A stretch of 64,000 nucleotides of DNA from an uncultured Nitrososphaerales archaeon. GTDB lineage: Archaea; Thermoproteota; Nitrososphaeria; Nitrososphaerales; Nitrososphaeraceae. A program made the position numbers and the translations under genes. The stretch spans positions 107,154 to 171,153 of the forward strand of contig CAVPXM010000053.1 of the NCBI GenBank assembly GCA_963709405.1, given 5' to 3'. Shown one piece after another: positions 1-64,000 of this stretch (the first letter of the stretch is position 1; the number at the start of each line of letters is the position of its first letter). The notes under the pieces were generated by a model. That model saw nothing but the letters and a program-made list of their open reading frames with translations. It did not search any database and was not told the origin of the DNA.

Positions 1-481
1 ATTCTGGTATTTAAGATCACTCCGGATATGTTGAATATCGGGCCAGATTCTGGAAAAGAGCCAGTCCATCTCTCGAATTTGACGTTTAATGTTCATTAAA
101 GGACATCCTCTAGACGATGCTGAACTCCGACTCGCTCGGATACTTCACTCCGTTGGGTTACATTATCGTTAGATAAATTTTTGGAACAGAACATGCTTAG
201 GTTAACGTCATTTCTCGCTATACGCCGCGGGATAATGGGTATTTCAGGTGCGAGTTTTTTTATTCAACACCATCCATTTTACCCACCCCCATAGTTTCAT
301 TTATCATTTGTTGATGACTGAGGGTCTTTATTATCTTCTATAAATTGCGTTCTTTTTGCAAGAATACTTAACAATTCTTAATCTTTTGAATCAACAATCA
401 TGATAAATTGATAAGAAATTATTACTATAAAAATAGTCAAGGTAATTATTATATAGTATATTTGCATACTTTGAACTTAGG

Positions 482-712
482 ATGAAGTCTAGCATTGAGG
501 ACTTGGAAATAGCGTCTGGTTTGAAGAAAATGTTAATAGATGCTGGATTCACTGCTGACTCTATCCTTCATTACGACATAAACGAAATATCTACTATTTT
601 GGGGATAGAGATTTATGTCGCCAAAATTATCTTTGATGCCGCAAAGAAATTTGATCAAGCAAGACCCAGAGGCAGCTTTGTTAAGGATTCCGTTGGCGCT
701 GCATTGGAGTAG
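482..712 (+). CDS. small hypothetical protein, helix-hairpin-helix-like (RadA/Rad51 N-terminal-like)
   Basis: 76-aa ORF with ATG and TATA-like sequence upstream; pattern IEDLEI..GLKKMLIDAGF..EISTILGI..AKII resembles HhH/SAM-like modules. Confidence 0.55.
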   Translation: MKSSIEDLEIASGLKKMLIDAGFTADSILHYDINEISTILGIEIYVAKIIFDAAKKFDQARPRGSFVKDSVGAALE

Positions 713-1197
713 TACAAAGATAAATATCGGGATCAGATTACGGTCATTCCCATTGAGATGTTAATTCTTATAATTTCCCTTAGTCACTATTCGGAAGCAA
801 TAGTTTAGAAATGATCATTTCCAGTACAGTAATATCCCTTTCTTATTAGTTGCTTTTCACAAAATATTCAAACCAGTCTGGTTATTATCGTCTACAACGT
901 CGCAAATATGCCACACAATACACATATCAATGCCTAATCTAGAAGCTAAATGTAGTCTCGAATCAATCTGTAAGGCATGGAGCAACTTTGTGTTTTTGAC
1001 AGGTAAAAGGTTCAGTTTGAGGTCGGAGCATGTCTATAATGTTAAATGCACATCATTCCATGATTGCGATTACTTGCTTTGGTCTTAAGATTTCCACACC
1101 CCGGTACGCATGTTATTATGTACAATTTAGAAGTAAATTAAAGGTCGATCAAGAGGTATCAAAAGAGATAAGTATCAAAGAGTATTTTGTAGACTTA

Positions 1198-1881
1198 TTG
1201 GATAGCAAGGGGTATTACGCAATTTTCGGAGTATCTGAACATGCTAATTATCAAGAGATAAAAAAAGCATACAGACACCTTGCTAGGAAATATCACCCAG
1301 ATAGGAATACTTCTGGTATATCTGATGAAATGATCAAGATGATAAACGCTGCGTTTGAGATTCTCTCAGATAAGGATAAACGGCACACATATGACAATGA
1401 CGAGTATCACGATGTGGTTTCTGGATCGGCCAATCAAGGATCAGATCATGATGTACACGACGAGAAAGTAAACAGTGCAGGTTATCACAATAGTAAAACC
1501 TACAATACCACTGGTTTTAATGCTCAGAATTTTGTAGGTAGTAGTGGCTTTGCGGATTACAACGATTCGAACGAAAGGAGTAACTATACGCAATTTGCAG
1601 AGTTCGGCCCGGACTCGACTACGATTTCAGGCCTGCTTGATATCCCGAAGGGTCGATTCCATCTAGTTGTTGAACCGTCTCTTTGTATGGCCTTTGGGAG
1701 TTGCGAAACTCTAGCACCTAAAGTATTTGTAGTAGAAAAAAACAAGAGGATAAATCCAAAGGCTATAGTTGCGTCAGAAGTTGATGGAACTTATGATGAA
1801 ATACTTTCTGCCGCACAAACGTGCCCCACAAAGGCAATCAAAATTATAGACAGATACACAGGGGAACAAATTTATCCATAG
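1198..1881 (+). CDS. DnaJ-domain / ferredoxin fusion protein (DnaJ-Fer)
   Basis: J-domain YYAIFGV..EIKKAYRHLARKYHPDRN (HPD motif); C-terminal ferredoxin CMAFGSC...CPTKAI. Start probably TTG at 1198 rather than 1030. Confidence 0.9.
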   Translation: MDSKGYYAIFGVSEHANYQEIKKAYRHLARKYHPDRNTSGISDEMIKMINAAFEILSDKDKRHTYDNDEYHDVVSGSANQGSDHDVHDEKVNSAGYHNSKTYNTTGFNAQNFVGSSGFADYNDSNERSNYTQFAEFGPDSTTISGLLDIPKGRFHLVVEPSLCMAFGSCETLAPKVFVVEKNKRINPKAIVASEVDGTYDEILSAAQTCPTKAIKIIDRYTGEQIYP

Positions 1882-2730
1882 TTGACGACAATCTACTCTC
1901 ACGATTTACCTCATTAATACCTGGCAAAACATCTTGCTCATGATTAGTTGAAAATTCAACTTTTGAAAATACACGTTCCAGTTAAATCTTTTGAATAGAC
2001 CAGAGGATTTTTGGTCTCGGTTCTCTACACTGAAACACCAATGAGAAAGAAACTGTAAAACATCATAAAAAAGGTTCTCTGATTGAAGATCGTAATATAT
2101 TCCCAATTGTAAACAATGAGTACAATTAATATGCAAGAGTGGATACGTCGACAATAGGGAATTAATGAACTGCTGTGATGAAAATCTTGGTCAAAGGTAG
2201 TTGCAACAGCTTATTGCACGAATATGTGATTATCAAAACATGGAGTTGTTTACATTAGTAGAGGACCAACTCAAGATAATTGAATCTGTAATTAATCTCG
2301 TGTTTAAAACAAGTCCACAATAACACCTTCGGTCTATAAGTTCATTGGTTTGCAATCTTGAAAATCATTTGACTAGGAGTGATAGACGAAAATGAGTATT
2401 ATAAACGAGACAGGATATAATATTAGAAGAGTAATTTAGTTGCCTGAAAACATATTTGCATAAAGAAAATAACAATACATATGAGCATAATACATTGATT
2501 CCACGCTTCATGGCAAGATGCACTAGTTGACTTGAATTCATCGAATCAGTAGAGCGTTGCCTAGTAATAATTTTTAAAGGAACAAGAATTTTTGATATAA
2601 CTCGGGTATCGAAACTACAGCTAAATTGTACTATTCTCCATTTACTAGTATTGATTGGCCAACATTTTTCCTACAAAAGGGTTTGTAGAAACAAGGAATC
2701 ATATTGTGATGTACAAATTACTAAGTGCGC

Positions 2731-4533
2731 TCAAGCCATCTTTTTTAACGACTGAATTCTTTCTGAAACCAAATCGAACCCCTGTTGCCAGAATCCACCT
2801 GAAGTGATATCAATATCGGCTTCCTTTAACAAATCCTCGGGTTTCCGTGAACCTCCAGCAGATAGTATCGTAAAATATTTTTGGATAAAGTCTTTACCTT
2901 CTTTCATATACTGGCTGTAGAGAGACAACGCTAATAGATTACCAAATGAATAGGCGTAGCAATAAAATGGAGTATGATAAAAATGTGGTATGAACAACCA
3001 CTCCCATCTGAAATCTGCAGAAATATTTACTGAATGGCCGAACTGTTGCGCTAAATTGTTTAGATAGATTTCAGAAATACCGTCAGCAGGCATATTATCC
3101 TCTGCGATAGCTTTGTGTGCATCAATTTCAAAAATGGTGAAATAAGCCTGTCTCATTATTGTAGCATAGAAATCATCAATCTGCTGAGCAAGGAATGATT
3201 TACGTTCTTCCCCCTTCAGTCCAATGGATAGACCATCAATCAAGAGCATCTCGGCGAACACTGATGCAGTTTCTGCTAATGGAAGAGGAGCATGAGCCAC
3301 AAAATAAGGGTTAGATGAGGCGGAGATACTGTGAATAGCATGACCCAATTCATGAGACATCGTAGATACATCCCTACGCTTACCATCGAAATTGAGTAAC
3401 ACATATGGAGTTATTTTCGGTGAGATCGTTGAACAAAAAGCTCCGCTCTGTTTATTTTTCCTAATCCCATAATCGATATGCTTTTCGGAAAAGAGTCTTT
3501 CCGCAGACTCCCTGAACTCTGGTGTAAATTCTTCGAATGTCTTTAGTACGAGAGATTTAGCTCGACTAAACGTAATTCTTTTTTGATTGGATTCATTTAG
3601 CGATATTGGGGCATAAATATGGTATCTATGGAGCTTCCTTACACCGAGGATCCTAGCTTTTTCTTTGAAATAGATATGAAAGATCGAGGCATTACGTTTA
3701 CACGCATCTAGTAAAGTCTGTACGGTCGAATCTTCTATATTATTGAAAGTATTTCGGACTGATATAGCTGATTTGAATCCTCTCATATTCACGTATTCAT
3801 CGCGCCATTGGATCACTCTGTTAAGATAAATTTCTGACAATGTCCCACTATTTTTTTTATACACCTGTAATAGTGACCTATATGCAGCTTCCCTTTCTTC
3901 AGGTTTCGAACTTCTTATCATTGAAAGTAATTTTTCTTTATTGAAAAATATCTTTTTGGTAATTCTTTTGTTCTTTTTGATAGTAACTATAAATTCTAAT
4001 CCGTTCGAAAATCTATCATAGATCTTTACTAGTGCATTGGTTCCAGTAACCTCCAAAGTATTAATAATTTTCTCTTCTGGTTCAGTCAATGTGTACTTTG
4101 AGAGCAACCTCTTATGCTTAAGGAATTCTTTGTACACATACGGTACTGAATCAATTAGTCTGAGGGCATCATCTTCTTTCAATAACTTTTTAAACCAAAT
4201 GTCAAAAAATAGAAGCCTATTAGAAAGAGTGGATGAAAGAGCATCCATTTTTGTCACAAGAGCAGCGGATTCATTTGAAGAAGTATCTGATGCATATAAC
4301 AAGTGGTAATATCCCCCGGCAGTACTCACCCTTTCAGATATATTTTCAATTGAAAGTAGTAGATTTCTAAAGTCCGCTGCAGAGATAGTGTCGGCGAGGA
4401 TTTGCTGTTTAGCTTCGACATCTTTTACACTCCTTTCAACGGATCGCAAAAATTTTTCGAATCCTTGCTTGTACGAGTTCTCAAGATCTCCGAGGTCCCA
4501 AGAAGCAACCTTAGGTTTAACTCTAGCAGGCAT
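2731..4533 (-). CDS. pepF: M3B family oligoendopeptidase F
   Basis: N-terminal WDL, KQSGAFC, zinc motif HELGHAIH, AETASVFAE, HFYHTPFYCYAYSFG. Confidence 0.92.
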   Translation of the reverse strand: MPARVKPKVASWDLGDLENSYKQGFEKFLRSVERSVKDVEAKQQILADTISAADFRNLLLSIENISERVSTAGGYYHLLYASDTSSNESAALVTKMDALSSTLSNRLLFFDIWFKKLLKEDDALRLIDSVPYVYKEFLKHKRLLSKYTLTEPEEKIINTLEVTGTNALVKIYDRFSNGLEFIVTIKKNKRITKKIFFNKEKLLSMIRSSKPEEREAAYRSLLQVYKKNSGTLSEIYLNRVIQWRDEYVNMRGFKSAISVRNTFNNIEDSTVQTLLDACKRNASIFHIYFKEKARILGVRKLHRYHIYAPISLNESNQKRITFSRAKSLVLKTFEEFTPEFRESAERLFSEKHIDYGIRKNKQSGAFCSTISPKITPYVLLNFDGKRRDVSTMSHELGHAIHSISASSNPYFVAHAPLPLAETASVFAEMLLIDGLSIGLKGEERKSFLAQQIDDFYATIMRQAYFTIFEIDAHKAIAEDNMPADGISEIYLNNLAQQFGHSVNISADFRWEWLFIPHFYHTPFYCYAYSFGNLLALSLYSQYMKEGKDFIQKYFTILSAGGSRKPEDLLKEADIDITSGGFWQQGFDLVSERIQSLKKMA

Positions 4534-4771
4534 ATATTAAAAGACTGGTATTTTGCAGCTATCTGGTCTCATATATACGATTCAGATATTTAGAGACTTT
4601 TGATGTATTGCAAAATTGTAGGTCAGCCACATTCATGATCGTCTAAGAGAAGCATTTGACCACTAACTATTAATTTAGACTTCAGTGTAGATGATGGAGC
4701 ATTTTATTTATGGTTCTCATCATTCTACCCAAGAATTTTGCTTTGATGATATTAAAAATAAGTGGCGTGCC

Positions 4772-5565
4772 TCATTGGATTCGTTCGGACCGATTGAATA
4801 AAGGAGGAAAGGCGCAAGTTCTAGGAGCATAAGCATTTGATAAGCAATAGTACCATATTTCTCTGACAACTTTTGTAATTTTGGTATAGTCATCACTATC
4901 TTCAGAATTTTTTACAATTGCTTCTTGATCGGCTATTTGCTTCTTTATATCTTGAAGTCTTGCCTTTTCTTTGTCACATTCTGATCTAATATTCTTGTAT
5001 TCTAGTCTAATGGGCTCTATTCTTTTGGACATGTCAATTATCTGATCATTTAAATTCTGAAACTGGTCGGCTGACACTCTTAATTTAAACTCCAATGCAT
5101 TATTCTCGTGTTGTAGATGTTCATACTCACATTGAACTAATGGCAAATGATTGTTGGCGATGATAAGAAGGTTAATGACTTGTTGTACACCCATATTCGC
5201 AGACTTCGATGCTCTGTATAGATTCTAGAAAGTGACCTATGTTGTCTCCAAGCTCTTGATGTATGATTAACCGCATTATGTTGTATCAATCTTAGGTATT
5301 CCGTATGGTATTGGATTACCTGCATCTGTGCAATGTTTAATGTGATGGCAACGTCTATTGGTTGTTTACCCTGCCGAAATAGCTCATAAGCTTGCACAGA
5401 TAAGGATTTATGTTCTTGCCTCTCTTTTTCTCTAATTGCCCTGTTTATAATATCTCCAATATCTCGAGGAGATTTTCTTGCTATTTTGGCTACTTCACGA
5501 ATTGTCTTATTCTGGTTGAAGTACAAATCTAAGACAAGTTCTTCCTTTTCCTTTCGAGTTAACAC
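4772..5565 (-). pseudogene. frameshifted HTH + coiled-coil hypothetical protein
   Basis: N-terminal HTH-like (LDLYFNQNKTIREVAKIARKSPRDIGDII) in 5137..5565 continues in another frame as the coiled-coil ORF 4772..5194; both ORF tails look out of frame. Confidence 0.6.
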
Positions 5566-6696
5566 TCCTTTTGGTTTTTGTGTCTATATCTTTCATATCT
5601 AGAGAATTTATAAGAATCTGGTTTAAAATAAAAAAGGCCATTGTTATCACTTTGTATCTTTTGTTACCATTGGATTATCACCAATTACCACCTTGTTACA
5701 GTCTATTTCCAGCAGCGTCATCTGACACCGTCTGTTATCAAGTCAATTTAGGTGAACTCAAAATATAGATAGGTGAGTAGCCATAAGGATAGATGGAGAA
5801 TAAGGGAAATTCATTAAGTAGGTTAACAAGATATACTATTCCGGTTAGTGCTCTCAATAACCAAAGCATTAGAAGAGTAATAATAAAGAGAATTTGTTGT
5901 GTGTTTATAGATAAATAACATAAGTAGACACACAGTATGTCTACTACTATCTTCACCATCTTTACTTTTGTTCATTCTGACAGGAGGAAATTCATCTGAC
6001 CCTCTTCGGATTTGTAGCAATACCCTATCTAGCACTATAATTCATATTTGTTGTTTGCCACAGATCGCGCATTAGCTACCGCAATTGTTACATCCGTTTC
6101 GATTTCAATTATGCGAGCTGGATTTCCACAAGCTGTATGTCCTGAAGGATATTTCACATTGGTTATCTTAGATTGCTTGTCCAGTGGATGAATTTGGCCA
6201 AATAGATCATCAAGATAATAATATGGTCTGACATACAAACACATTATCATTAGATAGAGAGTGCTATTTCATGAAAATGGAATTTTGCTCACTTACTGGT
6301 ACCACTATGAGGCTGATGTTAATGGCCTTGCAGTAAAAGATGAAAAAAAATGCCCAGATTTGCCGTCATTCATAGTTGGGTCTAGATAAATTAACTTCAA
6401 CCTTCACTGACAATTATATTTTGAGTAGTAAGTGCATTTTCTTTCTGATAATCGTGCTTTCAGATGATCTAGATAATAAGGCCTCTGCCTTCAGTGGCTA
6501 ACTCAGCTTTTGATCAAAAAGAACGTCATGAACATGACCATGTTCACGATTCTGATCGGTGCAGTAATCATCTGCTCTCCCATCTATCAAGGATGTAGGT
6601 GATAATTTTCGCTATTCTTATGGTTATTTTTTTGAATGTCCCGGCAAATACGGTATAGATTTCAAGGATCTGGATATATAGTGTAGATATTCTTAT

Positions 6697-8130
6697 TTAC
6701 ATGACATCAACATCATGAGGTTGACTTTCCAGAAAACCAGCAGAAGATATCTTTACAAAATTGGCGTTATTCTGCATATCCAAAATCGTTCTAGCACCGC
6801 AATAACTTAACCCCGATCTTAAACCACCCACCAGTTGTCTAATTATATCGACTACACTGCCCTTGTAAGGGACCATAGCCTCGACCCCTTCCGGAACATA
6901 ATCGTTAAGATCGTCTGAATCAATTATTTCATGGCCTTCTTCCCTAAATTTTCTTCCAAGCGAAGCATAGAAGGAAGCCATACCTCTATACATCTTGAAT
7001 TTTTTACCGTTCTTGACCAAGGTCTTACCCGGGCTCTCGTCGGTACCACCGAATAAGCTTCCAACCATAACCGATGATGAACCTGCAGCAATAGCTTTTG
7101 TTGCATCACCAGAGGTCCTGATTCCTCCATCCGAGATTAACGGAACATCATGATCCTTTGCAATTTTTACACTATCCATAACTGCGGTTAACTGAGGAAC
7201 ACCAGATCCGGTTACAACTCTCGTGATACATATTGAACCCGATCCAACTCCGATTTTTACGGCATCTACACCAACAGATATTAAATCTTTTGTGCCCTCT
7301 CCCGTAGCGACATTTCCAGCAATTAATTCGCAGTTTGGAAATGCCTTTTTTATAGTTCGAACAGTGTTAATTGCATTGTCACTATGACCATGTGCAATAT
7401 CTACTACAATCGAGTCCGCGCCGCTTTCTAAGAGTGCTTCTGTACGTTCCAGATAATCACCCTTTACACCAACAGCGGCTCCAACTAGCAATCTTCCTTT
7501 TTTGTCCTTTGAAGCAAGAGGATATTCCTCCATTTTCAATATATCTTTGCTTGTAATTAATCCAATAATGTGCCTGTTGTCATTAATTACTGGCAGCTTC
7601 TCAATCCTATGCTGATGAAGCATCTCTTTTGCTCTTTCGATGGTAATTCCCTCCTGGGCTGTTATGACATCCTTGCTCATAAGCTCTGACACTTTTGTGT
7701 CTAAACTGTCTAGGAACGTAATATCGCGTCTTGTTATGATCCCAGTCAACTTGTCGCGATCTTCGACCAACAACCCGGAAACCCCGAAATGAGTCATAGC
7801 CATTCTTGCTTCTTTTGCAGTCATATCTGGTTTTATGGTATAAGGTTGTTCGATAATGACTGACTCTGAACGCTTTACCCTAAGCACCTCATCAACTTGA
7901 TCTTGGATGCTCATAAATCTATGAACAATTCCTATACCTCCCTCTCTTGCTAAAGCAATAGCCATACCTGATTCGGTGACAGTATCCATATTCGCGCTTA
8001 CAAAAGGTATGTTTAGTGTTATATTCCGTGAAAGTTTAGTCTTCAGATTAGTTTCAGATCTTGAGATTATATGCGATCGTTTAGGAATTAAAAGTACGTC
8101 GTCAAACGTTAAACCCTCTTTAAGAGTCAA
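6697..8130 (-). CDS. guaB: IMP dehydrogenase with CBS pair
   Basis: LTFDDVLL, SANMDTVT, CBS domains, catalytic GVGSGSICITR, YRGMAS, VPEGVE. Confidence 0.97.
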   Translation of the reverse strand: MTLKEGLTFDDVLLIPKRSHIISRSETNLKTKLSRNITLNIPFVSANMDTVTESGMAIALAREGGIGIVHRFMSIQDQVDEVLRVKRSESVIIEQPYTIKPDMTAKEARMAMTHFGVSGLLVEDRDKLTGIITRRDITFLDSLDTKVSELMSKDVITAQEGITIERAKEMLHQHRIEKLPVINDNRHIIGLITSKDILKMEEYPLASKDKKGRLLVGAAVGVKGDYLERTEALLESGADSIVVDIAHGHSDNAINTVRTIKKAFPNCELIAGNVATGEGTKDLISVGVDAVKIGVGSGSICITRVVTGSGVPQLTAVMDSVKIAKDHDVPLISDGGIRTSGDATKAIAAGSSSVMVGSLFGGTDESPGKTLVKNGKKFKMYRGMASFYASLGRKFREEGHEIIDSDDLNDYVPEGVEAMVPYKGSVVDIIRQLVGGLRSGLSYCGARTILDMQNNANFVKISSAGFLESQPHDVDVM

Positions 8131-8417
8131 AATCCCCTTGCTAACTAGTCACTTTGTGGCGTTATAAGCGTTTTCCCCTTAAATGATCTAATCTTTAGAA
8201 GATTGCACGCTCTAGGATCAATATCAATAGACCTACGACTGATATTGTTCCTCATCCACTATATTATCATAAGGTTAACATCTTTTGATAGTTCTATATC
8301 CTTTTTCCTAGGAATTTTTTTCAGATACTACTCATTTTGAATTTTACCGAAATCACCAACAAATTAAAATAATATCTTCAATCACACATAAAACTAGATA
8401 GGATTAGTCGGCTCTGA

Positions 8418-9092
8418 ATGAAAGTAGGAAAAAATAGTATTGCAATATTTGACACCTTTAAGACAAAAAGAAACAAGTTTACAGGAGAAGCCAGAAGACA
8501 ACGTGGGATAATTGCTCATCTTGCCATGGAACAAAGCCCAGAGTTGCGTACAAGAACTTCAATAGCACATTTTATAGCGAAGAAACATGGAATATTGTGG
8601 CAAAATATTTATTCTGGAATATTTAGAGATTTGGACGAGGTACTTATACCCTCAGGAGTAGTAAAAGAAGGAGGAAGACTACCTTTGCGACGTGGTCCAA
8701 GAGCACTTCAGCTGGAGGGAGTGCCGTTTTACGAGCTCACCGAATCTGGATTGATTGTTGCATCATCAATTGAGGAGATAGATGACAGAATGAGGCTACT
8801 GAAAAGCTATATTTCATCTAGGCATTCCAATAATAAAGACGAGAGCATGATGTTCGAAGGTTTACTCCTACTAATAGATATCGCTCCCTTATTTATATCA
8901 AAAATCATTAATGAATATATTTATGCCTATACAACAGGCTTGATTCAAAACATAACACCAATTGATATGAAAAAATTTCAAAATGTTGTATCTAATAAAA
9001 TTTCTGTAGAAAGAGAATTGCTTGAGGCAATCGTTAATTCTCGCCCAGAACAGAGGGATGTTATCATGAATTTCTTTAAAGTCATCAAGTGA
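8418..9092 (+). CDS. conserved thaumarchaeal hypothetical protein (winged-helix-like)
   Basis: 224-aa ORF divergent from guaB; helical region followed by PFYELTESG wing-like motif. Confidence 0.7.
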   Translation: MKVGKNSIAIFDTFKTKRNKFTGEARRQRGIIAHLAMEQSPELRTRTSIAHFIAKKHGILWQNIYSGIFRDLDEVLIPSGVVKEGGRLPLRRGPRALQLEGVPFYELTESGLIVASSIEEIDDRMRLLKSYISSRHSNNKDESMMFEGLLLLIDIAPLFISKIINEYIYAYTTGLIQNITPIDMKKFQNVVSNKISVERELLEAIVNSRPEQRDVIMNFFKVIK

Positions 9093-9529
9093 GATATCGC
9101 CTCGATTCATATTTAAAAGTAGGACATCGATATCTCTTGAAGACCATTCTTAATTCTCCCAACGCCTTATCTTCTTTCCGTTGCATGAATGACTTGTGAA
9201 CCGCTAAGACAATTCCATGGGAGACATCTTCTGCTTTCGAGAGTTACACCTAAGTCGTCCATACGAACTAGCATTACATCTAGTAGCTGAGAGATAGCTA
9301 TTACACTTATCTTTCATTTTATTTGTCTAAAATGCAATCGGGCCTACAGGATATTGATATCATAAGAATTGATCGATTCGGTAAAAATTACTAGGCTCGA
9401 CAAAATTTGTACTTTAGGAATATCAGTTGGACCTATAACCCATTTCGATAATCTTTATTTGAATACACGATTCATTGCTCGATCTGAATTGACATATATG
9501 GAAAATAATGTGATTGCGACGACATTGGT

Positions 9530-9763
9530 CTATCGAGATCTTATCGCATAATTTACTTCAAACATTGTAATTATATCCTTCAAGGCTTCATTGGAGGAAA
9601 AACTACAAATTGTGACCCAATTTCTCCGTATTTTTGCGCTTATTTGACAGACTCCGCCAGAGGTATCAGGAATTATTTCTACCGTGACATCGTATGTATG
9701 TCTTAATTCAGCCTCTAGTTTATTTACAATCAGTCGTGTACCTGATATTAGTATTTTATGCAT
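9530..9763 (-). CDS. small hypothetical protein
   Basis: 77-aa ORF with ATG and plausible globular alpha/beta composition. Confidence 0.55.
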   Translation of the reverse strand: MHKILISGTRLIVNKLEAELRHTYDVTVEIIPDTSGGVCQISAKIRRNWVTICSFSSNEALKDIITMFEVNYAIRSR

Positions 9764-10267
9764 ATGCGCCTTACACTGGAGCTCTATCTAAAAAGGGATA
9801 AAAACTATGTCTAGACATCTTAAACGCATAGCCATTGTTTGTATCCGAACAGCTTCAATAGACAGAGTCTTAAATAAATCTCGCGTTTCAGTTCTTCCCT
9901 GTATTCATTGTTTCATTTGAATAGCATTCCATTAGACTAGCCGACTCGTTTTTATCGAGCCCACAATATCTGCAGATAAAAAATTGAGTGTGAACAAACG
10001 AGTTTAAATCCCACGCACCAAAGAGCATACCCGGGGTTCATGGGTACACTTCATTAAGGAGTATATTATTATCTAAGATGTTACATCAGAGAGAGTAATC
10101 ACTAATTAGTAAAAAGCATCTCCAGTAGTTGTTGTTATGTTATTGTTTACGATTTTTACAATCCTATGGAACACAAACGTCATACAAGAATTTTTTTTAC
10201 CATTAGGCGCTCGAGATTGTTTTGGAACATATATTAGATACAATGATTTGTCATTACTAATCCTTCA

Positions 10268-13200
10268 TTGGTGCATATCAAGAAATTAGAGATATATGGT
10301 TTTAAGTCGTTTGGTTTAAAGAATACATCATTAAACTTTGGCAAAGGACTCGTTGCAGTCACAGGTCCTAATGGATCCGGGAAGAGTAATATCATGGACG
10401 CGATATTATTCGCAATGGGCGAAAACAGTCCGAAAGCAATGCGTGTCGACAGATTCCAATCATTATTTCACGATAACCAGAGTACTTCTTCAGGATTAAT
10501 CCGTGTCAGTCTAAGTTTTGATAATACAGACCGTGGAATTCCTGTAGATTTCGATTCCGTAACCCTGACCAGAGAAATGGAAGGACGCACTGGTGATAGC
10601 CAGTACTATCTCAACGGTAAAAAAGTAACTAAATTCACGATCACCGAACTACTTGAAATTGTGATGGGAGCCTCAAATAAGCTTAACATCGTTCAGCAGG
10701 GAATGATAACCCGTATTTCCGAGTTAAACCTGGACGAACGCAGAAAAATTATAGAAGATATAGTTGGACTTTCATATTTCGATGAAAAAAAGACTGAGGC
10801 TGTTAAACATCTCGAGGAAGCTGATCGTCGTTTAGAGGTGGCGTTTGCAAAGATCGGCGAAATCAGGAAGCGAATCGACGAGCTGGAAGCAGAAAGAAAT
10901 GATCAGCTAAGATATGGTCAACTTGAAAAAGAAATAACAAAATTTAAAGCAGTCAAACTTTCTAATACTTTAAGATCAATTCGCGATAGAACAGAAGCAC
11001 GCAAAAAAGTGTTGGATTCTACCAAGGTACATATTTCAGAATTATCGTTGAAGTTAGAAGAGGTCCAGTCAAAAATAGAGAAGATAAACACTGAAAAAAT
11101 ACGGTTTATTCAAGATGTAGATGCCGCAAATAAAGTAAAGGCAAAAATTGGAAGCAGACTGGCAAGTATCGTATACGAAGCTGAGCGAAAGAAGGCATTA
11201 CTAAAGGAGACTGAACAGAGAATCAATTATCTAGATAAACGGATACCATTACTCAAAACAGAGAAACATAGTTATGATGAAAAAATTGTAAAAGGAAAGT
11301 CGGATTTGCACCAAATTAATCTTGTAATGAATGATAAGAGAGAATCACTTTCTAAACTAAGATCCGAACTAGAGAAGGTTAACTCTAAAATTGATGAGAT
11401 CACTTCCATGGCGAACGCAGTTAGGGATTCTACCTCTAAATTAGAATCAAAATATAAAAAATTACAAAATATTAAAAATAATATAGAAGTATCAAGAACA
11501 AGGATAGAAGAAAAAACAAGGCTAAACCAAGAAAGAGGCAAGGAATATATCGAAAAAATTAGCCTCTTGGCTGAGAGGATTCAAAAGGATAAGACTTCTC
11601 TGAATATATGCGTAGAGGTAAGAGACTCAGAAATGGCAAATCTAGATTCTATGTTCACATTGCAAAAGGACCTAGAAAAGTTAGAAATTTCTTATGAAGA
11701 TGGGCTATCAAAATCTGGGGAAGTTCTTTCCAGAGCAAAAAATACAACTTCAAGATATGAGGCAAAGACAACTATTGCAAAAGATGTTATGAACGAAGAT
11801 TTTGCTGTCGCAGAATTGATGCCTAAATATGATCAATTTGGAATAAAGGGATTAGTACACGAAGTATTGAATTGGGATAGAGCTTATGAAAGAGCAGTAT
11901 TGGCTGCTGGTTCAGATTGGATGAAGGCCTTTGTAGTAGATAGTGTAAGATCTATGATTTCTATAGTCCAATACGCCAAGTCAAGACAACTACCTCGCCT
12001 TAGAATTATTCCTCTAAGTGTACTCAACCATACCCAGAAGAATATAATAAGCAAGAAAGATCGGCGGGACATTACAGGGATCATTGGAAATCTTTCGGAT
12101 TTCATAAAGTCGGATTATTCGAAACTCGTACGGTTTATTTTTGGTAGCACTTTCCTTGTCAGAACTCCTTCCCTTGCTTATTTGCTAGCGAAACGAGGAT
12201 ATAGAGTTGTCTCTATCTCTGGTGAGCTTTTCGAGTCGGATGTAACTTCCATGTCCGTGGACTTCGGGTCCAAAATATCTGATCTAACTGAAGCAATCTT
12301 GCTCGGCGATTCCATAGGTATAATGAGGCGGCAACTCACCTCCCTAGACGATTTGATAAGAAAGAAAACAATAGACCATGATAGTATAGCATCGAAGCTA
12401 CGGGAACTGGAACCATCAGTGATAAGAGGTGAAGCAAAGATAGGAAACGTCAATAATGAACTAGCTTACCTACAAAATTCCGTAGCTGACACAGAAGCAT
12501 CACTTAGCCAACTTAATGCAAACTATGGAATAATTCTGTCTGAAAATAATCAATTAACTTACGAACTTGAGAAATACCAGACCAGATTGGCTATATTGAC
12601 ATCAACCATGGATAGAATAACACAGCAATTAAAAATTAACGAAGATAGTGTTTATAAAAATGAGCTCGTGGAAGTAGGCAGTAGGAAGACTCAGATTATA
12701 AAACTAATCGAAAATTTTGATTTTGAGTTGCGTGAACTAATTACAAGTTCCACATCTTCAAAAATTGATCTTGATAATTACGTGGAGCGAGCTAATTCAG
12801 GTGATGAGGAGATGCGTCAATTAGAAAGCGAAGTTCATGAAAAAAATGGGCAACTCCTTGGACTTCGGAAAATCGTACAATCCGTCGAGAGCGAAATCCA
12901 AACATGCAGGGATCAAGAACAGCAAACGATAGACGCATCTGGAGCATCGTATACCATCCTCCAAGAATATGAGGCACAGATAAGACTTTTAATGGAAGAT
13001 GAGAAAAAACTCTCAAAAGAAATCAATGCTCTAGAAAGAGATTTTGTCGTTAATCAAAAGGACGTTTCAAATCTTAATAATGAAGAATTGGAACACTATA
13101 ATGAACTTAATGATTTAGGATATAAGAATCTACTAGATTCATTTGATGTAGACGTTGCGATTAAAGAGCTAAATATTGAGTATGAGAAAATACGAAACAC

Positions 13201-13822
13201 AATAAATTTGCGTGCCGTCGAAAGTTATGGACAGGTAGTAGATGGCTACAGGGGGATGTCAACTAGAAGAAATGAATTGGAAACTGAACGTAATTCCATT
13301 ATTAGTTTCATAGAAGAAACGGTCAAAGAAAAAAAGGAAGTTTTCATGGATGCGTTTACGAAGGTTGATGATAATATAAGAAAAACGTTTTCAGAAATAA
13401 CTGGTGGCTCAGCCAGGCTTGAATTGGAAGATGCAGATGATATATCCAGTGGCATCCTGTTGATGGTTCAGTTTCCTGGTAAAAACGCACGTGAATCTAC
13501 GTCCTTATCTGGTGGAGAAAAGACTATGGCCGCGACTATATTCCTGCTAGCCCTCCAGTCGCTTAGACCGTCTCCATTCTACATAATGGACGAGGTAGAT
13601 GCGCACCTCGATGCGGAAAATACCGATAGACTATCCAAAGTATTAGTACAGAGATCAAAGGATAGCCAAATAATTATGGTCACATTGAAGGATTCGATCG
13701 TTGCTGAAGCGAGCCTGGTTTATGGGGTCTATCCCAAGGGTGGTGTATCACAAGTCATAAAGTACAATCAACAAAATAAACTACCCATAACAGAAATAAG
13801 ATCCAACATAACTAAGGCCTAA
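10268..13822 (+). CDS. smc: chromosome segregation ATPase SMC
   Basis: GFKSF, Walker A GPNGSGKS, Q-loop, long coiled coils, hinge (GIKGLVHE), LSGGEK signature, Walker B/D-loop MDEVDAHLD. Confidence 0.97.
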   Translation: MVHIKKLEIYGFKSFGLKNTSLNFGKGLVAVTGPNGSGKSNIMDAILFAMGENSPKAMRVDRFQSLFHDNQSTSSGLIRVSLSFDNTDRGIPVDFDSVTLTREMEGRTGDSQYYLNGKKVTKFTITELLEIVMGASNKLNIVQQGMITRISELNLDERRKIIEDIVGLSYFDEKKTEAVKHLEEADRRLEVAFAKIGEIRKRIDELEAERNDQLRYGQLEKEITKFKAVKLSNTLRSIRDRTEARKKVLDSTKVHISELSLKLEEVQSKIEKINTEKIRFIQDVDAANKVKAKIGSRLASIVYEAERKKALLKETEQRINYLDKRIPLLKTEKHSYDEKIVKGKSDLHQINLVMNDKRESLSKLRSELEKVNSKIDEITSMANAVRDSTSKLESKYKKLQNIKNNIEVSRTRIEEKTRLNQERGKEYIEKISLLAERIQKDKTSLNICVEVRDSEMANLDSMFTLQKDLEKLEISYEDGLSKSGEVLSRAKNTTSRYEAKTTIAKDVMNEDFAVAELMPKYDQFGIKGLVHEVLNWDRAYERAVLAAGSDWMKAFVVDSVRSMISIVQYAKSRQLPRLRIIPLSVLNHTQKNIISKKDRRDITGIIGNLSDFIKSDYSKLVRFIFGSTFLVRTPSLAYLLAKRGYRVVSISGELFESDVTSMSVDFGSKISDLTEAILLGDSIGIMRRQLTSLDDLIRKKTIDHDSIASKLRELEPSVIRGEAKIGNVNNELAYLQNSVADTEASLSQLNANYGIILSENNQLTYELEKYQTRLAILTSTMDRITQQLKINEDSVYKNELVEVGSRKTQIIKLIENFDFELRELITSSTSSKIDLDNYVERANSGDEEMRQLESEVHEKNGQLLGLRKIVQSVESEIQTCRDQEQQTIDASGASYTILQEYEAQIRLLMEDEKKLSKEINALERDFVVNQKDVSNLNNEELEHYNELNDLGYKNLLDSFDVDVAIKELNIEYEKIRNTINLRAVESYGQVVDGYRGMSTRRNELETERNSIISFIEETVKEKKEVFMDAFTKVDDNIRKTFSEITGGSARLELEDADDISSGILLMVQFPGKNARESTSLSGGEKTMAATIFLLALQSLRPSPFYIMDEVDAHLDAENTDRLSKVLVQRSKDSQIIMVTLKDSIVAEASLVYGVYPKGGVSQVIKYNQQNKLPITEIRSNITKA

Positions 13823-14349
13823 ATTTGCTTTCTAATATCTTGTTAATTCACTTCATTATTTGTGATAAAATTCAACATAGTCATTGAATAGAGTTGGATG
13901 GATAAGATCTATTAGTACGATTGGTACGATTTGGCTTTTCCAGATATGTGAAATTTGAGCAGATAAATGCCGTCCCTAACAACACGATCCTTAGTCTTAC
14001 TGAATCATGATTTTCATTTGCCTTTGTTCAATGGTCCTACTAAAAACACATAATGCTCCTCGAGATGAATTTCTATCATAACCAGTAAAGGAATAATCAG
14101 CACAACTTAAGTTGGTCATGGTAGATTGCAAGATAAGATTATAACTTTAATCCAATTCAGTTAGACAATTATCATCCCACTAGCGACAAGATAATTCTAA
14201 AGCTTCTGGCGGCTCATTTTGTTAGGAAGATAGTTAATCTATTCTAAGGTTTGGAGAAAGCTGTTCAACATCGTAAAGGGAAATCCGATTCAGGAGTATT
14301 CGAGCTTTTGTCATCATATAAATAATGTAAGTAATAGTATGAGCTTAGA

Positions 14350-14476
14350 GCGGGGGTCGCCAAGCCCGGTCAACGGCGTGAGACAATTCTTACTTATGCA
14401 CGGAGCTCAGAGGTTATTAATTGACTGGGATACCTCATCCCTTAGGGGTTCGTGGGTTCGAATCCCACCTCCCGCA
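14350..14476 (+). tRNA. tRNA-Leu(CAG) with two introns (14383-14404 at 30/31; 14412-14431 at 37/38)
   Basis: Acceptor GCGGGGG/CTCCCGC-A, D arm GCC/GGC, spliced anticodon stem TGAGG/CCTCA with loop CTCAGAA, long variable arm, T arm GTGGG-TTCGAAT-CCCAC. Both introns form BHB motifs. Confidence 0.9.
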
Positions 14477-14674
14477 ACTTCTTGTTATTGATTGAATTTT
14501 TATGACATAATCATCTCATATTACGATGAGCTAAATACCATTTGGAGTTTGTGCTTGTAGGGAAGAAATTGTCGGTTGGCTGGCAGTGGATCAGTATCAA
14601 AGTATATGATCTTTTCTATCTTGAATGAGATCGATAGGTTAACAAACTTCTTTAGCCTACAAGTTACTGCACAT

Positions 14675-15496
14675 TTGATTCAGAAGGTTATCTTTACCGA
14701 TATAGATGGTACCATAGTAGACATTGAGACCGGAGGATATGGAGAAACTCCTAAATTGATCCGATCGTTAGTGAGAAGTGGAATCCCTGTTATCCTGTGC
14801 TCTGCAAAAACACTGACCGAACAAATTCAGGTCAGAAAATATATTGGATTGGACGATCCATTCATCGTCGAGAATGGCGGCGCCATAATAATTAGAAGAG
14901 ACTATTTTGATCTTTCATATATCATTGATAAATATAATGTCAAGGTCCATGGAGAAGATCATATTATTGAGCTTGGGAAACCAGCCAAGCAAATTAGAGG
15001 AATACTCAATGATATCAGGAAGAAATTTAAGATAGATTTTAAAGGTGTCGGAGACACATCGATTGAAGAACTAAGCAATATTACGAAGCTGAGTGCTGAG
15101 CAGGCGATAGGAATGGCTAATAGGGAATATGGTGAAACTATCCTACAGATAAAGAAACAAGATTTGGCTAGGTTTACTAGGTTATGCCTAAAGATGGGCC
15201 TAAATCTAATACATGGTGGAAGGTTTTTTGATGTAACAATGGGAAATGATAAGGGAAAAGCTGTTGAAATATTAATCAATCTTTTTAAGAAAAAGTACGA
15301 TTACGACGTAACCTTTTTTGGCATAGGCGATAGCGAAAACGACGCATCAATGCTAGAACTTGTGGGCCATCCAATATTGGTTCAAAGACAAGACGGTTCT
15401 TGGTCTAACATCAGAGGTAAAGAAATTCTTAGAATTCCTGGGATAGGTCCAAGGGGATGGGCTCTCGCGTATGATATAATTTCTGGAGAATCTTAA
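14675..15496 (+). CDS. mpgP: mannosyl-3-phosphoglycerate phosphatase-like HAD-IIB hydrolase
   Basis: FTDIDGT, CSAKT, IVENGG, REYGE, GGRF, DKGKA, GDSENDASML, GPRGW motifs of MpgP/YedP. Start probably TTG 14675. Confidence 0.85.
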   Translation: MIQKVIFTDIDGTIVDIETGGYGETPKLIRSLVRSGIPVILCSAKTLTEQIQVRKYIGLDDPFIVENGGAIIIRRDYFDLSYIIDKYNVKVHGEDHIIELGKPAKQIRGILNDIRKKFKIDFKGVGDTSIEELSNITKLSAEQAIGMANREYGETILQIKKQDLARFTRLCLKMGLNLIHGGRFFDVTMGNDKGKAVEILINLFKKKYDYDVTFFGIGDSENDASMLELVGHPILVQRQDGSWSNIRGKEILRIPGIGPRGWALAYDIISGES

Positions 15497-15697
15497 TAGA
15501 TCATTTCAGAATACCGATTTTATATAGTGAAAAGCTTTTGGTGTCAGTCGGGATCTAAATAACCATTCATTATTCGAATTAGAGCGAATAATTTGACACA
15601 TATTCAAGGCATTTTAAATTATTATTACTTTATATCGCCATTTCTCCTTAACGTAGGAAGATATAAAGATATATTATCGCCTTAAGGATTTGGTTTC

Positions 15698-15821
15698 AGC
15701 GGGGTGGGGAAGCCAGTTCAATAAACTGAGGCTAGGTTATCCCGGCGGGCTCATAACCCGCAGAGCGGTTACCGCAATTGCATATCGCATGCGGCTGCAG
15801 GTTCAAATCAACCCCCCGCTA
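15698..15821 (+). tRNA. initiator tRNA-Met(CAT) with two non-canonical introns (15717-15735 at 18/19; 15771-15800 at 52/53)
   Basis: A1-T72 acceptor AGCGGGG/CCCCGCT-A, anticodon arm GCGGG-CTCATAA-CCCGC with three G-C pairs; after splicing, D loop AGCCAGGTTA and T arm GGTTG-TTCAAAT-CAACC. Confidence 0.92.
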
Positions 15822-15986
15822 ATTAACGTATTCATCATATGAAATATTCTAAAAAGCCTATGAAAACATTTTGATTGAAGATTTACAAAGATTTATGATT
15901 TATGATTCGTAATAATATTCTGTTATTGCGTCGATTTGCGGCATCATATTGATTAATCGTGTCCGAATGATAATAATGAAGCACAT

Positions 15987-16403
15987 TTATTCATACAATT
16001 CGGATAATAGTCCCTCCTTTAATATCGTCTTTCTTAACTCCTTTGCTAAGTCAGTAACGGTAACAATTCCTACAATTCTTCCACTTTCAATTACGGGCAA
16101 TCGTCGGATCTTGTGATTGACCATTCTTTGTACCGCAACCTCAATTGGAGTATTGGGAGTTGCATATGTTCGAATTTTCGACATGATGTCAACTATATTA
16201 ACTTTAGATGGTTGTAAATCCCTGCAGCAAATTTTGCTGACAATATCTCTTTCCGTAATGATGCCTATAGGCTCCTGATTGTTCTCTACGATTAATGAAC
16301 TAATACCATGATCACTCATCAGCTTGACTGCATCTAAACCAGTTTTTTCTTGTTTTATAGTTACTATTTTTTTAGTCATTATATTTTGGATAATTTTTGA
16401 CAC
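15987..16403 (-). CDS. CBS-domain pair protein
   Basis: two CBS repeats (HGISSLIV..GIITERDI; KIRRLPV..GIVTVTDL). Confidence 0.9.
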   Translation of the reverse strand: MSKIIQNIMTKKIVTIKQEKTGLDAVKLMSDHGISSLIVENNQEPIGIITERDIVSKICCRDLQPSKVNIVDIMSKIRTYATPNTPIEVAVQRMVNHKIRRLPVIESGRIVGIVTVTDLAKELRKTILKEGLLSELYE

Positions 16404-16964
16404 ATATTCATGTAGGCTCTTTGGGATAAAAATATTAATTCTATATTTACTCGCTTTAACGAGAGCACGGCATGGGGTTTGCCAATAATGAATTTTCCCG
16501 AGGTACAGCTCCTGATCGGAGAGAGATATTTCTACCTAACTACTGAAAAAGCTGTTGTGTATCTGTTTTGCAAAGCCCCACCTGTCGCCGCCTCACAATT
16601 CGAATTCGGATTTCGGATTTCAAATTATCATGAAAATCCTCACATTTAGTCGTTTTAATATTTTTGTCTTGTCATTTTGAAATTTGAATATAATAATAAC
16701 TAAGATTTTTATGCATTGAATAGAAAAATTATTCAACTACTCTTCAGATTGAATCAATCAAATCGCAGGTTAACTACCACGAGACTGTCTAGACTATCTT
16801 TGTTGAAGTTACGGTGTGATCTTGTGGGAAACGTCATCATATTTGGTTAAGAGTGTTCTCATTTTGTCACTAAATATTCTCCTAACACAATAAAATAAGT
16901 GTGTGCTCGCAAACAAACCTAGCTCCTTGTACTACTACCAGTAGATTAGGGTGCACTCGTACTC

Positions 16965-17285
16965 CTAGAAGTTGTACTGGTGTGATGTGCCGATACCCTT
17001 TGCCTGATCATAGCAATCTCGGATTATTCTTGCGTTCAAGCCAATAGATTGCTTACTTGCAGTTGATACACTGGTAACGAAATTTTTGAGGTCCTTTTTA
17101 CTAAGTGCGTTGGGGTCAGAACTGCTACTAGAACTATTCTTACTACTGCCACCCTTACTATTGTCACTACTCCTGTCATTGCTGCCATTGGTAGTGCCAC
17201 TACTGGCAGCCATTGCCGACTTCACAAAAGAGGCTGCTGTGACAATGGACAAGCCTATACCCACTACAGCCAGGAGAGATAACAT
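16965..17285 (-). CDS. secreted Ser/Gly/Asn-rich hypothetical protein
   Basis: signal peptide ending AMA, low-complexity linker, short helical C-terminus. Confidence 0.6.
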   Translation of the reverse strand: MLSLLAVVGIGLSIVTAASFVKSAMAASSGTTNGSNDRSSDNSKGGSSKNSSSSSSDPNALSKKDLKNFVTSVSTASKQSIGLNARIIRDCYDQAKGIGTSHQYNF

Positions 17286-17380
17286 TGGGCCTTAGACATA
17301 TAAGTTGGGGATAGTAATAATTCTATTAATCATTACTTAACATCGTTAAAGCACAGAAAATTTCATCTCAACATACTTTT

Positions 17381-17414
17381 TATCTAACAAGATGCATTAT
17401 CTAACAAGATACAT
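17381..17414. repeat. 17-bp tandem direct repeat
   Basis: TATCTAACAAGATGCAT TATCTAACAAGATACAT (one mismatch). Confidence 0.7.
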
Positions 17415-17611
17415 ATTCCCCATGCCGTAAAGAAAGTTGCAGAATATGTATGTATGTCAGTTGTTTTAAAGCATAATCTGGAAAAAATGACAGAGTGCGT
17501 ATTGTGATAGGCATGGAGGGATCGTATTATTCTTTTCATAAATATCCAATATCATAACAGAGAAGAGTTAGTATCATATTTAATTATGAGTTTATCAGAT
17601 ATAATAATAGT

Positions 17612-17761
17612 ATGGGTTTTGCAGCCTCCTCTTCTGATAAGCCGTCTAAACAAGAACGTTGCAGTCTTTGCGGAAGAGTTTTTAATAATGCTGAGGACTT
17701 GAACGCACATAAACAACTGGATCACAGCGAACACAGCCATGAGCCTGCCGGGGTAAGCTAG
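17612..17761 (+). CDS. 49-aa C2H2 zinc-finger microprotein (not in ORF track)
   Basis: Manual translation MGFAASSSDKPSKQERCSLCGRVFNNAEDLNAHKQLDHSEHSHEPAGVS: C-x2-C-x3-F-x5-L-x2-H-x4-H. Confidence 0.8.
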   Translation: MGFAASSSDKPSKQERCSLCGRVFNNAEDLNAHKQLDHSEHSHEPAGVS

Positions 17762-17930
17762 ACGATCACGGGCTATCACCGTATTTCTTTTGGCCGAAGA
17801 TATTGAATGTCAGTTGTATGATTCTAAGGCATCAATTAAAATCCTTTAACGCCCAAGAATTTATTGATTCAAGGTCAATTTATTCAACGCACATGATGAA
17901 TAGTAAGAACACCCAAAAATGCCAAAGCAT

Positions 17931-18686
17931 CTATCGGCTATACTTTTTTAATGCTTCGATTACCCATTCAACTTCTTCCTTAGTCTTTACAAGGCGACCG
18001 ATCTTCATGCAATCCCGAATGTCTTTTGATCTCATTTTATGCCATACTGCATTTGCGACCGTAGTCGCTATTTCACTAGAAATACCAGAGTTAACGAGCA
18101 AATGAGTGGCGACCTTTTGAAAATCTTCGAATTTATATTGTTTAAAATGTAGCACAACAAACCGTGACAGTAATGGGGTTAACATCCTTTCGGTTCCATT
18201 ACTAGTTGCAAAGACCCACGTTTTGAGTTGAGTTTTGCGGACCTTTTGAAATTTTGTTTCAGCAATAATTCCAGTTTCCATCAAACTTAAAAGCGCAGTT
18301 TGATCTCTTATTGGCATATGCTCGATTTCATCGACAATTAAATATCGAGGACGTGCTTCAAACAAATAGTCCATCATTCCTGATTTTGTACTTTGACTTC
18401 CAATCGTAAAGTGTGAACGTTCAAGTTTAATGCATTCTAACATAAAGAGAGTTTTCGCCGATGCTGGTGGGCCCACCAATAATATATGTACCGGTACTTC
18501 CGAAAATAATGATAATTTGAATAATCTCTTTACGTCATTATAGCCTATAATATTATCAAACAGTTCCGCGATAATTCCGTTAGGATCATCAGTAGCAGAG
18601 ATATTAACCGCAGTACCAGTGGATTTATGATTAGTGGCCTCATCCATTTGAGGCCATAAATCATCAACATTATCTCCATTCAACAT
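17931..18686 (-). CDS. stand-alone AAA+ ATPase (MCM/MoxR-like core)
   Basis: HILLVGPPASAKT Walker A, LIVDEIEHM Walker B, FATSN sensor 1, LLSRF arginine finger. Confidence 0.85.
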   Translation of the reverse strand: MLNGDNVDDLWPQMDEATNHKSTGTAVNISATDDPNGIIAELFDNIIGYNDVKRLFKLSLFSEVPVHILLVGPPASAKTLFMLECIKLERSHFTIGSQSTKSGMMDYLFEARPRYLIVDEIEHMPIRDQTALLSLMETGIIAETKFQKVRKTQLKTWVFATSNGTERMLTPLLSRFVVLHFKQYKFEDFQKVATHLLVNSGISSEIATTVANAVWHKMRSKDIRDCMKIGRLVKTKEEVEWVIEALKKYSR

Positions 18687-18831
18687 GGTTCAGTACTAAT
18701 TACGGCTATTATAGGTGTTACTGACTGATGCTCTCGTGTGGTCCATCATACTGGATATTATTTTCGAACAACGAAACGATTTCACAAATTGATTCTTAAT
18801 TTTTCATCTTTACAGGTTATGAACCGATCTT

Positions 18832-19359
18832 TCATGTTTTTCCGATAGCCAAAGTAATATTTTCCCTATCTCTAAACACATGATTTCTAAAATCATCCGG
18901 TGGCGTTATTGCCTTTCCATCCACAATAACCTGCACGGCCTTATTATTCAAATTCAATCCCCATATACTTAAGAATTGACCCAATGTATAGTTTCGATTA
19001 ACGGTAGATTCTACGTGGATGGTCCCGCTTCTATCGTGAGTATGTATTGGGGCAATTTCCGGAGTACTATATTTATCTAGGGAATGATCCTTATAAAGTG
19101 ATGAATTGATGCCAATGCCTTGTGGGACATTGGTTGGTTTCCCATCAATTGTCATATTAAGATGAGGATGAATATGATATACAATCTTAGCGCCCAAACC
19201 ATGTTCTTGAGCCTGAGTCGCAATAATTAATCCCAAAACAATTACTGCAGTACCAATAGGAATTCCAATGATCTTCAAGTATCTATTTCTCTTACGCCGA
19301 TTGATTGAGATGTAACTGTCATCTCTTTTCTTATTATTATTATGGTTCTTGTGGCTCAT
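18832..19359 (-). CDS. membrane-anchored protein with His motifs (putative metal-binding)
   Basis: basic N-terminus, one TM helix, HIHPHL, VPQGIGI, IHTHDRSGTIHVES, YTLGQFLSIWG. Confidence 0.8.
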   Translation of the reverse strand: MSHKNHNNNKKRDDSYISINRRKRNRYLKIIGIPIGTAVIVLGLIIATQAQEHGLGAKIVYHIHPHLNMTIDGKPTNVPQGIGINSSLYKDHSLDKYSTPEIAPIHTHDRSGTIHVESTVNRNYTLGQFLSIWGLNLNNKAVQVIVDGKAITPPDDFRNHVFRDRENITLAIGKT

Positions 19360-19804
19360 CAGTGCAAAATCGTATGTTATTACAGCCTATTATAGCTTAT
19401 CTCGCTGTCAAGTTCAGGGATTTGTGAAATAATGAAGACTCTTATCACATTCTAAATATCAAAAGTAAAGAAATGCTACTAGGCGTTAAAATCAAGAAAA
19501 GGTCCCTCGAGATGGAAACTCAAATCTTCCGAATATCTTTGATCTGTTGAGTTGAGTTTACATGATTTGTTTTTGATATAGTGTGTTTGTTTGACCTTGT
19601 GTATAAACGATAGTTATCTTGATATCAAATTAGATATTACTGTAGATATCAACAATATTGACCTTATCCAACTTTGATAGATACCTTAGAGGCTATCGTG
19701 AATTAGCGACTGCTGAAAGTAGCATCTCAAGCAAATAATTTATGTACGTATACGCAACATAAGGCCAATGTAAATTATCCTCTCTAAGTCACAATAAAAC
19801 AACC

Positions 19805-20780
19805 TCACCACCCCAAAACCCTAGCAGACTCTTTGGCAGCATCATCTAGTGCTTGTTTTGGTTGTTTGACATAAACCTCTTCAATTGCCTCTCTTATGTG
19901 TTCTGCTATTTGTGGATACTCAGCTGCAAACTGGTCTGCTCTTACCAATCGAAAGTTGGCCATTGTTGGCGTGGAAAAACACCTGGTACCCAGGACCCAC
20001 TTTGCAGCACAACAAGCTTCCTAACAGCAAACAATTTGTCTGGATTACTTTTCAGCGGTTTTATACCTGCATCGATCTGTTCTTTGATAAATTCAAGTGC
20101 TTTCATACCTGCTGAGCTATTATATGCAGGAAACCAGTAACTGCCCTTTACTGGGTGTCCATTTTTCATCACAAGTATGTCACCTCCGAGCATCCATAGA
20201 TAAGGATACCAGATATCCGGAGAATAGTTTAAACCAACAAGGGCAGCACCCGAAATTCCCATCGGTCCTAGAGCATAATTAATTTTCCTTGCGGACGCCA
20301 TATACCCATCTTTCCAAAGAATTCGGATCAACACTTACATACCATACACTTTACCTCTATACACCCCTCCATCAAAATTCGTTTGATACCAATCAGAAGA
20401 TCTACCCCAAATCTTTACATAATCTGTAAGATCTGTTAGAAAACCTCTTTGAGCAAAATCTCCAAGCCAGATTTGGTCGACAGAGATTAGATCAATAGCA
20501 CTTTTGTTACCTAACGGTCCTGGTCTGATTGTAAGGGGTTGTGGTATAACTTATTTGAATATTTAGATCAGGATGCCTTGCTTGCAATTCCTGTATCGCA
20601 GGTTGCAAGAGACCATCCCATTTTATGACGTTGCCTAGATTTATCAACCATGGCTGTAATTACAACTTGTTTTTTCTGTTGAGCTAAAACCAAGTCGGTA
20701 CGTGCGCTAGCAGAAAGAGATATTATACTCATGATTAATCCTACAACAAAGATGCCGCTAACAGTTGAGAATCTAGCCAT
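19805..20780 (-). pseudogene. fragmented sugar-type extracellular solute-binding protein (family 1)
   Basis: signal-peptide fragment 20568..20780; DLISVDQIWLGDFAQRGFLTDL near 20430-20500; WYPYLWMLGGDI..AYNSSAGMKALEF; C-terminus YPQIAEHIREAIEEV..ALDDAAKESARVLGW* ending 19805; frameshifts and internal deletion. Confidence 0.8.
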
Positions 20781-21273
20781 GAGCGAGCGTAAACGGCATT
20801 TCCCTATTAATCCTTGCTTCTTATCAGGACGATAAATCCATAAATTACCAGTACAAGGGCTTATATTTTGAATTTTTTCCCATTTAGGTAGATGACAAAA
20901 TGAATAATGAATGAATCTTTAACCTATCTTTATATCTAGGGAAATGGGATTATGTCTCAAACTTTGTAATTCAAAGGCTGAATTCTTCAAAAGATGCACG
21001 AAAGATAGATCGACAGCTTATTTTGTATAGGGTGTTAGTTTGTGGTCTTGCTTTCATCGAATTAAAGTAATGATTTTTAAATGTAGTATGTAGGATACAG
21101 GAGTGAGGTGATTTGTATTATTTTTGAACGGTGAGATAGCAAAACGAATATTCTGGAGTAGTATTGTAAACATATAGATTGGTCTCTAGTTTGAAGTTAA
21201 TATGCTCCCTAACGAAAACCTTATAGTAATACCAGGTTAGCTGATATATACAAATGAGAAGGAGGTTGTAGAG

Positions 21274-23073
21274 ATGGACTTGCTTTCCAAAAGAATAAAG
21301 GAAATCGGTGTCATTTCTATAATTCTGATTATTGCATTTTCTCTCGGTTTATTATTCTACATTCAAAGAATTACCGAAAGCGACATCAAATCTAATTTAC
21401 TTTTGCAGCAAAAACAGCGTCAGATAGGATCTACATTTGATATTTCACTACATGCCGGTTCAGACCTGGATTTAGTTGTTGGAATGCTTGATGGATTGGC
21501 CAACTCTTTTTATCTACAACGAGGGGATCTTTCTGGTGACAATGCTACGAAACTAGTAGGAGAAAAATATACCCAATTTAACAAGGTCATAAATAGACTA
21601 TTTCTTTTGGACAAAAATAATATTGTGAAACTTAGCTTTTCTCCCCCCGGGTCAGAGGGGGCCCTTTTAGGTGCGGATTATTCACTAAGGGATTGGGTGG
21701 CAGAAACAAGGACTAATCTAAAGCCCGTATTTTCCAATGGCTTTGAGAGAGAGGGAATGTACACGATTTTTATATCCTATCCAATAATTAGCAGGGAGAA
21801 TGGACAATTGCTTGGGATAATTGCAACCTCGATACCTACAGTCCCATTTTTTGCTCATTACGGAAATGTGGAGCGTATCGACACGCCGTTCTTGGTTGCG
21901 TTCGACACAAACGGTACTATGTTGGCAAATGGTGCTAGTCAGACATTGGTAGGCCAAAATTTTTTTGGGAACTATACCCAACAGTTTATCAACCATAATT
22001 TGATCCTAAATAACCAAACCCGTGCATTGTTAGCTGGTAATCCTGGTTCTGCAGTCTATGATTATGGGAGAGGCGAACGGTTGACTACTGGCTCGCCTAT
22101 TTTTGTGAACGGTAAGCCCACATACTTCATCCAAGTAGTAACGCCAACTTCACAAATCTACTCCACCGTAAAGGGGTTGCTTTCGACCGAAGATGCGAAG
22201 ATGTTCACACTTCTTGCAAGTACCTTTGCAGCGATATCTGTGCTAATAATATTTCTTATCAAATGGACTGGCATATTAGATACAGAGGTGAAAAGAAGAA
22301 CTAAAGAGTTGGATGAATCAAATAGACAACTTGCATTAGCCAACGAGAAACTTAAACTCCGTGATAAAATGCAGGAAGAATTTATCAATATCGCTGCTCA
22401 CGAACTAAGGACTCCTATCCAACCAATCATCGGCTTGTCCGAGGTTCTACGTTATAAAAAGCCGCAAGGGCAGTTACAATACGATCAGATGTTAGACGTA
22501 ATAATCAGAAACGCAAAAAGATTGCGAAACCTATCAGAGGATATCTTGGACGTTACAAGAATTGAGAGTCATTCACTGTTAATTAAAAAAGAGAAATTCG
22601 ATCTAAATCAGCTGATACTGAATGCTGTCACAGATTGCAAGAATTATGTTACAAACAAAAATAAAGACAATAATATAAAAATAGAACCAGTCTTTAATGG
22701 AAAAGCAGATATCTATGTAGAAGCAGATAAGAACAGAATTAATCAGGTGGTTTCAAACCTCTTAGTCAATGCTATTAAATTTACTAAAGAAGGAACTATA
22801 TCTATTACAACAGAAAAGAAAGAAGGTAACTGCCATGACCATAATAGCCGTGAGGTTGTGGTTGTCTCCATAAAGGATAGTGGTACTGGAATAGTTCCGG
22901 AGGTATTGCCTAAGCTTTTTACAAAGTTTACTTCAAACTCACAAGGAGGGACTGGATTGGGTTTATTTATATCAAGGAATATTATCGAAGCTCATGGGGG
23001 TAGAATATGGGCAGATAATAATAAAGATGGTAATGGTGCTACATTTAGCTTCTGTTTACCAACGACCGAATAG
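21274..23073 (+). CDS. membrane sensor histidine kinase with extracellular Cache domain
   Basis: TM1, Cache-like DYSLRDW, TM2, H-box AAHELRTPIQPI, N-box NLLVNAIKF, G boxes DSGTGI and GTGLGL. Confidence 0.93.
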   Translation: MDLLSKRIKEIGVISIILIIAFSLGLLFYIQRITESDIKSNLLLQQKQRQIGSTFDISLHAGSDLDLVVGMLDGLANSFYLQRGDLSGDNATKLVGEKYTQFNKVINRLFLLDKNNIVKLSFSPPGSEGALLGADYSLRDWVAETRTNLKPVFSNGFEREGMYTIFISYPIISRENGQLLGIIATSIPTVPFFAHYGNVERIDTPFLVAFDTNGTMLANGASQTLVGQNFFGNYTQQFINHNLILNNQTRALLAGNPGSAVYDYGRGERLTTGSPIFVNGKPTYFIQVVTPTSQIYSTVKGLLSTEDAKMFTLLASTFAAISVLIIFLIKWTGILDTEVKRRTKELDESNRQLALANEKLKLRDKMQEEFINIAAHELRTPIQPIIGLSEVLRYKKPQGQLQYDQMLDVIIRNAKRLRNLSEDILDVTRIESHSLLIKKEKFDLNQLILNAVTDCKNYVTNKNKDNNIKIEPVFNGKADIYVEADKNRINQVVSNLLVNAIKFTKEGTISITTEKKEGNCHDHNSREVVVVSIKDSGTGIVPEVLPKLFTKFTSNSQGGTGLGLFISRNIIEAHGGRIWADNNKDGNGATFSFCLPTTE

Positions 23074-23789
23074 GATAAAATAACATCAATTATAGTAAAT
23101 ATTGACTCTCTAAGAAGGTCATGTTTATCGGCGAGATGTAAGATTCAAGGGTTATAGGCAAAAAAAATAGCTCTGGTATACTTGGCCTGTATATATAAAA
23201 AAGGCTGGCCATCGCATTATTCGTACGATATCCAGATAAAGTCAATAAAGCATTACATACATTTCTTTTGCCATGACAAACCCTGGTTGACTGATATTTA
23301 TCGGTGGACGTAAGATTATACTCCCTTTTTATAGACAAGACTATCTTTTTATCTATTTTGCCTTTATGAGTAGTAGTATTAATATGTCTTCGTAACTGAT
23401 CTCGTAATTAGGAGATAGGCTACGGATACTGGCACAATATCGTTCCATAGGATCTTCTCTCTTTACTTTTCGTCATTTGGACGATACTAACTACTACTGC
23501 TTTGCCTTCTATCATCACTATAGCTCTAGAGTACAACTTCAAAAATCTCTCAGATTTCATGTTCTTCTTATTAGTATCATCTCGCACAGTCTTTACGATA
23601 GGCTAGAATTTAATGAATTTAATTACTCCTTTTAATTATGTTTGAATAGTTGTCCTGTGTATCTGTTTAATAGTACACCAACAAGTGAGATAAATCCAAA
23701 TTCATTTACAAGGATACCTAAAGTTCCAGGATTAGGCTTTTCTATGGTGATTTCTTGCAGTAACACCAGCATTGCTACACCTCCACCTA

Positions 23790-24050
23790 TTCCATGTTTA
23801 CTGCTACTGCTACTACTCTGACTACTGCCGCTACCATTTAACCGATTATTCGCTGCGGGTTGACCATCCTGTGCCATTCTGAATATTCAGCTTGTCCCTT
23901 CAAGTGTATCTCCATTTTTCACATCCTGAGCTTGATCCGCATGCCCTCCCCAACGTAACTAATGACTGTATTCAAATTATTGCCAGGACCAACTCATGAC
24001 CTTACCACCATTATAATTATTATTTTTTCTAGTAGTAAAGGAAGAACCGA
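23790..24050 (-). pseudogene. remnant of PQQ-dependent glucose/sorbosone dehydrogenase
   Basis: Stitched frames give YNGGKVM/.GPGNNLNTVISYVG.GHADQAQDVKNGDTLEGTS*IFRMAQDGQPAANNRL, matching the GSDH HNGG..GPD..LY..GD..G.ILR..DG..NP pattern. Confidence 0.55.
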
Positions 24051-24155
24051 AGTATTCCAAAAGCAATCTACGATATATAATTTTGACTGTTACCTGGGGT
24101 CAATTGTCGATTGTGTGGGTTGCTCCCATTGTCGGCTTGAAATAGCAACAGTTCA

Positions 24156-24596
24156 TCAAATCTTGAGTTTATGCGCGACTAGAAAAGTCATTAACATCAT
24201 TGCAAATAGGAGGACCCCAGAAGATAAATGAACAGCAACCAATAACGGTTCCAACTTTAAGTTAACGATTAACATACCCAAGACAATCTGAATCAAAATC
24301 AAAATAACAGATGCAATGGAGGTGTTTCTTGCGGATTTAACCTTTTTATTCGCGTAAGTAGCAGTGAAAATCACGCTGGCTGCTGTTATGACAACAAGCA
24401 TCCTGTGGAAATGTTCGAAAAAATATTTTTCTGGTGGAAAGCTAAATCCATTTGGGCATAATGGCCAACCAGGGCAGGATAATCCCTGATGAGAAGCAGC
24501 AATATATACTCCAAATAGCATAATGACATAAATTAAACTCAGAGAAATAAACGATAAAGCCAGCATATTTTTGTGAATGGTATCTTGCCTGGCCAT
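24156..24596 (-). CDS. ctaA: short (4-TM) heme A synthase, COX15/CtaA family
   Basis: GLSCPGWPLCPNG, FEHFHR, IQIVLG, VAVHL motifs. Confidence 0.85.
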   Translation of the reverse strand: MARQDTIHKNMLALSFISLSLIYVIMLFGVYIAASHQGLSCPGWPLCPNGFSFPPEKYFFEHFHRMLVVITAASVIFTATYANKKVKSARNTSIASVILILIQIVLGMLIVNLKLEPLLVAVHLSSGVLLFAMMLMTFLVAHKLKI

Positions 24597-24783
24597 GAAG
24601 TAAGTCCCAATTAGCTGATTATTAATCTTAGTTTAATGGATTTCCGTGTTCAAAATTTGGTAGAATGTAAGTTGTTACGTTCTATCCTGACTTCACATGC
24701 TTGTTTAATGATGTAATTTTAGATTAGTTTAATATACCAAAATGAATACATAGAATTTACTCAGGTATAGGGTTAATGGTGGG

Positions 24784-25167
24784 ATGAATACTAACATAAT
24801 TGCAATTGTCGCCATATCATTTATGTCAGTTGGGATAATATGGGCAGTTGGCAATCTGACCCATACCACTATTGAATCAAAAGTTAAAACTGCAAATGGC
24901 GTATTACTGATAGCGCAAGATAATCGCTTTAACGTGACTAATCCCACAATCTATGCAAGCACAAACCTTCCAAAAAAACTAATCATACTAAACAAAGATT
25001 TCGTTAGACATGATTTCATTGTTGATGGTTTAGGCATTAATACATCTTACCTGTCTGCCGATCAGTCTTTTATAACCGCCATTGCCACAAAAAAAGCAGG
25101 AATATATGAATATTATTGCTCTTTGCATCCAGAAACTATGAGAGGGAAAATAGTAGTAAAGTCATAG
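24784..25167 (+). CDS. membrane-anchored cupredoxin (blue copper protein)
   Basis: N-terminal TM/signal, NKDFVRHDF, type-1 Cu ligands YYCSLHPETMRG. Confidence 0.88.
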   Translation: MNTNIIAIVAISFMSVGIIWAVGNLTHTTIESKVKTANGVLLIAQDNRFNVTNPTIYASTNLPKKLIILNKDFVRHDFIVDGLGINTSYLSADQSFITAIATKKAGIYEYYCSLHPETMRGKIVVKS

Positions 25168-25317
25168 ATAGAGGATTATGAATATAAACGCATACATACC
25201 TCAATCGACAGTCATAATCATTTGAGATACATATTAGCCTACATTTTACTTTTATTTGAAGTTCATAGCCCAAAAATTATGACAAAGCGCAATATACCCA
25301 ATATTTTCTAATTCTTT

Positions 25318-27846
25318 TTGGTGCAAATATATAATGTTGTCCTGTGTAACAAGTTAAGCATATTAATGAATTTAGGAAATGGGAGATCTTTTGTTTTAAG
25401 GATGGTTCTTATGTCATTCTCCCAAGTTCTAGCTGAAATTGTCAGACGTAAAAAGGATCCTGGTAACCGTGACTGTGATTCATATGAGCATTCGCGATCT
25501 AGTGGTTATTCATTCAGCTTAACATATAACGATCTCGCCAGATGGTTATTCATAACACTAGCTTTTATGGGTATTCTGGCTACCGGTTGGTTTGGGATAC
25601 CACTTGCACCAAGATATCTAGCACTCCATCAGGTCGATATACAAGCTGAAATATTCACGTTATTTAGTGCATTAGGCACTATCTGGGGCGTAATGGCGTA
25701 TCGTGAGTTGACAAGATCAGGCGTGCTCATCGTGGAAGTAAGAGACCTTGCACGCAATCTCGATCCACTTATGGGGAATTACGATTATCGATCTTATAAT
25801 CCTGAAACTAAGGAGTACGAAAATGGCTATCTTCCACTTGGTCCAATAGACTTTTGGGATAAAGAAACCCAAGTGCCGACGTGGCTAGATAAAGGCAAAT
25901 ATTGGCATGTCTTACTTGGCCTTCAAACTGGGACTAAGGAAATTATTCTTCAGGTTGTACGGGATACCGATCTGCCATTTGCAGTGGACAGAAGAAACGT
26001 CGCTGTTACCTATAAAGAGACGATATCACAAGATGGATCCCAACGCAAGACAAATAAACGTTACAGATACAGGGTAAAAATACCGCAGTGGTTAGTCATG
26101 AATACTGACCGAGTCAGGTTGATGGATCGCCAAAAAGGAGTACAAGTTGACGATGCCAAGATTGGTACGCTTATAGCAGAGCTTAACAGGAAACTTGTTC
26201 TGGCCTCGGAGGAAATTGTAGAGAGGGAAAGAGCAAGAATCAAATATCCATGGAAATTAACGACGCTAGGTATTTATATAAATAAGAGCCTCCCTATTCG
26301 ACTAATTTACAATGAAATCATTAGACATCTACCTGGTGCAAAAAAGAGATCTATTGCATATACGAATGAGAACCTTGCCAATATAAAAGACGACGAGCTA
26401 ATTTCTGCCATAGTTCAGGCTGCCATGCAGAGAGGAATATCTGATGACAAGATTTTTAGAATTAGAGCACTCGTGCGATTCCTTCAAAAATCATACACGT
26501 CCCAAGGAATTGGTGAAGGATCGAGTGAATATCATAATTTCCATCATACCCTCGAAGTCTCTTATTTAAGCCTACAAATGCTACCGCGAGAATTTCGCAA
26601 CTATAGGTTTAATTCGACTGATTATGAGTTGCTTCTGATAGCTGGTCTTTTACATGATTATGACCCAGCTCAGCTAGAGTCCGATCGTAACCCTGGTACT
26701 AGTCCCAAAGGACCCAATGTTGTAAGAACTATAAATGAGATACAACGGACTGGGATTCATGATGCATATTTTACGATGAGTGGGTATGAATTTGAAAATT
26801 ACTTTAGAGAATATAAATCAGCACTCTTGCCTCCAATAGAATTTGCGACAACTCATCCTGAGTATATTATGCCGCAAAACAGAGGAGTAAACGAAAGTAA
26901 AATTATTGAAGCATTGATCTGGAGAACTGATTTCCCATATTTTAAGCAAGAGCTGGCTCAGAAGAGATTTTCTGAACATATATCTGATCTTGAAAAGACT
27001 GGTTCCGATTCAAGTAAGATAAAGATAATTGGCGAGATACTGTGGCTAGCTGATTTATCTGTTACCTATATGGGTTCAGATCCAATTAGGGCTTGGGTCA
27101 GAGTCACCAACCTATATGAAGAACTATATCTTCCAAAAGTTGAAGCTGTGTCAAGAACCGATGAGTTTTTTTCAGATTTTGCCGAGACCGATCTCTTTAA
27201 GGAGCTAATCCGTATCCGACATTTTCCGGATATCTTTAGACAAAGATGGAACCTTATATACCAATTTTTTCATGAGGGCAATCCGTCAACACAACTGAAC
27301 AGAACTATTAACAAGGCACGAGGACTATACCTTAAAGTTAATATAGAAATAGAAATGCGGAGCGGGGATATCTTGGAAGAAATCGCAGTAAATAATTGGG
27401 CAGAGTATTTTATCGGCATCGGGAAAGACCAGACAGAGGTCTCTAGGGCAAAGTCAAGGTTTGCCGATTTAGATCCACCTAATGCTTCATCATTTTGGGG
27501 AGACACTCATAAGTTAATCCCAAACATTGCAAATAGATCTGTTGACAATTTTTTTCTTGTTTTACCTGAAAAAGATCTCTCCAAATCTATGAATAGCGAA
27601 AAATCAGGAATGACATCCCTATTGTCGCACATGTCAGCTAAATTAAGAGCAAGGGGATCTCTTCAGGTTCTAACAGACATCGAAGAATCTAGTAAATGCT
27701 TCACCGACCTCATATCAATTTGTGCAAACTCAGGCTTCCATATAGATTCTGGCAGACTCCGCAAAGAATATTTTCCAACGAAAATAGGCGAACCATATTT
27801 TATTGTTGGTCGTAAAGTTCAGACTTTAGTTTTCAATTTAGATTAA
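25318..27846 (+). CDS. membrane-anchored HD/PDEase-like phosphohydrolase with C-terminal methyltransferase-like fold
   Basis: two TM helices, YHNFHHTLEV, AGLLHDYD, LWLADLS; C-terminal Rossmann-like region. True start may be ~25402-25411. Confidence 0.75.
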   Translation: MVQIYNVVLCNKLSILMNLGNGRSFVLRMVLMSFSQVLAEIVRRKKDPGNRDCDSYEHSRSSGYSFSLTYNDLARWLFITLAFMGILATGWFGIPLAPRYLALHQVDIQAEIFTLFSALGTIWGVMAYRELTRSGVLIVEVRDLARNLDPLMGNYDYRSYNPETKEYENGYLPLGPIDFWDKETQVPTWLDKGKYWHVLLGLQTGTKEIILQVVRDTDLPFAVDRRNVAVTYKETISQDGSQRKTNKRYRYRVKIPQWLVMNTDRVRLMDRQKGVQVDDAKIGTLIAELNRKLVLASEEIVERERARIKYPWKLTTLGIYINKSLPIRLIYNEIIRHLPGAKKRSIAYTNENLANIKDDELISAIVQAAMQRGISDDKIFRIRALVRFLQKSYTSQGIGEGSSEYHNFHHTLEVSYLSLQMLPREFRNYRFNSTDYELLLIAGLLHDYDPAQLESDRNPGTSPKGPNVVRTINEIQRTGIHDAYFTMSGYEFENYFREYKSALLPPIEFATTHPEYIMPQNRGVNESKIIEALIWRTDFPYFKQELAQKRFSEHISDLEKTGSDSSKIKIIGEILWLADLSVTYMGSDPIRAWVRVTNLYEELYLPKVEAVSRTDEFFSDFAETDLFKELIRIRHFPDIFRQRWNLIYQFFHEGNPSTQLNRTINKARGLYLKVNIEIEMRSGDILEEIAVNNWAEYFIGIGKDQTEVSRAKSRFADLDPPNASSFWGDTHKLIPNIANRSVDNFFLVLPEKDLSKSMNSEKSGMTSLLSHMSAKLRARGSLQVLTDIEESSKCFTDLISICANSGFHIDSGRLRKEYFPTKIGEPYFIVGRKVQTLVFNLD

Positions 27847-28024
27847 CCCAATAATGGAGGATCTATTTCGACAGCTATCGACTGAGTATAGACAAAGATG
27901 AGGAATTGTTGGAAACGTTCTACATCGTAATATATTAATCGTCGCCATTAAAAGTAATGTCATGTGTGCATGAAACATTTGTTGGCAAAAGAAAGACACT
28001 ACTCCTGACCTTATCAGACAGGAT

Positions 28025-28441
28025 TTACTGGAGTAATTTTTCCAAAACTTCCTCCAGTTTTGGAACAGTTTTGTAATTTTTTAAATCATGTGGCAACACC
28101 CATATGTATTCATCGTGTTCCCAATCCAGCTTGATTGACTGCGTACTTGATTGAAACAAGTATGGATGCACAATCCAGATAATATTAGGAAGCTGGGCAT
28201 CTGTGGCCTCCAATGGGTCTGCACTTCTAAGAAGAGTGACCTGACTTTCTGTAAGGCCACTTTCCTCTCGTATTTCCTTCAGAGCCTGAGCTAATGGGTC
28301 TTCATTCTCTAGATAGCCACTTATTCCAGCCCACATTCCTTTCATTGTTCTAACCCTAGAGCTGCGTTTAAGAAGCAATATCCTTCCTCCATGTTCCAGA
28401 AAGACTGTGACAACTCTGATTCTAATATCGCTGACAGTCAC
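28025..28441 (-). CDS. NUDIX hydrolase
   Basis: LLLKRS, W..ISGYLE..DPLAQALKEIREESGL Nudix box, LDWEH. Confidence 0.9.
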   Translation of the reverse strand: MTVSDIRIRVVTVFLEHGGRILLLKRSSRVRTMKGMWAGISGYLENEDPLAQALKEIREESGLTESQVTLLRSADPLEATDAQLPNIIWIVHPYLFQSSTQSIKLDWEHDEYIWVLPHDLKNYKTVPKLEEVLEKLLQ

Positions 28442-28555
28442 AACTCATTTTAATTGGAAGATAGTATTAGATTTTTATATCGAGCTCTTATTCGTACTTC
28501 AAGTCTTATCTTGAACAATTTGAATAGGCTACGATTTCGAGCCAATCAACATCGA

Positions 28556-29377
28556 TCACAAAGACAGTATATCAAGACCGTAACGCTCTATCAAATGCAC
28601 TATTCTAGTCCTTTCCTTACCTAAACCCTTCTTGTCAACTACAATATGAGTTACCTTTTCGATGCTCTTCGAGGACATTTGTTCTAACATGTAATGGTCG
28701 ACAAGAGTTAGGTTATGCTTAGCAGCTATGGTAGCAAGACCATATTCTGATTCCAGCAACAACTTATTAAATTTAGCTGGATAGTGTGACCCACCAAGCC
28801 CGATACCTACTTTATCACAACTCCTGAATCCTGTCGCAATCACCTCCAATATTGCGTCGCACAGAATTGAAGCTGCGTTAGTATCAGCCCACTGATTGGC
28901 CGTCGAACCTATCTCCACAAATAGAATTGGACTCTGTAATGATGTTGGTCCGTGATGTGTGGCTTCAATACTTATTTCGTAATCTGGCACTAATGATTTC
29001 TTACTGTTAATTCGATGAATGAGATTTTTCTGTAAGGATGGAAAAGTTAATCCAAGTTCTCTTGGGTTACCTCCAAAATGGTTATCTGAAAAATTACCTG
29101 TAGAGTGACAAGTTAATGCTGGAATTTTCTTGGCCGATTCGTGTTTGGACAGAAAGATTAATGCCTTTGATCTTTGAACACGTACGTCAAGAGTATCTAA
29201 GGAAAGAAGTTCGAGATTGGATACATAAAGTCTGGCATTTTTATGGATTTTAGATTCAAAGATATTAGACCCGTGCTCGAGAGCTTCAAACCCCTTATTA
29301 TTTATTAGATAGTTTGACATAGTCGTACTCGCCAAATCTTTTTTCGAAGCTATAAGGGTATAAGATTCTTCTTTCAT
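28556..29377 (-). CDS. dtdA: D-aminoacyl-tRNA deacylase (archaeal DTD2)
   Basis: FLSKHES, LTCHSTGNF, EATHHGPT, FVEIGS, GLGGSHY. Confidence 0.92.
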   Translation of the reverse strand: MKEESYTLIASKKDLASTTMSNYLINNKGFEALEHGSNIFESKIHKNARLYVSNLELLSLDTLDVRVQRSKALIFLSKHESAKKIPALTCHSTGNFSDNHFGGNPRELGLTFPSLQKNLIHRINSKKSLVPDYEISIEATHHGPTSLQSPILFVEIGSTANQWADTNAASILCDAILEVIATGFRSCDKVGIGLGGSHYPAKFNKLLLESEYGLATIAAKHNLTLVDHYMLEQMSSKSIEKVTHIVVDKKGLGKERTRIVHLIERYGLDILSL

Positions 29378-30096
29378 GAATGTTGTTTATGTTAGCAGAA
29401 AGTCGCTTATTTTTATGTTTGATAGACTTTGATGGGCTAGGAGCGGAGGTTTTCGAAATGTACTCCACAATTCCAGATAACATATTCGTACAGTTTAATT
29501 TCTGTATATGTTAATTTATGAATGTGGATTGATTTTAAAACAGTTACATGACCAGACCTAGTTTTTTGTTTCTCTGATGAATACTGTTATATTTTAACAT
29601 CTGGAGACATCGATAATGGTGTAGGACTTGTCTTGGCTCCATATTTTCCTTGATCCTTCCGATCAATATAGTCCATCGTTAGCTAATCGTAGATCAAGCG
29701 TTGTCAAGTCTGCTGCTCTTCACGATACTTTATTACATTTTATTGTGAATCGAGTAATCTGTTAGTCTTTCTATTCCTTTGTATCTAGATGTATATTATG
29801 TCCTTTATTTTCTACAGATCATTCCTTCAAACATTAGATACTGAATATAACCGGTATAGTCTTTTACGTATTTGCTTAAACTTCGTGATTGCTGTATGAC
29901 GACACATTACCAAGTCTAACCAACTTTAGTACGCGATATTGTCATCTGTATTCGTAAAATATAGCCTCTAATAATGAGCCATATATCTGAGACTATCATT
30001 GAAGATAGTGCAGAGCATATGACTATTTGATTCAAAATTGCGTATTAGTATTGCACAAGTTAAGTAAATTTATAAATTGCATTAGATTATCGATTA

Positions 30097-30771
30097 ATGA
30101 AAATAAGAAATATGAACAATTATCTTGAAAAAAGTAAACATTCTGATGATGACACTTTTGATGATTTATCTGAGGTAGGAGATAATGATACGGAGAACTT
30201 GGAAAGAATTGAGGGTACAGAAATAGCTGAACATCTTGACGAGGGGTCGCACTCATCCACATCTCGGGACGAAATATCTTCTATCGAGAGTGCAAATACC
30301 GTTTTACCAGAAGAGAAGTTAAAGACTATAGAATCTAAATTTTTTGCAATTAGAACCACAGGTGGACAGGAGCGAGTGGTAGCAAATATTCTACAAAATA
30401 AGATCAATGCTAAGAAACTTGGAATCTATTCTATACTTGTACTAGACAGCTTTAAGGGTTACATAATAATCGAGGCACCAGACTCGATGGTCGCCTTTGA
30501 AGCATTGTCGGGGGTTAGGCACGTAAGAGGACAGATTCGTGGAGAATTGCCATTCAAAGATATCGAAGGTTATATTGTCAAGAAACCTGTAGTAGCCGAA
30601 CTGAGCGTAGATGACACCGTGGAAGTTATCGGAGGTCCTTTCAAATCAATGAAGGCCAAGATAACAAGAGTCGACTATGAGAAACAAGAGGCAACTGTAG
30701 TACTGCTCGATTCACCTTACCAGATACCGGTTACCGTAGATGCAAATTATTTGAAAAAGGCGTTACACTAG
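30097..30771 (+). CDS. spt5: transcription elongation factor Spt5 with acidic N-terminal extension
   Basis: NGN domain FAIRTTGGQERVVA..KGYIIIEA; KOW VEVIGGPFKSMKAKI. Confidence 0.95.
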   Translation: MKIRNMNNYLEKSKHSDDDTFDDLSEVGDNDTENLERIEGTEIAEHLDEGSHSSTSRDEISSIESANTVLPEEKLKTIESKFFAIRTTGGQERVVANILQNKINAKKLGIYSILVLDSFKGYIIIEAPDSMVAFEALSGVRHVRGQIRGELPFKDIEGYIVKKPVVAELSVDDTVEVIGGPFKSMKAKITRVDYEKQEATVVLLDSPYQIPVTVDANYLKKALH

Positions 30772-30949
30772 CGATATTTGCATGTTCATTTATAGAGGAA
30801 AGGAATCGAAACGTTATATTCTAGATTTAATACTCGCATTCAGTCCAAATATAGTAGTTTAGAAACTATCTATTGTACTGTTCATATTATGAATTCTATG
30901 CTCACTGCTTCTGTGACTCACAATACAACTGTATCATAATATATGGAAG

Positions 30950-31150
30950 ATGGCTGGCAGGAACGCTAGAAAAGTATCCGGGAGTTGGTGCCATAAAGAG
31001 TTGAATAGAAGAGATAAGAAAAGACTATTGATATATACCGGAATTGCGCTAATTGCTAGTGGCACTATCTTAATGATCCTGCTATACACCCTGGTATACT
31101 GGCATACTACGAAGACTATGCACGAGAATATCAATACTAGGCAGCGGTAA
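30950..31150 (+). CDS. small single-TM hypothetical protein
   Basis: 66-aa ORF, basic stretch followed by hydrophobic helix. Confidence 0.45.
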   Translation: MAGRNARKVSGSWCHKELNRRDKKRLLIYTGIALIASGTILMILLYTLVYWHTTKTMHENINTRQR

Positions 31151-31369
31151 GGCATTGGTGGAAATATTCATTAGATCGACTGGGGGTAATTATTTACTCA
31201 GCCCCTATTATAACGATAGATAGAAGTAAGTATTTCACCTTGTAAAATGTGACATATTAATAATTCTATCAGAAAAAAGTACACATTGGGATCTGGAATC
31301 TCCACCCGGATGGTGTCTTTATTGTTCCATTTTATTGAGTTGTTATTATACATGCGTCCATACTCTTCC

Positions 31370-31936
31370 CTACAATTTGCTTTCCATCTGGCTAAGCGAA
31401 CTGACCCTAATAGGCCAATTGAAACCAACATTCCATGGTTGATTGAATAGGATCCCCGTTTTTGGTGGGGTAATATCGATCAAGTTTACCGGTGCATCGT
31501 CTACTAGAATGTCAAATTGATAATTTGCTTTTGGTGTTCCATCATATACGAATATAAGATCGTCAGAAAAGATGTCATGGTAATCGAGCCAGTTTGCAAC
31601 ATACGATACGGTGGGTCGTTCCCTTTTTGTAAGAATTGAAATCCTATAGCCTTTTTTGTGAATTCGGTTAACAATATCTGCCAAGTTAGGCTCAGATGGA
31701 GGAATATCCTTCCATAGGCGAGTCCAAACATATATAAAAATGTTAGAGATTTCCGCAGCAGTTATCGGCAGAATCTTTGTAATATCCCAGGATGTTATTT
31801 CATCCTTGGTTATCCTAGTTTTGTTGATCCTACTAAATACTGCCGTCCATAATTTCATTGTGTCTGCCAAGACCGAGTCTAGGTCAATTGCGAGTGTTCT
31901 AGTCACATCGATTTCAGACGAGTATAAGGGATACAT
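31370..31936 (-). CDS. 5'(3')-deoxyribonucleotidase-like HAD hydrolase
   Basis: AIDLDSVLAD, ILTKR, DILVDDAPVN, LFNQPWN. Confidence 0.85.
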   Translation of the reverse strand: MYPLYSSEIDVTRTLAIDLDSVLADTMKLWTAVFSRINKTRITKDEITSWDITKILPITAAEISNIFIYVWTRLWKDIPPSEPNLADIVNRIHKKGYRISILTKRERPTVSYVANWLDYHDIFSDDLIFVYDGTPKANYQFDILVDDAPVNLIDITPPKTGILFNQPWNVGFNWPIRVSSLSQMESKL

Positions 31937-32218
31937 ATTTGTAATGACACTCTGGTTAGGCTATGAATTCAATTCAATTTAGTAGATCTCCATTAATCAG
32001 ACAAAAGTGGATGGACTGTTCATGTAAACTGATGAGTTGGCTTTGCAGAATCGATCTTAGCAGACTAGCAAATCTATCTCATGCATCATTAGATATCAAT
32101 CTATTAATCAATTTATCGAAATACTAATAGTCTTGGTCTTGATATCAAGCAAAAAATTCTAGTTAATATGATCTTTACCAAAGACATTTATATCTAGCTA
32201 CAGGCTCCGTGGTAAATT

Positions 32219-32700
32219 ATGGCTGAAAAGAAATCTGTGAATGCACTAGTTAGTGGCGGAGAGGCAAGCGCTGGACCACCACTTGGTCCGGCGTTAGGCC
32301 CAATTGGAGTGAATGTATTACAAGTTGTAAACGCGATTAATGAGAAGACCAAGGATTTTCCTGGCATGAAAGTCCCTGTGAAGGTAGAAGTTGATTCAGA
32401 CACCAAACAATTTACTGTTGAAGTAGGAGTTCCACCTACAGCGAGCTTTAATACTAAAAGAGGCAGGAATAACTAAAGGTTCTGGTACTACAGGGTACAG
32501 CCAGTGCAGGAAAGATCACAATGAATAGCATAGTCAAAATTGCGAAGATGAAGATCGATAATTCCTATGCCAGCAGCATCAAAAGTGCCGCGAAAGAAGT
32601 CATAGGCTCATGTCTAAGTATCGGAATCTTAATCGATGACAAGACGCCAAAGGAAACCTACATCGAAATTAAAAACGGTATGTATAAAGAACTCCTTTAA
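32219..32700 (+). CDS. rpl11: 50S ribosomal protein uL11 (two +1 frameshifts at ~32443 and ~32494, likely sequence errors)
   Basis: [20 protein letters not shown]; shifted frames continue [14 protein letters not shown] and [30 protein letters not shown] to TAA at 32700. Confidence 0.92.
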
Positions 32701-32883
32701 GTGGTCGGATACTTCGCTATATTGGTAATGATTCAAAACTCTCGCTGGTCGTAATCATTAATTATGTTCTGATCATTTGGAATATTTTAAGATTCTAGAT
32801 CCCGTTTTTGGCAATCAATATAGTAAATTTAAAATATCCCGAAGCATGCCATCTATTCTATTAATTTTAGGTGAATATGTGAA

Positions 32884-34530
32884 ATGTCAAATCAGAATGT
32901 GTCTGGTGGAGTACCAGTATTAATACTCAAAGAGGGTTCAACTCAAACCAAGGGTAAAGACGCACAGAAAAATAACATAACAGCCGCCAAACTGATCGCT
33001 GAAGTAGTACGATCTAGTTTGGGTCCAAGAGGAATGGACAAGATGTTGGTAGATTCTTTAGGAGACGTAACTGTTACAAATGACGGTGCGACCATCCTGA
33101 AAGAAATCGATGTTCAACATCCGGCGGCGAAGATGATGGTCGAAGTCGCCAAATCTGTAGACAATGAGGTAGGGGATGGTACGACTTCTGCAGTAGTTCT
33201 AGCCGGGGCGCTTTTAGAGAAAGCAGAACAATTAATCGCAAAGGATGTACACCCAACAATCATTGTAGATGGTTATAGAAAAAGCGCAGCCAAGGTTATT
33301 GAAATTCTTAATAATATGGCGCAGAAAGTCAGCAATAATGACAAGGAACAACTAACGAAAATTGCTAGAACATCTATGCAAACAAAACTGGTATCGAAGG
33401 ATTCTGAAGTGCTTTCAGAATTAGTTGTTAATGCGATCCTACAAGTTTCTGAAGAGTCTGACTCAGGTTTTAAAGTCGATATTGACGATATCAAAGTAGA
33501 AAAGAAGGCTGGTGGATCCCTTCGAGATACAAAGATGATCAAGGGCATTGTCCTTGACAAAGAAGTAGTTCACGGAGGAATGCCAAAAAGGATAGAAAAG
33601 GCAAAAATTGCATTAATCAATTCTGCTCTAGAAATTGAGAAGACTGAATTTGATGCCAAGATTAACATCAGTTCGCCAAATCAAATGAATATGTTTTTGG
33701 AAGAAGAGAACAAGATGCTAAAGACTATGGTAGATAAAATCATCAATGCTGGAGCCAATGTGGTCGTTTGTCAGAAAGGCATAGATGATATCGCTCAACA
33801 TTATCTTGCAAAGGCAAACATATTGACTGTGCGCAGAGTGAAGGAAAGCGATATGACCAAACTATCAAGAGCAACAGGGGCTCAAATAATCACTAATCTT
33901 GATGATCTTGCGGCCAAAGATCTAGGGCTTGCCGATCTTGCAGAAGAGCGCAAGGTTGAAACTGACAAGTGGGTCTTCATAGAAGGCGCCAAACATCCAA
34001 AAGCTGTGACAATATTAATCAGAGGCGGGTCACAAAGAGTAGTCGATGAAGCAGATCGATCGATTCACGACGCATTGATGGTTACAAAAGATGTAATCGA
34101 AAAACCACTAGTACTTGCTGGGGGTGGGGCTCCAGAAGCATACGCTGCATCAAAAATACGTGATTGGGTAAGTACCCTTTCTGGCAGGGAACAATTAGCA
34201 GCCGAGAAATATGCTGAGGCACTGGAAGTTATTCCACTCACTTTAGCTCAAAATGCAGGTATGGATCCTATAGATGCGATGACAGATTTGCGTGCAAAGC
34301 AAAGTAAGGGATCTAAATGGACTGGAATCGATGTGAGAACCGCAAAGATTGCCGACATATCAAAGCTTGAGGTTTTAGAGCCACTTAGCGTCAAAGAACA
34401 GATAATCAAATCTGCTACTGAGGCTGCCTGTATGCTTTTAAGAATAGACGACGTTATAGCATCGAGCAAATCTGCAGGCGGCCCTCCAGGTGGGGGTGGG
34501 ATGCCTCCGGGTGGAATGGGCGAATATTGA
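32884..34530 (+). CDS. ths: thermosome (group II chaperonin) subunit
   Basis: [27 protein letters not shown], Gly/Met-rich C-terminus. Confidence 0.97.
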
Positions 34531-34608
34531 AATTAACCTTTCTTGCACAAACAACGAAAGCGACTATCTTTCTTTCCTGTTATCTCAACTTAATTGTTCT
34601 TAACTAGT

Positions 34609-35653
34609 TGTTGTACTTCCTAACATAGGTGACAATTTAGCTTACAGACATGGGTTACACTTCTGCTGTCAGGAAGTGAATCCATATAGAAATCAGAACA
34701 AGGTTTAATCTAATACATGAGAAAGAATGGACTGGCGATACAGTATCTAATATTTGTAAAAGATACGGTACATCCAGAAAGACTTACTACAAGTGGAATA
34801 ACAGATACAAACAGAAAGGGATAGAAGGACTTCTAGATAACTCTAAAAGACCTCATAATACTCCATGTAGAAAGGTAACATCAGAAATAGAAGAGACAAT
34901 ACTTGATCTACGACTAACCAAAAGGTTTGGATGTAGCAGGATCAAGTTTAGATTAAGAAAGGTTGTTGGAATCTCGTTAAGCACCAGAACTATCTACAAG
35001 ATACTAAAGCGACATGGTCTTAACGTCCTCAAATGTCAAGCTAAAATAAGAAGATACAAACGGTTCGCAATGAGGCATCCAAATGAGATGGTACAGATGG
35101 ATATCCTTGGCCCTTTCTATCTGAGTAATTCTAGTCAAAGGAATTATTACATCATCAGCTGTCTGGATGATTGTTCAAGAAAAGTAGCAAGCAGATGGTC
35201 TAAAAGAAAGAGGTCAGTAGATGTTCTCAATGTACTAGAGGACTGGATAATCATTAATGGCAAGCCTGAAAAGGTAATGCATGACAATGGAAAGCAGTTT
35301 ACATCCAAAATGTTCAGACATTTCCTCGTACACAATCAGATAAAGGATAAGCAAATACCAAATTCATTCTTACCCACAGCTACAAGGGAAAATAGAAGCA
35401 TATAACAAGATAGTGAAAAATGAGTTTCTAGCAATAGAAGAAGATATACCAAACATAGATGATGGTAAGCTAAGATATGACATGTTTATAAAAGCGTACA
35501 ATGAAACGAGAGAACATGGAGGAATAAATGGTCTTACTCCATCAGAGATGTTTCTACAAAGATTAATTACATCCACCATAAGTATAAGATCTAAGCAGCA
35601 AAGTGTAACCCATGTAGGTACTTAAAATGTAACCTATCTGTGCAAGTACAACA
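34609..35653 (+). mobile_element. IS481-family insertion sequence (~1045 bp)
   Basis: Ends TGTTGTACTT / AAGTACAACA with imperfect inverted repeats over ~55-60 bp; flanks ACTAGT and ATTAGT (6-bp target duplication, 1 mismatch); internal HTH+DDE transposase. Confidence 0.9.
34676..35625 (+). pseudogene. IS481-family transposase, frameshifted
   Basis: ICKRYGTSRKTYYKW..GIEGLLDNSKRP, VQMDI, LDDCSR, HDNGKQF, PQLQGKIEAYNKIVK, YNETREHGGINGLTP; frameshifts near 34685 and 35370. Confidence 0.85.
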
Positions 35654-35839
35654 ATTAGTAAACAAATTTCTGCCAAGCAATTACAAGTGCGCCATTCATC
35701 TTATTATCGGATGGCACGCCAAAAACAACCAATGCATTTTTTGGGCAGTTATTTCATTTGTACAAAGGAATTAAGATGTATAATTTACATTCTTCAAAAG
35801 AGTTTAATACTTCCAAGATAATGTAAATGGTATCTCATA

Positions 35840-36112
35840 ATGCCAACTGCATATGTCTTGATTAATTGCGACCTTGGATCTGAAGAAGAAATACTTAAGG
35901 AGTTAAAAAAGCTGCCTGAAATTATTGAGGTAAGTGGGGTATATGGAGTGTATGATATAATTTTAAAAATTAGATCTGATACAATGGATAAATTAAGGGA
36001 AACAATTACATGGCATGTTAGAAGGATTGATAAAGTAAGATCGACTCTAACAATGATAGTAATAGAAGGCCAGGGAGATAAAGGGCAAAAACAAATGCAT
36101 GACGTATCTTAA
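35840..36112 (+). CDS. Lrp/AsnC ligand-binding (RAM) domain protein
   Basis: AYVLINCDLG..VYGVYDIILKI..RRIDKVRSTLTMIV, no HTH. Confidence 0.9.
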   Translation: MPTAYVLINCDLGSEEEILKELKKLPEIIEVSGVYGVYDIILKIRSDTMDKLRETITWHVRRIDKVRSTLTMIVIEGQGDKGQKQMHDVS

Positions 36113-36611
36113 ACTTTACCGCATCGTTCTGATAATTGGACAGACAGTTCATCTGTGATTTCGTCAGTTATTTAACTGCCGTCGCTTTGTTTCGGATCAA
36201 CGACCACACGGAAGAAATTCTAAAAAGTCAAGCTGAATAGCGAGGCGGCTTCAGCAATATTCATGTTACAAACTCCTCCGAATATGTATGATAGAGATTT
36301 TGACAGGCACTCATAATAGTCGTGAACAATTCTTTGACCTGATTCATACTACTTGTCACATGTGATCAGGATGTGAGTTATTTAGCTTTGGGAAATAATT
36401 ACGCGGCGCCTAATCGAATGGTTAGAATCCAATCTCGTTTGATATTGTTGTGGGGTGTTTCCCAGTGAATCAATAACGCTAGGAATCAATTGCATCAAGC
36501 TGTTTACGTTTTTAAAGACAGTTACAAGGCAGGACTAGTCTATCATTGAAAATGACCAGTCTGGGTAGTATTTGGGACCCGAATAGATGAGATAGCATAA
36601 TGATCAATAGC

Positions 36612-36944
36612 TCAAACCTTTATATCGACTAAACGGAATCCCAAAAGCATCGCAATCCCTATGGTCGCAAAACCAGCTATTAGTAGACCCCCTTGATTTT
36701 TTGGATTGATAGAATTCCCAGCTTTATACAGCAGGAATGCGCCCGCCATTCCAATAAATAAGATCATTGTTGTCACAATTGTTTCTCCTATTGTCTGAAT
36801 TGATCTTGAAGGAATGATAAATGTCCTTGTACTCCTGGCTGTGCCTTCAATTATTGAGTTAAATAGTCCAGAACCTAATGCGAAAAAGAGAACAAGATAA
36901 ACAATAGTAACTATCAGGAGGATCTTTTGAATACTAAGTATCAT
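36612..36944 (-). CDS. 3-TM membrane protein, possibly OSTC/OST3-OST6-like
   Basis: three hydrophobic helices; LGSGLFNSII..FIIPSRSIQTIGE..FIGMAG..LL, C-terminal K; start probably ATG 36944. Confidence 0.6.
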   Translation of the reverse strand: MILSIQKILLIVTIVYLVLFFALGSGLFNSIIEGTARSTRTFIIPSRSIQTIGETIVTTMILFIGMAGAFLLYKAGNSINPKNQGGLLIAGFATIGIAMLLGFRLVDIKV

Positions 36945-37917
36945 TTTTATCCTAACCTGGATATGCGGTGTATAAATATCTTTGCCGATTGGATGCTGTT
37001 CACCTATTGAATCTTTCGCCATCTATCACTCTTCTATCTAATAATTGGAACAGCATATTGCTGTCACTGATAAATTTTAGATCCAATGTTGCTTGCTTAG
37101 AGATGTACTAATGCAAGTCAAGACTAGCTTCTAATCATAGTAACGTTTAGTATTCTAGAGAAGGGATCTAACTCTTTACGATCTATAAATGAGTATATTA
37201 TAAAGTCATTGCTTGGTTGAATACAATAGGTATATTTCCAAAAGTATAGAAACTTGAAAATTAGACCTTGATATAAGGATAGATTCAATCTCAGATTAAT
37301 TGGTAGTGCCTAACTAGTTTCAACATTCTTGGTGTCTATGGTGCGATGAGTTATAATAAGAGTATCAATCGATGTTTATGCAAACTTACAGTACATATTG
37401 ATTACTGATAACAGTCGATCAGTTTCTAATTTAGTACATATTTATAATACAGACATAATCAAATTTTACACCTGCACAGCCTGAACTGGTGAGAGTAAGG
37501 ATCGAATGTTACGATTTATCATTATATCCTCCCTACTACTACGCTTAGAATGATGGACGATCATGAAAAATGATGGATCATTATCGAGTATATCATAGAC
37601 AGTTAGAACGTGCATGTCATCTATAAAGATAGGAATCAAATATGATATGTACAAAAATTCTTGTATATAATGACAGCCAGGATATCTAGTGATGACTCCT
37701 TGACAAGGGTAAGTATTAATTCTTGAATAAACTAGTAATACGTGAAAAGTGATGTAAGAAATGATCAGACAAATTATTTCCAGATTATTTTTAGTTCCTA
37801 AGCTTATCAATTAGCTTTTAAATTTTTACAATGCAGCAAGTTATAATTATATGATTAGTAATATGTCCAATTCATTTATACAGAAACTCTTTTGTAGAGC
37901 AGGCTACAATATCTTAA

Positions 37918-38565
37918 TTGGTGTCGTATCCAAAGGACGTATTTTCTAGGATGTTTGCTGGAACGCATGATAATAAGGGCACCCAGCATTTACTCTATCC
38001 TAAAGATGAAGAAGAAACGAAGGTGGATATCGAAGAAGTTGACGAGGCATTACGAACTAATATTTTTAACGTGATGTTGGGAAGGAGATCCCAAAGAAAA
38101 TTTGATGAAACCAGACTAGTCGAAGATTCAAAAGTCGAGATGATTTTCGCAGCTGCTGATACTGCTCCTACGGCGGGAGGATTCCAAGGATTTGAAGTCT
38201 TTAATGTAAAGAAACCGGACGTCAAAGTCAAGCTTGTTGATGCTGCCAATAAGCAGCCTTATGTCAATGCTCCAGTTGTTCTTGTATTTTGCATGAACCC
38301 AGACAGAGTAAAGATGAACTTTCCCCCCGATATTCTTAAAAAATTTTCATTACAAGACGCTACGTTAGCTGCAGCATATGCACAGCTGGCAGCACATGCA
38401 CTTGGTTTAAGCTCCATCTGGATAGGTTTGATTGATGAAACTAAAGTTATGACAGCTCTTGGGACCAAATATACACCTTCATCGATCCTGTGTCTAGGAT
38501 ATCCTCAGAAGATTTTACAACCTAAACCCAAAAGAAGTCTCATTGGCCTAATTCATGAGATTTGA
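37918..38565 (+). CDS. nitroreductase family protein
   Basis: RRSQRKF, APTAGGFQ, QDATLAA..LAAHALGLSSIWIG, LGYP. Confidence 0.92.
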   Translation: MVSYPKDVFSRMFAGTHDNKGTQHLLYPKDEEETKVDIEEVDEALRTNIFNVMLGRRSQRKFDETRLVEDSKVEMIFAAADTAPTAGGFQGFEVFNVKKPDVKVKLVDAANKQPYVNAPVVLVFCMNPDRVKMNFPPDILKKFSLQDATLAAAYAQLAAHALGLSSIWIGLIDETKVMTALGTKYTPSSILCLGYPQKILQPKPKRSLIGLIHEI

Positions 38566-39453
38566 TCTCTAATATTATAACACCAATGATTCTTTGCTAG
38601 TGAAGAACCTAACGATAGCTTGCTACTCGTGTGTCTAATCTGTTAGCTTGCAGTATGGAGCGATAATCGATTGGAAGTAGTTTTCCATAAGTAAAACTAT
38701 TGCGAGACAATTGGCGAAATAATTTAGAACCGTGTTCAAATCATTATAATTAGTTAAAATCCTGATAGGCTAATAGTTTCTTTTGGATAACACAATTTCA
38801 GGAGCTTAATCATAGGCATTTAGTTTATTAAATCGGATCTTAATCCTTCGTGTTTTGTGGATATTTTATCCAAATTTTGAAGCAGTTAATATTTTGAGAC
38901 AGACTGGTCGTGCTGTAAGCAATTCGCGAAGTTTCACTAATCTAAGGTAATCATACCATAGGATTAGATTTCAAATAAAAGTTCCTTCTTTATAGGTCAT
39001 CAGAAGGCGGTAAGAGTCGGTTGATCTTTCACTTTGATTAAGTACCCATTACAGGACCGTTCAACAGTTTTTTTCCATTTTCATGAAATGTGCCTGCGGA
39101 TAAACAATTCTTGTGAAGTCTTGTTCCCCTAGCAAGATTCTTTTTTTGGGTACACCATCGTCTGACGATGTTCACAAAGGTTCTTCAGGTATTGTTAGTC
39201 CTATCATCCATCCATTTATAATGGTAGGCTACTTTTTTGATTAGTTACATCTTGCCGCTTGTCTCTCTACGTATATTGGACAAAATCAAGCATGGAATAC
39301 CGCTGTGAATGTATGACCATTCATTCTTTCTCGGTCCTTAGTGTGGATTGATCATGCTCAGGTTGTCTCGTATTCGTAGGCTTATCATCATGTAAGTAGA
39401 ATTCAATAATACGTGTAAGGATATATATACAAAATCTGCTACAAGGTAGTAAT

Positions 39454-39660
39454 ATGTTAAGCAACAACAATGATTTTTGTGAAGTCAATGGTTGTAGCTC
39501 CCTAGCAGAAGGGTTCAAAATCTCGGTGAGGGGATTAAATGGAGGATTTCATGATATGAAGCTTTGCATTGAGCACAAGCAGTTATTTATTGATGAACTA
39601 GTTAAATGGATAATGACTGAAGGTGCCAACATGTACAAAAGCAAAGTAGTTATGGAATAA
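39454..39660 (+). CDS. small putative zinc-binding protein
   Basis: CEVNGC...LCIEH Cys/His pattern; TATA-like ATATATA about 30 bp upstream. Confidence 0.5.
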   Translation: MLSNNNDFCEVNGCSSLAEGFKISVRGLNGGFHDMKLCIEHKQLFIDELVKWIMTEGANMYKSKVVME

Positions 39661-40473
39661 GCATAGCAGTATGTATCCGAGACATGGGTTCAAAAATGGG
39701 TTCAAGAATCGCACTTACAAGAAAACTCAAAGCAGAACGAGATTTTTCACACGACTAATTGCTGTTTCTAATTTTATTAGATATTGAGATAAAATAGTCT
39801 TAGCTCCATTTTACTAACTCATGCTCCTCTATCAATTGTATTGTGATGCGGGTTTCATTTCATGTAATTCGATTAATAGAAAAACGAATCAATTGATTTA
39901 AATCCGTTCCATGAGTTTGGGATCAGCTCATAAACGTACCCCCAGTCTCGTAGGATGAGCTTGATTCGTGAGCATTAATTGGTTTGGCGCTCACATGTTT
40001 CTTTCCAAAGAGTAAATTAACTTAAGATAGATCGATTATCGATCTGCTAATTTCGTAGTATTAGATTTTTCAGTAGACAAACAGCTTGCTAACCTCGATC
40101 TTCGTAAATAGCAGGATGACTGTCTTAATCCATCATCTCTTAAGAAAATACACATACTGCAAGTTCATTTGCCTACAGTCTCTGTTTCAAGAACCATTAA
40201 ATCCCTGAATAGGACTGTTGCAATAACTGTTAATTATAGGATTAATCTATTACAATTGTTCCATTTCTGTTCTTCTAAATATAAGAAAGAGGATTTGGAG
40301 TGTTGCTCTTTGCTCTTTTTTGACTTTCGACTTGGATTAGCTCGATTTTACGCAAAATCTTTTTTTTATATGTCAATATCGCAAATATATGTAATATCTC
40401 ATCAATAGGTTTATTTTTTGTTTATCATCTGAGTAATGATTTAAATCACCCAGTGACTATTAAATTTCAGATA

Positions 40474-40602
40474 ATGGGTAAAGAGGCAGAAAGAGATGAA
40501 ATTAAAGACGAAACCCACACATTAGAAGACGAAGAACAAGAAGAACAAGATGAATTAGATGATGACGACGAGGAAGAATCTAGCGGTCGAGGTGAGGAAT
40601 AA
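40474..40602 (+). CDS. 42-aa highly acidic microprotein (not in ORF track)
   Basis: MGKEAERDEIKDETHTLEDEEQEEQDELDDDDEEESSGRGEE*; strong GAN codon periodicity; TTTAAA at ~40440. Confidence 0.7.
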   Translation: MGKEAERDEIKDETHTLEDEEQEEQDELDDDDEEESSGRGEE

Positions 40603-40969
40603 CTGGCTAGCTTATTTCAAAATTATTGGCTGTGAATTATTAATGGAGTTAGATAGAACCTTGCTTTTGCTAATATATCGCGAGCTACTACATTAGTTGG
40701 TAACTAGCAGCAAGCGAAGTTGCTTAGGTTCGGTTAAATACGCTTTGGTATGAATGCGATAACAATTCGTGTGTTAGAAATCTTATGCGATTCTGTAATT
40801 AATCTACCTCATACAAATTAATATGTGTAGTTTTTGTCTCGGATAGACATTGAATCTATCAGTTGATCATCGCTCAAACCCCTGTAGTAAAAATAAGTAC
40901 TTTATATGATGTCATACCTAATCTGAAGTCCCGAACTGCTAACGAACTCAGAAAGATGTCTCCAAATCA

Positions 40970-41263
40970 ATGAATTCGCTAAACCTTAATTTACCAGCTA
41001 TGCAAGATAAATATTCTGGCTGCATAAAATTCCAATCTATGAGACCAGTGAGCCATGTAAGTAATGCATTTTTGATTGTCGGAGTGATTACACTGGTTTT
41101 AGGAACCATATTTCTGCTACAAAGTAATTCCATTGTTGGTCCATCCTCTTCATTTATGTATCGCAATCCAGAGTGGTCAGCAAATGGGTATGTTATAATC
41201 GGAGCAGGGGCCATCGTCACAGCAATTGGTCTGATCAAGAAGTACATCAAGGTATACCGATAA
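40970..41263 (+). CDS. small 2-TM membrane protein
   Basis: two hydrophobic helices flanking QSNSIVGPSSSFMYRNPEW; start probably ~41039. Confidence 0.65.
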   Translation: MNSLNLNLPAMQDKYSGCIKFQSMRPVSHVSNAFLIVGVITLVLGTIFLLQSNSIVGPSSSFMYRNPEWSANGYVIIGAGAIVTAIGLIKKYIKVYR

Positions 41264-41783
41264 ATGCAAAGTTACTAGAATTTCACTGATCAATCTAAAG
41301 AATACTATCCTCGCAATAGTGCTATTTTGAATTATTCTGCTATACATAATGAGGGATAAATGTAACCTGATGGTAGTTAATTCTCTTATGTAATTTTGAT
41401 AATTCGATAGGAAATCTTAATTGCTAGTTTATAACTTATAAAGACGGCATGATATGAGTTTTCGAACTGAGATTCTATTTCAATGATCCCTTATCAGTGT
41501 TTCACACAATGCCGTCCAGAAGACACACGAACATATCCGGACACAAAAATGAGGCATATCCCTTGATATATAGGAATCCCGATTTAGGAGCTTGTCAAAT
41601 AATTATTTGACAGCCTCAAATCTATAGCAGGAGATCATAGAATGGGTAATAGTGTAGGTCCTTAATCGCCAATCCTAGAGGCTGTGAGAATAGAATAATA
41701 ATGATGACATTACTAGCATTGATATCCTTGAAACTCAATTTGACGGTAAACTTAGGAAACGGCTACATCTATGGAACTGCTTA

Positions 41784-42057
41784 TATGGGTTCAAAGTCGT
41801 TTAAGATAAACATTCAAGAATCATTAGAAAACAAGCTGATTCTTCCAAATGAATTACAAATAGAATCGAGACAGGGCTCTGTCTTATTTGAGACTGAAAA
41901 AAGAAAAGAAGTTACAGTGAAATGCGAGATCGTAGACGAACCTACTGATATGATTTTACTGTACACCGACATACAGACACTAATGAACTTGACGAAAGAT
42001 TTTCCTACTACCATGAATGTAAGCGGAGCTGAATTAACGGGAGACATCAAAACCTAA
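41784..42057 (+). CDS. hypothetical protein
   Basis: ORF 41701..42057, likely start ATG 41784; globular beta-rich composition. Confidence 0.55.
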
Positions 42058-42064
42058 GAGAATG

Positions 42065-42083
42065 AGCCGAACATCTTTCGGCT
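42065..42083. terminator. GC-rich hairpin between convergent genes
   Basis: AGCCGAA-CATCT-TTCGGCT just after the stop at 42057. Confidence 0.35.
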
Positions 42084-42174
42084 AGACCGGTCTATGATAA
42101 TATCACGCTTTTCCTGTTCTCTTTCTGATCCTATTACAGCTAATCTGTTATATAATATACCTTACAAATAATTC

Positions 42175-42396
42175 CTAGTTCAGGTATAACGAAAAACTAC
42201 ATTGTTCACATAAGTAGCATAATCTGTCAAATTCAGAGGATAAAGTCATTATGTCGTAACAACGCGGGCATTCAATTTCATGTTCTAATTCATCACTCTT
42301 GTCCACTTTTTTGTCAGTGTTACTACCGATATCGATATCAATGACCTCTTGCTGGTGCAATGTATCTGACTTAGCTTTTGATACTAGATGTATCAC
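42175..42396 (-). CDS. small zinc-ribbon protein
   Basis: CPRC..x14..CEQC at C-terminus. Confidence 0.7.
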   Translation of the reverse strand: MIHLVSKAKSDTLHQQEVIDIDIGSNTDKKVDKSDELEHEIECPRCYDIMTLSSEFDRLCYLCEQCSFSLYLN

Positions 42397-42723
42397 TATA
42401 CCATTTTTCTACGAGGTTGCTATTATAGGCTAGAACACTCCATATGGGGGGAGGGGTACCTAGGAATCTGGACTATCGAAGAGACAATGGCAGTAATGAA
42501 AGGCATAACGTAGGTGTCAGCTTATGGACGGGTATAATATGAACTAGGCTAGTCTATCCTCACTAGAGAATGTGTATCGATTTATTCCCAACGGAGTTGA
42601 TCATGGGTTGGGTTGTTTAGGTAAGATCGAGTGTTACCTAGATCTGGTATGTCTACGATCTAATTCTCTTAATGAGCATTTGCCAACAAAGCCATTGACG
42701 TGAGGGGTACATATACTTAGGCC

Positions 42724-43887
42724 CTAGTATAACCAATTCTTTACTCTCGTCTCTTCAAATTCGAGTTTTTTTATATATGATTCCTCTGATGGTGATTGAA
42801 GTCTTGAATTCGGATCTTCATTGTACAAATCTACTTCAAGATATCCTGCCTTGTTATCACCTATCTCCATAAAGCAAAAGCCCTTTCCATCAAACTTAGC
42901 ATTTGTTTTAGTATTTGTAATTTGATCAACGATTTCTTGAGACACCACCATTGCCTCAGCTTCTGCAAATATGCCAGCTTTTGGAATAGTGACAATGCCT
43001 CCAAGGTTGATTTCTGTTACATCACCTACTGCAAAAACATTGTCATGATTGGTCTTTAGAGTAAATTTATCAACCTTAACCCAATTCCGGCTTTCGGTAA
43101 TTCCGGATTTACGAAGTACAGCTGGCATTTTATGTGGTGGAATTCCTATTAGTATATCAAACCTTACTCTGTTCCCGTTTTCAAATTCTACCATATCTTT
43201 GCTCATAACTCTACTAATTTTGTGGAGTGGATGAATGTTGATATTACGCTTATTGAGTAAGCTTATTACCTGTTGGCTAACCACGGGCCCCGCCACAGGT
43301 AATGCAAGAGCAGATGGGACGAAGAGATCTATTTCAATATGATCTCTTTTCCCATTCTTAACTACTAAATCATTAATAAGCATTGAAGCTTCATACGGTG
43401 CAGGAGGGCATTTGTAAGGGATATCTGCAATACAGATTGCTATTCTCCCTTTATTCAACGACAGAATTCTCTCTCGTAAATTTGCAACTTGTTCAGCATC
43501 ATACAAATTAAACCCTCCATTTTGAATGAAGCCGTTGATTCTATCTGGGGCAAGTTCTGAGCCGAGAGATATTATCAGATAGTCATATTCAAATTTGTCC
43601 TTAGATTTAGTCATGACACTATTTTTAGTAAGTTCAATTTCTATGATTTCATCGTTTATGAATTCAATTCCTTTATTTGCTAAGTTCATTAATGGAATAC
43701 GTGAATCCTCTAATTTTCTAGTGCCGCGCAAAATCCATAAATTCACAAGACCCATCATAAAAAATTCGTTTTTATCAATAATTGTGATCCGATGAATATC
43801 CGACAAGTTTTTACGCAAGATATTGGCTGAGGTCAATCCCCCAAAACCTGCCCCGAGAATCAATATGCGTTTTGCTTGTCTTATCAA
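42724..43887 (-). CDS. FAD-dependent oxidoreductase, sulfide:quinone oxidoreductase-like
   Basis: ILILGAGFGG, YDYLIISLG, YKCPPAPYE, VFAVGD, PKAGIFA, GFCFME. Confidence 0.85.
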   Translation of the reverse strand: MIRQAKRILILGAGFGGLTSANILRKNLSDIHRITIIDKNEFFMMGLVNLWILRGTRKLEDSRIPLMNLANKGIEFINDEIIEIELTKNSVMTKSKDKFEYDYLIISLGSELAPDRINGFIQNGGFNLYDAEQVANLRERILSLNKGRIAICIADIPYKCPPAPYEASMLINDLVVKNGKRDHIEIDLFVPSALALPVAGPVVSQQVISLLNKRNINIHPLHKISRVMSKDMVEFENGNRVRFDILIGIPPHKMPAVLRKSGITESRNWVKVDKFTLKTNHDNVFAVGDVTEINLGGIVTIPKAGIFAEAEAMVVSQEIVDQITNTKTNAKFDGKGFCFMEIGDNKAGYLEVDLYNEDPNSRLQSPSEESYIKKLEFEETRVKNWLY

Positions 43888-44296
43888 ACATATCTAGATC
43901 TCAGTTTCGTGGTAAAAAAGCTTTATCTTGATGAGTGGTTCTAATTACGTTTAGCTTACCTAGATGCATTTTTATAATCGAATACCGATCGTCTTTAATT
44001 GAAATAACTCACATTCATTTTAAGAATTTCTTAATGGTGGTCTAAATTGAGCCAATAGAGTGTATTTGCGACCGCAATTAGATTACACTAATAGGGATTG
44101 CTAATACATCTTCAACAGATGAACACTTGCCTCAGCGTGGAGTGTATAAATGCGATATAAAGATGTTGTATATATTAGTTTTATGGTACGCCAGATCTGC
44201 TCTATCACCTTGTATAAAAAATCTTGACCACGAACTCAAACATTTTTTCTTCATGTATATATAGTCATAATTACAAGTCTATAGTATAAAACGTAA

Positions 44297-44638
44297 ATGT
44301 ATAGAGATAAGAAAGATATGAAGGCCCTGTCCTCGATGGGGGAAACAACGACAAATAATAAAAGCAATAACGCTGAGGCATATAATGTTAATCAGGATAA
44401 CGCCATTTCAGATGATAATTGGTCTAGCATATATGACTCAAAAGTTCTCGCAAAGACCAAAGAAGGCATGTTATGTGGTAATGTCGTAGCTGAGTATAAT
44501 GATAATATAGTATTGATAGATTTTGCCGCATCAAACCTACAGGAGTATCTTGTTCCAAAGTCAACAATCGAGCGATATGATGGCAAGTATTTGTATTTGA
44601 CTATTCCGCATGATGTACTAACCTCATATGGATATTAA
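44297..44638 (+). CDS. hypothetical protein with PRC-barrel-like C-terminal domain
   Basis: V..TKEG..CGNV...YLVPKSTIERYDGKYLYL. Confidence 0.6.
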   Translation: MYRDKKDMKALSSMGETTTNNKSNNAEAYNVNQDNAISDDNWSSIYDSKVLAKTKEGMLCGNVVAEYNDNIVLIDFAASNLQEYLVPKSTIERYDGKYLYLTIPHDVLTSYGY

Positions 44639-44965
44639 TCTCGAATGATATAAGATACTCGTTAGATATATATGGACAAGTTAAGCTTTTCATTATGCAA
44701 CCGAGTTTTTATTTGAGTATTGAATCTATCTTTGAGATGGTTCTGGGTGTAAGTGCGTCGCGTTATGATTAACTGTCCATTCTTCACTACAAAGTAATTT
44801 TAAAGTGGAATAAGCAGCTTATCTCGGCTTAGGGATATAACGATGTCTCGATGATTAGCATATTTGTTAAGACATTCGTACAATATAGTGATAAAACACA
44901 AAGATCGTATCTAATAAAAACTAGTCATCATTAGTAGTCCAAGGGACTTGCTTAAAACTCTAATA

Positions 44966-45115
44966 ATGTATGGCCTGGAAAGGGAGATTGAAGTATGCGA
45001 TGAATGCGAACAAGATTTCCTATTGATGGATCGTAGATGTAATTGCGGCAAAAGATTGTGCACCTCGTGTTACAAATGGCATAGAGAGAGTAGTGGAGTA
45101 TTTGGAATGTCGTAA
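44966..45115 (+). CDS. 49-aa Cys-rich zinc-finger microprotein (not in ORF track)
   Basis: MYGLEREIEVCDECEQDFLLMDRRCNCGKRLCTSCYKWHRESSGVFGMS*: CxxC, CxC, CxxCxxxH. Confidence 0.65.
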   Translation: MYGLEREIEVCDECEQDFLLMDRRCNCGKRLCTSCYKWHRESSGVFGMS

Positions 45116-45251
45116 GTAAATCAAAACTGACTGGAGATCAAATGCAAAATCTACTCAATCTATTTATATTTGGTTAGGCGAGGAGATTGAAAATATTACT
45201 AATGTCCGGCATAATAACCTTATAAGATATCAGCCATCTTCCTAACAATAT

Positions 45252-45770
45252 ATGGAACAAGCACTTAAGGAAAAGAGGAAGTCCAGAGCGATACTACTTG
45301 CCACCATTTTTGGTTTATCGATAATTCTGTGGACTCAGCCCGAATATCATGCAGCTAGGGCTCAAAATAATTACCCATTATTAATTCATGGTGGTGGCAG
45401 GGGTACAATTGTCTGTGTCGATGGATCTTCTGTGCAATCTGATATTTCATTTATAATAGCCTCGCATAAAAATCAAGGCAACGTGACTGGTAATTGGACT
45501 ATTAATGATTTTAGCGATCCATATGTATCTGGTTCCGTTGTTACCGGGGGTCCAATATATAGCGGCAGCGCAAACTTACTACAGTATAACGCAACTGGAG
45601 AAACCCATAATACCAAGGAGAAAATAAGACTCTGCAATCCTGCCCTCTTTGCTCCCATATCTATAGTTGGACAGTGTGGGCATAACGTCATCATTGATGT
45701 GGGATTGAAAACAGATGAACTCTTCGATATTGTGAACCCATTCTATGGAGATGTCGTTTGCCAGCGCTAG
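45252..45770 (+). CDS. secreted hypothetical protein
   Basis: signal peptide ending ARA, beta-rich domain with four Cys. Confidence 0.7.
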   Translation: MEQALKEKRKSRAILLATIFGLSIILWTQPEYHAARAQNNYPLLIHGGGRGTIVCVDGSSVQSDISFIIASHKNQGNVTGNWTINDFSDPYVSGSVVTGGPIYSGSANLLQYNATGETHNTKEKIRLCNPALFAPISIVGQCGHNVIIDVGLKTDELFDIVNPFYGDVVCQR

Positions 45771-46017
45771 TGCTAAAAGTTAATGTTTTGAAGTATGCTA
45801 AACTTCCAATTTGCGCTAATTAAGAATTTGGAAGCATATGGCAGTAGAAGACACTGACAGGAAATTTGTCGAATTGAAAATAGATAGAGATTAAGTTACC
45901 TTAGATCGGTTAGGCCATGAAACTAATCTTTGGTCTGAACAGGTAAATAGTAGTTAGTAACCTATAATGTCTAGAGAATAATTTTTATTAGACAAAGGTC
46001 AGGTGCGTATTGGGACA

Positions 46018-46857
46018 TCACTTAGGGGCATTTGCTTCTACTGGTTTAAAATCCAGTACTCCATTAATATCTAATAAGTCAATCTCATTAGCCATCTCCT
46101 TGGCTTCGTCAGTTTCTTGATTGTATTCATCCATACATTTGTTGTAGAATTTACACCATGGGCATTTGCTACTCCTCTTCGCTTCGGCAAGTTTTGGCAA
46201 TATAGAAACATCGTTTTCTTGTAGTGCTTTCAAAAACAGGTTCTTGCGCCTTACCATTTCATTCTTAAGAATTTCTCTTGAGATATCACCTTTGGGTATA
46301 TATACAGACCAGCTCTCTATACCTGCTTCCTTTCCGTCGCGTGGTCTGAAGTAATAATCACCTTCCGAATCACTCCGTATCCATCTGAATTCCTTGCTGT
46401 TATATCTGATAGAAAGAATGCCTTTTTCGATACCGGTTATTACAAGATAGTACAGTAGCTGCCTCAGATACGACCTAAACCTCTCGTCTGTTATATCTAA
46501 CCTCTTTCCGCTAAGTGTATCTTTTAACTCTACTATAACGTCCTTGCCGAGCATGACATCCGGATGCGAGATTATTCCATCTGTCTCTATTTCAGGCTGC
46601 GCTACCCCGACATTCGCGAGACTGGTAATGACGAATTCGCTGGACTCTCCTCTTACAAAATGATGGACTGATTCACTAGAGATAGGATCCAATTCAGGAT
46701 ATTTTCGTGAATAGAACTGTTTTCTAATACAAGTAGTTGGTATAATATCTGAAACATGCACTTTTTCATCAATTCGTCGTCTTTGTTCATACCTTAATCT
46801 CAGGTTTTCCTCAAGGAGCTCGGTGAACTCTTTATCCCTACGAATGGTTATGGTCAT
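46018..46857 (-). CDS. solo Cas4-like PD-(D/E)xK nuclease with 4-Cys Fe-S signature
   Basis: HVSDI..CIRK, HPD, IVELK, QLLYY, CPWCKFYNKC; no CRISPR array or other cas genes nearby. Confidence 0.8.
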   Translation of the reverse strand: MTITIRRDKEFTELLEENLRLRYEQRRRIDEKVHVSDIIPTTCIRKQFYSRKYPELDPISSESVHHFVRGESSEFVITSLANVGVAQPEIETDGIISHPDVMLGKDVIVELKDTLSGKRLDITDERFRSYLRQLLYYLVITGIEKGILSIRYNSKEFRWIRSDSEGDYYFRPRDGKEAGIESWSVYIPKGDISREILKNEMVRRKNLFLKALQENDVSILPKLAEAKRSSKCPWCKFYNKCMDEYNQETDEAKEMANEIDLLDINGVLDFKPVEANAPK

Positions 46858-46912
46858 CTACTCAAAACTGTACCTATCCAGTTTATCTCTTAACAATATC
46901 ATGCCAATTCTC

Positions 46913-46943
46913 ATCAATACTTTATTGATACTATTATAGTATC
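46913..46943. promoter_or_regulatory. two overlapping 7-3-7 palindromes upstream of the Cas4-like gene
   Basis: ATCAATA-CTT-TATTGAT (46913-46929) and GATACTA-TTA-TAGTATC (46927-46943). Confidence 0.45.
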
Positions 46944-47314
46944 TATCATATTATTTAATACCAATATGTATATTTTTGTATCAGCGAATGTGCCTCTACC
47001 TGATATAACCTACTATGACAGCAGGCAGACATGTTGATAGTGATTGGAATTAGCTAATCCCTAGACATTTTGGAGCCGGCCATCCATCATCTATGAAGCC
47101 CATTATTAATTCAACGCTATATCATTGACCTAGTTTGTGTACAAAATAAGACGTTAGCAATTACCTCCTTGCCCACTGAAAAATTCTCACCTTTGGATTC
47201 CGTTAAAATATTTAATGGTCTCGATTTCGGGCCAGTATTTATCTATGAATGAATCAGTGCGTGCCGGAACAAATGTTATATTATTATTAGCATTTCGTAA
47301 AACATTATAGCTAT

Positions 47315-47632
47315 ATGCAATACCATAAGGCCGCCTTTCTTGGTTCAGAAAGGTCAAAAAAAGCCCAGATGAAATTGTTTGATTATACTGGATTCGCCAT
47401 GTTAACTTACACGATTAAACATAGTAAGAATAACTTTGAGCCAGTGGGTGAAGAAATGCTTGTTGGGAAAATGGTCAGGGGTGATGAAACAATGCTATTT
47501 ATATGTGACAAAGATGGTTATGCAAAAGCTCAATCGAGACCATTAGCTAACAGCAAAGGGGAAGAGATATACAAAAAAATAATAAACGATGGAATTTCCG
47601 AATTTATCGGGGATATCAAGACCGTCACTTGA
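47315..47632 (+). CDS. conserved hypothetical protein
   Basis: 105-aa ORF, ATG, TATA-like upstream, convergent overlap with pyrH. Confidence 0.7.
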   Translation: MQYHKAAFLGSERSKKAQMKLFDYTGFAMLTYTIKHSKNNFEPVGEEMLVGKMVRGDETMLFICDKDGYAKAQSRPLANSKGEEIYKKIINDGISEFIGDIKTVT

Positions 47633-48338
47633 TAACTATGATTTCAGTCCCAACATAATTCTTATTTTCTACTGCATTTTTGATATTAACAGTCTCGGAT
47701 CTTAGGATTCGGGTAGGAATTTTAGAACGTTCTATGACTTTGAGTGCGACAATGTCCATCAGATCATATGTGCCAGCAATGAAACTCTCGCTCTCAAGAA
47801 TCCTCATACATTCCTGAATTGTAATCTTCTTTAGAAGTCGAGCATCTTTATTAAGGTTCGGATCTGAGTCGTAGATTCCATCAACATCAGTAGCATTCAG
47901 AAATTTCGATGCCTTTACTATTTCAGCAATCAATGCGGATGTGGCGTTAGTACTCTGTCCCGGATGTAGACCACCTGTTACTACTATTCTGCCACTCTCC
48001 ACTGCTATAGCAACTTCTTCTAGAGTTTTTGGGATCTTAGGATAGGCCCTTTCTTGAAGGGCAGTTTGCAACAACTTTGCGTTTAATCTCGAAACATCGA
48101 TTCCCATAATATCTAAATTTGCCTCGTCTGAACCTAAGGCTCTTGCAAGATTGATATAATGCCGAGCAATTTTTCCACCTCCCGAGATAACGATTGGTTG
48201 AATCTCGTTATTAATGGATAATAACATCTCAGCATATTCTCCAATCAATCTTTCATTAGCATCTTGACCAAATATGCTTCCACTTAGCTTAATCACTATT
48301 CTATCCTTGGATTTGGGTTTCAGAAATAGGTCATCCAT
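47625..48338 (-). CDS. pyrH: uridylate kinase
   Basis: IVIKLSGS, SGGGKIAR, GLHPGQSTNA, ATDVDGIYDSDP; start probably ATG 48338. Confidence 0.93.
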   Translation of the reverse strand: MDDLFLKPKSKDRIVIKLSGSIFGQDANERLIGEYAEMLLSINNEIQPIVISGGGKIARHYINLARALGSDEANLDIMGIDVSRLNAKLLQTALQERAYPKIPKTLEEVAIAVESGRIVVTGGLHPGQSTNATSALIAEIVKASKFLNATDVDGIYDSDPNLNKDARLLKKITIQECMRILESESFIAGTYDLMDIVALKVIERSKIPTRILRSETVNIKNAVENKNYVGTEIIVIK

Positions 48339-49582
48339 GTTTTGATCCCTCTCTTTCAATAACGCTTCTAATACACCTTTCAACTGCATTTCTGCTTTCA
48401 GCTGTTGTATACACCCTTAACATATTGAGGAAGCCTGTTATTGAATCAATAATAGGTATTTCAGATACAGGAATCTCGTAGGCCCGCTCTCTATCGGAGA
48501 GTACCTACTGAACTAATCTCCTTTTTGCTTGGGGTCAATGGTATTGATGATGCTCTTGATGAATCTACAAAGACAGTAGCTTCGCTAACACCAGCTGTTT
48601 CTGCTATCCGTATTCCTAGTCCATTCAACGCGTCTCTATTGATTTTTTTGAACGTGGGGTCATGCTTATGATGAAATTTTTCATATACACACTTTAAGAG
48701 TTTTCTTGATCTATAGTCTCTTGCCAGCTTGGCCGCAATTTCATTCTCACCATTAAGCGTAATAATCCTTTCAAGCACGTTCTCGTCAGTCAATTCCGAG
48801 AATTTTTCTAGAGAAACATCTGTCAAATTTAGCTGTTCGTCAGCGAGAAGCATGGAATGTAATAGCATCACCTCTGCAGATCTAACTGTCTTATGAAAAT
48901 AAACTGCCTTGAACATTTCATATCTGGATATTAACATCGATTCAAAGGAATATAGAGCCGATCTATCTATTGCTAAGCGCTCGTTAGTTACTACTTGAAA
49001 GGACCCAACGAGTCTATGATAGTCAATATTGCCATACTCGGCGCCAGTGAACATACCATCTCTAGGCAAATAATCCATTATATCAGCAGATAGGCTTCCC
49101 GCAATGATTTCGTCCAGAAATCTTATTTTTGACTGCCCGCATGACAGTCTTGAAACAGTGGACGAGTTATAGCCATGTCTTGAAATGATGTCACTGATTT
49201 CACTTTTCAAAATAATTTCCATTCCGATATCTTCATGATTTTTTCGACCTTTTTCGTCCAAGACCTCCTCAAATAAATGCGAAAAAGGTCCATGACCTAT
49301 ATCGTGGAGTAGAGCAACCAGTCTAATCTCCTGTATTTTGTCTTCACTATCCAGATATCCTTTTGAAAAAAGAGTTTCTCCTGCGTATCCTGCTATATGC
49401 ATAGTTCCAAGAGAGTGCTCGAAGCGAGAATGTTGTGCACTTGGATATACTAGGTGTGCTCCCGCGAGTTGTCTAATCCTTCTAAGTCGCTGAAAGAATT
49501 CGTTATCTAAGATGTCGTGCTCAAGCTCTGTAAATCGAATGTGTTTATGTATCGGATCGGTTATTTCTCCAACAAATTTCAT
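48331..49582 (-). CDS. HD-domain dNTP triphosphohydrolase-like protein (SAMHD1/YwfO type); +1 frameshift at ~48505
   Basis: DPIH, FQRLRRIRQL, HSRFEHSLG, LLHDIGHGPFSH, DIMDYLPRD, VYFHK; shifted frame continues ..IIDSITGFLNMLRVYT.. to TGA at 48331. Confidence 0.88.
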
Positions 49583-49593
49583 GATTATGACAA

Positions 49594-50214
49594 TTAATTG
49601 ACTAATAATTTCTCTACAAGTTTTAGCACATCTTCGTGGACCTGCTCTCTGCTTCTTTCTCCATCGATTTCCTTCCAGTTGAATAGCTTTGCAAGCTCAT
49701 GGTAATTCTTATGTACTCTCAACAATAATTTTTGATCTTTTTCGAATAAATCGTGGTCGTTAACTAGCCTTTCCTCTATTATGTATGGTTTTGCTTTAAG
49801 GATTATGACTAGATCTTCCATTGGGATACCCTGATCCAAATTTAGTAACCACCTCAAGTCTAGGCCATTTGATACACCATAAACTAGGTTAGATTGGTAA
49901 TATCTGTTCATTATCAAAATGGTGCCACTCTCCATGGCGATCTCTATTTCCTTCTTCTTTTCCCATCGATTGGCAGAAAGAAGCATATGTTTCAATTCGG
50001 TAGGATACTCACGTTTGCAGTCTAAGAATGCACGGATCTCCGAACCTATTGGTGTATTGTAATCAGGAAAATTGAGTATTGAACAACTCTTGCCGGAACG
50101 CCTCAGGAATTCCATGAGCAGTTTAGATTGTGTTGTTTTACCTACTTTATCCGTTCCTTCAATCACTATTATCCTGCCATTTTTCAATATACAAATTCGG
50201 GAGCATGCTAGCAT
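49594..50214 (-). CDS. tmk: thymidylate kinase
   Basis: IVIEGTDKVGKTTQ, FPDYNT, LSANRWE, NRYYQSNLVYG. Confidence 0.93.
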   Translation of the reverse strand: MLACSRICILKNGRIIVIEGTDKVGKTTQSKLLMEFLRRSGKSCSILNFPDYNTPIGSEIRAFLDCKREYPTELKHMLLSANRWEKKKEIEIAMESGTILIMNRYYQSNLVYGVSNGLDLRWLLNLDQGIPMEDLVIILKAKPYIIEERLVNDHDLFEKDQKLLLRVHKNYHELAKLFNWKEIDGERSREQVHEDVLKLVEKLLVN

Positions 50215-50424
50215 AAAAGGATGATGAGGATCGGCTTGATTCTAACGATCCGATCAAATTTGTTTAAAATGTATTGTTGCTTCCGATAAAAACTAAAGAA
50301 AAAGAGACACCTTACGTAAAGGGATTTATATAGAGCTTTGCTGCTTTTGATACCTTTGATACTGTTAAGAAGATAGTATAGCAAATCAACACTTAAATCT
50401 TGATGATATCTATATTAATTAAGA

Positions 50425-50757
50425 ATGACTGAGTTATCAAACTTAACACTTCAGTTTGGCGTTGGAGGCTTTGAATGGGTCATTATTATTGTTATTGTTG
50501 TAGTGCTTATTTTTGGAGTAAAGAAAATTCCTGAACTTGCCAGATCTTTTGGCAAGGCATCATCTGAATATGAAAAGGCCAAGATTGAGGCAAAGAATGA
50601 GCTACAGAGAGTTAGAAATAAGAATGTGGATGTAGTAGGACGAGAAAAACTTGAATCAATAGCTGAAACTTTGGGTATAGATTATACAAACAAGAATGAT
50701 GAGGAGCTTAGGGTTGCGATCGATGCTGAAATCAATAGGAGTAAGAACCAGCCCTAA
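50425..50757 (+). CDS. tatA: twin-arginine translocase TatA subunit
   Basis: GGFEW + TM + LIFGVKKIPELARSFGKA. Confidence 0.92.
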   Translation: MTELSNLTLQFGVGGFEWVIIIVIVVVLIFGVKKIPELARSFGKASSEYEKAKIEAKNELQRVRNKNVDVVGREKLESIAETLGIDYTNKNDEELRVAIDAEINRSKNQP

Positions 50758-50880
50758 GAAGCATAACCTTTTTTGATGCTATCAAACTCTTTTCGTTACT
50801 CAGTATATTACCATTTAGTCAATAGAATTCGACTTTTATTAGAAGAAAAAGGATAAGATTAAACAATGCTATCAAATTTG

Positions 50881-52002
50881 CTAATAATGCTTCAAGATTT
50901 TGTAAAAATTGTCCCTCTCTAGTGGTTCGTAGCCAATCTGCCTTATAGCATTTATGATTTTGGTGGATGTTAATTCTGTTGACCTGGCCCCAGTTGCGCT
51001 TACTACCTCTTCTCCAATGAGAGTGCCTCCAAAATCATCAGCGCCGTAATATAACGCGAGTTGAGCCATGCCTATTCCATTCGTCAGCCACGATGATTGT
51101 AAATGATCGATTAAGCCGTAATATGCTATCCTCGAAACCGCAATCATCTTTAATAAATTTAGTCCACCTGATGAATAGCGTATGTGGCCTTCTGATTTCA
51201 TCTCAGTCGCGTTTGGTTCAAAACTCCATGGTATAAATGCCATAAATCCTCCTGTTTTTTCTTGTAATTTTGCAATCTTCATAATATGTCGAGCCTGTTG
51301 TTCTTCATTCTCAACAGTGCCATACATCATTGTTGCTGATGATTTCATGCCTAGCATATGTGCTTCTTCCATTATTCTGAGCCATTCATCGCTCTTTATT
51401 TTTAGAGGGCTAATCTCTGCCTTTACGTCATCGTCAAGAATTTCTGCACCCGCCCCTGGAAGTGTATCTAATCCTGCTTCCTTCAGTCTGGCGAGTACCT
51501 CTTTTGTACTACTTCTTTCGATTTTAGCGATCATATCTACCTCGGATGGTGATAACCCATGAATAGCTATTTCTGAACTTTTCTTTATTGCATTAAAGAC
51601 ACTTTCAAAGTATTCTAATCTCAGGCTTGGATTGTGCCCCCCTTGAATTAGCACTTGAGTAGTACCTAGCGTTTGTGCAGAAGTTAGAACTCGTTTCAGT
51701 ACTTCTTCTTTGGACAAAGTATAGGCGTCTTGATGTCCAGGTGGTCTGTAAAAAGCACAAAATTTGCAATAAGTTACACAAACATTTGTATAATTTAGTA
51801 TTATGTTATTAATAAAAGACGCGGTATTTCCATATAACTTTTGCCTCAACACATTTGCTACTGCTCCTAACGCAACTACATCATTAGATTTAATTAATCG
51901 TATACATTCTTTTATTCCAATATGATGACCAAGTGCATTTTCCACTATATCGCAGATGTCAGATTTCATGATTAAATCTTGCGTGAGCCTGATATTCTTC
52001 AA
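50881..52002 (-). CDS. mqnC: cyclic dehypoxanthinyl futalosine synthase (radical SAM)
   Basis: NYTNVCVTYCKFCAFYR, LIQGGHNP, PGAGAEIL, FIPWSF, LQSSW, GADDFG. Confidence 0.88.
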   Translation of the reverse strand: MKNIRLTQDLIMKSDICDIVENALGHHIGIKECIRLIKSNDVVALGAVANVLRQKLYGNTASFINNIILNYTNVCVTYCKFCAFYRPPGHQDAYTLSKEEVLKRVLTSAQTLGTTQVLIQGGHNPSLRLEYFESVFNAIKKSSEIAIHGLSPSEVDMIAKIERSSTKEVLARLKEAGLDTLPGAGAEILDDDVKAEISPLKIKSDEWLRIMEEAHMLGMKSSATMMYGTVENEEQQARHIMKIAKLQEKTGGFMAFIPWSFEPNATEMKSEGHIRYSSGGLNLLKMIAVSRIAYYGLIDHLQSSWLTNGIGMAQLALYYGADDFGGTLIGEEVVSATGARSTELTSTKIINAIRQIGYEPLERDNFYKILKHY

Positions 52003-52089
52003 TACTAGTACAATGCAGAACTGTTTATACTATTTAATCCTTACAAGAGGTTTGCTAAGCTTCCTAGTAACATATATTTTATATTTGGA

Positions 52090-53211
52090 ATGATAGATTA
52101 TAGTTTGCTAAGTAATATTCAAGGTGCAACGAATGCGCTGGAAAAGGCCCTTGCGGGAGAAGAGTTATCGTTCGAAGATGGTTTGCAGTTAATAAAGGAA
52201 GAGAATTTGTTCTCTTTAGGTGCCGCAGCTGATAAGATCCGTAACAACACTTGCGGAAATACGGTTACGTTTACTTCCTCGTATTACTTGAATTATACAA
52301 ATGTTTGTGCTGCAAGTTGTCCACTATGTGCATTCTACCGAAAAGGTGACGAAGGTGATGCATATACTCTAACTATCGAACAGATTGTAGCAAGAGCAGG
52401 AATAGCAGTAAAGCAAATGGGAGCGACAGAACTCCATATAGTTGGCGGTTTTCATCCCAAACTAGGACTCGAATATTTCGAAACCATGATGAAAGCAATA
52501 AAGAGAAATTACCCAAATGTAACAATTAAGGCGCTAACTCCAGCGGAAATTTTTTTCATTGCAAGATTGACTAAAAACTCCATAAAGGAAGTATTACTTA
52601 GATTGCAGGATGCAGGATTAGATACACTTCCGGGCGGTGGAGCTGAAATTTTCAGTCCAGAATCGAGAGACAAGATTGTTAGAGGAAAATGTTCAGGCGA
52701 AGAATGGCTGGATACAGCTCGCCAGGCACACGAATTAGGACTCACCAGCAACTCGACCATGCTCTTTGGCCATGTTGAGAAATTAGAAGATATTGTCGAT
52801 CATATCTTGAAGATAAGAGATCTTCATAAAAAAACAAATGGCTTTAATACGTTCATTCCCTTGAAGTTTAGCCTTGACAATACCGAATTAGAACAAAATG
52901 GAATCATATCTATGGAGAGTCCCTCAACATACGACTTGAGAGTTATAGCAGTTTCAAGATTGCTTCTCTCAAATGTACTTAATAATATCTCAATATATTG
53001 GGTCGCATTAAGTAAAAAATTAGCCCAAGTCGCGTTGTCTTATGGTGGTAACGATCTAGTTGGAACCGCATATTCTGAGGAAATTTTTAAAGCAACTGGG
53101 AAAGGTTCAGGAACGTCGATAGAAGAATTGATAAATCTGATAAGGGAAGTTAAGAAAGAGCCCGCTCTGAGGGACTCTTATTTTAACATTGTAAAGAAAT
53201 TTACTCTATAG
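52090..53211 (+). CDS. mqnE: aminofutalosine synthase (radical SAM)
   Basis: NYTNVCAASCPLCAF, ELHIVGGFHP, PGGGAEIF, NSTMLFGHVE, FIPL, YWV. Confidence 0.85.
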   Translation: MIDYSLLSNIQGATNALEKALAGEELSFEDGLQLIKEENLFSLGAAADKIRNNTCGNTVTFTSSYYLNYTNVCAASCPLCAFYRKGDEGDAYTLTIEQIVARAGIAVKQMGATELHIVGGFHPKLGLEYFETMMKAIKRNYPNVTIKALTPAEIFFIARLTKNSIKEVLLRLQDAGLDTLPGGGAEIFSPESRDKIVRGKCSGEEWLDTARQAHELGLTSNSTMLFGHVEKLEDIVDHILKIRDLHKKTNGFNTFIPLKFSLDNTELEQNGIISMESPSTYDLRVIAVSRLLLSNVLNNISIYWVALSKKLAQVALSYGGNDLVGTAYSEEIFKATGKGSGTSIEELINLIREVKKEPALRDSYFNIVKKFTL

Positions 53212-53325
53212 TCCTACCTATCCAATAGGTGAAACGTATTTCATAAACCGAAGGTGCATTCTAGTCTACCCTACAATGCCGATGACTGATAAGTATGATA
53301 AATCGTAAATACTATATCATCATCG

Positions 53326-53649
53326 TTATTTTTTATTCTTGGCTTCTTTGCTTGTAGTACTCCTTACCGTAGGGATAGTGTTTTCCAACGTTGGAGTAAT
53401 AGTATCAACGCGCTGTAGAGATAACAATGATTTATTGGTTTCTTCTAATTGCTTCCTCGTTCTAAGCTTATCCTTATACTTCAAATTTCGTGGCTTTGTT
53501 CTCAGCCTGTAGCCACAACAAGGACACCACAATCCAACCCAGTTGATGAATATTTCACAAATTTGGCATCGTCTCTGTCCTAAAGCGTAACGGCCAGAGC
53601 CGACTGGTTTTTGTGCCTTGTGACGTATACATATGCCTTTACAAGTCAT
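53326..53649 (-). CDS. Cys-rich zinc-finger protein (thaumarchaeal family)
   Basis: MTCKGICIRHKA..RY..GQRRCQICE..CPCCGYRLRTKPR. Confidence 0.8.
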   Translation of the reverse strand: MTCKGICIRHKAQKPVGSGRYALGQRRCQICEIFINWVGLWCPCCGYRLRTKPRNLKYKDKLRTRKQLEETNKSLLSLQRVDTITPTLENTIPTVRSTTSKEAKNKK

Positions 53650-53990
53650 TTTACACCTTTATTACACCATACTTAATTTTATACTTTTAGTCTATATATT
53701 AGAAAATTTCTAAACACTGCGGCAACAATAATTTCCTTAATTTATGTCATCTTCGCAAATTTTTGGATACTATTTCATATTGTAGTGTCTTGCTGCAAGA
53801 TTTTATCCAAAAAGGTCAATATTATTGATTTTGTCCAGTACGGAAGCTCGACTTGATGGATCATTCCATACGAAATTCCTATATCAGTGTTAATTTGTTC
53901 CCAAGTATCGATGTTGGGTCATGGGGATGTTTATTTTTGAGCAGGATCTAAAGAGACCCAAACGATCAATTCACTCACTATATACACACA

Positions 53991-55036
53991 TTATATTCTT
54001 GATACCTTGAACATATTCATCAACTTAATTTCCATCCCATACCTATCCTCCTCACTTTTCATATGTTTATATATCCTAATAAGCTCTGGCCAATGCTTTA
54101 ATATACTAAATTTTCCCAAAATTTTCAGTTGTATAAATCTATAGACTGTTGTGTAAATATCAAATTTTTTTATCACAGCATCTCTGTAGCCTTCCAAATC
54201 TCTAAGGTATTTGACAAATAACTCTGCACACCATGTAGCAGGAATAATTCCTTCTCCTAGAAGTGCATACACAGTACCTATAGACTCACCCACACCAACA
54301 GATTTTCTATTATCCGTGAAAGGCTCACAGGTACTCAGGCGGACTAATTCTTACTGGCCTACCAACCTTTTTTAGAACGTCACATTTGTATTTATTCAAA
54401 AATAAATCAACAAACTTGTTGTTCTGCTTCCGTTCAAAATCCCCCGCACCTATATGAGCGTAGCCATTACCTAGAGGAAAGAACCAAAAATAACCGTTCA
54501 TCGAAGGGAAAGCTTTCAAGTAAAAATCATCATACGGAATTTTGCCTGGTTCATATTTTACTTTATACTGAATACATGGGATCCACATCTCTCTCTTTAG
54601 TTTGGGAAGATAGTTTCGGTGAAACCCGGTAGCATCAATAATTAGATCAAAATCAGATTCCAAAATCTCTTTTCTAGGGTACTTTACCGAATTCAATTTT
54701 TGTGCCTTTTATCATATCTTGAATTAACTTCAATTTATCGTAAACTACCATTCCCTTTAGCCGGATATCAATTGAATTATCGTAGTCGTAGCCTTGTTCA
54801 TTATCGAAATCGACCCGCATATGTTTGCCGTTATGCATCACATAATTTTCAAAATTCAGCCCACATTTCTTGCTCATACCAGACATTACATTTTGGCATG
54901 TTGCCCACGCGCATACTGCATCATGTTCATTTTCAGGCATTCTCTCAAAACCTATAACATGATCATCATGCTCATCGCTCAATCTATTCATAAGGTATGC
55001 TCCCGCAACGCCTATGCCAACGACGGCAATCTTCAT
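53991..55036 (-). CDS. geranylgeranyl-reductase-like FAD oxidoreductase (two +1 frameshifts at ~54678 and ~54330)
   Basis: three consecutive ORFs join: KIAVVGIGVAG, VCAW, IIDATG, GYFWFFP..HIGAG, VGVGESIGTV..LLGEGI. Confidence 0.85.
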
Positions 55037-55265
55037 CTAGATCTTATTAACAAAAAGTCCAAATAAAAACATTGCAAATTAAAGTCGAGACAAAATATGA
55101 GATAATATGCATTGAAATAACTCACAGGAATATAATATAGACTATGACCTTGTGATAACAATATCACATACGATATAATCAGTCAGCATCTGACTCTCCC
55201 GGAACCTGTTTACATAGATCGGTTTCTACTTATAATCTATCTCACCTATATACAATCGATGCGAA

Positions 55266-55478
55266 TTGTCCTCGTCTAACACTAATAAGAAAATGAAGCG
55301 AATGCCAGGAACTGCTCGTATGGGATTGACACTATTACTCATAGGAGCAATTCTTGTTGGGGTAGGAACATACGCGAATAGAGGAGCAGTTTCCCTCTAT
55401 GGCTTGATTCTTGTTATTATAGGGTTTTCTACATATATGATCTCATCGATTATAGCAGCTAGAAGGAATAGGAAATAA
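55266..55478 (+). CDS. small 2-TM membrane protein
   Basis: two hydrophobic helices, basic termini. Confidence 0.6.
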   Translation: MSSSNTNKKMKRMPGTARMGLTLLLIGAILVGVGTYANRGAVSLYGLILVIIGFSTYMISSIIAARRNRK

Positions 55479-55495
55479 TGGAAAAATACAGCAAT

Positions 55496-58486
55496 TTATT
55501 CTTGCATGTAAATGGCTGGTTTGAATGGTCTCGCAAATTTGGCTTTTGATCGAGGATCATGTTTTTGTAAATCAACATCATCTTCTGAATATACCTCAAT
55601 TTGTGTTTGACTGTATCCGATTTCTGAACATATCAAAGTTGCAGCATCATTAATGGGAGATATTTCATCAAAACTTTTTATCCTTATTCTCCTATTCCTG
55701 ACGTCCATGGGATCAGATAGGACGTCTTCTATAGTCTTCCTTACCAGGTTAGGGTGGGCCTTGGATATTACGGTAGACGGATCATTAACCAACTGTCTCA
55801 TAATGTCTCCAAAGTTGGTTTTGTGCTCAAGAACTATATTTTCAATGACTTTCTGATAGATTGATGTTTTCCACTTTGCTGCCTACGTAAATAATAATCG
55901 TCGATGGCTCTATTTTGGTAACCCTTATTATGGTTTGAATATCAGAGACAAGATTCATGATTAGGTGTTCAGACTCTTCTGCTACCTGATCTATTTTACT
56001 ATTATCTACTACAGGCCATCCTCCGAAAATGATCGAAGAGGGATTTCCAATTTTTTCCCATATCTCTTCTGAAATAAACGGGGCAAATGGAGAAAGCATC
56101 CTAATTCGAGCATTTAAAAATCGGAGTGTGAAGCCAACAATTGAGGTTTCATGCCTTTTTTTAGCGTAAGCCCTCTTCTTGTACCATTGCAAATCTTGAT
56201 CAAGTGAATAAAGTAAGATATGAAGAGCTTCCCTCACCCTTAACTTATCCATACACACGGTTACCTCTGAAATGGCCTTTTGTAGTCTACTACTTAGCCA
56301 TCTGTCCTCTAACCCGTTTGAGTAGTCGTTCTCCGTTTGAGTTACATCGCTAGAACTCGAAGATTCAATTGTCATATGATAGAGATCATTCAATTTCGCC
56401 CTGATTCCTTCAAGTGCATCGAAACTAAAATCAGCATCTTGTAGAAGCTCTGCTGAGATAAGCATTGCGATACGAGTCGCGTCAGCACTGTGCTCTCTGA
56501 TGGTTGCACGTAATGGCACAATATTTCCAAGAGACTTTGACATTTTCTTTCCCTGCATCAACACAGATCCATTGACAACGATCTGCTTAGGCCACTTCTC
56601 TACTTCAAAAATTGCAACATGATTAAAGATAAAGAATGAAAGATGATTAGCAACCAGATCTCTTCCAGAATGTCTCGCATCTACAGGATAGAAGTAACAA
56701 AATTCCTCTCTGAGACCTTCCACTGAATTTAAGGGTACGTTACAATCCCTCAGCTACAGTCTCGCTCTTACCTTTCCCTAATAACACATATTCAAAAAAA
56801 GAATCGTTGATCTGATCAGTATTGAACTCTTGCCCATTCCTGCTAAGCTCTGAGTTGTATTTTGCAATTATATAATATGCCATGTAAATAACTGAATCCG
56901 AAAGGCTTTCAACAATCCACTCAGTATCCCACGGTAAATTGGTTCCGAGACCAGACTTTCTTGCACATGCCCTTTCCTTCAACCAATCAATCACGTGGTT
57001 GAATTCTTGTCTTATTTCCTCAGGTAGAATATCCATCTTGTTAATGCATTCATGTGCTAGGCTTTTCCAATTTTGATCTCCGTAATTTATAAACCATTGA
57101 TCATCCAAAATCTTAACTACGCATTCGGTCCCACACCTACATCTAACAGGCTTATTTGTCAACTCAAACATTATATCAGCAATCTTGTTCGTAACGATTT
57201 CATTCTTTACTTTGTCCTTTGCTTCTGATACAGACATTCCTACGTACTTACCAGTGTTAGACAACATCTTTCCCTTGTAAAACTCGCGCAAATACAATTC
57301 GTTAGTTGCGTCTTCCAGTTTTTTGTCAGTCTGGTTCTTTATACCATATTTCCTTATTACTTCTAGTGCAGGTATTAGATCAATATTTTGGTGATCACCG
57401 GAATTAATGATAGATATTGGATCTACTATCTGGCCTAGACTAAAATCATCCCGAGTTGACTTGTTACATTTCAGATCATCCAATGCTTGATAATCGTATG
57501 GTGCGTGAGCAGGAACCGACATTACGATCCCTGTGCCACTGTCAGGCTTGACGAACGACGCTGGATAAATCGGTACTATGTTATGTGTAACTAGGTTTTC
57601 AACACGCTTACCGATTAATTCCTTGCCACTTATTGTAGCATGTATCGAGACTTTACGATTTAGAAATTCAAGTTTTCTTGCAGCCTCATTGCTAACAATC
57701 CATTTTTCAGCGTTACCATCAAGCGATGCCAATACGTACGTCAGCTTCCGGATCGACCCAAAGATTACTGACACCATATATGGTCTCCGGTCTTAAAGTT
57801 GCAGCTGGTAGTACATAATAAATGCCATCGATCTCCAGTCCGAATTTAATTAATATGTACTCATTAAAGTCTGGCTCTACATCACCTATTGTATCGTGTT
57901 GACTAACAGGATTCTGATCGCTCGGACACCATCCAACAGGATGGGATCCCTGAACGATTAATCCCTTGCGCTTCAGCAATCTAAAATGCCAGGATATAAA
58001 CTTGGAATATAGATCATCTACAGTAGTAAACTCACGCCTCCAATCAATAGAGTAGCCCATTTCTTTCATTCCCTGTTTGATTTCACTATGAAAATATTTT
58101 GCGATATTGACTGGGTGAACGAAGCTTTGTATAACGTCATCGGGAATATTGTACACCCTCCTAAACGTATCGACTAACTCTTTATCTTGTAAAGCAACTC
58201 TGCGAGACATTGCAAGTATTGGCGTTCCAGTGTAATGGAATCCCATCGGGAACAGGACGTTGTACCCCTTCAGTCTCATGTATCGTGCATGCGCATCGGC
58301 TAGAGTGTAGGTTCTTCCGTGTCCAATATGTTGTGGAGAATTTGGATATGGATATGCCACCGTAACAAAATATTTTTTTCGTGTTGGATCAAGGTCAGCC
58401 TGGAATATTTTTTCCATCTCCCACCTATGAGACCATTTCTGTTCAAGAATATTCCAATCTATCTTACTGCCGTTGTGATTATTCAT
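55496..58486 (-). CDS. leuS: leucyl-tRNA synthetase (three +1 frameshifts at ~57745, ~56748, ~55882)
   Basis: YPYPNSPQHIGH (HIGH), ATLRPET, GTGIVMSVPAHAPYD editing domain, GKKMSKSLGN (KMSKS), C-terminal ARPFKPAIY spread over four ORFs. Confidence 0.93.
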
Positions 58487-61235
58487 CCCGATTGCCTCCT
58501 TCATCCGCGTCGCTAAACTCTTTAATCACTAATTCCTCGACTAATTTAAGAGAATCAGTTATTTTGTCCTTAAATCTACCGCCACCTTGACCAAATCTGT
58601 CATTACCTCTTCCTGATCCTCCGAGTTCGATCGAAACTCGATTGGCAATAATACCTGCTTTAATCTTCTTTCTCGCATACTCTCCGGCAAACACTATTAC
58701 TCGTAATCCTTGCTCTTTTGAAATTAAAGCTACATAGATCAAGGAAGGATCTAACTCAATTGATTTTTCTCCGATCGCGATATGATAATCATCGTCGAGC
58801 TCTTCATCATATATACTATAAACTTTAATATTCTCGTTAGTGAAATGCCTTGCAGTCTTTGAAACAGACGTTGCTACATATGGAGAGATCTTTCGGAGTA
58901 TAATCTTCATCTTTTTCTTGGTGACTTCTGTGTCATGTACCATTTTTTGAAGTGATTCGACAACCTTCTCCTTACTAGAACCCAAAGCTTGAGAAATAGA
59001 CGTAAGCTGGCTTTCCTGTCTTTGTAGGTAATTTATAGCAGCCTCCCCAGCAACAAACTCCAATCTAACAATTCCATCTTGTATCCTTTCAGATTTCGTA
59101 ATCTTAATGATCCCTATTTCTCCAGTCTTTCTCACGTGTGTTCCACCACATGCCTCAATATCCCAATTATTAATATTTACAATTCTAACAGAATTGGAAG
59201 GCACGACACCGCCTTGATAGATTCTGAATGTATAGTTCTGTTCTGCATCACCTCGATTATACGTATTAATGACAACAGGCAGATTTTGTCGAATTACATC
59301 ATTTGCAGTTTGCTCTATTTTCCATATCTCTTCTCTATTCAGAGCGGAATGGTGAGTGATGTCTAGCCTACCATACTCTTCCTCCTTGAATGCAGAATTT
59401 TGCCAGACCCATGAGCCAAGAGTATTTCTAGCTGAGGAATTGAGTATATGAGTCGCGGTATGATGTTTAGTAATTAACTCACGTCTTCTATTGTTAACTC
59501 TTCCATCAATAGTTTGTCCCTCGACAAAATTAGATTTATTTTGTAATTTGTGAATGATGATGTCAGCTTGTTTTGTAACTTCAATCACTCTTATACCACC
59601 CAATACTCCCGTATCAGGTTCCTGTCCTCCGCCACGAGGATAAAACGCGCTTTGATCTAGTATAACGTACCTATCATCGATTATTTTAATAATTGTTGCA
59701 CTGAACTCACGCATTGATACATCTTCATAATAAAGAGGCCTAGTGGAAGCAATTCCTGCTAAACTGTAAGTTTGCTTTTGAGTCTGTGTGATCGTCTGTT
59801 CTGCATGTAAGTCTGCAAGCCTGGTGTAAAACGTAGAAGGAATTTTGTCAATTGCTCCGACTTTTTCCAGAAAATCGGGAGTGATGCCATCAGATTCATA
59901 CATCCTAATCAGATCATTTACCGATAGCTCTTTATTCCCATTCTTGATAGAAGTGGCAATAGCATACATTCTTTCGTTAGTTCCCACATATCTATCAGAT
60001 TCTATTTGCAAAATTGTTCTTACGTCATCTGTATGTTCCTCAAGCTCAGGATACATCCGTTTTAAATAACCAATATGAAGATCTGTAACATCTTCGAGTC
60101 GTATATTCCATCCCATCTTCTCCAAGATCGAAATAGCTCTTCGTAGAATTACTCGTAAATTATATCCACCACCCACATTTGATGGCAGGGCTCCATCTGC
60201 GATCGCAAACAGCAACGTACGTGTATGGTCAGCAATTGTGTAAACTGCCTCATAAGGAGAAATGATCTTTGAGAGATCATCATAGGAGATTCCTAGAGTT
60301 TTTGCGATTAATGGCTTCAATGTACCAATATCATTAAATTCCTCACCGAGCTTGCTTGAGATAGCTGTAAAATATTTGGATAGCATTTCTGAATTTTCCC
60401 TAATCGCTGCTCTATCGATCAATTTTTGTACAACTGGCCCAAAAGAACAATCATAGCTAGTGGGCGTTCCCATCGTTATCCACGATAGACGCTCAAGCCC
60501 TGCTCCCATGTCAATTATCTTGTTGTCCATCACATGATAATTATTCTCGTTGCCTTCAAATTCTGTGAAAACAGCGTTGCCAAGTTCAAGCCCATTTACA
60601 TAATACTCAAGTGAATAACCAAATGCGCCGGCACCTATCCAAACATCTTCTACAAAAACGATCTCGTGAGAGTGAATTCCAAGCTTGTGGGTGAGCATTT
60701 CGTAATCTAACTCAATGCATTTATCTTTCCAATATCCACCATCCGCGTCCGCATTACACGTCTGTCCGATCATACAAAAGCCTGTATAGTGCCTACCGCT
60801 GAGACCCACATTTTCGATATCGTTGAAGCGCAAGCTCATTTGAGGAACCACAAGCGGATTAGAAGGTAGTTCAAAAACAACCTTATTATTCATGATCCTC
60901 TGAAAGTCGACGATAGATGCAATTGTGAAATACAAATCATCACGCCATCTGCACACTACTGGATATCGTCTAATTATCGAATGATTATTAGACTCAAAAT
61001 ATGATTCAATTTCTTTCCAAGCATTAATGTAATCGAGTCGCCTACTTGTAGGAGGATTACCTATGAAACTATAGCATTCGTGATCTGGGCAGAACTCACG
61101 TTCCGTCAATGACCAGAAAAACTTATCGCATTTACTACATTTCTGGCGTTTGAATCCCTCATTATCAAATAAATCTACCTTGTAATATCTTTCAGGGTCA
61201 GATGCAAATAAGGTGGAAAGTTCCCTTTTTCCCAA
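58479..61235 (-). CDS. alaS: alanyl-tRNA synthetase
   Basis: RWRDDLYFTIASI, GLELGNAVF, IDMGAGLER, YTIADHTRT, editing HHTATH and EACGGTH. Confidence 0.97.
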   Translation of the reverse strand: MGKRELSTLFASDPERYYKVDLFDNEGFKRQKCSKCDKFFWSLTEREFCPDHECYSFIGNPPTSRRLDYINAWKEIESYFESNNHSIIRRYPVVCRWRDDLYFTIASIVDFQRIMNNKVVFELPSNPLVVPQMSLRFNDIENVGLSGRHYTGFCMIGQTCNADADGGYWKDKCIELDYEMLTHKLGIHSHEIVFVEDVWIGAGAFGYSLEYYVNGLELGNAVFTEFEGNENNYHVMDNKIIDMGAGLERLSWITMGTPTSYDCSFGPVVQKLIDRAAIRENSEMLSKYFTAISSKLGEEFNDIGTLKPLIAKTLGISYDDLSKIISPYEAVYTIADHTRTLLFAIADGALPSNVGGGYNLRVILRRAISILEKMGWNIRLEDVTDLHIGYLKRMYPELEEHTDDVRTILQIESDRYVGTNERMYAIATSIKNGNKELSVNDLIRMYESDGITPDFLEKVGAIDKIPSTFYTRLADLHAEQTITQTQKQTYSLAGIASTRPLYYEDVSMREFSATIIKIIDDRYVILDQSAFYPRGGGQEPDTGVLGGIRVIEVTKQADIIIHKLQNKSNFVEGQTIDGRVNNRRRELITKHHTATHILNSSARNTLGSWVWQNSAFKEEEYGRLDITHHSALNREEIWKIEQTANDVIRQNLPVVINTYNRGDAEQNYTFRIYQGGVVPSNSVRIVNINNWDIEACGGTHVRKTGEIGIIKITKSERIQDGIVRLEFVAGEAAINYLQRQESQLTSISQALGSSKEKVVESLQKMVHDTEVTKKKMKIILRKISPYVATSVSKTARHFTNENIKVYSIYDEELDDDYHIAIGEKSIELDPSLIYVALISKEQGLRVIVFAGEYARKKIKAGIIANRVSIELGGSGRGNDRFGQGGGRFKDKITDSLKLVEELVIKEFSDADEGGNRDE

Positions 61236-61367
61236 TACCTGGCATCCGAATAAGAGACAATATTAATGCTTTTACTAATCAGTACAATTGCAAAATAAGT
61301 TTGAAGCAGTATCGTACTTTATGACTTCAAAACTATCCTTCCTAAATAGCATCAAAATGGATTAAAT

Positions 61368-62858
61368 TCAGATATACTTAGCGCATCTAAATCCTGCGAA
61401 TAGTAATCTTTCATGTGGTTTGAAATAATTTCTATAGCTATTCCTTATCTGATTGGCCGAAGTGGCGAATGATCCGCCTCTGAGTACTTTTTGGTTTATG
61501 GACCACTTATCAGTATACTCGGTGAATTTTGATCTAAACCCTGGGTAGAGGGAGTACTCTGAAGACGTCCATTCCCATACATCGCCTATCATCTGATGAC
61601 AGCCATAATAGCTCATGCCTTCAGGATATGAGCCCACATTCGTAGGGGCCCAAACATAAGATTCTAATAAGTTTGCGTGGATGTCTGGACTGGGCGGATT
61701 GTCTCCCCAAGGATAAACTGTCTTCTTTTGTAAATCTTCGTTCCAGCATGCTGCTTTCTCCCACTCAGCTTCTGTTGGAAGCCTCTTGCCAGCCCATGTA
61801 GCATATGCATCTGCCTCATAATAACTCACATTTACTACAGGTTCGTTCGCCTCAATTTCGTGCATACCACGGAAATCCTTCTTAACCCACTGATTTTCTC
61901 TGTCGCTACTATGATTTTCCTTATGTTCCCAATATAGAGGAGCCTCCCATCCATGCTCCTCTACTTGATCCCATCCGTCGGCAAGCCAGTATTTATAATT
62001 GTGATATCCATCATCGTTGATAAATCTAACATAGTCTCCATTAGTAACAGGGAATACATCCATTTTATACCGTTGAAGATATGTTTTATGTTCAGGCAGC
62101 TCATTATCATAACAAAATCCCTTTCCATGGAAGCCCAATTCATACAAGCCATCGCTTATCGTTACCATATCTAATACTCTTGTGACCTTATTTTTAGTCT
62201 CGCCATATTTATTACGAGAGGAACTTTGAGATGGTAATCGTTGTGACCTAGAGGGTGCTAATTTCATTCTGATGGGCTTATAGTTATCTTCCGAATCTCG
62301 AAAGCGTTGAAAATAATGCTGAAAATCATAGATCATTAGTTCCTGATGTTGCATTTCATGCTGATTTCCCAATAATATATCATATTTTAATTCCTCGAGC
62401 GTTTCTTTGTCGATGTGTTGATCTAACTGCTTTTGTTCCTCTTCCTTAAGGAAGGAAATAACGTTTTCATCTATGAAGGTTCTATAGCGTAATGTCTGTT
62501 CAACAGTCGGTCTAGGAAATTTTCCGCGTTCAGCTTTCGGAAGTATATTTCCAAATCTCTGATAATAAGAGTTCAAGTATTCTAGGTTAATAGGGTCAGC
62601 GTATGTTTGATTCAGCATTCTACCATGTCTTTCCAATATTTTGTGGAAAAACCAGCTGACATGAGCTAGGTGCCAATTAGGTGGACTCCCAAAAACATGA
62701 GATTGTATAACTGCATCCTCAATACTTAAAGGTTTGAAGATTTCTAGTGTCCTAGTTCTTACCACGTTGAAAACTTTAACTAGTTCATCTAAGCTAATAT
62801 TTTCAATTGAGTTAGCAGATTCATATATAGCTTCATTATCTGATCCAATCTGCTTCAT
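61368..62858 (-). CDS. egtB: ergothioneine biosynthesis sulfoxide synthase EgtB-like (DinB_2 + FGE-sulfatase)
   Basis: SPPNWHLAHVSWFF, NSYY, RPTV, iron motif HEMQHQELM, FCYDNE, RLPTEAEWE, GDVWEWT, VLRGGS, SYRNYF, FAGFR. Confidence 0.88.
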   Translation of the reverse strand: MKQIGSDNEAIYESANSIENISLDELVKVFNVVRTRTLEIFKPLSIEDAVIQSHVFGSPPNWHLAHVSWFFHKILERHGRMLNQTYADPINLEYLNSYYQRFGNILPKAERGKFPRPTVEQTLRYRTFIDENVISFLKEEEQKQLDQHIDKETLEELKYDILLGNQHEMQHQELMIYDFQHYFQRFRDSEDNYKPIRMKLAPSRSQRLPSQSSSRNKYGETKNKVTRVLDMVTISDGLYELGFHGKGFCYDNELPEHKTYLQRYKMDVFPVTNGDYVRFINDDGYHNYKYWLADGWDQVEEHGWEAPLYWEHKENHSSDRENQWVKKDFRGMHEIEANEPVVNVSYYEADAYATWAGKRLPTEAEWEKAACWNEDLQKKTVYPWGDNPPSPDIHANLLESYVWAPTNVGSYPEGMSYYGCHQMIGDVWEWTSSEYSLYPGFRSKFTEYTDKWSINQKVLRGGSFATSANQIRNSYRNYFKPHERLLFAGFRCAKYI

Positions 62859-63742
62859 TATTTCAAGTAATGGTCTTGAAGTAAATATAATTCATTAGCT
62901 AAGTATTAATTATAAAAGTGTATAAGTCTAGCTTTTCACCAGGATCAAAGAACTCAAAATTGCATGCTTAAAAAGTATCTTTACATTAGAATTGTGTTTT
63001 ACTATTCTCATATACAATGCATGATTTCATGGTTTTGTATATTACATTATAATAGTTATTTTATTATAAAGATAGGCTAAACAATCGTTAATAATGGAAT
63101 ACAGCGGTCATTAAGACTCCTTAACGATGCAGACAAGACCTTGACCGTGTCCCTATTGCTAGTACAACGTAAATAAGTCTTATCACCATCTATCGACATA
63201 AAAAAACCGATATAAACGGGGTCATCTCTATACTAATAAATGAGTAATTAAAGCAGCGTTTCCTATAAAAATAAGGATTTCTCTCTTAGGCTTTGTTAAC
63301 TCAGTGTGTTCTAGTTAGTACTGTTAACGAGTGGTCATAAGTCGTGGTTTTTAAATACATTATCTACTGAGAATTGCATTGAAGCAAACTATCAGTGTTG
63401 GTATAACCACTATGATTCTTTTAACCCGACTGACATAGTATATGCCTAGAGGCCAATCAAACGGAAAACAATTCAGGTCATACGATTCAGGGTCGTTACA
63501 ACTAATTTGACTTGATGGCCAAATATAATACAACAAAATTTTTGAACATCGTTCAGGTAAGGGTGGTTAGGCGTAAATCACTAGAGATAATACGACGAAA
63601 TGTCCATACTCATAATGAAGTATAAAAGTCAGAATAATGAACCGAGAACGTGGCGCTTTAGCTTATATCAACTTGTAGGAACAGAGATCAGATGTAAATT
63701 AGCTGTATATGATTTATCCATTTTTGCATGGGTTCATAGTAT

Positions 63743-63975
63743 CTATTTTCCTACTACTAGGTTATATTTTACTGCTAATGTATGAGGAGGCTCGGGATTG
63801 GGTTTAAGTGGAGAAGGTGGAATAACTGGAGAACTTCCTGAAAACGTAAAGACATGGTTACCACTTGACAGTGGTTTCAAGAAAATAATATAAGTGTCAG
63901 CCGCCGAACGAGTCGGCCCACCTTTCACACCCCAGATATTATGTGCTGGAAAATTGACATCAAAAGTGACAACAA
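63743..63975 (-). pseudogene. C-terminal part of a thaumarchaeal secreted protein (upstream part interrupted or outside the window)
   Basis: FDVNFPAHNIWGVKGGPTRSAADTYIIFLKPLSSGNHVFTFSG; in-frame stop just upstream. Confidence 0.5.
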
Positions 63976-64000
63976 GTCAAATTGAGGATTGCTATAATGA

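Follow-up and report, generated by a model that had tools for sequence, protein, structure and literature searches.

Class I cyclic-nucleotide phosphodiesterases (PDEs) possess an invariant purine-binding Gln and a hydrophobic clamp, and in one of them, the choanoflagellate RhoPDE, a membrane anchor lies upstream of the catalytic domain. HD-GYP phosphodiesterases carry the motif HHExxDGxGYP. The first half of the class I signature is given as HN-x2-H...[EDQ]-x10-HD (PMC5526615), and HD enzymes in general are described as having wide substrate ranges, with HD domains able to act on 2',3'-cyclic phosphates (PMC8431786). The methyltransferase TrmB is described as having a catalytic Asp (PMC6320965). 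According to a 2023 review, 3',5'-cAMP is present in archaea, yet no protein making, degrading or binding it had been characterised (PMC10249747).

In the 64,000-nucleotide stretch of archaeal DNA analysed here (the window), we studied a gene whose product is a candidate terminator of archaeal cyclic-nucleotide signals, a putative activity. A preliminary description, made from the letters of the DNA alone, had proposed a sensor-coupled, class-I-PDE-like HD enzyme regulated through a degenerate TrmB-like domain. The open reading frame (ORF) as such was confirmed and all motifs quoted for it (YHNFHHTLEV, AGLLHDYD, LWLADLS and the C-terminal strings) were located in it, while the interpretation was supported in part: the HD and TrmB-like folds and the degeneration of the latter were retained, and the outside sensor, the regulation by canonical binding of S-adenosylmethionine (SAM), the tRNA binding and the neighbourhood were not.

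Open reading frame, gene family and predicted domain order

The database copy of the protein (P0002) is an 826-aa form that starts at the ATG at 25366. Orthologues with 40-82% identity were found in 24/24 genomes of the same family, and in a larger set all 49 of the 49 Nitrososphaeraceae genomes had a match, near full length in 45; as orthologues occur in every same-family genome examined, the ORF is not a chance one. Retention within the Nitrososphaeraceae is near-universal and single-copy, and the full-length form was found in none of 151 genomes from other families of the order. The predicted architecture runs from a two-helix membrane hairpin through a family-specific cytoplasmic domain and an HD domain to a TrmB-like fold (Table 1).

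Table 1. Positions in the window of the gene, its predicted domains and conserved motifs
Feature	Position	Strand	Remarks
Whole ORF	25318..27846	+	842 codons from a TTG start; Nitrososphaeraceae family gene
Predicted two-helix membrane hairpin (~residues 68-128)	25519..25701	+	Short connecting segment; from model and hydropathy
Family-specific alpha/beta domain (~residues 131-312)	25708..26253	+	Probably cytoplasmic; ends in a long helix
HD domain (~residues 346-660)	26353..27297	+	Predicted class-I-PDE-like fold
YHNFHHTLE	26530..26556	+	H406 (putative general acid), H410 (putative metal ligand) and E413, each 87/87
HDYDP	26653..26667	+	H446/D447 invariant; Pro450 at the class I PDE His position; HDx2H 0/87
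TDFP	26926..26937	+	T537 87/87; T[DE][FY]P 87/87
DLSVTY	27052..27069	+	D579, putative fourth metal ligand, 87/87
Predicted TrmB-like class I methyltransferase fold (~residues 671-842)	27328..27843	+	No G-x-G in motif I, no acid after strand 2, no catalytic Asp in PDP

On the window's copy all Pfam matches stayed below cut-off, with Methyltransf_4 at residues 674-793 (E 3.5e-4, 20.5 bits against 24), PDEase_I at 405-449 (E 5.7e-3) and HD (E 9.3e-3). A PDB search with the single sequence of the protein gave no significant match, a viral fold library returned methyltransferases only, which was uninformative, and PADLOC left the protein unmatched. The ESM Atlas, queried with homologue P0046, gave, apart from clusters of the homologue itself, a single bacterial HD-methyltransferase cluster (0.80), which we treat as a lead only. 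The open literature searched held no publication on the protein or its HD family; pan-genome supplements on ammonia-oxidising archaea (AOA) may list the family.

In a 19-residue hydropathy scan, helix 1 of the hairpin (~residues 76-97) reaches values up to 1.81, and helix 2 (~108-128) stays below 1.5 and therefore rests on the helical hairpin of the model. Between them both models place a short segment with a single 8-residue helix, and in neither model is an extracytoplasmic ligand-binding domain folded there. The uncharacterised domain follows helix 2, which would put it on the enzyme's side if there are two spans, so that the earlier term 'sensor-coupled' does not fit an outside sensor. Conservation amounts to 0.71 in the membrane segment and 0.68 in the HD domain, and the N-domain is rich in near-invariant aromatic and basic residues, among them the FWD, WxDKxKYW and PQW motifs. 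With the N-terminal model alone (pLDDT 88.5), Foldseek found no match at E<=0.001, and the best match of the VIA fold search (Z 9.1), like the others, spans almost only the helical hairpin, so that this search barely tested the soluble part. No fold match is reported for the predicted family-specific domain, for which we do not propose a new fold either. A WW-domain match was weak (E 0.089) and was taken as chance.

The HD domain and the TrmB-like tail

A search of the predicted model against 48,161 chains matched the HD region to PDE9A (Z 15.8, rmsd 5.8, 270 aligned), PDE5 (Z 15.6), RhoPDE (15.4), PDE4D (15.2) and yeast PDE2 (13.8), and class I PDE matches overall (PDE9A/5/10/4/2) ranged over Z 13.8-16.2, rmsd 4.3-6.0 Å and 241-273 aligned residues; for a mostly helical domain, an rmsd of 4.3-6.0 Å is a loose fit. 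Among the 50 VIA matches listed (Z>=13.0), all HD proteins were class I PDEs, below which others may rank, and a profile built from the HD domains of 44 family members and searched against PDB sequences had class I PDEs only as the best 60 of its 113 matches (PDE5, E 2.4e-4). For the predicted model, these searches bear out the class-I-PDE-like fold proposed earlier; rather than grouping with ordinary nucleotidases, the domain had a class I PDE as every HD-type match listed. PDEase_I (PF00233) was also the commonest Pfam match (34/44 members at E<=0.05), confined to model positions 1-45 and, at 16.8 bits for the whole protein and 20.0 for the domain alone, below the gathering value of 24.8. 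The HD-GYP motif is absent from the sequence, and HD_5 is not among the 12 Pfam families matched by the 44 members.

Counted over 87 non-redundant orthologues, H406 (codon at 26533), H409, H410, E413, H446, D447, T537 and D579 are invariant (87/87). The four putative zinc ligands are among them: H410, H446 and D447 align with PDE5, and motif and fold together point to D579 as the fourth. In 66/87 orthologues the class I signature has its complete first half, Asn being replaced by Ser in the other 21, with [EDQ]x10HD in 87/87. Its second half, HD-x2-H-x25-E, occurs in 0/87; HD[YF]xP is found in 87/87, and HDLDH of PDE5 aligns with HDYDP. Residues 574-625, in the half for which there is no PDE alignment, contain no conserved Gln and do contain conserved V596, Y600, T614, D615 and F617/F618, and the C-terminal substrate-pocket half used as a sequence query found no PDE. 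Because half of the signature is absent, the HD domain is a look-alike of the class I PDEs and not a member.

The tail aligns end to end with a stand-alone TrmB-like paralogue of the same genomes. TrmB/METTL1 proteins ranked first in the fold search of its predicted model (EcTrmB, Z 17.6-17.8, rmsd 3.3, 179 aligned) and 1yzh was the best profile match (E 8.6e-7), in agreement with the methyltransferase fold proposed earlier. The claimed degeneration was likewise found on comparison with the paralogue. The G-x-G of motif I is present in 0/87 orthologues compared to 22/22 paralogues, the second Gly being kept in 1/87 and replaced by Arg/Lys in 58/87. The acidic residue after strand 2, which binds ribose, is D in 2, E in 0 and G in 69 of the 87, against E/D in 22/22 paralogues. 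The Asp of the PDP motif, presumably the catalytic one of TrmB, is D in 0/87 (E 39, Q 17, K 14) and in 18/22, respectively. Other pocket residues were retained, namely the strand-1 acid (E/D 75/87), D729 (63/87) and T786 (72/87). The basic insert after PDPW, which we take to be tRNA-binding in TrmB, is PWPKKRHEKRR in the 1yzh alignment and falls in the half of the tail that, at 0.42, is the least conserved among the folded domains, which argues against the tRNA binding suggested before. At JGI these 800-aa proteins are labelled 'tRNA G46 methylase TrmB', probably a mis-annotation since the methyltransferase motifs of the tail are lost.

Related HD proteins, cyclic-nucleotide genes and gene neighbourhood

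The same order contains sister proteins of ~440-570 aa, HD-GNAT, which match the HD family of our protein mutually and are found in three further families of the order; their fourth ligand is Glu in 12/18. In an HD tree they form a branch separate from our protein, and as this tree is a quick, unrooted version in which long branches meet, we draw no conclusion from it on a donor or on the sequence of events. The HD domain of our protein belongs to a subfamily distinct from HD-GNAT that has several motifs in common with Omnitrophota and Elusimicrobiota proteins. In metagenomes scanned for bacterial neighbourhoods, every locus returned was archaeal, either of our gene or of HD-GNAT.

Class III cyclase matches above the Pfam cut-off were present in 24/24 genomes of the family, 4-16 in each and 16 in the window's own genome, where cyclase activity is predicted from sequence; eight of ten aligned own-genome cyclases are without the NxAxRL motif, which the other two have. 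This genome also encodes three proteins with a cNMP-binding domain, two fused to pyridine-nucleotide oxidoreductases and one to a HATPase domain, and has 11 metallophosphoesterase matches. CYTH and DAC had no match in it (91% complete), so that c-di-AMP is without a visible source there. At 8/27 family loci, from 7 genera, a class III cyclase is found no more than 1 kb from HD-GNAT, seven of these eight cyclases falling in one clade and the eighth in another. This pairing may represent only one or two events; in other families it was seen at 0/13 loci. Since our protein's HD subfamily is a distinct one, this link carries over to it only indirectly. Direct linkage of our gene to a cyclase was found at 0/29, 1/20 and 2/110 loci in overlapping sets in which many flanks are short, and two other-family genomes (G030 and G033) have 5 and 9 cyclase matches and no match to the HD family.

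The neighbours of the gene shift between genera, with purB in one and cupredoxin/NUDIX in another. The cupredoxin, CtaA-like and NUDIX genes noted earlier are real in the window, but as neighbours of the gene they are confined to the genus of the window; beyond it, the recurring co-oriented neighbours are a BluB-like nitroreductase, myo-inositol-1-phosphate synthase and SMC. No RNA-processing gene recurs beside it, except in one genus a neighbour that, from its sequence, we take to be RtcB-like. A sigma-70 promoter scan, a model unsuited to archaea, gave a chance-level result, and contig coverage in RNA runs was discarded as evidence of expression, being flat across genes and intergenic DNA. 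In the proteome of Nitrososphaera viennensis the likely orthologue (NVIE_015460, assigned by gene order) is represented by 3 unique peptides and is unchanged under copper limitation (log2FC -0.14, adjusted p 0.18), and an annotated CpdA-like PDE reaches ~18-fold higher intensity.

Candidate functions and comparison with known systems

The explanation that we tentatively prefer, and to which we give somewhat less than an even chance, is that the protein is a regulated, membrane-anchored, metal-dependent cNMP phosphodiesterase. It would hydrolyse the 3',5'-cyclic nucleotides predicted from the many class III cyclases of these archaea, with H410, H446, D447 and D579 holding the metals and H406 acting as the acid in the manner of class I PDEs. 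The flanking non-catalytic domains presumably set this activity: the hairpin and the family-specific domain could relay membrane or cytoplasmic input via the long helix that precedes the HD domain, and the pseudo-methyltransferase may serve as a non-enzymatic cap with a structural or allosteric role. The putative substrate, cNMP, is the weakest step. In favour of this reading are the class I PDEs among the listed fold and profile matches, the invariant His/Asp set and the retained first half of the signature, the cyclase matches and cNMP-binding-domain genes, the HD-GNAT/cyclase pairing, and the peptides of the likely N. viennensis orthologue. Against the cNMP phosphodiesterase stand the missing second half of the signature, the pocket half without PDE match, the absence of target-cyclase linkage and the CpdA-like rival. 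A bolder extension, which we consider rather unlikely, makes the protein the prototype of an unnamed prokaryotic class-I-like cNMP PDE family and part of an undescribed AOA network of class III cyclases, membrane PDE, cyclase-linked HD-GNAT acetyltransferase, and cNMP-binding oxidoreductases and kinase; its tail would be a retooled SAM pocket (ribose-binding Glu to Gly, loop Gly to Arg), allosteric for a phosphorylated adenosine, for instance cAMP or AMP, as GAF is in animal PDEs.

An active PDE-fold HD phosphohydrolase with another substrate (a nucleoside mono- or polyphosphate, a dinucleotide, or an inositol or lipid-headgroup phosphate), serving membrane housekeeping and not signalling, is unlikely on balance but the most serious competitor, as it would suit the near-universal single-copy retention, the indifference of the likely orthologue to copper limitation, the substrate-pocket half unlike PDEs, the BluB-like, myo-inositol-1-phosphate synthase and SMC neighbours and the wide substrate ranges of HD enzymes (PMC8431786). 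The listed HD-type structure and sequence matches, however, were all class I PDEs, and the neighbours vary between genera. Membrane proteins of several domains, one of them a dead enzyme, are moreover commoner among regulated signalling enzymes. That the HD domain mainly binds a nucleotide, the protein being a membrane receptor or scaffold with its output via hairpin, family-specific domain or pseudo-methyltransferase, agrees with the conservation of the membrane segment and of the N-domain aromatic and basic residues, and the Glu ligand would suit sensing in HD-GNAT; we hold it improbable, as the putative catalytic residues are all kept in 87/87, as an active enzyme would have them. Still more doubtful is RNA-end processing, with the tail as a tRNA dock and the HD domain opening or removing a 2',3'-cyclic or 3' phosphate: the TrmB/METTL1 rank of the tail and the repertoire of HD domains (PMC8431786) speak for it, but the basic insert is not conserved, RNA-processing neighbours do not recur beyond the RtcB-like one and the membrane anchor is left unexplained. 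Least probable of all is the regulation proposed in the preliminary description, a tail that binds SAM or S-adenosylhomocysteine (SAH), switches the phosphodiesterase and reports methylation potential. The fold and several pocket residues are kept, and in the sister family GNAT, another adenosyl-cofactor binder, occupies the same position; the loss of G-x-G and of the ribose-binding acid, both intact in the stand-alone paralogue, nevertheless argues against canonical SAM/SAH binding.

Through its likely orthologue in N. viennensis, which can be cultivated, the gene offers a specific candidate for assay, in a family with 4-16 cyclase matches per genome. Since class I PDEs are, to our knowledge, essentially eukaryotic, an archaeal and bacterial sister family would, if active, bear on their origin. 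Even with a non-cNMP substrate, the gene marks a family of soil ammonia oxidisers and is labelled TrmB at JGI despite its lost methyltransferase motifs.

Compared with known systems, HD-GNAT has H..H-L-E, HD[YF]DP, T.[YF]P and a C-terminal adenosyl-cofactor-type domain in common with our protein and differs by having GNAT at the position of the methyltransferase and no match to the membrane hairpin or N-domain. The HD domains of giant proteins of Ca. Omnitrophota, of Elusimicrobiota tandem-HD proteins and of ~280-aa stand-alone proteins share PxVxxT, T[DE][YF]P, D..TY and the RV..L..EL, T..F and W motifs at 24-33% identity, in other architectures. The CpdA-type (class III, metallophosphoesterase) cAMP PDE of Thaumarchaeota, a small protein of 254 aa with high abundance in N. 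viennensis and known by annotated function only, would be expected to catalyse the same reaction with an unrelated fold. The tRNA m7G46 methyltransferases TrmB, Trm8 and METTL1 (PF02390) share the predicted fold of the tail, from which motif I G-x-G, the strand-2 acid and the PDP Asp have gone. From the class I PDEs (PDE9A, PDE5A, PDE10A, PDE4, RhoPDE and trypanosomatid PDEB1) the archaeal protein differs by an identity of 11-16%, by the loss of HD-x2-H-x25-E, by its invariant E413, P450, P466 and TD-F-P, and by carrying a C-terminal pseudo-methyltransferase and no GAF, PAS or UCR domain; it resembles them in the predicted catalytic fold, YHNx2H, [EDQ]x10HD and the downstream ADLS-like Asp, and RhoPDE also in the membrane anchor N-terminal to the catalytic domain.

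Gene, distribution and setting

The target gene (Table) encodes a predicted hairpin, an orphan alpha/beta domain, a class-I-PDE-like HD domain and a pseudo-TrmB tail, an architecture that is real and family-wide and of which no description was found in the literature searched. All motifs quoted in the preliminary description are present in this frame. The window copy had no above-cut-off domain match in Pfam or NCBIfam, Methyltransf_4/TrmB (residues 674-793) and PDEase_I/HD (residues 405-449) both remaining below cut-off; residues are counted from the TTG, and model numbers, starting at ATG 25366, are 16 lower. In the longest-covering public run, the 12 rows listed for a ~95% alike strain showed mostly intergenic indels, and the single one within the target ORF was in frame.

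Coordinates and loci of the features (G000, source assembly; L, fetched loci)
Feature	Location	Strand	Remark
Target gene	window 25318-27846	+	single open frame, 842 codons, start TTG
Ribosomal protein L11-like gene	window 32219-32700	+	spans more than one reading frame
Sugar-binding-protein-like gene	window ~19600-20800	-	spans more than one reading frame
Target and upstream BluB-like nitroreductase genes, one genome	L085:4064-7213	-	share one 1050-codon frame
Stand-alone TrmB-like gene, own genome	G000:C63:140145-140765		
Stand-alone TrmB-like genes, other loci	L032, L033, L218-L237		
HD-GNAT copy, own genome	G000:C21:115424-116819		broken across frames
HD-GNAT adjacent to cyclase	L039, L042, L044, L045, L049, L050, L054, L059		
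HD-GNAT tail to tail with large membrane genes	L053, L064, L067, L068, L073, L074, L078		two other families

The target was matched over most of its length in 24/24 genomes of the Nitrososphaeraceae (by NCBI names), one copy being interrupted by a stop codon. A broader sample of 200 genomes from the order included 49 of the family, and all of these matched, each in one place: 45 over nearly the full length (an internal TGA in one of them), three partial and one frameshifted. Matches covering the HD part only were found in 7/7, 10/10 and 47/49 genomes of three families, which we infer to be other ammonia oxidisers (one cluster member carries the name Ca. Nitrosotalea), and none in 85 genomes of twelve further families; the 13 HD-only loci fetched from other families encode a ~450-540-aa paralogue, HD-GNAT, with a C-terminal GNAT domain. 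The N-terminal region had no match in a search of 250 other genomes of the phylum; against proteins of 144-494 aa all its 73 matches were strong (36-99% identity), the taxon-named ones being mostly partial proteins of Nitrososphaeraceae. Among the distant HD relatives (24-35% identity) are a giant protein of Ca. Omnitrophota, a tandem-HD protein of Elusimicrobiota, stand-alone proteins of ~280 aa and an HTH-HD protein. Proteins P0175, P0187, P0178 and P0177 show the HD family embedded in chains of ~2,800 aa (one of them named Ca. Omnitrophota), paired in tandem after a signal-peptide-like start (Elusimicrobiota) or behind two HTH domains.

The earlier argument from a cupredoxin/CtaA/NUDIX neighbourhood fails, since cupredoxin, CtaA-like, NUDIX and D-aminoacyl-tRNA deacylase genes flank the target only in its own genus (seven genomes). 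Outside this genus a BluB-like nitroreductase gene often lies upstream and inositol-1-phosphate synthase and SMC genes downstream, and in one genus the upstream gene is presumably purB; in our reading the neighbourhood reflects chromosomal synteny and points to no clear pathway. The split L11-like and sugar-binding-protein-like genes, together with the broken own-genome HD-GNAT copy, suggest assembly indel errors rather than true pseudogenes.

Membrane hairpin and TrmB-like tail

An AlphaFold2 model of the target (25 sequences, mean pLDDT 79, pTM 0.69) and a second model, of the N-terminal region only (40 sequences, pLDDT 88.5), predict two helices joined into a hairpin by a short connector, then a small alpha/beta domain closing with a helix of 31 residues, followed by a large helical domain and a tail of Rossmann type. 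If the hairpin forms two spans, the second of which is only moderately hydrophobic, all soluble domains would lie on the same side, presumably in the cytoplasm; an outside sensor domain is absent, as only the short connector joins the hairpin helices in the models, and the earlier sensor-coupled reading does not hold in the sense of an outside sensor. The conservation of the hairpin equals that of the enzyme domain (mean top-residue frequency 0.71 vs 0.68, 87 orthologues under 90% identity) and it is therefore probably more than a mere anchor. No fold match was obtained for the alpha/beta domain, the hairpin dominating the searches.

For the tail, TrmB and METTL1 ranked first by fold (Z 17.6-17.8) and by profile, which bears out the TrmB-like fold proposed before. 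The same genomes carry an intact stand-alone TrmB-like gene (~190-210 aa), usually after MtnA/eIF-2B-like and FeS_assembly_P genes. Comparing 87 fused domains with 22 stand-alone sequences, the paralogue keeps G-x-G (22/22), the acid after strand 2 (22/22) and mostly the PDP Asp (18/22), whereas the fused tail has lost all three (0/87, 2/87 and 0/87). We regard the tail as a likely pseudo-enzyme that may derive from the stand-alone paralogue. Canonical SAM binding is unlikely and the proposed SAM switch falls with the G-x-G and the strand-2 acid, although an altered adenosine pocket could still be kept; conservation is 0.70 in the first half of the tail and 0.42 in the second. In Nitrososphaeraceae the stand-alone gene, with intact motifs ELGMGDG, GIE and LPDP, usually stands in an operon-like row after MtnA/eIF-2B-like and FeS_assembly_P/PqqD genes. 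It is a candidate for an archaeal tRNA m7G enzyme, of which the available text of a 2018 review names none (PMC6320965).

Cyclases and the HD-GNAT paralogue

Class III cyclase matches occurred in 24/24 family genomes (4-16 per genome, the own genome having 16) and in 5/16 genomes outside the family; such cyclases have been noted as family-specific clusters (PMC13577086). The own genome also encodes three cNMP-binding-domain proteins and gave no CYTH and no DAC match. Eight of its ten aligned cyclase copies, on several contigs, keep two metal aspartates without NxAxRL, the Arg position being mostly Lys or Met, and represent an archaeal variant of the putative class III cyclase; the other two have NxAxRL.

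HD-GNAT, present in nearly all genomes of the three other families and most Nitrososphaeraceae, lies <1 kb from a class III cyclase in 8/27 family loci, from 7 genomes and 7 genera (flanks are short at some of the other family loci), and in 0/13 loci of other families. Because seven of the eight linked cyclases form a single clade (99%), the eighth falling in another, the pairing may go back to only one or two events and has been kept in several orientations. HD-GNAT could be an acetyltransferase linked to cNMP and merits separate study. Where it converges tail to tail on large membrane genes, which we take to be the end of a complex I operon, a TenA/PqqC-family gene is mostly near.

HD domain and predicted function

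In a fold search of 48,161 representative chains with the predicted model, the rows covering the HD region were class I PDEs (Z 13.8-15.8, rmsd 4.5-6.0), as in a second search (Z up to 16.2); these come from animals, a choanoflagellate, trypanosomatids and yeast. With a 44-member family profile against PDB sequences, the best 60 of 113 matches were all class I PDEs (best E 2.4e-4), spanning the N-terminal half of the domain only, and the C-terminal half alone found no class I PDE by sequence. The class-I-PDE-like HD fold of the preliminary description thus holds. H406, H409, H410, E413, H446, D447, T537 and D579 are invariant in 87/87 orthologues. The published class I signature, HNX2H-Xn-[EDQ]X10HDX2HX25E (PMC5526615), is kept in its first half and misses its second in 87/87. 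Given these fold matches, invariant residues and the lost half signature, the domain likely acts as a metal-dependent phosphohydrolase built on a PDE-like scaffold, with its putative metal site intact, and is no member of PF00233.

As the most likely function of the target we tentatively predict a regulated membrane cNMP phosphodiesterase. The HD-GNAT/cyclase association supports a cNMP role for the HD family and only indirectly for the target, since the latter lacks a cyclase link (0/29, 1/20 and 2/110 loci in overlapping sets) and its HD domain forms a branch separate from HD-GNAT; the main rival, a phosphohydrolase acting on another substrate, seems to us somewhat less likely. CpdA has been noted in Thaumarchaeota (PMC9289680). 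In N. viennensis the gene order N4/N6 DNA methylase, cob(II)yrinate reductase-like, 778-aa hypothetical and HxlR regulator (PMC7785015, supplementary file 3) matches fetched locus L089, which points to NVIE_015460 as the target orthologue. In the data of that study, transcripts of NVIE_015460 were counted under both conditions (log2FC -0.14, adjusted p 0.18) and its protein is represented by three unique peptides (8.5% coverage). NVIE_028520, annotated as CpdA-like, is represented by 10 peptides at ~18-fold higher intensity (PMC7785015) and is a real rival for bulk cAMP turnover. According to PMC10249747, no archaeal protein making, degrading or binding cAMP had been characterised by the time of that review. 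Set against class I PDEs, the target HD domain lacks the second half of the signature and shares the first half and the predicted fold.
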